Positions 1 through 28,797 of a DNA stretch of 28,797 bases are shown in pieces; positions within the stretch are counted from its first letter, which is position 1, and the number at the start of each line of letters is the position of its first letter. The position numbers and the translations under genes are program-made. The notes under the pieces were generated by a model. It was not told where the DNA came from, did no database searches, and saw only the letters and a program-made list of their open reading frames with translations. The stretch is from an uncultured archaeon (lineage in GTDB: Archaea; Iainarchaeota; Iainarchaeia; Iainarchaeales; CSSED10-239). The stretch spans positions 2,346-31,142 of the forward strand of contig CAYXAY010000006.1 of assembly GCA_964463155.1 (NCBI GenBank). Reading direction: 5' to 3'.

Positions 1-717
1 GTAATTGCAGAACTTGACAAAGAAGAAAACAAATTTACAACAGCTCTAGAAAACGGCATAAAAGAATTTAAAAGATTTACAGACTCTGAAATTGTTCTTT
101 CCGGAAAACACGCCTTCCTTCTTTATCAATCCTTTGGGTTTCCAATAGAGATGATACAGGAACTTGCAAAGGAAAAAGGAATAACTGTTGATATTGAAAG
201 CTTTAAAGAGCAGGAAAGACTACATCAGGAGCTTTCAAGAGTTGGAGCAGAAAAGAAATTTATTGGTGGCCTTGCTGAACACTCAGACATCACAACAAGA
301 TATCACACAGTAACGCACATCTTAAATCAGGCTCTAAGAAACATCTTAGGTAAAGACATAAGACAAAAAGGCAGCAACATAACTTCTGAAAGACTTAGAT
401 TTGATTTTAATTTTGATAGAAAACTAACAGATGAAGAGCTAAAAAAGATTGAATACAAAGTTAATTCTGTTATTGGTAAGCAACTACAAGTAACAAAAGA
501 ATCAATGACTTTAGAAAAGGCACTACAAAGTGGAGCACAAGCAGAGTTTGGGACAAAATACCCCGAGGTTGTGTTTATCTATTCAATTGGCGACTATTCA
601 AAGGAAATCTGCATGGGTCCACATGTTGAAAACACAAGCGAGCTTGGTCATTTTAAGATTACTAAAGAAGAAAGCGTTGCTGCAGGCATAAGAAGAATCA
701 AAGCAATACTTGAATGA
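1..717 (+). CDS. alaS: Alanyl-tRNA synthetase, 3' portion (5' end outside window); ends just after the editing domain
   Basis: Frame 1 is open from nt 1 (VIAELDKEENKF...LYQSFGFPIEMIQELAKEKG) and runs into the tracked ORF. It contains the AlaRS editing-domain zinc motifs HTVTH (HxxxH) and CMGPH (CxxxH), plus IRQKGSNITSERLRFDF and GIRRIKA signatures. Stop TGA at 715-717. Confidence 0.9.
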   Translation, partial: VIAELDKEENKFTTALENGIKEFKRFTDSEIVLSGKHAFLLYQSFGFPIEMIQELAKEKGITVDIESFKEQERLHQELSRVGAEKKFIGGLAEHSDITTRYHTVTHILNQALRNILGKDIRQKGSNITSERLRFDFNFDRKLTDEELKKIEYKVNSVIGKQLQVTKESMTLEKALQSGAQAEFGTKYPEVVFIYSIGDYSKEICMGPHVENTSELGHFKITKEESVAAGIRRIKAILE

Positions 718-726
718 AGATAAAAC

Positions 727-1794
727 ATGAAAAGGAAAAACTTCTATTTTTTTATTTTTTTGATGGTTTTAATATTCTTGCTTTTCTTTGCCTTGCTTTT
801 TTTTGATAATCAAAACTTAGTAACCATTGAGCGCGAACCGACTAAAACAAGCACCAACACACTAATTCTGGGACAACAAGAAAGTTCCCACGAGCCCCAA
901 GTATTCTTTTGTATAGAAGAAAATTGTAAAGAATTGATTGTTTCTTTAATTGAAGATTCAAACAAAAGCATTGATTGTGCAATCTATGACATTAGTTCAA
1001 GAGAGATTGTTGATGCATTGATTTCTGAAAAAAAGAAAGGTTCAGAAATTAGAATAGTAACAGACAAAGGTAGAAGCCAAACAAAAACAACCCTTGTGGG
1101 GGATTTGAAAAGCACAGGGGTTGATGTTTTGATTTCGCCATCAGAAAGTAGTTATATGCACAATAAGTTCTGTGTCTTTGATGATAACATTTCTCTAGTC
1201 GGTTCGGCAAACTTTACTGAAAATAGTTTTTCAAAAAGCCACAACAACATTTTAGTTTTCAAAGACGCGAAGTTTTCAAAAGAACTAACACAAAAGATTG
1301 ATTCATTTTATCTTGGGAACTTCTCAAAATTATCAACGGCCCTTGGGAAAACCTTTGATGATAACTTCTCGCTATTTTTTTGTCCAAACGACAATTGCAA
1401 GTATCAGATAATTTCTATGATTTCAACTGCAGAAGACTCAATTTCGTGCATGATGTATAGCTTTACTTTAGATGATTTTGGAGACGAGATGGTAAAGGCA
1501 AAGGAAAGGGGAGTAAATGTAAAAATTGTTTTTGAAAGCCAACAGATTAGCCAATACTCAGAATATCAAAAGTTAAAGGCAATGGGTGTTTATGTCTTTG
1601 AAGACAATTGCCCTTACTTGATGCATAACAAATATTGCATCTTTGACAACCAGATAATAACAACCGGTTCAATGAACTTTTCAATAAATGGCACAAACAA
1701 GAACGACGAAACCCTTATAATAATCAATAACCAAAAACTAGCAGAAAAATACACAGATAATTTTGAAAACTATCTAAACAATAAAGCAAATTAG
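727..1794 (+). CDS. Phospholipase D/nuclease-family protein with two HKD domains and an N-terminal hydrophobic anchor or signal
   Basis: Two complete HxK(x4)D(x6)GSxN motifs: HNKFCVFDDNISLVGSANF (His codon at 1159) and HNKYCIFDNQIITTGSMNF. The N-terminus FYFFIFLMVLIFLLFFALLFF is a TM or signal-anchor segment. The gene starts 9 nt after the alaS stop. Confidence 0.85.
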   Translation: MKRKNFYFFIFLMVLIFLLFFALLFFDNQNLVTIEREPTKTSTNTLILGQQESSHEPQVFFCIEENCKELIVSLIEDSNKSIDCAIYDISSREIVDALISEKKKGSEIRIVTDKGRSQTKTTLVGDLKSTGVDVLISPSESSYMHNKFCVFDDNISLVGSANFTENSFSKSHNNILVFKDAKFSKELTQKIDSFYLGNFSKLSTALGKTFDDNFSLFFCPNDNCKYQIISMISTAEDSISCMMYSFTLDDFGDEMVKAKERGVNVKIVFESQQISQYSEYQKLKAMGVYVFEDNCPYLMHNKYCIFDNQIITTGSMNFSINGTNKNDETLIIINNQKLAEKYTDNFENYLNNKAN

Positions 1795-1829
1795 TTTATA
1801 AATATTATCTATTCTATATTATATATTAG

Positions 1830-1903
1830 GGGGCTGTAGTGTAGCTTGGTTATCATGAGAGCTTTGGGAGCTTTTGACCCCAGTTCAAATCTGGGCAGCC
1901 TCA
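1830..1903 (+). tRNA. tRNA-Pro (anticodon UGG)
   Basis: Hand-folded cloverleaf. Acceptor GGGGCTG/CAGCCTC (one G-U). Anticodon stem AGAGC/GCTTT with loop TTTGGGA (UGG, G37). T arm CCCAG-TTCAAAT-CTGGG. Discriminator A, no encoded CCA. TATA-like tttataaata lies about 30 nt upstream. Confidence 0.85.
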
Positions 1904-1918
1904 CTTTCTTAAAAACAG

Positions 1919-2524
1919 GTGGTTGTTATAGCAGGCACAATAAAACCTAATTCTCAACTAGAGATTTTCTCAATTATAGAAAGAAAGAAAAGACAAGAAA
2001 TAAAAAAAAATCCAACTGCCATAAAGATATTAGATAATCAAAAAAAAGTTCAAAAAAAAATAAAAACATTCCAAGATAAGATAGAGCAAAATATCACAGA
2101 TTTAAATAATTATTTAGTAAAATTAGAAAATTCCGACAAATACAGCCCATATGTAGAAAAACAAATAATTGAAACAAAATCAAAATTAAAAATTAATTGG
2201 CTAGGAAATAACCTTATAAAAAAATTAAATAATACTTATTTTGAACCAATAGAAATTACAAATGACATAGATGTAAAACTAAATAAATATATATTTAACA
2301 GAAACTCCACAAATTCTAAACAAGATACAATTTTAGACAAAATCTCTGAGATAAATAAAAAGATGCAATCTGAAATTACAACTACTGAAAAAAGAGAATT
2401 GTTTTTGCAATTAATAACTAACATCCTTAGTCTACAAAAAACATTATACGACACTTATGTTTCTAGAAAATCAAAGATTGGACTTTTTAATGAATATTTC
2501 AAGAAGCTTTTGGAAGAATACTAA
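1919..2524 (+). CDS. Hypothetical Lys/Asn-rich, probably coiled-coil protein (non-ATG start)
   Basis: A 201-codon open frame in very AT-rich, stop-prone DNA is unlikely by chance. The only start candidates in the first ~148 codons are non-ATG (GTG at 1919). No motif recognised. Contains three A8-A9 runs (2002-2010, 2040-2047, 2052-2060). Confidence 0.5.
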   Translation: MVVIAGTIKPNSQLEIFSIIERKKRQEIKKNPTAIKILDNQKKVQKKIKTFQDKIEQNITDLNNYLVKLENSDKYSPYVEKQIIETKSKLKINWLGNNLIKKLNNTYFEPIEITNDIDVKLNKYIFNRNSTNSKQDTILDKISEINKKMQSEITTTEKRELFLQLITNILSLQKTLYDTYVSRKSKIGLFNEYFKKLLEEY

Positions 2525-2590
2525 AACGATTATTTTTAAACTATTATCCTAATAGATATTATAGTAAAAAATCTTTAAATATGAATATGC

Positions 2591-4054
2591 ATGGTATCAA
2601 GTGAAGAATATAAAATTGAAGACTTCAATGACTGGTTTAATGATATAACCCAAAAAGCAGAACTTGCAGATCTTAGATATAATATCAAAGGAATAGTTGT
2701 CTATAGACCATGGTCAACCTTTACTCTAAACAAAATGTTTAGATTGTTTGAAGACACCTTAGATTCCACAGGTCACCAGCAAGTAATCATGCCATTATTG
2801 ATACCAGAAGAGAATTTCTTAAAAGAAGCAGAGCATGTTGACGGTTTTTGTCCAGAGGTTTTCTGGGTAACTGAACACGGCACTGAAAAGTTTGAGCAAA
2901 AATATGCTCTGCGTCCAACATCAGAAACTGCTTTCTACTACATGTTTGCTTATTGGCTTGAAAGTTACAGGGATTTACCAATAAAAACATACCAAAGAGC
3001 AAACATCTTTAGATATGACACAAAACAAACTAAGCCATTCTTTAGGGGAAGAGAATTTTACTGGTTTGAAACACATAATATTTTTGAAACTGCAGAAGAC
3101 ACATACGCCCAAATTCTTCAAGATATGCAAATTACTGAAGAGATAATACATCTAGAACTTGGAATACCATTTATCTTTGTTAAAAGACCACAATGGGATA
3201 AGTTTGCAGGAGCAGAAGACACCTTTGCTGCAGACACAATGATGCCAAATGGAAAAGCTAGCCAGCTTGCAACAACTCATATTCTAGGTCAAAAATTTAC
3301 AACCACATTTAATGTTAAGTTTAGAGACAAAGACGAGGAAACAAAAATACCATACGGAACATGCTATGGTCCCGGAATAAGCAGAATCTATGGTAATCTT
3401 ATAGGAGTACATGGAGACAAGAATGGTTTAAGACTACCATTTGAGCTTACACCAATACAAATAATTATTGTCCCTCTTTACTTTTCTAGTCAAGACACCG
3501 AACAACTTGAAAAAATATGTTTAGATTTTGCAGTTGATCTTGATAAACTAGGCTATAGAGTAAAGATAGATGACAATAGAGAAAAGAAACCAAAAGAGAG
3601 GTTTTCCTTCTATGAGATGAAAGGAGTTCCTCTAAGAATAGAGATTGGTCCAAAGGATATTGAAAACTCCCAAGTAACATTATTTAGAAGAGACTTTAAC
3701 ACTAAGGAGAATGTTTTATTCACAGATTTATTTGAAGCCATTGAAAAGATTTCACGAGAGTTTACAGATAACCTAAGAACTCAAGCAGATGATTTCTTTG
3801 AACAAACATTATCAGAAGCAAGCACAAAAGAAGGATTGATAGACGAAATAAAAAAAGGGAAGTTTGTAAAAATTCCGTTCTGTTCAATAGATCATGATGG
3901 AAAATATTGCTATGACGAGCTAAAAGCAGCAACTGATGGTGCCGAAATCAAAGGAACAAGAGTAGACATTACAGAAACACCAGCGCTTGAAGAGCAATGT
4001 GTTATCTGTGGCAACAAGGCAAAGCACTATGTATATGTTGCAAGAAGCTATTAA
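2591..4054 (+). CDS. proS: Prolyl-tRNA synthetase, archaeal/eukaryal type
   Basis: 487 aa, class IIa aaRS. Signatures include YALRPTSET, FRGREFYWFETH and an anticodon-binding domain (PIQIIIVPL). The C-terminal Cys-rich domain (CSIDHDGKYC...CVICGNKA) ends in the terminal Tyr characteristic of this ProRS type. Confidence 0.93.
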   Translation: MVSSEEYKIEDFNDWFNDITQKAELADLRYNIKGIVVYRPWSTFTLNKMFRLFEDTLDSTGHQQVIMPLLIPEENFLKEAEHVDGFCPEVFWVTEHGTEKFEQKYALRPTSETAFYYMFAYWLESYRDLPIKTYQRANIFRYDTKQTKPFFRGREFYWFETHNIFETAEDTYAQILQDMQITEEIIHLELGIPFIFVKRPQWDKFAGAEDTFAADTMMPNGKASQLATTHILGQKFTTTFNVKFRDKDEETKIPYGTCYGPGISRIYGNLIGVHGDKNGLRLPFELTPIQIIIVPLYFSSQDTEQLEKICLDFAVDLDKLGYRVKIDDNREKKPKERFSFYEMKGVPLRIEIGPKDIENSQVTLFRRDFNTKENVLFTDLFEAIEKISREFTDNLRTQADDFFEQTLSEASTKEGLIDEIKKGKFVKIPFCSIDHDGKYCYDELKAATDGAEIKGTRVDITETPALEEQCVICGNKAKHYVYVARSY

Positions 4055-4069
4055 TTGTGATAAGGAAAA

Positions 4070-5812
4070 ATGAACTTTGATGTTATTTCTGAATATTTTG
4101 AAAAAATAAGCAAAACAACAAGTCGCCTAGAGATGACTGAAATTCTAAAACAATTGTTTAAAGAAACACCAAAAGATGAAATACAAAACCTAATCTATTT
4201 CTGTCAAGGAACATTAGGGCCAAAATACAAGACAAAAGAAATAAACATTGGTCAGTCTACTTTAATCTCTCTTGTCTCAGAGTATCTATCTTTACTTGAA
4301 GAAGAAGTAAAAAAAGAATTCTATTCTCTTGGAGACATTGGCTTAGTTGTTGAAAAACACCACTCCAAAAGAAAACAATCTGCTCTCTTTTACAAGCCTT
4401 TAGTCTTTAAAGAAGTTTTTGACACCTTTTTTAAAATTTCAGAAACAACAGGAACTGGTTCAACAGAAAAGAAACAACAATTATTCAAGTTTGTTCTTTT
4501 TAATTCAAGTCCAATTTCTGCAAAATATCTAGTAAGGTTTCCAATTTCCTTTAGACTTGGCTTTGGAGATTCAACAATCATTGATGCTCTTTCAAGTCTT
4601 TCAACAACAGAAGCAGAAGAGCAAAAAAAAGCAAAAGAAGAGATTACAGAAAAATATCTTTTACTTTCTGATTTAGGATTGATTGGAAAAATAATTAAAG
4701 AAAAAGGGATAAAGGAAATTGATTCTTTAAAGATAACTCCATTTATACCTATAAAATCTCAACTTTGCGAAAGAGCAGAAAGTCTTAAAGAGATTCATGA
4801 AAGACTAAAGACTCTAGTAGTTGACACAAAGATAGATGGCTTTAGGCAACAGATACACAAGAAAGGAAACGAAATAAAAATCTTCTCTCGCCAAGAAGAA
4901 GATATAACAAAGATGTTTCCAGATATCGTTGATGCTGTTAAAAAAATAAATCATGACTTTATTATTGATTGCGAATCAATATCCTATGATCCCATCCATA
5001 AGAAATACCACCCCTTCCAAACAACAATAACAAGGAAAAGAAAATATAACATAAGAGAGAAATCAAAAGAACTGCCTCTTCACCTAAAGGTCTTTGATTG
5101 TCTTTACCTTGATGGTAAAGACATTTATTATCTTCCATTTAGTGAACGAAGAAAACTTGTTGAAAAATATTTTTCTTACCCGCCAATAGTCTCTCCAACA
5201 AAGATCTTAATCACAAGCAAGCTTCCTGAGCTTGAAAAGTTTTTCAACCAGACCTTGGAGCAGGGTCTTGAAGGAATAATCGCAAAAGACCTTGAGTCAA
5301 GCTATAAAGCTGGCTCTCGTGGCTATTCTTGGATAAAGTTTAAGAAATCTTATAAAGGTTTAGAAGTCCTTGATACCATTGATGCTGTTATTGTTGGGGC
5401 CTTCTATGGCCAAGGAAAAAGAACAGACAAAGGAATTGGAGCGCTTCTTGTAGCACTTTACGATACAGAAGAAGACAAGTATTTCACTTTAGCAAAGATT
5501 GGAACCGGTCTCACCGACCAAATGCTTTTAGAACTTTCAGAAAAACTAGAATCAACAAAGCTTGAAACAAAACCAAAAAACCTAATAACAAACATAAAGC
5601 CAGACTTCTATGTTTATCCAGAAATTGTTATTGAAATCAACTACGATGAAATAACAAAAAGTCCAGTTCACACCGCAAGTTTTGATCCACAGACCAAGCA
5701 AGGTTTAGCTTTAAGATTTCCAAGACTGGTAAAAATCAGAACAGATAAAAGCCATGAAGACACCACAAACCAAAAAGAACTAGAAAAGCTATTTAGAATG
5801 CAAGAAAAATAA
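4070..5812 (+). CDS. lig: ATP-dependent DNA ligase (Lig1/archaeal type)
   Basis: 580 aa. Adenylation motif I KIDGFR (Lys codon 4829-4831), EGIIAK (motif IV-like), WIKFKK (motif V-like) and LRFPRLVKIRTDK (motif VI). N-terminal DNA-binding domain, then nucleotidyltransferase and OB architecture. Confidence 0.93.
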   Translation: MNFDVISEYFEKISKTTSRLEMTEILKQLFKETPKDEIQNLIYFCQGTLGPKYKTKEINIGQSTLISLVSEYLSLLEEEVKKEFYSLGDIGLVVEKHHSKRKQSALFYKPLVFKEVFDTFFKISETTGTGSTEKKQQLFKFVLFNSSPISAKYLVRFPISFRLGFGDSTIIDALSSLSTTEAEEQKKAKEEITEKYLLLSDLGLIGKIIKEKGIKEIDSLKITPFIPIKSQLCERAESLKEIHERLKTLVVDTKIDGFRQQIHKKGNEIKIFSRQEEDITKMFPDIVDAVKKINHDFIIDCESISYDPIHKKYHPFQTTITRKRKYNIREKSKELPLHLKVFDCLYLDGKDIYYLPFSERRKLVEKYFSYPPIVSPTKILITSKLPELEKFFNQTLEQGLEGIIAKDLESSYKAGSRGYSWIKFKKSYKGLEVLDTIDAVIVGAFYGQGKRTDKGIGALLVALYDTEEDKYFTLAKIGTGLTDQMLLELSEKLESTKLETKPKNLITNIKPDFYVYPEIVIEINYDEITKSPVHTASFDPQTKQGLALRFPRLVKIRTDKSHEDTTNQKELEKLFRMQEK

Positions 5813-5813
5813 A

Positions 5814-6542
5814 TTATTTAATTCTTTCAATAACTAATGTATTATATTTGTGTTGATTTAAAGAATAATCATCTCTTTCATAAAAACCGGTTTTAAATCC
5901 TTGCTTTTTTAGATGAGCAGTTATAAATTTTAACTGTGGATTGCCCTTCAAATAATCAACATTTAATAGCAATGCCCCACCAATTTTTAGAGAATAAGCG
6001 GATTTTAATATCATTTCTTTTCTATAATCTACTAATTCAGAAAAAGAAAAGTAAATCGCCCCATTTAAATCAACAATCAAATCGTATTTTTTATTTATAA
6101 TATGCTCTGTTGCAGGGAGATTTGTTCTTTTGTCAATAAGTTTTTTATTTTCTTCTGTAGCATTATCAAAGAGAGAAATTCCTTCAACTTTGCTTGGAAT
6201 TTTCTCGTAATTCAGTTGTTTTTTAAGTTCTGCTAAAAAATGCCCTTGCCCATAGCCAAGTTCTAAAACCGCAACAGATTCTTTTGTTTTTTTAAATCGC
6301 TTTTTAAGAAAATCAAGAAAATGATCTCCAAGCCCACTTTTTTTAAATCCGTATTCTAAATCTAAAATATAGTTTAAATATTTTCTATCAGTAGGCCAAT
6401 CATTCATTTCATCTATTTCTTTTCTTAACCTAATAAGTTTTTTATGATTTTCTAAATCTTTCTTTTTTTCAAGTTTTTTTACAATCTCTTTATTAAAATG
6501 AATAGAAACTTTTGTTGGAGGTCTGCTTTTTTGTACTCTCAT
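5814..6542 (-). CDS. Class I SAM-dependent methyltransferase, substrate unknown
   Basis: Motif I-like VLELGYGQGHF. Strong Shine-Dalgarno AAGGAGGT about 8 nt upstream of the ATG. Lies 25 nt downstream of the KaiC-like gene on the same strand, so probably an operon. Its stop is 1 nt from the ligase stop. Confidence 0.75.
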   Translation of the reverse strand: MRVQKSRPPTKVSIHFNKEIVKKLEKKKDLENHKKLIRLRKEIDEMNDWPTDRKYLNYILDLEYGFKKSGLGDHFLDFLKKRFKKTKESVAVLELGYGQGHFLAELKKQLNYEKIPSKVEGISLFDNATEENKKLIDKRTNLPATEHIINKKYDLIVDLNGAIYFSFSELVDYRKEMILKSAYSLKIGGALLLNVDYLKGNPQLKFITAHLKKQGFKTGFYERDDYSLNQHKYNTLVIERIK

Positions 6543-6567
6543 CCTTATACCTCCTTAATAAAAAGAA

Positions 6568-7287
6568 CTAGTATAGCTTAACAGCACTCCACATTACTTC
6601 ATCTCTTGGGTTAACTACAAGCCCTGAGTTTGTAATCTCACAAGGATGTATCGCTGGAGAATGCTTTGTTCCTCTTAGTTTCCTAACAAAAATACTTCTG
6701 TGTGGCGGAATAAAATACATTGCAAAGACCCCATCAACAACAAATTCTTCAACACCATAAGCAGAAAAGTCTCTTGCTCCGCCGGTTGTCTCAGCGGTCA
6801 TTAATGTTGTACAGTTTAAGTCTTTTAAATAATCTCCAAACCTAAACAAAAGGTTTCTAAGTTTGCCAGTATCGTTTATCCAACCTCCAAAAGCAGTGGT
6901 GGAGTCAACGGTTAATCTTGTTGCCCCTATATCTTTAACCATTGAAGAAATAATATCAAGTTCTTTGTCTATCTGTGATTCAACATCTTTTCTTGGATCA
7001 ATATGCATTCTATAAATCTTCATTAAGTTTTTCTGTTCAAGAGACCTAATATCCCAATTAAAGTTTTCCATGTTCCAAACAATGTTTTTAAGATTGTCTT
7101 CAACAGTAACATAAAGTCCAGGGTCTCCAAATCTTCTAGCCCCTTCATAAATATAAGTTGTTGCAAAAATGGTTTTACCGGAACCACAACCACCTGAAAC
7201 CAAAATTGTTGCTCCTTCAGGTATTCCTCCTTGTATCAATTCATCAAACCCAGTAACACCTGTTGTAACTCTATTCATTTTAAACAC
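6568..7287 (-). CDS. Single-domain KaiC/RecA-superfamily ATPase (KaiC-like / ArlH-like)
   Basis: Typical KaiC-domain layout: TGVTGFDELIQGGIPEGATILVSGGCGSGKT (Walker A), VED, RLTVDS (Walker B-like) and RKLRGTKH. The tracked start is GTG at 7287. An in-frame ATG at 7278 (MNRVTTG...) is an equally good or better start. Confidence 0.85.
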   Translation of the reverse strand: MFKMNRVTTGVTGFDELIQGGIPEGATILVSGGCGSGKTIFATTYIYEGARRFGDPGLYVTVEDNLKNIVWNMENFNWDIRSLEQKNLMKIYRMHIDPRKDVESQIDKELDIISSMVKDIGATRLTVDSTTAFGGWINDTGKLRNLLFRFGDYLKDLNCTTLMTAETTGGARDFSAYGVEEFVVDGVFAMYFIPPHRSIFVRKLRGTKHSPAIHPCEITNSGLVVNPRDEVMWSAVKLY

Positions 7288-7394
7288 CGTTTTTAGTCAT
7301 TTAATCACTAATTATATTTAGTATAATATATTTATATACCTATTGTTAATATTATTTTATAGGGGAAAATAATTAGAGGGAGATGTAGATATTT

Positions 7395-8693
7395 ATGTTT
7401 AAATCAAAAGGTCAGGTTTCTATAGAAGTATTAATAGTTCTGGCAATATTGGTTGTTGGGGGGGTGGTTTTTGGAATCTATTACATAAACCATCTAAACA
7501 CAAGCATAAAGGAATCAGACCAGACAGGGGGTCTAGGCACAGCAGTTGACAGCTTCGTTAATTCCTTAGACCAAAATGAAACAATAACAACTACAGGCAG
7601 ATTATCAATACAAATTACATCGCCAACTATCACGACGTTTACTGTTGGCTCAGCAATAAATTTTATTGCAACAGCAACAGAAGCTAATGGGACAGTGCGT
7701 TGTGATTGGAACTATGGAACAACGCGATTCCAGACAAACAGCTGTAATTTTATTTATTCAAGTCTACCAGTAGGAATACACACAATAACTGTCAGAGCAA
7801 CAGATAATAGATACACCGCTACTGATACAAAACAAATAACAATTAATCCAACAGTTCCCTCATTTAATGTGCAAATAATAAATCCGGGAACAACTATATA
7901 TGTTGGACAATCAACCGTCTTTTCTGCAACCGCACAAGGGGCATTACCAGGAGATTACAATTGTTCTTGGAAATTAGATGGGGCAAACATTAGTAATCAA
8001 TGTAATTTTACACATACACCGCCTAGCTGTGTAGATAACAAATTATTAAGATTAGAATCTTGGAGAACAACCCCAATTCCTGCAGTATTTGATTCTAATT
8101 CAAAAACAGTAAATATCACTTCCGCATTATCTGGACAAATACGCACTTTACCGGAAACAGGAACACAATACAATTTTGGAGAACACATAACATTTACTGC
8201 AGTCTTCTCCGGAAGTCATGGTGATGTAACTTGTGAATGGTTTATTGATGGAGGAGCAGTTAAAAATTATGGTAATGACGAATGTATATTATATACTGAG
8301 GTGTTACCAGTTGGGTTTTCAGATATTAAAGTAGTTATAGATGATGCGTGTAGGACAATAGAACCAACAGTAGCTATTGATATTTTAAGACAAGATACAT
8401 TTGTTGCAAGGATATTAACCCCCATACAAGGTCAAACCTTTTTTAAAGAAGAACCAATTAATTTATCTATAATAACAAACTTAAGTGATCCAAATACAGA
8501 ATTAAATTGTTATTGGGAAGTAAATTCAATTGCATTAGAGTCATCTGAGTGTAATATTAATGATATTCAAACACTATATCCAATTTTAAATACAGAATTA
8601 CCAGCATCATTTAATATATCTGTTATGGTTACTGTTGTTGAGACTGATGTTAGGTCCATTCATCAATTAGATATAAATGTAGTAGAAGAATAA
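7395..8693 (+). CDS. Secreted/pilin-like protein: archaeal class III signal peptide followed by four PKD/Ig-like repeats
   Basis: The N-terminus MFKSKG|QVSIEVLIVLAILVVGGVV fits the archaeal prepilin pattern (basic residues, Gly, then QxSxE and a hydrophobic helix; DUF361/Epd-pilin-like). It is followed by four ~85-aa repeats, each with a C-x-W...C pair and an LPVG...I.V..D beta-sandwich-like pattern. Confidence 0.75.
   Translation: MFKSKGQVSIEVLIVLAILVVGGVVFGIYYINHLNTSIKESDQTGGLGTAVDSFVNSLDQNETITTTGRLSIQITSPTITTFTVGSAINFIATATEANGTVRCDWNYGTTRFQTNSCNFIYSSLPVGIHTITVRATDNRYTATDTKQITINPTVPSFNVQIINPGTTIYVGQSTVFSATAQGALPGDYNCSWKLDGANISNQCNFTHTPPSCVDNKLLRLESWRTTPIPAVFDSNSKTVNITSALSGQIRTLPETGTQYNFGEHITFTAVFSGSHGDVTCEWFIDGGAVKNYGNDECILYTEVLPVGFSDIKVVIDDACRTIEPTVAIDILRQDTFVARILTPIQGQTFFKEEPINLSIITNLSDPNTELNCYWEVNSIALESSECNINDIQTLYPILNTELPASFNISVMVTVVETDVRSIHQLDINVVEE
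7599..8684 (+). repeat. Four tandem divergent PKD-like domain repeats (protein-level) inside CDS 7395-8693
   Basis: The repeated pattern V.F.A.......C.W..........C.....LPVG...I.V..D appears four times (VRCDWNYG...NSCNF; YNCSWKLDG...NQCNF; VTCEWFIDG...DECIL; LNCYWEVNS...SECNI). Repeat boundaries are approximate. Confidence 0.6.
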
Positions 8694-8696
8694 AAT

Positions 8697-9368
8697 ATGG
8701 AAAAACTAATACATATAATTGACCAACCAAACTGGAAGATTATCCTTTATGATTTAGTTAAATCTAATGAGATAGATCTCTGGAATGTTGACTTGATATC
8801 TCTTACTGATTTATACATAGAAAAGATAAAAAGCCTAAAGGAAGAAAACCTAATTGTTCCAGCTAACGCACTTCTTGCAGCAGCCATTCTTCTAAAACTA
8901 AAAGCTTTTTCTCTAAAACTAACAAACACAGATAATCAAGAAGAGGAACTAAAGCAATTAACGGATGACAATTACATCCTAAGCAACTCAGTAGATCTAA
9001 ACACACCAATGAGATTAAAAGAAGGACAAGTAAGTCTAGAGGAACTAATTGATGTCATTGACATTATGATGAATACTCCTACCAAAAAGAACATAGACAA
9101 AAAAATAAAAGAAAAAAAAGAACAAGAGTTTGTTCTTCCAAAGATTACGATTGATTTTTCAGAAAAAAGCGAAAACCTATTAGGCGAAATTAGAAAACAC
9201 GCAGACGATTACAATCTAGTATTGTTCTCTAAATTCACAAAACACGAAAAAGACCCTTATATAGTTGTAAAAAACTACTTTATACCTCTTCTTTTCCTTG
9301 TCCAAGACGAGAAGATAGACGCTTGGCAAGAAGAGTTCTTCTCAGAAATATTTATTAAAGTCTTATAA
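8697..9368 (+). CDS. scpA: Segregation and condensation protein A (kleisin)
   Basis: N-terminal EIDLWNVDLISLTDLYIEKI...VPANALLAAAILLKLKA and a C-terminal winged-helix-like FIPLLFLVQDEKIDAWQEEFFSEIFI match the ScpA pattern. Starts 3 nt after the preceding stop. Confidence 0.8.
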   Translation: MEKLIHIIDQPNWKIILYDLVKSNEIDLWNVDLISLTDLYIEKIKSLKEENLIVPANALLAAAILLKLKAFSLKLTNTDNQEEELKQLTDDNYILSNSVDLNTPMRLKEGQVSLEELIDVIDIMMNTPTKKNIDKKIKEKKEQEFVLPKITIDFSEKSENLLGEIRKHADDYNLVLFSKFTKHEKDPYIVVKNYFIPLLFLVQDEKIDAWQEEFFSEIFIKVL

Positions 9369-9386
9369 ACTAAAAATCAGAGAAAG

Positions 9387-9887
9387 ATGGCAAAAGAAAA
9401 ACATAACCTCGAAGAGATCAAATGCGCAATTGAAGCAATACTTTTCATGAGCCCAAGAAGCGTTCCTATAAAAAAGATTGAAAAGAATTTTCCAGAGGCC
9501 GAAAAGGAAGTTGTAAGAATTGTTCTTTCTGATCTAAAGGAAGAATATGAAAAAAGAAATTCAGCAATAAAGATTATTATTGACCAAGACTCAGCAGAGA
9601 TGCTTCTAAAATCAGAATATTCTAAGTTTAGTGTGTTTGCTGTGGGAAAGCAACTTACAAAGTCAGAGCTTAAGACCCTTGCATTGATTGCCCTTAACAG
9701 CCCAGTGTCACAACAAAAAATTACCACCAGAAGACCTCGCAAGAATCTTCCAACTTTAAAGGAACTAGGATTAATTAATGTCTACAAAAAAGGAAGAAAA
9801 AACATCCTTGAGACAACAAAAAAATTTGATGCATTATACAATAAAAAAGCAAAACCAAGTTTTGAACAAAAAAGTGAAAACAAATGA
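9387..9887 (+). CDS. scpB: Segregation and condensation protein B
   Basis: IEAILFMSPRSVPIKKI... and LTKSELKTLALIALNSPVSQQKI match the two ScpB winged-helix signatures. Its stop overlaps the next ATG (ATGA at 9884-9887). Confidence 0.8.
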   Translation: MAKEKHNLEEIKCAIEAILFMSPRSVPIKKIEKNFPEAEKEVVRIVLSDLKEEYEKRNSAIKIIIDQDSAEMLLKSEYSKFSVFAVGKQLTKSELKTLALIALNSPVSQQKITTRRPRKNLPTLKELGLINVYKKGRKNILETTKKFDALYNKKAKPSFEQKSENK

Positions 9888-12058
9888 ATAAAAAATTTAT
9901 ATTTGTATTTTTATTTCTAATATTTATTTCTGCAAACATTTTTGCTTATCTACCAAAAGCAGATATGAAAATCTTTGCGGTTAATTCTCAAGGAAGGGGG
10001 ATGGATGCTAATCTTATAATTGAAATAAAACCCGGAACAGGAAAAATATATTCAAATATTAATTCTCAAGTCGGAGTATTAACCCAAGAATCAGAGAGAA
10101 ACGCAGTAATCGCTGCTGAAAGGATTGTTCCAAATGCCAAAGGCAAGTACGATTATTTCTTTGAGATACAATCTGTTGCAAGTTTAATTGATGGACCGTC
10201 AGCAGGAGCAGCAATGGCCTTATTGATTGTTTCAATGCTTAACGACAAAGACCTTTCAGGAAAAGTAAGCATTACTGGAACAATAACAGAAGACGGCTTT
10301 GTGGGAGACGTTGGGGGAATTGGGTCCAAGGCAAAAAAAGCTTCAGAGATTGGTATAAAACTATTTATGATACCTGCAAGAAGCAGAAGACAAGCAATAA
10401 CAAACGCATCAGGAAACGCACAGATTGTTGACCTTCCTGATTTTGCTTATAATAACTGGAATATGAAGGTTGTTGAGGTAGAGACAATTGAAGACATAAA
10501 AAATTATGTTTCAATGAATATTGAAGAAATTGATATTAACAAGACAAAAGAAACAACAACCCCTGATTATTTACCTCCAGGAATAGAATACTCAGACGCA
10601 TTATTGCCTATGAGAAACATTGTTGATGATTATATAGTAAATGCCAACAGTATACTTACAAGAACCGAAAACAGCATAAGCAATAGCAAGATAAAAGACA
10701 GTTCAATTGTTCAAAGTTTATTGTCATTAGTCGATTACTCAAAGGAATCAATATCACAAGCAGAAAAATACTCAAAAGCAAATTATCTTTATACAGCAGC
10801 TAACGAAGCGTTCTTAGCAAAAACCTATTTGATAACAATAGATGAAGTTGTTAATAACCCATCAATACTTTCATCTGATTCAACAATATACAATATGAGA
10901 ATAAAAAACATAGAAAACAAAATAGCAACTACGGAAAACCGTTCAAAACTATGTTCTCTTGACAAGATGGAATGGTGTATAAGTGCAAGACAAAGAATTG
11001 TCTGGGCAAAAAACAAGATTAAAGACATCAAGTCATCAAGTAGCAACAGTAATTCGCAACTTGACAAGATAATGAACTACAGTTATTCCCTTGCTTGGGT
11101 AAACATAGCAAATGATTTCTTAGATGCAGGAATAAGTAATAACAGTCCAGCATTTGTTGAAAGCTCAGAATTCAAGGAATTAGCTCAACAATATATAGTT
11201 GACATAGAAAACGAAATTGTTTTAGTTGATGCATCAATTGCTCAAAATGCTGACCTTCAAAGAAGATTAGAGGCCGCAAAGACAGATTATGAGATGGGTT
11301 GGTATGTCACAGCCCTTTATGATGCAGCATCAGCAAAGGCAATATTAAAATCAAGAAAAGAAACAAGCCAAGAGGCGTTTGACGAAAACCATTTTATTGT
11401 AAAATACAATACAATGAGTTTTTTAACAACACCACAAAACAAAAACAGTCTAACAAATATTTGGTCAAAAATGTATTTTGACCATTCAACATTCTATTAC
11501 AAAAGCCATCAACACTATAAAAGCAAAAACACAACAAAAGCAACAAACGCCATTAAAACAGCAAACTCTGTTATCAATCTTTCGACAGAGCTTTTCAATA
11601 TTGAGACAAAGGTTCATGAATATTATAATAATGCTGGAAATATTGTTATTGAAATTAAAGACAAGGAAATAAAACCAGATTCAGAAACGAATATTCCAAA
11701 GACAACTACTACGCAAACAACAGATAAGGTATATGTCTATGCTAAAGGAGATAGTAAAAACACAACGATACTTTATGTAATAGCCATCGGTTTATTTTTG
11801 ATGATTGTTGCAATAATTGTTGATAACGAAATTAGAAGGAACAACAAACAGGCAAAGATACAAAAAGCGTTATTGGAATTAGAACACAAGCTTTCTGATG
11901 GTCACATAAGTAAATTCACATATGACGATATGAAAAAGAGTTATCTAAAAGAACTAAAAGACAAAAAACAAGAGATGTCTCAGAAACTAGAAAGCAAAAA
12001 AGAAGCAGTGGAAATCAAACTGCCACAAAAAACAAGCGTTACAAAAAAAAAAAAATAA
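9884..12058 (+). CDS. Lon-type (S16) serine peptidase domain protein without an AAA+ module; N-terminal signal/anchor, long helical region, C-terminal TM and Lys-rich tail
   Basis: Lon proteolytic-domain motifs: IDGPSAGAAMALLIV (Ser codon at 10199) and ITGTITEDGFVGDVGGIGSKAKKA (Lys of the Ser-Lys dyad). No Walker motifs anywhere. N-terminal FIFVFLFLIFISANIFA and C-terminal ILYVIAIGLFLMIVAIIV are hydrophobic segments. Confidence 0.8.
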   Translation: MNKKFIFVFLFLIFISANIFAYLPKADMKIFAVNSQGRGMDANLIIEIKPGTGKIYSNINSQVGVLTQESERNAVIAAERIVPNAKGKYDYFFEIQSVASLIDGPSAGAAMALLIVSMLNDKDLSGKVSITGTITEDGFVGDVGGIGSKAKKASEIGIKLFMIPARSRRQAITNASGNAQIVDLPDFAYNNWNMKVVEVETIEDIKNYVSMNIEEIDINKTKETTTPDYLPPGIEYSDALLPMRNIVDDYIVNANSILTRTENSISNSKIKDSSIVQSLLSLVDYSKESISQAEKYSKANYLYTAANEAFLAKTYLITIDEVVNNPSILSSDSTIYNMRIKNIENKIATTENRSKLCSLDKMEWCISARQRIVWAKNKIKDIKSSSSNSNSQLDKIMNYSYSLAWVNIANDFLDAGISNNSPAFVESSEFKELAQQYIVDIENEIVLVDASIAQNADLQRRLEAAKTDYEMGWYVTALYDAASAKAILKSRKETSQEAFDENHFIVKYNTMSFLTTPQNKNSLTNIWSKMYFDHSTFYYKSHQHYKSKNTTKATNAIKTANSVINLSTELFNIETKVHEYYNNAGNIVIEIKDKEIKPDSETNIPKTTTTQTTDKVYVYAKGDSKNTTILYVIAIGLFLMIVAIIVDNEIRRNNKQAKIQKALLELEHKLSDGHISKFTYDDMKKSYLKELKDKKQEMSQKLESKKEAVEIKLPQKTSVTKKKK

Positions 12059-13087
12059 TCATTTTTTCTTAACTTTTAAATCTAGAACTATCTGAACAAT
12101 GCTTGGGGAATAGCTTCTTATTATTCTTTTTTCTACAATTTCTAAAATTACATTGTTTGCCTTTGCAATATCAGCAACTTCTTTTTCAGTTTCACTATAA
12201 GGATCGTCTTTTGACACAAATTTATAGATATGGATCATTCCATCATTCTTTGCAGAAAAGATAGCACAATCCAAGAAAAGTTCTGCTGATTTAGGTAGAG
12301 GCATAACTACTCTAGTAAAGTAGTTTGGATATTTTCGTGCTTCAATCTTTACGTCTCCGAGGATTGGTTTAACAATTTCTTCTACATGATTGAGTTTAAT
12401 GTTTTCAATTAGATATTTAACAGCCAGGTCATTAAGTTCAATTGCTACAATTTCTTTAACAACTTTATTCTTAGCAATTGTAAGCGCAAAAGGTCCAGCT
12501 CCAGCAAAGAAAACACCAATAACTTCTCCATCATTAACCAAAGAATCAATTCTTCTTCTTTCTTCAGAAAGTCTTGTAGAACAAAACACCTTTTCTACAT
12601 CAATTTTAATTATACAGTTGTTTTCTTTAATTATTGTCTCTCTAGTGTCCACACCAAAAACAAGTTCCATGTCTTGTGTTCTATAAACTCCCTTGTGTTC
12701 TCCAATCTTATTAAGAACAGTTTTTGTATTTGTATGTAATTTTAGCAATGCTTTTCCAATAGCAGGATAATAAGAAGTTAGTTCTTTATCAATTCCAATA
12801 ATTATAATATTTCCAACAATATCATAAGCACTATTAATTTGAGAAATAATTTCGGTAGGCACCCCTTCTTCAAGAAGAATATCCTTAAAATTTTTACCTG
12901 CTTCTTTTTGTTTTTCTAGTGTTTCATCGGTGATAAAGTCTTTAATATCAGAAGTAACTTTAAGAACAGGTATAAATACAAACTCAGTAGCTCTTTTAAT
13001 CTTATAAGTATTATCTAGATTATTCTTTTCTCTTAACTTAGCAATAATTTCTTGTGCTTTCGTTTTTTCAATTTTTATAGCAAACAT
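12059..13087 (-). CDS. trm5: tRNA (guanine37-N1)-methyltransferase Trm5 (Met-10+/Trm5-Tyw2 family)
   Basis: 342 aa. SAM-binding VIGVFFAGAGPFAL and VVMPLP (counterpart of the NLP/NPP motif). Length and an N-terminal extra domain fit aTrm5 better than Taw2. The stop abuts the stop of the convergent peptidase gene with a 0-nt gap. Confidence 0.75.
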   Translation of the reverse strand: MFAIKIEKTKAQEIIAKLREKNNLDNTYKIKRATEFVFIPVLKVTSDIKDFITDETLEKQKEAGKNFKDILLEEGVPTEIISQINSAYDIVGNIIIIGIDKELTSYYPAIGKALLKLHTNTKTVLNKIGEHKGVYRTQDMELVFGVDTRETIIKENNCIIKIDVEKVFCSTRLSEERRRIDSLVNDGEVIGVFFAGAGPFALTIAKNKVVKEIVAIELNDLAVKYLIENIKLNHVEEIVKPILGDVKIEARKYPNYFTRVVMPLPKSAELFLDCAIFSAKNDGMIHIYKFVSKDDPYSETEKEVADIAKANNVILEIVEKRIIRSYSPSIVQIVLDLKVKKK

Positions 13088-13111
13088 TTCAATTTCACAA
13101 AAAAACTCATG

Positions 13112-13126
13112 ATTGGGTTTTATATA
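13112..13126 (+). promoter_or_regulatory. Putative BRE/TATA promoter element (attgggttttatata) for CDS 13152; leaderless geometry
   Basis: TATA-like ttttatata ends 25 nt before the ATG at 13152. The same 15-mer recurs at 15773-15787 in the same position relative to another ATG. Confidence 0.4.
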
Positions 13127-13151
13127 TATCTAAAAATATAAAATAATTTAA

Positions 13152-13949
13152 ATGGAGCATATTTTACGATATTTTGTAGGGGGAGGATATAATCTAGTAA
13201 ATACAACAGTTTACACAGTAATCGTGTTTCTAGGTTATTATCTGTTTTACAAGGCAATTAAGAAATATGCTTCATTTGTTAGAATAGACAAGCATTTCAT
13301 ATGTTGCGTGCTTGTCTTTGTATTCTTTGGTTCTTTACTTAGAATACTCGAACAGAATTACACAGGCGTTGGAATAATGGCTTCATCTAATTCCCCTTTA
13401 GAGATTGGTTTTTACTTTCACACGCCTGGCTGGCTTCTTTTGCTTTCTGTTATTTTTCTAGTTTGCTTTATTTTTTCAGCAATACTTTTCAGAGAAAAAT
13501 ATTACAAAATATTAATACCAACAGGTCTAGTTCTATCATTACCATTATTGATTTATGAGTTATTACATTTAAAACACCTTTTTGTTTTTATAATTACTCT
13601 CTTAGCAATCATTACAATTTATTTTGCAATACAGATCTTTGCTAAACAAAAATTACTAGAAGATAAGCTCGTAATCTTAAGCCAAATAACAGATTTCTCT
13701 GCAACTCTTTCGGGATTATTTTTCTTTGGTAATATTCTTTATGAGCAACATCCCATTTCAAGAACATTAATTGGTTTTTCCCCTTTTTTTTACCCTTTAG
13801 CAAAATTATTCTTTGCATTTTTGTTTATTTGGGTAGTTGATAAGATAATAAAAGACAAAGAAGAAAGAATTTACGCCAAATTATTAGTAATAATTTTGGG
13901 GTTTTTAACAGGGTTAAGGAATATTCTAACAATAAGCCTTCTAAACTAG
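13152..13949 (+). CDS. Polytopic integral membrane protein (possibly archaeal DUF63 family)
   Basis: 265 aa with about 7-8 hydrophobic helices. The size and the LYEQHP segment remind me of the archaeal DUF63 family, but this is unverified. No GxGD or other catalytic motif seen. Confidence 0.7.
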   Translation: MEHILRYFVGGGYNLVNTTVYTVIVFLGYYLFYKAIKKYASFVRIDKHFICCVLVFVFFGSLLRILEQNYTGVGIMASSNSPLEIGFYFHTPGWLLLLSVIFLVCFIFSAILFREKYYKILIPTGLVLSLPLLIYELLHLKHLFVFIITLLAIITIYFAIQIFAKQKLLEDKLVILSQITDFSATLSGLFFFGNILYEQHPISRTLIGFSPFFYPLAKLFFAFLFIWVVDKIIKDKEERIYAKLLVIILGFLTGLRNILTISLLN

Positions 13950-14111
13950 ACAGAAATTCCTTTATAAACATTTTTGTTAAGAAATATATTAGCGAACCAC
14001 CCCTTATTCTGCGGAATAATGCAATAGGGTGTGTGTGAATTCATGAAAACAAAAGTTCTCAGGACACCAAGAAATGCAAGACATTTGTTGGATGCGAGCG
14101 CAACCGATTTT

Positions 14112-14184
14112 GCCTCAGTAGCTCAGTGGTTGGAGCAATCGACTGTTAATCGATAGGTCGTAGGTTCAAATCCTACCTGGGGCG
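14112..14184 (+). tRNA. tRNA-Asn (anticodon GUU)
   Basis: Acceptor GCCTCAG/CTGGGGC. D arm GCTC-AGTGGTTG-GAGC. Anticodon stem ATCGA/TCGAT with loop CTGTTAA (GUU, A37). T arm GTAGG-TTCAAAT-CCTAC. Discriminator G, no encoded CCA. Confidence 0.9.
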
Positions 14185-14223
14185 CATAATTAGATTCTAT
14201 TTTTAGATAAATTAATAAATACC

Positions 14224-14727
14224 CTAACCTACGATCATAGGTTTTTTTGGTTTTTGGGGTGCTGTTTCTTCAATAATCTTTTGCTTGACCATTGAAACTT
14301 CTTTTGCTCCTTCTGGACTGTAGATCTTGCCTTCGTCAAGCTCTGCAATAACCTTAAAGGTTATCTTTACTTCATCATCAGCAATTCCTTTGATTAAAAC
14401 TCCGCTAACAGCATGTATTTCGTCTCTTGCTATTGAAATATGGAAGTCTCCCATATATTCTCCTTCCCTAATCTTTGTAAACTCGCCAGAAACTTGTTTG
14501 ATGGCACAAGATTCATTATATTCTCTTTGTCTTAATGTTCCTGTTCTAGTTGTTGCAACTTTTACTGTTTTTAATCTGCCAACTGCCTTAACAAGACTTG
14601 CCTTTTTAACATTATTCTGTATAAAGGCCTTTTCAACACAATCAACGATTTCATCGCCATCATCTAAAATAACATCAAGCATGGTGTTGCTTGTCTCAGC
14701 GGTGTCAGAAACTCTACTTTTTATCAT
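14224..14727 (-). CDS. PPC (DUF296) domain protein, predicted DNA-binding
   Basis: The pattern ...ILDDGDEIVDCVEKFAIQNNVKKASLVKAVGRLKTVKV...GDFHISIA...IHAVSGVL.KG matches the PPC/DUF296 fold signature. The true start may be the internal Met (MLDVILDDG). Confidence 0.72.
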   Translation of the reverse strand: MIKSRVSDTAETSNTMLDVILDDGDEIVDCVEKAFIQNNVKKASLVKAVGRLKTVKVATTRTGTLRQREYNESCAIKQVSGEFTKIREGEYMGDFHISIARDEIHAVSGVLIKGIADDEVKITFKVIAELDEGKIYSPEGAKEVSMVKQKIIEETAPQKPKKPMIVG

Positions 14728-14780
14728 ATTATCACATCACATTTAAAATATAGTTTGCTATTATATTATTATAATTACAA

Positions 14781-15704
14781 TTAATTTATAAAGCTAATTA
14801 TGTTCTTTTTTTCCACAATTCTTGTAATTATTTCCTTATAGATAGGAACATACGGAACAACCTTAATCTTTGATGAAAGCTTACCTCTCGGAGAAGAGAA
14901 AACATATATTTCTTTGATTATTGAATCATTTAATTTTTCAATAGCGTCTTCACTAAAAAGCCCATGTGTTGCTATAAGATAGATATTTTTTGCGCCCTTA
15001 AAGGCAAGGAAATTAGCAAACCTAATTATTATCTCTCCTGAAGCTATCCTGTTTCCAATAATTAAAATTTCTTTTCCATTAACACTTCTGTTTAATTCGA
15101 ATCCATTATCATTATTTTCGGAAATCTTGTTAACATAAACAAAATCACAGCCAATAACCTTTGCTATGTCTGTTGCCCTATCATTTAGTTCATAATCTAT
15201 TGTTGTTACTAACAGATTTTCGTTTTTTTTGAATTTTTCTTCTAAAATTCCAGAAAATATCTTTTTGATATTAATGTTATAGACAGGAATCTTAAAAGCA
15301 TTAACAAGCTGCGGAGAATAAATATCAAAGGTATAGATGGATGTAACACCAGAAGTCTGAAACAATCTCACAATAAGATTAAAATCAAGCTTATTAACGT
15401 GTTCGTCTAGTATTCTTGTGTATGGAAGATATGGTAGAATCAAATGTATGCTTCTTGCCCCAAGTTTTGTCAAAGAATCACAGATAAGATAAATCTGCAT
15501 TAACGAATCATTTACTGGAGAAATCACATTGTATATCAATAATATGTCTTTTTGTTGTACATGGCTTTTAATATCCACAAGAGTCTCAGAGCCATTAATT
15601 TTTTTGACATCCAAATTACCCAGAGGGATATTTGTGTCTGCAGATATTGTTGTTGCAAGAGCCATGTCTTTATTTGGCGCAAATAACAAATAATCTGTCT
15701 CCAT
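14781..15704 (-). CDS. Ribose-phosphate pyrophosphokinase (PRPP synthetase) homolog with divergent active-site motifs
   Basis: Collinear with Prs over its full length: SPVNDSLMQIYLICDSL...SIHLILPYLPYTR, TSIYTFDIYSPQ, and ILIIGNRIASGEII...GAKNIYLIATHGLFSEDAIEKL. However RQDR, DLHA and DD(I/M)(I/V)DT(G/A)GT are replaced (see findings). Confidence 0.8.
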   Translation of the reverse strand: METDYLLFAPNKDMALATTISADTNIPLGNLDVKKINGSETLVDIKSHVQQKDILLIYNVISPVNDSLMQIYLICDSLTKLGARSIHLILPYLPYTRILDEHVNKLDFNLIVRLFQTSGVTSIYTFDIYSPQLVNAFKIPVYNINIKKIFSGILEEKFKKNENLLVTTIDYELNDRATDIAKVIGCDFVYVNKISENNDNGFELNRSVNGKEILIIGNRIASGEIIIRFANFLAFKGAKNIYLIATHGLFSEDAIEKLNDSIIKEIYVFSSPRGKLSSKIKVVPYVPIYKEIITRIVEKKNIISFIN

Positions 15705-15772
15705 ATATTTATATTGGTTTGTAATATTTTTAAAATTATGCGTTTTTCTTTAAATTTACAAAAAAGTTGATA

Positions 15773-15787
15773 ATTGGGTTTTATATA
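15773..15787 (+). promoter_or_regulatory. Putative BRE/TATA promoter element (attgggttttatata) for the secretion-ATPase operon
   Basis: Identical 15-mer to 13112-13126. It ends 23 nt before the ATG at 15811, a leaderless geometry. Confidence 0.4.
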
Positions 15788-15810
15788 CCAAGAAAGTTCA
15801 AAAATCTATA

Positions 15811-17598
15811 ATGTATCTTAGATTAAAAGATGTTCTAAAAAAAGAACTAAAAGACAGAGATATCTTTAATAATTGCTATCAAAATCTGGATAAAAAAGAC
15901 ATTTCTGTGTTTAATTGTAGAAACTGTATTGATGCGGTTTGTATCAATGCTTGCAAGACAGGCGCAATAGCAAAATCCGAAAATGGAATAATAAACATTA
16001 ATTCCAAGTTATGCAAAAAATGTCTGGAATGCCAGGTGACTTGTCCAAATAATGCAATTGTCATAAAGAAAGGAATTCCAAGAAAATGCGATTTGTGCTT
16101 GAATAACTCGTATCTTATGCCATGTTATTATTCTAACAAAGACATCTTAGAGTTTGTAGATGACATCTCAACAACTTCTCTTCAATCAATTCTTGACAAA
16201 TATCTAGGATATGTAGTAACTCAAGAAAAAGCACAAAGAACTTTGTCCCTTGATTTTAAGGTGATTGAAACAACAGACAACAAGCAAAGATATGTTATAA
16301 GGCATCAAAAGCTATCAAGAGAGGAAATAAAAGTCATTAATGATATCCTTGATTCTTATAAATTTAAGACAATAGAAGAAACAGACACAGAAAACAGCGT
16401 AAGAAAGGATTTAGAAGACGAATTAATAGATTATTGTCTAAACAACAACATTGAACTTGACAATGACCAATTCCAATACCTCTTGGAAATGGCATACACA
16501 AATCTATATGAACACGGCCCATTAACCCAATTATTAAATGATTTTAATCTTGAGGAAATCGCAATAATTGGAGTCAACTACCCGGTCTTTGTCTATCACC
16601 GACATTATGGTTGGCTCGAAACAAATTTAAAATATGTTTCTGAGCAGAAATTAAAAGACCTAATAAACAAACTTGGTTGGTATTCTAACAAATATATAAC
16701 CTTAAAAAATCCAATAATGGATGCAACATTAAAAGACCATACAAGACTTAACGCCATAATCTCTCCAATAACTGAAAATGTTTGTTTAACTATAAGAAAG
16801 TTTTCAGAGACTCCTTTTACAATCTATGACATTGTTAAAAACAATACAATAACAGAAAAAGCACTTGCTTTTCTTAAACTTGTTTTTCTAACAGATGCAA
16901 ATGTGTTTGTTATTGGTAACACTGGCTCAGGAAAAACAACAACATTAAACGCACTTTTAGATTTTGTTCCAACACAGCAAAGAGTAGTGATAGTTGAAGA
17001 GGTTCATGAGATAAATATCTCTCATCCACACCAAGTTCAGACAACAGTTAACAAGGAGCTTGGAATAACAATGGACAATCTAATAATTAACACCTTAAGA
17101 ATGAGGCCAGATAAGGTTGTTATTGGCGAAGTAAGAACAAAAGAAGAAACCTATTCTCTTATAGATTCTCTTCTTTGTGGGCAAGCAAAAGGCACCTACA
17201 CAACCTTTCATGCACAGTCAGCAAATGATGCTGTATTAAGGTTATTATCTTATGGAGTTTTAGAATCAGATATTTCAGCAATTGACCTGATGGTTACTCA
17301 AAGACGATATAATGAATATTTTGATATCAAAAACAATGACAACAGCAAAGATCAAAGAAAAGTCTTTGAGATAACAGAAATAAATTTTGAAAAAGGAAAG
17401 ATAAAAGCCAACAAAATATTTGAATATGATCTTAAAAGAAAAGAACTTGTGTTTAGAAACTATCCAAAAAAACTAATGTCAAAATTACAGATAAGCTTTG
17501 GAATAAAAGACAAAGAAGAACTTGACAAAAGACTAAAAGAAGAAGAGCAAGAGATTTTCTCAAAAACAAAAAGCAGAAAAAAATATGAAATTAAGTAA
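15811..17598 (+). CDS. Type II/IV secretion-system ATPase (FlaI/TadA/VirB11 superfamily) with an N-terminal ferredoxin-like Cys-cluster domain
   Basis: Walker A GNTGSGKTT (16915-16941), RVVIVEEVHEI (Asp-box-like), LRMRPDKVVIGEVR (Walker B) and TYTTFHAQSANDAVLRL (His box). N-terminal aa 36-105 carry CxxCxxxxCxxxC, CxxCxxCxxxCP and CxxCx8C. Confidence 0.88.
   Translation: MYLRLKDVLKKELKDRDIFNNCYQNLDKKDISVFNCRNCIDAVCINACKTGAIAKSENGIININSKLCKKCLECQVTCPNNAIVIKKGIPRKCDLCLNNSYLMPCYYSNKDILEFVDDISTTSLQSILDKYLGYVVTQEKAQRTLSLDFKVIETTDNKQRYVIRHQKLSREEIKVINDILDSYKFKTIEETDTENSVRKDLEDELIDYCLNNNIELDNDQFQYLLEMAYTNLYEHGPLTQLLNDFNLEEIAIIGVNYPVFVYHRHYGWLETNLKYVSEQKLKDLINKLGWYSNKYITLKNPIMDATLKDHTRLNAIISPITENVCLTIRKFSETPFTIYDIVKNNTITEKALAFLKLVFLTDANVFVIGNTGSGKTTTLNALLDFVPTQQRVVIVEEVHEINISHPHQVQTTVNKELGITMDNLIINTLRMRPDKVVIGEVRTKEETYSLIDSLLCGQAKGTYTTFHAQSANDAVLRLLSYGVLESDISAIDLMVTQRRYNEYFDIKNNDNSKDQRKVFEITEINFEKGKIKANKIFEYDLKRKELVFRNYPKKLMSKLQISFGIKDKEELDKRLKEEEQEIFSKTKSRKKYEIK
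15916..16125 (+). other. Ferredoxin-like poly-cysteine domain (putative 2x[4Fe-4S] plus extra Cys triad) within CDS 15811-17598
   Basis: CRNCIDAVCINAC (C36/39/44/48), CKKCLECQVTCP (C68/71/74/78-Pro, the canonical 4Fe-4S motif) and CDLC...PC (C93/96/105). Confidence 0.65.
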
Positions 17599-18301
17599 GC
17601 CAATAATAATCTATTCAATAATCTTTGTAAGCATTTGTATTGTTTTCGTTTTAGTCAATTTTATATTTGACATATCTATCAATTATCTCTTGTATTCGCA
17701 ATTGATGTCATTTGTTTTGTTTTTTTCAATAATCTTTTTCATAAAAAGAATAAAGCAACAGGATGACAGGACAAGGATATTAAGGGAGCTTCCGTTCTTT
17801 CTAAACAATCTTGCAAGCGACATAGAAAAGAACGTTCCATTAAAACTTTCCTTGGAGAACCGTGCAAAACAAAACTCAGTTATAGGAAAAAGAATAGCTC
17901 AGGCGTTGTTGCTGGTTACCAAAAAAGGATATAATCTTGAGATCGCTTTAGAGGAAACAACAAAAAACAATAAGGAGCTGCAAAGAGTAATCTACCAGAT
18001 AAACGATATACTTTCAAGTGGAACAAAAAACAAGGCAGAGACCTTTAGAATACTTTCAAATAACTTTTCTGAACAGCAAAGCCTTGCAATAAAGAACTAT
18101 TCAACAAAGCTTAATTTTCTTTCTTTGGTTTTTGTGGTGGCTTCTGCAATTGTTCCTGCACTTTTCTTGATGTTTTTTCTTGTTGGCAGCAATTTCTTTG
18201 AGATAAGCATTTCTCCTTTTGGAATCATCATGATAACGGTTGTGGTGTTTCCAATAATTGATATGTTTATTCTTTTATTTATGAGGGCGAGTTTGGTGTG
18301 A
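17585..18301 (+). CDS. Pilus/secretion platform membrane protein, T2SS-F (TadB/TadC/FlaJ-like) single-domain
   Basis: Two N-terminal TM helices, a ~110-aa cytoplasmic helical domain with the T2SS-F-like pattern (LPFFLNNLASDIEKNVPL..SLE....G..LE.ALEE), then two C-terminal TM helices. Overlaps the ATPase gene by 14 nt. Confidence 0.62.
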   Translation: MKLSKPIIIYSIIFVSICIVFVLVNFIFDISINYLLYSQLMSFVLFFSIIFFIKRIKQQDDRTRILRELPFFLNNLASDIEKNVPLKLSLENRAKQNSVIGKRIAQALLLVTKKGYNLEIALEETTKNNKELQRVIYQINDILSSGTKNKAETFRILSNNFSEQQSLAIKNYSTKLNFLSLVFVVASAIVPALFLMFFLVGSNFFEISISPFGIIMITVVVFPIIDMFILLFMRASLV

Positions 18302-18302
18302 T

Positions 18303-19127
18303 ATGGAGTTTAACAAAAAGATTGCTGTTTTTGTGTTTGTAAGTCTACTAGTGGTTTGCATGTTGTTTTTATTTTTTAAATTACGCTTGGTTCTTTGTCT
18401 AATAATTGTTATTGTTCTAAATTATGTTTGCTATATGGTCTTTGAATTATTCAAAAAATATATGTTTAATATTAAGAAAAAGAAACTTGAAATGGCATTG
18501 ATTGATGAGGTCTTGCTTTTATCAAGCCAACCAAGAACAAACGATATCAAGCAGATGCTTTTTAAACTATCAAACTCAAGGTACAAAATCATACAACAAG
18601 AGTTTAAAGTCATATTAAGAAAAATAGAAAACGGGCATAATGTAAAGGAATTGTTTTATGTTCTTTCAAGAAAATATAATTCAGAGATATTAGATAGGTT
18701 TTTGGAACTGTTAAGCAATTCAATAACAACAGGAACAGTTTCGGTTTCAGATTACCGAACATTTTCAAGCAATTTTTTAAAATCCAAGCAATTGATTGAT
18801 GAAAGAGCATCGGCATTGTTGATGCAAAAATACACAATAATGTTTGCAGGGGGCCTGATTGTTCCGGGAATACTTGGCGTAGTGATTTCTCTTGTAAGAA
18901 AATTGTCACAAAATCTGGATTTTACGTTAATCCAGCAATTCCAATCCCAATCGTCCTTATTTACAATATGTTATGTCTGCTCAATAATATATGTGATTGA
19001 ATATGTAATTATATCCGCGATATATTTAGCAATGCTTGAATCTGATATAAAAAAAACAATAATATATTTGGTTTTGATGCTTCCTATTGCAGTCTCAATA
19101 TTCTTTCTTGGACACCTAATTATTTAA
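18303..19127 (+). CDS. Second T2SS-F (TadB/TadC/FlaJ-like) platform membrane protein
   Basis: Same TM, helical-domain, TM architecture as the preceding gene (...KIENGHNVKELFYVLSRKY...LELLSNSITTGT...). Starts 1 nt after the preceding stop. Confidence 0.58.
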   Translation: MEFNKKIAVFVFVSLLVVCMLFLFFKLRLVLCLIIVIVLNYVCYMVFELFKKYMFNIKKKKLEMALIDEVLLLSSQPRTNDIKQMLFKLSNSRYKIIQQEFKVILRKIENGHNVKELFYVLSRKYNSEILDRFLELLSNSITTGTVSVSDYRTFSSNFLKSKQLIDERASALLMQKYTIMFAGGLIVPGILGVVISLVRKLSQNLDFTLIQQFQSQSSLFTICYVCSIIYVIEYVIISAIYLAMLESDIKKTIIYLVLMLPIAVSIFFLGHLII

Positions 19128-19168
19128 GTTTTATAAATAGTATTGTATCTAAGATTATAGACAAGAAC

Positions 19169-19762
19169 ATGTTTGAAACAATATTTGGTTTTTTCATAAG
19201 TCACATAAATTATCTTTCAATATTTCTACTTATGACTATTGGAAGTTCGTTTATACCTTTTCCTTCAGAAGTCATTATGATTCCTGCAGGATATCTTTCA
19301 CAACAAGGTGCCTTAAACATCTGGCTATCAATCCTTATGGGCACACTTGGTTCTATTTTTGGTGCAGTAATCAACTACATCATAGGAAAATACATAGGAA
19401 GAGAAATAATATTAAAACACAAGAAACTACTTTTCATAAACGAAAAGCATTTACACGCCACAGAAGAATTCTTTGGAAAGCAAGGGGCAAAGACAACATT
19501 TGTTGGAAGACTAATACCAGTAATCAGACAATACATTTCCATTCCTGCTGGTTTTGCAAACATGCATTTTGGGAAATTTATACTTTATACAGGAATTGGT
19601 GCAGGAATTTGGGTAATTTTCCTTACATTTCTAGGGTATTATGTTGGACAGTCTGCAGCAGTAAGCATAGTAAGTTTAATTAATATTATTGTAATCTTTG
19701 CTATAGCAATAGTAATTGGGATATTTGTACTATATAAGATTCAAAAATCAAATAAACATTAA
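19169..19762 (+). CDS. DedA/SNARE-associated family membrane protein
   Basis: SFIPFPSEVIMIPAGYL and VGRLIPVIRQYISIPAG are the two characteristic DedA re-entrant-loop signatures. 197 aa, about 4-5 TM. Confidence 0.8.
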   Translation: MFETIFGFFISHINYLSIFLLMTIGSSFIPFPSEVIMIPAGYLSQQGALNIWLSILMGTLGSIFGAVINYIIGKYIGREIILKHKKLLFINEKHLHATEEFFGKQGAKTTFVGRLIPVIRQYISIPAGFANMHFGKFILYTGIGAGIWVIFLTFLGYYVGQSAAVSIVSLINIIVIFAIAIVIGIFVLYKIQKSNKH

Positions 19763-19812
19763 TATATATAAACATTTTGTAGATAAAATACTAATATAAG
19801 CAGTCGATTTTT

Positions 19813-19884
19813 GCCCTAGTAGTCTATCGGTTAGGATGCAACCCTGTCGAGGTTGTGGGATGGGTCCGACTCCCGTCTAGGGCG
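19813..19884 (+). tRNA. tRNA-Asp (anticodon GUC)
   Basis: Acceptor GCCCTAG/CTAGGGC is perfect. Anticodon stem CAACC/GGTTG with loop CTGTCGA (GUC, G37). T arm ATGGG-TCCGACT-CCCGT. Discriminator G, no CCA. The T loop is atypical (C at position 55 in my fold). Confidence 0.8.
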
Positions 19885-19946
19885 CTCTTATTTTAAACTT
19901 TAAATATGTTTATAAGATTTTATATTTTAGATATAGATATAAGTTG

Positions 19947-21023
19947 ATGATTATGATTACTGGACTTGCAATTTTAGATAAAATGTTATGGGGCAATAGC
20001 GTAGCCACATATCTCTTGTTTATTATATATGTGGTTGTTGGTTTTGTTTTTATTAAGTTAATCTCTTTTGCATTCAATAGACTTTTTAAGAAACAAGAAG
20101 AGAACCTAAGCAGGTATGAAGTCATCTTTAATGTATTAAGAAACCCTGAACCAATATTGTTTATTATTTTTGTTGCTATATTGAGAGGAGCAACAAAGGT
20201 ATTTTATACATCAACAGGTCTTGCAATAGCTCTTGATAAGATAACATTCTCTCTTTATGTGTTGTTTGCAGCATGGTTGTTAATAAAGATATTAATAAGA
20301 GTTATAGAAAAATACCTAAGAAAATACACAGACGAAACAGAGGAAATAAGCAGGTATGAATATCTAAGGCCACTTATAAAAACATTAATCAGAATATTTA
20401 TTTTCATAATTGCAGCACTATTAATAATCTCAAACCTTGGTTACAACGTCAATGGACTAATCGCGGGACTTGGAATCGGCGGTATTGCAATAGCGTTAGC
20501 ATCAAAAGACCTTCTTGAAAACTTCTTTTCCGGAGTAGTAATCTATACCGAAAAATCATTTAAGATTGGAGACATTGTCAAAGCAGACAATGGGGAAATA
20601 TTTGGAGAAGTTAAAGAGATAGGCATAAGAACAACAAAGATTGAATCTTTTGACGGGACCATGCACACTGTTCCAAACACAATGCTTTCTGCAAGAACCA
20701 TAGAAAACAGAACATCAATGCCAGCCAGAAGGGTTGTTGCAACATTATCGTTATCAATCAAGTCAACACCTGAACAAATAGATAAAGCAAAAAAGATAAT
20801 TGAACAAGCAATACATAAAAAACAAAAAACAAAGGAACTTACTACAGAATATCATGTGTTTTTTGACAAATATTCTCAGTTTTCGTTGGATATCACATAC
20901 ATCTATTGGTTAAACAAAGACATAGATTATTGGGAACAGATGACAGTAAAGGACTTTGTAAACATAGAAATTAAAAAAGAACTTGACAAGGCAAAGATTG
21001 AACTTGCAAGTTTTAAAATCTAA
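19947..21023 (+). CDS. Small-conductance mechanosensitive channel (MscS family)
   Basis: The pore-helix/beta-domain signature GLGIGGIAIALASKDLLENFFSGVVIYTEKSFKIGDIV...GEVKEIGIRTTKIESFDGTMHTVPN is typical MscS. First ATG is at 19947; the track starts at TTG 19944. Confidence 0.85.
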   Translation: MIMITGLAILDKMLWGNSVATYLLFIIYVVVGFVFIKLISFAFNRLFKKQEENLSRYEVIFNVLRNPEPILFIIFVAILRGATKVFYTSTGLAIALDKITFSLYVLFAAWLLIKILIRVIEKYLRKYTDETEEISRYEYLRPLIKTLIRIFIFIIAALLIISNLGYNVNGLIAGLGIGGIAIALASKDLLENFFSGVVIYTEKSFKIGDIVKADNGEIFGEVKEIGIRTTKIESFDGTMHTVPNTMLSARTIENRTSMPARRVVATLSLSIKSTPEQIDKAKKIIEQAIHKKQKTKELTTEYHVFFDKYSQFSLDITYIYWLNKDIDYWEQMTVKDFVNIEIKKELDKAKIELASFKI

Positions 21024-21030
21024 AATCATT

Positions 21031-21654
21031 ATGGCGCAAGATACTCCCGAAAAGGAATTTGAAAATCCAAATGATTTCTATAAAATTGAAGAAGCAAAAA
21101 GATATGAAACAAACTCAGGGATGAAAAGAACACAAACCGAATTAACAAAAATCGTTCTTGAACTTTTTATTGAAGAAACAAAAAACAAACAAAAGGAAAT
21201 ATCCATTCTTGACATAGGTTGCGGAACTGGTTTTTCTTTGGAGTTTTTAAAGCAAAATAAATACAATAATCTAATTGGAATTGAACCCGCAAAAAAAATG
21301 CTTGACTTTGCAAAGAAAAAAGGATTTAAGGTTTATTCTGGTGGTTTTCTAGATATTCCAAAGGATGTTAAAAACAAAAAATTTGATTTAATCATTTCTG
21401 TTTCCGCTCTTCAATGGATTTTAACAAACAAGCAGGAAATGGAGATAAAAAACATTTCAAAGGCACTTGGTAAAGAGCTAAAAGGGCTTTTAGCAAAGGA
21501 TGGGATTGCAGTAATCCAATATTATCCCCCAAAAAACAAAATATCAGAAATCCTTCTTTCTGGTTTTGAAAGAACAGGTCTAAAAGCAAGAGAATATCTA
21601 TACAATAAGGGAAACTCTAAGAAAGAAAAGCACATACTTATTATTAAAAACTAA
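21031..21654 (+). CDS. SAM-dependent methyltransferase, Bud23/WBSCR22-like (putative SSU rRNA guanine-N7 methyltransferase)
   Basis: PEKEF..PNDFYKIEEAKRYETNSGMKRTQTELT..VLELF, ILDIGCGTGFS, ISVSALQW, QYYP and NSKKEKHILI follow the Bud23 family order. I chose ATG 21031 rather than the tracked 20983 start, which overlaps mscS by 41 nt. Confidence 0.72.
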   Translation: MAQDTPEKEFENPNDFYKIEEAKRYETNSGMKRTQTELTKIVLELFIEETKNKQKEISILDIGCGTGFSLEFLKQNKYNNLIGIEPAKKMLDFAKKKGFKVYSGGFLDIPKDVKNKKFDLIISVSALQWILTNKQEMEIKNISKALGKELKGLLAKDGIAVIQYYPPKNKISEILLSGFERTGLKAREYLYNKGNSKKEKHILIIKN

Positions 21655-21754
21655 CCTAAAAACCAATTTAATTTGCCTTTCTTAAAAGCAAGCTTTAAAT
21701 ACCTAATTGTAATATATTATAATTACAAGATTAATGATTGGAAAGGAGATAATT

Positions 21755-22732
21755 ATGAACAAAATAATTTTAACAATTTTAGGAATACTTCTAATATCTG
21801 GACTAGTTTTTGCAGCAGATAGTGAATATATTACTATCAAAACAGACAATTACAATGTCAATATTGAATCGCCACTTGTAATGGATCTTGTAAGCAATTA
21901 CACAATAACTCCAACATCAATTAAGATTAGAACCGGAAATGATGTTAGTATTGTAAGTGGGCAATCATTAATCTCAAAATATAATTTTACAAACAAACTT
22001 GATTATTCAGTTGTTGGAAGATATGAATTAAAATTAGGGATAACAGACAACACCCAATTACAGAATCTTGGAATATATGTTGCAGAAGCTTTGCCAGAAG
22101 TTGATTGTATTGGCAAAGGCGGAGAAATATTAAAGTACAATAACAACAGAATCAAAGTAACAAACACAGAAAGCACAACAAACACAGAATTGTATCTTTG
22201 TTACGCCATGAAGAAAATGGATTATTATCTTGATGCGGACAAACTAGTTCTTGATATGGTAATTGAACCAGGAACAAACTCAAGATATGTTTTGTTTGTT
22301 ACGACTCCTGCGCTTTCATTTAAGGATACAAGCTTGAAGTTTCAAGATTCAATAAAGATAAAAAACACTACTGATCAGGATTTAACAAAACTAAGCATAA
22401 GCTCAGAAGCTAAAATTAACAAAAACAAATTTGGACCAATAACAATGGCAAACACAGAAAACTCAGAGGAATTAAAACAATTACGTGCATATAATAACCA
22501 AGTGGGGTACACAAAGGCAAACTCTAACTACAACACAAGAGACGTTGTTACTGGAGAAAAGGAAACACAAGGCTTGTCAGGAAAAGCAGACAGCTTAAAA
22601 AGCAATGCAACAGCATTACTTACCTTGACACCCACCAAGGGAATCATAATTGGTCTTGGGGTTCTTGCAATAATCGGTCTTGCATTATTTGTCTACAGCA
22701 GAAAAAATAAAGATCTTTCAGATGTGCATTAG
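21755..22732 (+). CDS. Secreted surface protein with N-terminal signal peptide and C-terminal TM anchor plus basic tail
   Basis: ATG 21755 is preceded by ggaaaggag (SD-like). MNKIILTILGILLISGLVFA is signal-like. The C-terminus GIIIGLGVLAIIGLALFVYSRKNK is a TM followed by basic residues. No catalytic motif recognised. Confidence 0.6.
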   Translation: MNKIILTILGILLISGLVFAADSEYITIKTDNYNVNIESPLVMDLVSNYTITPTSIKIRTGNDVSIVSGQSLISKYNFTNKLDYSVVGRYELKLGITDNTQLQNLGIYVAEALPEVDCIGKGGEILKYNNNRIKVTNTESTTNTELYLCYAMKKMDYYLDADKLVLDMVIEPGTNSRYVLFVTTPALSFKDTSLKFQDSIKIKNTTDQDLTKLSISSEAKINKNKFGPITMANTENSEELKQLRAYNNQVGYTKANSNYNTRDVVTGEKETQGLSGKADSLKSNATALLTLTPTKGIIIGLGVLAIIGLALFVYSRKNKDLSDVH

Positions 22733-22829
22733 TTTAATGCGCGTCTTTTCCGTTCCTCTTTTTTATAAACAATTTCTTTTTAATTATTTATATTCACTAA
22801 TATTATATTATATTTTTGTGTGATTATTG

Positions 22830-25688
22830 ATGAGTACTTATGATTTCTTAAATGCGGAGAAAAAATGGCAAAAACTATGGAGAGATAAAAAGATTGGTGT
22901 GGTTGAGCCAATCCCCGGTAAACCAAAATACTTTATAATCTGGGCATACCTAACGGTTTCAGGTTTTCACCATGTTGGACACATGAGGGGCTTTTCTTAT
23001 GCCGATGCTATTGCTAGATATAAGAGAATGAATGGATTTAATGTTTTGCTTTCTGCAGGAGGACACGCCTCAGGAAACTCAGCAGTTGCTAAGGCAAAAA
23101 AGATAGCAGAAAAAGAAAAAGATACAATTGAATATTACAAAGAAGCAGGACTAACAGACGCAGATATTAATCAAATATCAACACCAGAAGGCTTTGTTGA
23201 CTTCTTTTCTAAAAAATATGTTGAAGACTATAAGGCTTTTGGTTTTATTGGAGACTGGCAAAGATTTACAGTAACAACAAATCTAGACTATAATAAGTTT
23301 ATTGAATGGCAATTTAAAAAACTAAAAGAACTTGATCTTCTTGTTCAAGCACCATACTATGCAACATTTTGTGTTAACTGTGGGCCAGTAGCTGTTGATC
23401 CTTCAGAGATGGATCTTTCTAAAGGCGGAACTGCAGAGAAAAACGAATATACAATTATCAAACTACAATTTGAATTGCAAAACCAATTTATTGTTGTAGC
23501 AACACTTAGACCAGAAACAATGTTTGGACAAACTAATGTTTGGCTTAATCCTGCTCAAATTTATGTTAAGATACAAGTAGAAAAAGAAATATGGATTGCA
23601 AGTAGGGAATTTGCAGAAAAGCTAAAATTTCAAAGAGGCGAAGAAGTAAAAGTTTTAGAAAACATTTCCGGAAAAGAAATGCTTGGGAAGTATTGCCTTG
23701 CGCCTTATGTCAATAGAGAAATAATTATTCTACCATCAAAGTTTTGTGATTCAAACGTTGGAACAGGAATTGTAACTTCTGTTCCATCAGATGCTCCAGC
23801 GGACTATATTGGCCTTCATGATCTTCAAGTTTCTGAAAGGAAATGCAAGAAGTATGGTCTTGACTTTAATGTTATTAAAAACATAAAACCAATACCAATA
23901 ATCAAATCAAAAGATTTTGGGGAATATGCAGCAATTGAGATTTGTGAAAAGTTTGGAATAAAATCTCAAGACGATATAGAAAAACTAGAGCTTGCAAAAA
24001 GAGAAGTCTACAAGAAAGGCTTTCACACAGGTATTCTTCTAGACAGTTGTGGAGAATTTGCAGGAATGAAAGTAGAAGATGCAAAAAACAAAATTAAAGA
24101 AGATTTGATTTCAAAAAATCAAGCAAATATTTTCTATGACTTGTCTGAAGAGGTTCTTTGTAGATGTGGAGGAAAAGTTGTTATTAAAAAAGTACCTGAC
24201 CAATGGTTTATTGATTATAATAATAAACAACTTACTGACAAAACAAAGAAACATGTAGAAAAGATGCTTCTTTTGCCAGAGCAATTCAAGCAAAACCTCC
24301 CTGGAATTCTGGATTGGTTTGGACCAAGGGCTTGTGCTAGACAAGGAAGGTGGCTTGGAACAAAGCTTCCATTTGATGAAAGTTATACAATTGAGCCAAT
24401 AGCAGATAGCACTCTTTATCCTATCTATTACTTAGTAAGTAAATATGTTAATGAAGGAAAACTAAAAAACGAGCAATTAAGCGAGAAATTCTTTGATTAT
24501 GTATTCTTGGGTAAAGGTAAAGCTCAAGAAATTGGCACAGACAAATCTTTAACGGAACAAATAAGAAAAGATGTAGAGTATTGGTATCCGTTAGATATCA
24601 ATCTTGGAGGAAAAGAACACCAAACAGTTCATTTCCCTGTTTTTCTAATGAACCACATTGCCATTCTCCCAGAAAAGTATTATCCAAAAGGAATATTTGT
24701 TAACTGGTGGGTTGTTTCTAAAGTTGGAAAGATTTCTAAATCGAAAGGTGGAGTAGGAAGTCTAAGCGATGAAGCAAAAACCTATTCAGTTGATGCAATG
24801 AGACTTTTCTATGCAAACATTGCTAATCCTTTTGTAGATATTTTTTTTGAAAAAGAAGATCTTATTAATTACAAACAAAGACTTGATAAGATTTATAACT
24901 TTGTAGAAGATATACTTGAAACAAAAGAAAATAATAAAGACACAAGACTTGATGGCTGGTTAGAATCGATGTGGAATACAAGACTTAAATCCATTACTGA
25001 AGCTATGGAAATAATAGAATTCAAGAATGCAACAGATGATATTTATTTTAATTTCTATAATGACCTTTGTTGGTATAGAAACAGAGATGGAAGTAATAAG
25101 GATCTTCTAAAATATGTCTTGCAACAATGGATTTTAACAATGGGTCTTTTCACACCACACTTGTCTGAAGAACTTAATGAAAAGCTTGGTGCAAAAGAAC
25201 TTGTTTCAATTTCAAATTTCCCAAAAACAGATGAAAAGAAAATAAATGCTCAAATAATAGACGAAGAAAAAAGAGTTGAAAAGACAATATCTGAAATAAG
25301 AAATGTAATGAAGATGTCTGGTATTGAAAAACCAAAAAAAATAACTCTTTTCATTTCTGAAAATTGGTTATATGATTTCTTTAAAGAACTAAAAGCAGAA
25401 ATTGAAGTTAAAGAAAATAGAAATGTTAAAGAACTAGTGCACAAATTCTTGGACAAATATTCTGGCAATAAAGAACTGGTGAATAAAACAATAACTTCAG
25501 CAATCAAAAATCCTGCAATGTTATCAGTTCCAGAAACCCAAAATAAGGAATTTACAATGTATTTGTTTGCAAGAGATTTCTTTTCTAAAATTTTTGAATG
25601 TAATGTTGAGATTGTAAAAGCAGAAAGCAGTAGTCATCCAAAATCAAAAACAGCTCTTCCTGGAAAGATAGGAATACTTGTAGAATAA
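22830..25688 (+). CDS. leuS: Leucyl-tRNA synthetase, archaeal type
   Basis: About 952 aa. HIGH motif HHVGH, KMSKS motif KISKS, and a CP1 editing domain (TLRPETMFGQTNVW, GTGIVTSVPSDAP). First ATG is at 22830; the track begins at TTG 22827. Confidence 0.93.
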   Translation: MSTYDFLNAEKKWQKLWRDKKIGVVEPIPGKPKYFIIWAYLTVSGFHHVGHMRGFSYADAIARYKRMNGFNVLLSAGGHASGNSAVAKAKKIAEKEKDTIEYYKEAGLTDADINQISTPEGFVDFFSKKYVEDYKAFGFIGDWQRFTVTTNLDYNKFIEWQFKKLKELDLLVQAPYYATFCVNCGPVAVDPSEMDLSKGGTAEKNEYTIIKLQFELQNQFIVVATLRPETMFGQTNVWLNPAQIYVKIQVEKEIWIASREFAEKLKFQRGEEVKVLENISGKEMLGKYCLAPYVNREIIILPSKFCDSNVGTGIVTSVPSDAPADYIGLHDLQVSERKCKKYGLDFNVIKNIKPIPIIKSKDFGEYAAIEICEKFGIKSQDDIEKLELAKREVYKKGFHTGILLDSCGEFAGMKVEDAKNKIKEDLISKNQANIFYDLSEEVLCRCGGKVVIKKVPDQWFIDYNNKQLTDKTKKHVEKMLLLPEQFKQNLPGILDWFGPRACARQGRWLGTKLPFDESYTIEPIADSTLYPIYYLVSKYVNEGKLKNEQLSEKFFDYVFLGKGKAQEIGTDKSLTEQIRKDVEYWYPLDINLGGKEHQTVHFPVFLMNHIAILPEKYYPKGIFVNWWVVSKVGKISKSKGGVGSLSDEAKTYSVDAMRLFYANIANPFVDIFFEKEDLINYKQRLDKIYNFVEDILETKENNKDTRLDGWLESMWNTRLKSITEAMEIIEFKNATDDIYFNFYNDLCWYRNRDGSNKDLLKYVLQQWILTMGLFTPHLSEELNEKLGAKELVSISNFPKTDEKKINAQIIDEEKRVEKTISEIRNVMKMSGIEKPKKITLFISENWLYDFFKELKAEIEVKENRNVKELVHKFLDKYSGNKELVNKTITSAIKNPAMLSVPETQNKEFTMYLFARDFFSKIFECNVEIVKAESSSHPKSKTALPGKIGILVE

Positions 25689-25723
25689 GGTTTATAAATT
25701 GAGTGTTTGATAATATTATTAAA

Positions 25724-26161
25724 ATGAAAAATAGTGATAAAATGGCAGCAAAAGAACTTTATACTGCTTTTCTTAAAGCAATAAAAGAGAATAAAGGAAA
25801 AATTGTAAATACAAATATAAATGGGGTGGATGCAAAAGTTTATTTGTTAAATACTACAACTTCGAGAGTTGTTCTTGATTTAAATGATTTATCAATTTAT
25901 CAAGTAAAAACAATTTCTGGAAGAAAACTAATTTTTAATAAACTTGCAAACACAGATGATTTAAACAAAAAAAATATAAAAGAAGACAATCTTAAAAAAG
26001 CGTTAAAAAATCTAGGAAAACAATTTTCAGATGATATGAAAGGAAGCTTTCTAGAAAAATTACAAGCGATGAGAGCTATAAAACACAAAACATTAGCAAA
26101 AACAAAAATAAGAAAAACAATTGTAAAAAGAGCGACATTAAAAAGATCTGTTGCTAAATAA
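25724..26161 (+). CDS. Hypothetical basic protein
   Basis: Open frame with a Lys/Arg-rich C-terminus. TATA-like gtttataaatt at 25690-25700 sits about 25-30 nt before ATG 25724, so I prefer that start over the tracked GTG 25703. No recognisable motif. Confidence 0.45.
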   Translation: MKNSDKMAAKELYTAFLKAIKENKGKIVNTNINGVDAKVYLLNTTTSRVVLDLNDLSIYQVKTISGRKLIFNKLANTDDLNKKNIKEDNLKKALKNLGKQFSDDMKGSFLEKLQAMRAIKHKTLAKTKIRKTIVKRATLKRSVAK

Positions 26162-26162
26162 G

Positions 26163-26171
26163 TTTTTTTTT
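26163..26171 (+). terminator. Oligo-T tract (T9), candidate archaeal terminator for CDS 25724-26161
   Basis: T9 begins 2 nt after the TAA stop. Archaeal termination commonly uses oligo-T runs. The tract overlaps the stop codon of the convergent GTPase gene. Confidence 0.35.
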
Positions 26172-27366
26172 ATTTTCCACTTACTATTTCTATTACATCA
26201 TTTGTTTTTAGTTGATGCGCTCTACCAAGAAGCATTTTTGTTTTAACATCAATGGCTTTGATAAAGTTGTCACCAAAATCAGTATGAAGTTTGTAAGCAA
26301 AGTCAAGAGTGGTTGAACCGGAAGGCATTAAGAAACAATCTGGCAACACATTTCCGTCTTTATCCTTCAAACTTTTTGTTCCACCAGGATAAATTGCAAT
26401 ATATTTTAAAACATCAAAAGCACATTTGTCAAGAATATCTTGAACACCAGTGGAACCATAGACATCAAGAATATTCTTTTGAACAAACTCTAGTCCTTTC
26501 TTCTGTTTTTCAGGAACGTCTTCTATAAGAATTGTAAATTTATTACTGCCAGGAAGATAATCAATTATTTTATTTTTATCTGCAGTCTTTAAAGCAAGTT
26601 CAGATTCTGCAGAACAGCAAACAATCAAAAGCTCTGGAAACTTTGCTTTAAGTGCCTCAAGTCTTTCTTTAGAACCAGGCATATCAATCTTGTTTGCAGC
26701 AATAACTATTGGCTTTGTTGTTTCTCTTATCTTCCTTGTAAAAGCCCAAAGCTCGTCGTCTGTCCAATTAATAATTTCCTTTTCATAAAGAGGAAGAGAT
26801 TTTAAAATATGTTCTAGGATTCCTTCAGATATCCCCATGCCACTCATAAAAGATAAAAGAGTGTTAAGTGTCTTTGTTTTTCTTACTTGTTGTTCCTTTC
26901 CAAGCTTTTCACAGTTTTTCTTAAAGATACCATAAAGCCAAGTTTCTATTTCCTTTAAAAGAAAAGAAATTTCGTTAGCAGGATCACATGACCCAAGAGC
27001 AACTGGCCTTCCTTCTTCATCTGTTGAGCCCGAAACGTCAATAACTTGAATCAATGCTTCAGCTTGGTAGAGATCTGTCAAAAACTTGTTACCAAGACCT
27101 CTTCCTTCACTAGCCCCCGGCACAAGACCAGCAACATCAATGATATCAACAGGAAGAAACCTTATGTGTTCCTTACAATAACCGTGTCTTGGATTACATT
27201 GAGTATTAAAGAAAGTATCTACACAAGGATTTCTAACAAAGCCAATACCTTTATTAGGGTCAATTGTAGTAAAAGGATAATTAGCGGCCTCAGCATCCAT
27301 CAAGGTAAGTGCCTTAAAAAAAGTGGTCTTTCCAACATTAGGTTTACCAACAACACCAATAATCAT
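26170..27366 (-). CDS. Obg-family GTPase (YchF/Ygr210-like) with C-terminal TGS domain
   Basis: G1 GKPNVGKTT, G2 region YPFTTIDPN, G3 DVAGLVPGA, G4 NKID, and a C-terminal TGS-like FIKAIDVKTKMLLGRAHQLKTNDVIEI. Confidence 0.88.
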   Translation of the reverse strand: MIIGVVGKPNVGKTTFFKALTLMDAEAANYPFTTIDPNKGIGFVRNPCVDTFFNTQCNPRHGYCKEHIRFLPVDIIDVAGLVPGASEGRGLGNKFLTDLYQAEALIQVIDVSGSTDEEGRPVALGSCDPANEISFLLKEIETWLYGIFKKNCEKLGKEQQVRKTKTLNTLLSFMSGMGISEGILEHILKSLPLYEKEIINWTDDELWAFTRKIRETTKPIVIAANKIDMPGSKERLEALKAKFPELLIVCCSAESELALKTADKNKIIDYLPGSNKFTILIEDVPEKQKKGLEFVQKNILDVYGSTGVQDILDKCAFDVLKYIAIYPGGTKSLKDKDGNVLPDCFLMPSGSTTLDFAYKLHTDFGDNFIKAIDVKTKMLLGRAHQLKTNDVIEIVSGK

Positions 27367-27494
27367 AAAATCATTCCTTAATATATTATTTACGGAAACT
27401 ACTTTTTAAAAACAGAACTTATTGTCAAAAATAAAATTAAAAACTTATATAAATATTTTCTTATAATATATTATTGTTTATTGTGGTGTTTGTT

Positions 27495-28797
27495 ATGGGC
27501 ATAAGAAAAGCAGAAACTAAATTCTCTCAAAAAGGGGTATCAACATTAGTTACTGTTGTACTAATCATAGTAGTTGTAGTTATTATCGCAATTTTGATTT
27601 TAGGATTTGGTAAAGGATTCATTTCAAGTAGTGTAAATCTTGCAAGCTCTATATTTGACACAAAAGATTTATTAAAGGCAAATCTTACAGTTATGGAATT
27701 TATTCCAGCAACTCTTGAAAATTCAGGATATCTGATGTTAAAAAATATTGATGATAAGCAAATTACAATCTTAGCATATACTATTGCAGACGATGAAGGA
27801 TATTCTCAGAATATTATGCTAGATAGTGAAACAACAATTCTCTCTGGGGGAACAGCAATCATGCCGATTGATTTTATTTTTCCTGGGACAAAAGTAATTT
27901 TTACAATATATAATAATGATGGATATTATACTTTGCCTGTAATTACAAAAGCAGCTCAAAGCACACCTGCAATTGAAGCAGTAACTTTTAGTGTTCCAAC
28001 AGGTACATATAATGCAAATCAATCAATAACCCTAAGCTCAACAACGACTAATGCAACAATATATTACACAACAGATGGAAGCGCACCCACAACATCAAGC
28101 ACAAAATATTCAAGCGCAGTTAGCATCACTCAAAGCACAACATTAAAAGCAATAGCGTATTTAAGAGGATTTACAAGCACAGAAGCAAGTGCGGTATACA
28201 CTTTACAAGTTCCTGCATCATTTATTCCTAGTCAACCAACAGGAACATATTATACAGACCTTTCAGTTTCTTTTAGTTCAATACCATCTGGAGCAACGGT
28301 TTATTATACTTTAAATGGAAGTGTTCCAACAACATCATCAACAGCATATACTCCTAACACTTCGTTTTCGATAGACCAGACAAGAACATTAAGAGCAATT
28401 GCTGTAAAGACTGGCTGGACAAACAGTACAGAAATTACAAGAACATATACTATGGTGGTTGCAGCACCAACAGATTTTCCAGGAGAAGGAACCTATAGTG
28501 AAGCTCAATTAGTGACTTTAGAAACCTCAACATCAGACAGTAAAATTTATTATACTATAGATGGTAGTCAGCCAACAATATTTAGCACATTGTACGATAG
28601 CCCATTTATAATCTCAGAAACAACAACATTAAAAGCAAGAGCTTTTAGAAGTGATTGGACAGATAGTGGAACATTAACTTCAACATACACTATTGGTGAA
28701 AGTCAAGTAGGACAATTACTGTTTTCTGCAGGAGAAAATTATACTTGTGCAGTTAACGCAGAAGGAGAAGTATATTGTTGGGGAAATAACAGTGATG
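27495..28797 (+). CDS. Pilin-signal surface adhesin-like protein (3' end outside window): class III signal peptide, N-terminal domain, 3 chitobiase-C-like repeats, start of RCC1 repeats
   Basis: Not in the ORF track because it runs off the window. Translating from ATG 27495 gives 434 stop-free codons. MGIRKAETKFSQKG|VSTLVTVVLIIVVVVIIAILIL is an archaeal pilin-N-type signal. There are three (S/T)xPxGTY...IYYT(T/L/I)(D/N)GS.PT..S..Y...tLkA.A repeats. The visible end GENYTCAVNAEGEVYCWGNNSD is RCC1-like. Confidence 0.8.
   Translation, partial: MGIRKAETKFSQKGVSTLVTVVLIIVVVVIIAILILGFGKGFISSSVNLASSIFDTKDLLKANLTVMEFIPATLENSGYLMLKNIDDKQITILAYTIADDEGYSQNIMLDSETTILSGGTAIMPIDFIFPGTKVIFTIYNNDGYYTLPVITKAAQSTPAIEAVTFSVPTGTYNANQSITLSSTTTNATIYYTTDGSAPTTSSTKYSSAVSITQSTTLKAIAYLRGFTSTEASAVYTLQVPASFIPSQPTGTYYTDLSVSFSSIPSGATVYYTLNGSVPTTSSTAYTPNTSFSIDQTRTLRAIAVKTGWTNSTEITRTYTMVVAAPTDFPGEGTYSEAQLVTLETSTSDSKIYYTIDGSQPTIFSTLYDSPFIISETTTLKARAFRSDWTDSGTLTSTYTIGESQVGQLLFSAGENYTCAVNAEGEVYCWGNNSD
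27978..28694 (+). repeat. Three tandem ~80-aa domain repeats (chitobiase/beta-hexosaminidase C-terminal-like, Thr/Ser-rich) within CDS 27495->
   Basis: Repeat units at about 27978-28208, 28209-28454 and 28455-28694 share PTGTY/GEGTY, (I/V)YYT.(D/N)GS.PT, TLKA(I/R)A and YT(L/M/I) endings. Confidence 0.7.

Follow-up and report, generated by a model that had tools for sequence, protein, structure and literature searches.

The gene at positions 15811..17598 of the window, which is the whole 28.8-kb stretch of DNA analyzed in this study (28,797 nucleotides; features lie on the forward strand unless stated otherwise), raises the question of why the assembly motor of a type IV pilus should carry an iron-sulfur (Fe-S) domain. 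The gene extends from ATG to TAA and encodes a 595-aa protein, read here as a fusion of an Fe-S domain with a type IV pilus (Epd/Tad-like) assembly ATPase. Twelve of the 15 cysteines of this protein (residues 22, 36, 39, 44, 48, 68, 71, 74, 78, 93, 96, 105, 209, 325, and 456) are located within residues 22-105 (hypergeometric p ~1e-8), and the AF2 model of the fusion protein exhibited a mean pLDDT of 88.3. The homologues used for comparison were the best 120 clusters at 90% identity; 87 of the 120 carried the fusion, and the most distant of these 87 shared 32% identity with the window protein.

The original prediction held that translation includes the N-terminal domain and that a promoter-like motif precedes the gene, and the comparative data agreed with both statements. 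An alignment revealed that the N-terminus (MYLK..), the ATG, and all ligand cysteines were conserved in orthologues. A TATA-box-like element (TTTATATA, 15780..15787), read directly from the sequence, is located 24-31 nt upstream of the ATG of the fusion gene, and the TTTATA[TA]A element, together with the entire intergenic region upstream of the ATPase, was kept in two related loci (L081 and L082) in which the protein was 76% identical. We consider the Fe-S domain to be translated from M1 as part of the ATPase, since conservation extends from the TATA-like box through the ATG into the N-terminus. The element at 15780..15787 is a putative archaeal promoter, and its distance of 24-31 nt from the ATG fits a leaderless or near-leaderless mRNA. 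A scan for sigma-70 promoters returned 25 sites against 19.6 expected and was uninformative here, sigma-70 not being applicable to archaea. A miscalled start and an assembly chimera were both rejected on the strength of the conserved N-terminus, ATG, and promoter region.

The greater part of the protein is an ATPase. Residues 113-245 (16147..16545) comprise a linker and the first N-terminal ATPase domain (N1), as delimited by alignments and Foldseek, and residues 246-595 (16546..17598) comprise the N2 domain, the C-terminal RecA-like ATPase domain (CTD), and C-terminal helices, as assigned from the T2SSE match, the motifs, and PDB matches. T2SSE (PF00437) matched residues 295-502 with 123.9 bits (cut-off 24.9; E 8e-36), and all catalytic boxes were located, namely Walker A GNTGSGKTT (369-377; nt 16915-16941), the Asp box VEEVHE (395-400), RMRPD (430-434), Walker B VVIGEVR (436-442), and the His box TFHA (465-468), confirming the prediction of a complete FlaI/TadA/VirB11-type ATPase. 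The catalytic residues K375, E396, E400, E440, R442, and H467 were invariant in the 87 homologues, and homologue alignments revealed that G133 of an LG[WY] motif was invariant and C209 nearly so; it is in the region of this motif, at profile positions ~115-160, that the non-fused relatives start. The PDB matches of the ATPase were afGspE (2oap, E 1e-51), FlaI (4ii7), and CpaF (8rkd). Foldseek recovered the same N2 plus RecA-like CTD fold in 2oap (E 2e-34, target-normalised TM 0.71), 4ihq/4ii7, and 8rjf, and the Foldseek alignments with afGspE 2oap and FlaI spanned 454-488 columns of the 595-residue model.

The ATPase was then compared with named subfamilies. The equivalogs of bacterial TadA/CpaF (TIGR03819; 156 against a cut-off of 373) and VirB11 (TIGR02788; 149.8 against 250) did not accept the protein, and identity with the archaellum ATPase FlaI/ArlI (NF058587) was rejected because the protein reached 185.5 bits where 550 are required. 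Because these scores fall far below the cut-offs, the fusion protein belongs to none of the FlaI, TadA, and VirB11 subfamilies. An archaellum gene context was also rejected, since two separate single-T2SSF proteins, in place of the one two-domain FlaJ of archaellum loci, are encoded downstream and archaellin and FlaF/G are not present in the window. The C-terminal tetracysteine Zn site of bacterial GspE/PilB-type ATPases, which the original prediction named as the known metal site of the family, is absent from the fusion protein, in which C456 is the only cysteine of the CTD.

The N-terminal domain (residues 1-112; 15811..16146) was identified through a Fer4_11 match, its fold, and its cysteine sets, and the expectation of a ferredoxin-type Fe-S domain was thereby supported. 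Fer4_11 (PF13247) scored 32.0 bits over residues 35-98, where Pfam sets its gathering cut-off at 26.2, and the NCBIfam matches fell in the middle of DmsB, HydN, HybA, and DsrO. Searches of the PDB by phmmer and by profile matched the domain to 9mqx_E, HycB, PsrB, NarH, and MvhB, with E values of 2e-18 for 9mqx_E, 4e-17 for PsrB, and 5e-14 for NarH when the domain profile was used. The domain modeled alone with AF2 (pLDDT 87) adopted a ferredoxin-like double-domain fold, the top 24 Foldseek matches of which were Fe-S electron-transfer subunits only; its Foldseek and PDB relatives include HycB, PsrB, FdnH, NarH, and the AOR/WOR5 small subunits. The three motifs quoted in the original prediction occur exactly, as C36xxC39xxxxC44xxxC48, C68xxC71xxC74xxxC78-P79, and C93xxC96x8C105. 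The 11 cysteines that it counted are all present, but the domain contains 12 ligands, the one missed being C22, which was invariant in the 87 homologues.

The module is also not a 2x[4Fe-4S] ferredoxin, which had been proposed alongside a poly-ferredoxin; it corresponds to the four-cluster HycB/CooF/DmsB type reduced to three clusters. Such a four-cluster ferredoxin has four groups and 16 cysteines, of which 12 are found in the window protein: C22 is the fourth cysteine of group I and its only one, C36/39/44/48 form group II, C68/71/74/78 form group III, and C93/96/105 are the first to third of group IV, which lacks its fourth. Since 12 of 16 cysteines are retained and 40 relatives keep all 16, the window domain is best read as a three-cluster derivative. 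Three [4Fe-4S] clusters are predicted to be bound, by C36/39/44+C78, C68/71/74+C48, and C93/96/105+C22, if the cysteine sets are assigned, as we assume, according to the established NarH/DmsB/PsrB pairing. Judged from its sequence, the N-terminal part is a HycB/CooF/DmsB-type ferredoxin domain that ancestrally had four clusters and lost one ligand set in the window clade.

The pattern of cysteine retention bears directly on whether the clusters are real. The conservation of the ligand cysteines expected from the original prediction was found in the 87 fused homologues, in which eight were invariant (C22, C48, C68, C71, C74, C93, C96, and C105) and four (C36, C39, C44, and C78) occurred in at least 90%. 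Of the 87, 40 kept the full four-cluster complement of 16 cysteines; 44, including the window protein, lacked exactly I1-3+IV4, the ligands of one cluster; and two (P0041/P0043) also lacked II1-3+III4, leaving eight cysteines. Across the fused set, cysteines were thus absent only as complete canonical ligand sets, and these whole-set losses, together with the near-invariance of the 12 remaining cysteines, speak strongly in favor of three genuine [4Fe-4S] clusters. The 12-cysteine forms constituted one contiguous block in a rough neighbor-joining (NJ) tree that comprised close relatives only. The mean identity within the clade was 57% for the domain and 47% for the adjacent N1 domain, which indicates that the N-terminal domain is under constraint.

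These data make it very unlikely that the domain is a relic, a neutral or decaying appendage whose ferredoxin fold has ceased to bind Fe-S clusters and whose cysteines serve as Zn ligands or are paired in disulfides. One cluster site has gone in the window clade and two in a sub-clade, and the domain has been lost more than once, as decay would predict. However, within a clade that has diverged to ~50% identity, each of the 12 remaining ligands shows no or almost no variation, CxxCxxCxxxCP is kept with its surrounding residues in a domain more conserved than the neighboring N1, and the losses proceed set by set and not as random erosion.

At 50% identity, the fusion falls into ~30 clusters, which belong to Iainarchaeota/Diapherotrites and Undinarchaeales, and on sequence grounds the window gene is a member of a large family and no singular oddity. 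The original prediction knew of no N-terminal ferredoxin module in the architecture described for this family. No paper on an Fe-S/pilus-ATPase fusion was found in the literature searched, which is no proof that it is unpublished, and two reviews of archaeal type IV pili (PMC4858521, PMC6668835) report neither a ferredoxin nor an Fe-S domain for these ATPases; the fusion is nevertheless common, and IMG already names it automatically with both COG names, which partly counts against the original prediction. A GTDB genome scan with an alignment, which used generic motifs (MRPD[RK].., GSGKT[TS]TLN), yielded no close fused relative among the matches listed, those listed being bacterial CpaF and other archaeal ATPases, and the scan was of no use for taxonomy.

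The ATPase was expected to head a cassette with two platform genes, and this arrangement was found. The gene at 17585..18301, the start of which overlaps the ATPase stop by 14 nt, encodes a TadB/EpdJ-like inner-membrane platform protein with a single T2SSF domain, and the gene at 18303..19127, which begins 2 nt past the stop of the former, encodes a second, TadC/EpdK-like platform protein, likewise with a single T2SSF. Their T2SSF scores of 21.2 and 20.3 bits fall just below the cut-off of 25.2; the orthologues of these genes in related loci matched T2SSF at E <= 1e-5, and T2SSF matches of orthologous genes were present in L083, L085, and L087. The two platform proteins are weak paralogues (23% identity, E 0.007), and the order of an ATPase and two single-T2SSF genes was conserved in L081-L087. 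Two contiguous single-T2SSF platform genes beside the ATPase are a hallmark of Epd/Tad systems (Denise et al. 2019, PMC6668835). The ATPase is, as the gene arrangement indicates, co-transcribed with two TadB/TadC-like platform genes in the cassette of an Epd/Tad-like type IV pilus, the host being a DPANN (Iainarchaeota-like) archaeon.

Further genes of the window may belong to the same system. The signal peptide of a 432-aa pilin-like adhesin (7395..8693), MFKSKG/QVSIEVLIVLAILVV, is of class III (type IV prepilin), and Ig-like repeats come after it; Class_IIIsignal scored 19.3 bits, below its cut-off, TIGR04205 matched at E 4e-4, and Big_7/PKD_3 matches were present. We regard this adhesin as a candidate substrate of the Fe-S ATPase. 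A second candidate pilin-like surface protein (27495..28797), which runs past the end of the window, has a class III-type N-terminus (...SQKG/VSTLVTVVLIIVVVV), a weak UpsA match (E 0.0045), and CHB_HEX_C_1/Fn3_assoc repeats. A KaiC/FlaH-like single-domain ATPase is encoded on the reverse strand at 6568..7287 (KaiC PF06745, E 1.7e-60; weak FlaH/ArlH matches) and may be an accessory ATPase of the pilus system. This gene is divergent from the pilin-like gene, and in L085 a KaiC-like gene is located two genes upstream of the Fe-S ATPase. Apart from the two large class III-like proteins, no short pilin and no prepilin peptidase (EppA/TadV) gene was found in the 28.8-kb window.

The syntenic loci L087-L089 contain the same cassette without the Fe-S domain, and no stand-alone ferredoxin gene, as a split version would require, was found in them. 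The existence of such orthologous loci marks the domain as an accessory module. Losses of the domain were repeated, as the NJ tree and L087-L089 indicate. A conserved redox-enzyme neighbor was sought beside the cassette in the related loci, and none was found; a Flavin_Reduct gene was near the cassette only in L083. The non-fused loci and the lack of such a neighbor together support an accessory or regulatory character of the domain.

Our preferred reading, held tentatively and with a little less than even confidence, is that this Epd/Tad-like pilus ATPase uses its three-cluster domain as an input or assembly module that depends on redox, O2, or Fe-S status. The domain would be an accessory module attached to the conserved N-terminus of the pilus motor; hexamer formation, platform engagement, or ATPase activity would depend on intact and/or reduced clusters; and pilus building would thereby be confined to anoxic, reduced cells that are replete in Fe-S. 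One precedent for such gating is MshEN, the type of N-terminal sensory domain found in PilB/MshE ATPases. A second precedent is the archaeal RNAP subunit Rpo3, in which a ferredoxin-like domain carries [4Fe-4S] clusters that govern RNAP assembly (PMC5300874). Several observations speak against gating: no sequence feature of the fusion protein shows sensing or sets it apart from a structural or electron-transfer role, classical Fe-S sensors contain a single cluster whereas a chain of three or four is the signature of an electron wire, and the loss of the domain in many relatives equally fits a non-regulatory role such as docking.

Docking is itself unlikely, though it deserves appreciable weight. 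The clusters would be bound yet redox-inert in vivo, and the rigid domain would serve as a contact surface, or as a lever, through which the motor meets the TadB/C-like platform or some other partner. The Fe-S domain directly precedes N1, the domain that faces the membrane and platform in FlaI/GspE-type ATPases, and the ABC ATPase ABCE1, the N-terminal 2x[4Fe-4S] domain of which acts mechanically on the ribosome, is a precedent. The eight-cysteine proteins P0041/P0043 point in the same direction, since they keep only clusters B (IV1-3+I4) and D (III1-3+II4); these clusters are not neighbors in NarH-type folds, so a continuous wire is broken in these proteins while the domain is kept. The absence of a conserved redox partner nearby in the examined loci also fits docking. 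However, a mechanical element that is dispensable in orthologous cassettes would be odd, 12-16 costly oxygen-labile ligand sites are not parsimonious for a scaffold alone, and the eight-cysteine forms are only two of the 87.

The fold itself, that of dedicated electron-transfer subunits (HycB, PsrB, FdnH, NarH, and the AOR/WOR5 small subunits), raises the alternative of an electron conduit, in which the chain of three or four clusters links a cytoplasmic donor (ferredoxin or oxidoreductase) to the membrane platform or pilus. The pilus base would then take part in extracellular or inter-cell electron transfer, or reducing power would be delivered to a step of pilin maturation. The ancestral form with all four clusters persists in 40 of the 87 proteins, and the window clade lacks only what we take, from the cluster order in the NarH structure, to be the terminal cluster, leaving three consecutive ones. 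Nevertheless, we consider this role improbable: neither a donor nor an acceptor is evident, no haem or Fe-S motifs occur in the platform protein sequences, an oxidoreductase beside the cassette is not conserved in the examined loci, the non-fused orthologues function without the domain, and the eight-cysteine variants interrupt the chain. DPANN archaea of this type are also not known to possess respiratory chains, which counts against a conduit. A bolder version, in which the six domains of a hexamer form a polyferredoxin ring with 18-24 [4Fe-4S] clusters on the cytoplasmic side and act as the electron gateway of a DPANN pilus, is a long shot. If it were true, the motor would be coupled to the passage of electrons into or out of the pilus, the platform, or an attached host, and metabolically reduced symbionts would possess a previously unknown redox-active type IV filament base, with which they would exchange reducing equivalents or directly sense the redox state of the host.

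Under the preferred reading, the Fe-S domain may link pilus building to the redox or oxygen state. Type IV filament motors belong to the best-studied nanomachines, and three inputs are known for them, namely c-di-GMP, phosphorylation partners, and a Zn site of structural function. A multi-cluster Fe-S domain conserved on the motor itself would represent a new class of input, namely redox state, oxygen, or iron-sulfur status. DPANN archaea rely on contact between cells, and genetic work on them is almost impossible; the fusion provides a concrete, biochemically testable hypothesis for how their attachment structures are switched on. The versions with 16, 12, 8, and 0 cysteines in the same cassette constitute a natural experiment on the role of each cluster.

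Compared with known systems, the window ATPase is closest to afGspE (2oap), FlaI/ArlI (4ii7/4ihq), and TadA/CpaF (8rjf/8rkd/9e24), with which it shares the N1-N2-CTD arrangement and the catalytic boxes over residues ~115-595; afGspE, FlaI, and CpaF were the best matches by sequence (E 1e-51 to 1e-33) and by Foldseek (E 2e-34 to 2.2e-28). It differs from them in ~112 extra N-terminal residues, containing the 12 ligand cysteines, ahead of the point at which they start, and we know of no Fe-S domain on afGspE, FlaI/ArlI, or TadA/CpaF. As in the Epd pilus of Methanococcus maripaludis and the bacterial Tad pilus, which make up an Epd-like clade (Denise et al. 2019, PMC6668835), the ATPase gene is contiguous with two single-T2SSF genes, and the candidate class III pilins and the KaiC/FlaH-like ATPase in the window may be further shared features; in contrast to Epd/Tad, the window ATPase contains a polyferredoxin, the pilin and KaiC-like genes are apart from the cassette, and the window contains no prepilin peptidase. 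The N-terminal domain has the cysteine-group pattern and fold of the HycB/CooF/DmsB/PsrB/NarH subunits, but it is fused to a P-loop motor and has no catalytic redox subunit as a partner. ABCE1/RLI and Rpo3 (D) likewise carry a ferredoxin-like [4Fe-4S] domain, N-terminal or inserted, on a non-redox machine (an ATPase or an assembly subunit), with structural or assembly-determining clusters; they are unrelated host proteins with one or two clusters instead of three or four, and the fusions are not homologous. The Zn site of GspE/PilB and MshEN are likewise accessory elements of T2SSE-family ATPases, serving as a metal site or as a sensor, the former located in the C-terminal domain and the latter binding c-di-GMP and unrelated to ferredoxins.

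The open reading frame at 15811-17598 (+) was confirmed to be real and encodes a protein of 595 amino acids. The analysis established that in this protein a polyferredoxin domain whose ligand sets are intact (residues 1-112) is joined to a full pilus-assembly motor. The motor half matched the Pfam family T2SSE at residues 295-502 (E 8e-36), and the four catalytic boxes were all present and invariant among the homologues, in agreement with the complete ATPase that the original prediction had placed in this frame. The closest PDB sequence match of residues ~140-595 was the archaeal secretion ATPase afGspE (2oap, E 1e-51), followed by FlaI and CpaF/TadA. A full-length AlphaFold2 model, built from 87 homologues, had a mean pLDDT of 88.3 and superposed on 2oap, 4ihq/4ii7, and 8rjf over 435-488 alignment columns. 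The protein belongs to the T2SSE ATPase superfamily and works like its members. Assignment to the FlaI, TadA, or VirB11 subfamily was rejected because the equivalog scores were far below the respective cut-offs.

Twelve of the 15 cysteines of the protein fell within residues 22-105 (p ~1e-8), and their motifs were located exactly where they had been predicted. To the 11 cysteines predicted in residues 36-105 a twelfth, overlooked ligand, C22, had to be added. The expected Fer4-type match was obtained with Fer4_11 at residues 35-98 (32.0 bits; curated cut-off, 26.2 bits). In NCBIfam, the N-terminal part aligned with the mid-region of DmsB, HydN, HybA, DsrO, AegA, and PadI, and a phmmer search of the PDB retrieved the aldehyde oxidoreductase Fe-S subunit 9mqx_E (3e-9), HDCR HycB4, WOR5, ArrB, HycB, PsrB, and NarH. 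A profile of 30 N-terminal domains strengthened these matches (9mqx_E, 2e-18 at profile positions 13-114; PsrB, 4e-17; NarH, 5e-14) and matched the MvhB polyferredoxin at 5e-30. The predicted ferredoxin fold was also recovered when residues 1-165 were modelled separately by AF2 (pLDDT 87); the top 24 Foldseek matches of this model were all Fe-S electron-transfer subunits of the HycB/CooF/DmsB class. Because of these NCBIfam, PDB, profile, and Foldseek matches, we conclude that the module descends from a four-cluster HycB/CooF/DmsB-type domain and is not the simple 2x[4Fe-4S] ferredoxin that was one of the two module types proposed originally.

A search of 5.8 billion proteins revealed the fusion in 87 of the best 120 matches, and the 16 canonical ligand columns (Cys groups I-IV, positions 1-4 each) were read off an alignment of all 87. 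All 16 cysteines were present in 40 proteins, whereas 44, including the window protein, carried 12 and lacked Cys 1-3 of group I and Cys 4 of group IV. In two homologues with 8 cysteines (P0041 and P0043), Cys 1-3 of group II and Cys 4 of group III were missing as well. One protein (P0065) had 15, with a gap in the IV-4 column and C112 sitting 5 residues past IV-3; this C112 is probably the displaced IV-4 cysteine. In NarH/DmsB/PsrB-type proteins, group I pairs with IV and group II with III, and one cluster is held by Cys 1-3 of one group and Cys 4 of the partner group. It follows from this pairing that the 12-Cys clade is without the ligand set of exactly one cluster and the 8-Cys forms without those of two. 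The 12-Cys forms made up a single contiguous block in the NJ tree, and the losses amount to some two evolutionary events; in each event, four cysteines lost at random would make up a canonical set with a probability of <1% (4/1820 combinations for the first and 3/495 for the second). The fusion was supported, and so was its conservation. C22 was invariant in all 87 proteins, which the I-IV pairing explains: it is the surviving Cys 4 of group I and completes the C93, C96, C105 cluster. The window protein is accordingly predicted to hold three [4Fe-4S] clusters (C36/C39/C44+C78, C68/C71/C74+C48, and C93/C96/C105+C22). Outside the ferredoxin domain, C209 (nt 16435-16437), in a 'YC' motif of the helical N1 domain, was kept in at least 90% of the fused homologues, in 16-Cys and 12-Cys forms alike.

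Mean identity of the ferredoxin domain within the clade was 57%, or 50% with Cys-Cys columns excluded; the adjacent N1 domain reached 47% and the catalytic domain 73%. As judged from these alignments, the ferredoxin domain is under purifying selection. A decaying relic that no longer binds Fe-S is very improbable and is contradicted by the ligand invariance. A true electron conduit to the platform or pilus is suggested by the fold and by the three consecutive clusters that remain, although neither donor nor acceptor is evident, and we give this explanation little chance. In P0041 and P0043, which are 51% identical homologues, the group II CxxCxxxxC and the fourth group III cysteine are substituted (e.g., 'FPKDTSIIDKNKII'), and the two remaining clusters are non-adjacent, making this sub-clade a natural test case against a role as electron wire. 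These 8-Cys variants keep the domain though the wire is broken, with the retained clusters not being neighbours in the NarH-type fold; this speaks for a structural or docking lever, as in the ABCE1 Fe-S domain, an alternative that we regard as somewhat unlikely.

The N-terminus (MYLKLK...) was kept in all relatives aligned. Upstream intergenic DNA was nearly identical in two related loci, L081 and L082 (ATPase 76% identical), in a stretch that spans the ATG and, 24-31 nt 5' of it, a TTTATA[TA]A element. The promoter-like motif predicted earlier is thus conserved, and from its spacing we infer the promoter role, which would be that of an archaeal TATA box giving rise to a leaderless transcript. 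The ATPase gene heads an operon with two platform genes, as proposed: the second gene (17585-18301) begins 14 nt ahead of the ATPase stop codon and the third (18303-19127) begins 2 nt past the stop of the second. Both matched T2SSF just under the cut-off and are weak paralogues of one another; their orthologues in other loci have recorded T2SSF matches (E <= 1e-5). Two separate single-T2SSF platform genes beside an ATPase are the hallmark of Epd/Tad-like type IV filaments (Denise et al. 2019, PMC6668835), and the cassette is Epd/Tad-like. No prepilin peptidase was seen in the window. A large surface protein of 432 aa (7395-8693, +) has a textbook class III prepilin-type N-terminus (MFKSKG/QVSIEVLIVLAILVV, Glu at +5) and then Ig-like Big_7/PKD repeats, and its gene is divergent from that of a KaiC/FlaH-like single-domain ATPase of 239 aa (6568-7287, -). 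These two genes lie 8 kb from the motor cassette and may supply its pilus system with an adhesin-pilin and an accessory ATPase. Another large surface protein (27495-28797, +, running past the window end) shows a signal peptide resembling class III (...SQKG/VSTLVTVVLIIVVVV), three CHB_HEX_C_1/Fn3_assoc repeats, the start of an RCC1 repeat, and a weak UpsA pilin match (E 0.0045).

Among the best 150 representatives from 1.84 billion proteins clustered at 50% identity, ~30 had the N-terminal Fe-S module, with contents ranging from 16 Cys to one motif only; many close relatives begin at an 'LGW' motif at approximately profile position 115-160. Fused proteins came from sources named 'Ca. ainarchaeum', 'Ca. 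Diapherotrites', and 'Ca. Undinarchaeales'. Non-fused orthologues at three loci (L087-L089) shared the same synteny, with the ATPase followed by two T2SSF genes (one fused gene in L089) and PAC2 downstream; these loci had no room for an Fe-S domain and no separate ferredoxin gene. Because they keep the cassette without either, the module is, on this sequence comparison, accessory, with repeated gains or losses; counting changes on the NJ tree by rough parsimony gave 25. The fusion is established as conserved under selection, yet dispensable in sister lineages.

We tentatively favour a regulatory or assembly gate, in which the motor would require clusters that are intact or reduced and pili would be made only under anoxic, Fe-S-replete conditions. 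The accessory nature of the module and the lack of any redox partner conserved near the cassette argue for such a gate, as does the recurrence of N-terminal sensor domains on T2SSE ATPases, of which MshEN is one. An archaeal precedent is the ferredoxin-like domain of Rpo3, whose [4Fe-4S] clusters control RNAP assembly (PMC5300874). However, known Fe-S sensors have one cluster and no chain.

The Diapherotrites-type loci L083, L085, L087, L088, and L089 shared a recurring cassette neighbourhood, with or without the Fe-S domain. In all five, PAC2 (proteasome-assembly-chaperone-like) followed the platform gene(s), directly so in L085, L087, and L089; DUF192 lay upstream in L083, L085, L087, and L089, with Prenyltransf too in the last three. 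The window cassette is instead flanked by PRPP synthetase and PCC-domain genes upstream and a VTT/DedA gene downstream, and the window clade has lost the PAC2/DUF192 context. Giant ORFs without a Pfam match on record occurred upstream of the Fe-S-ATPase cassette in L081 (1-6411; 3311 aa), parted from it by two opposite-strand genes, and in L083 (1-7618; 3908 aa), directly upstream with one small DUF192 gene between; none was found at the equivalent place in the window. The very high-scoring representatives P0121, P0122, and P0132 (1154-1605 aa) are two to three times longer, with several profile-matching stretches, and may be tandem or multi-domain ATPase fusions. Relatives of 830-1040 aa, some from Hydrothermarchaeales, had PF23989/FtsK_SpoIIIE matches in place of the Fe-S domain.

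The window is AT-rich (G+C ~31%) and contains archaeal housekeeping genes, namely archaeal-type ProRS, ATP-dependent DNA ligase, Trm5, ScpA/B, LeuRS, and PRPP synthetase. The nearest named relatives of its LeuRS were from 'Candidatus ainarchaeum sp.' (69% and 60% identity), then Woesearchaeota (~55%), which places the source among DPANN archaea of the Iainarchaeota/Diapherotrites type. Genes for tRNA-Pro-TGG (1830-1904), tRNA-Asn-GTT (14112-14185), and tRNA-Asp-GTC (19813-19885) were found, the last directly beyond the VTT/DedA gene 3' of the pilus cassette. The 724-aa product of 9884-12058 (+) combines an N-terminal signal or anchor sequence with a Lon_C (S16) protease domain, lacks an AAA+ module, and is apparently a Lon-protease-domain protein that is secreted or membrane-bound.

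The supposed rarity of the fusion was not supported: it is abundant in metagenomes, and the window protein belongs to a large existing family. The IMG pipeline labels fused proteins with both COG names ('Flp pilus assembly CpaF family ATPase/Fe-S-cluster-containing hydrogenase component 2'); in NCBI they are named just 'ATPase, T2SS/T4P/T4SS family'. No description of a ferredoxin-ATPase fusion was found in the literature searched, dedicated archaeal type IV pilus surveys included, and an architecture undescribed and uncharacterised but not unique to the window is a fair description. A multi-cluster Fe-S domain on this motor would surprise type IV filament specialists. Redox gating of the pilus motor is plausible, and the forms with 16, 12, 8, and 0 Cys are a natural series in which the question of function can be tackled experimentally. 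The metal site known in the T2SSE family, which we take to be the C-terminal tetracysteine Zn site of GspE/PilB, is absent from the window ATPase, where C456 is the only cysteine in the C-terminal domain. Compared with the four-cluster ferredoxins of Fer4_11, the N-terminal domain scores above the family threshold but does not have the 16 cysteines of a four-cluster protein, and is a three-cluster derivative of them.
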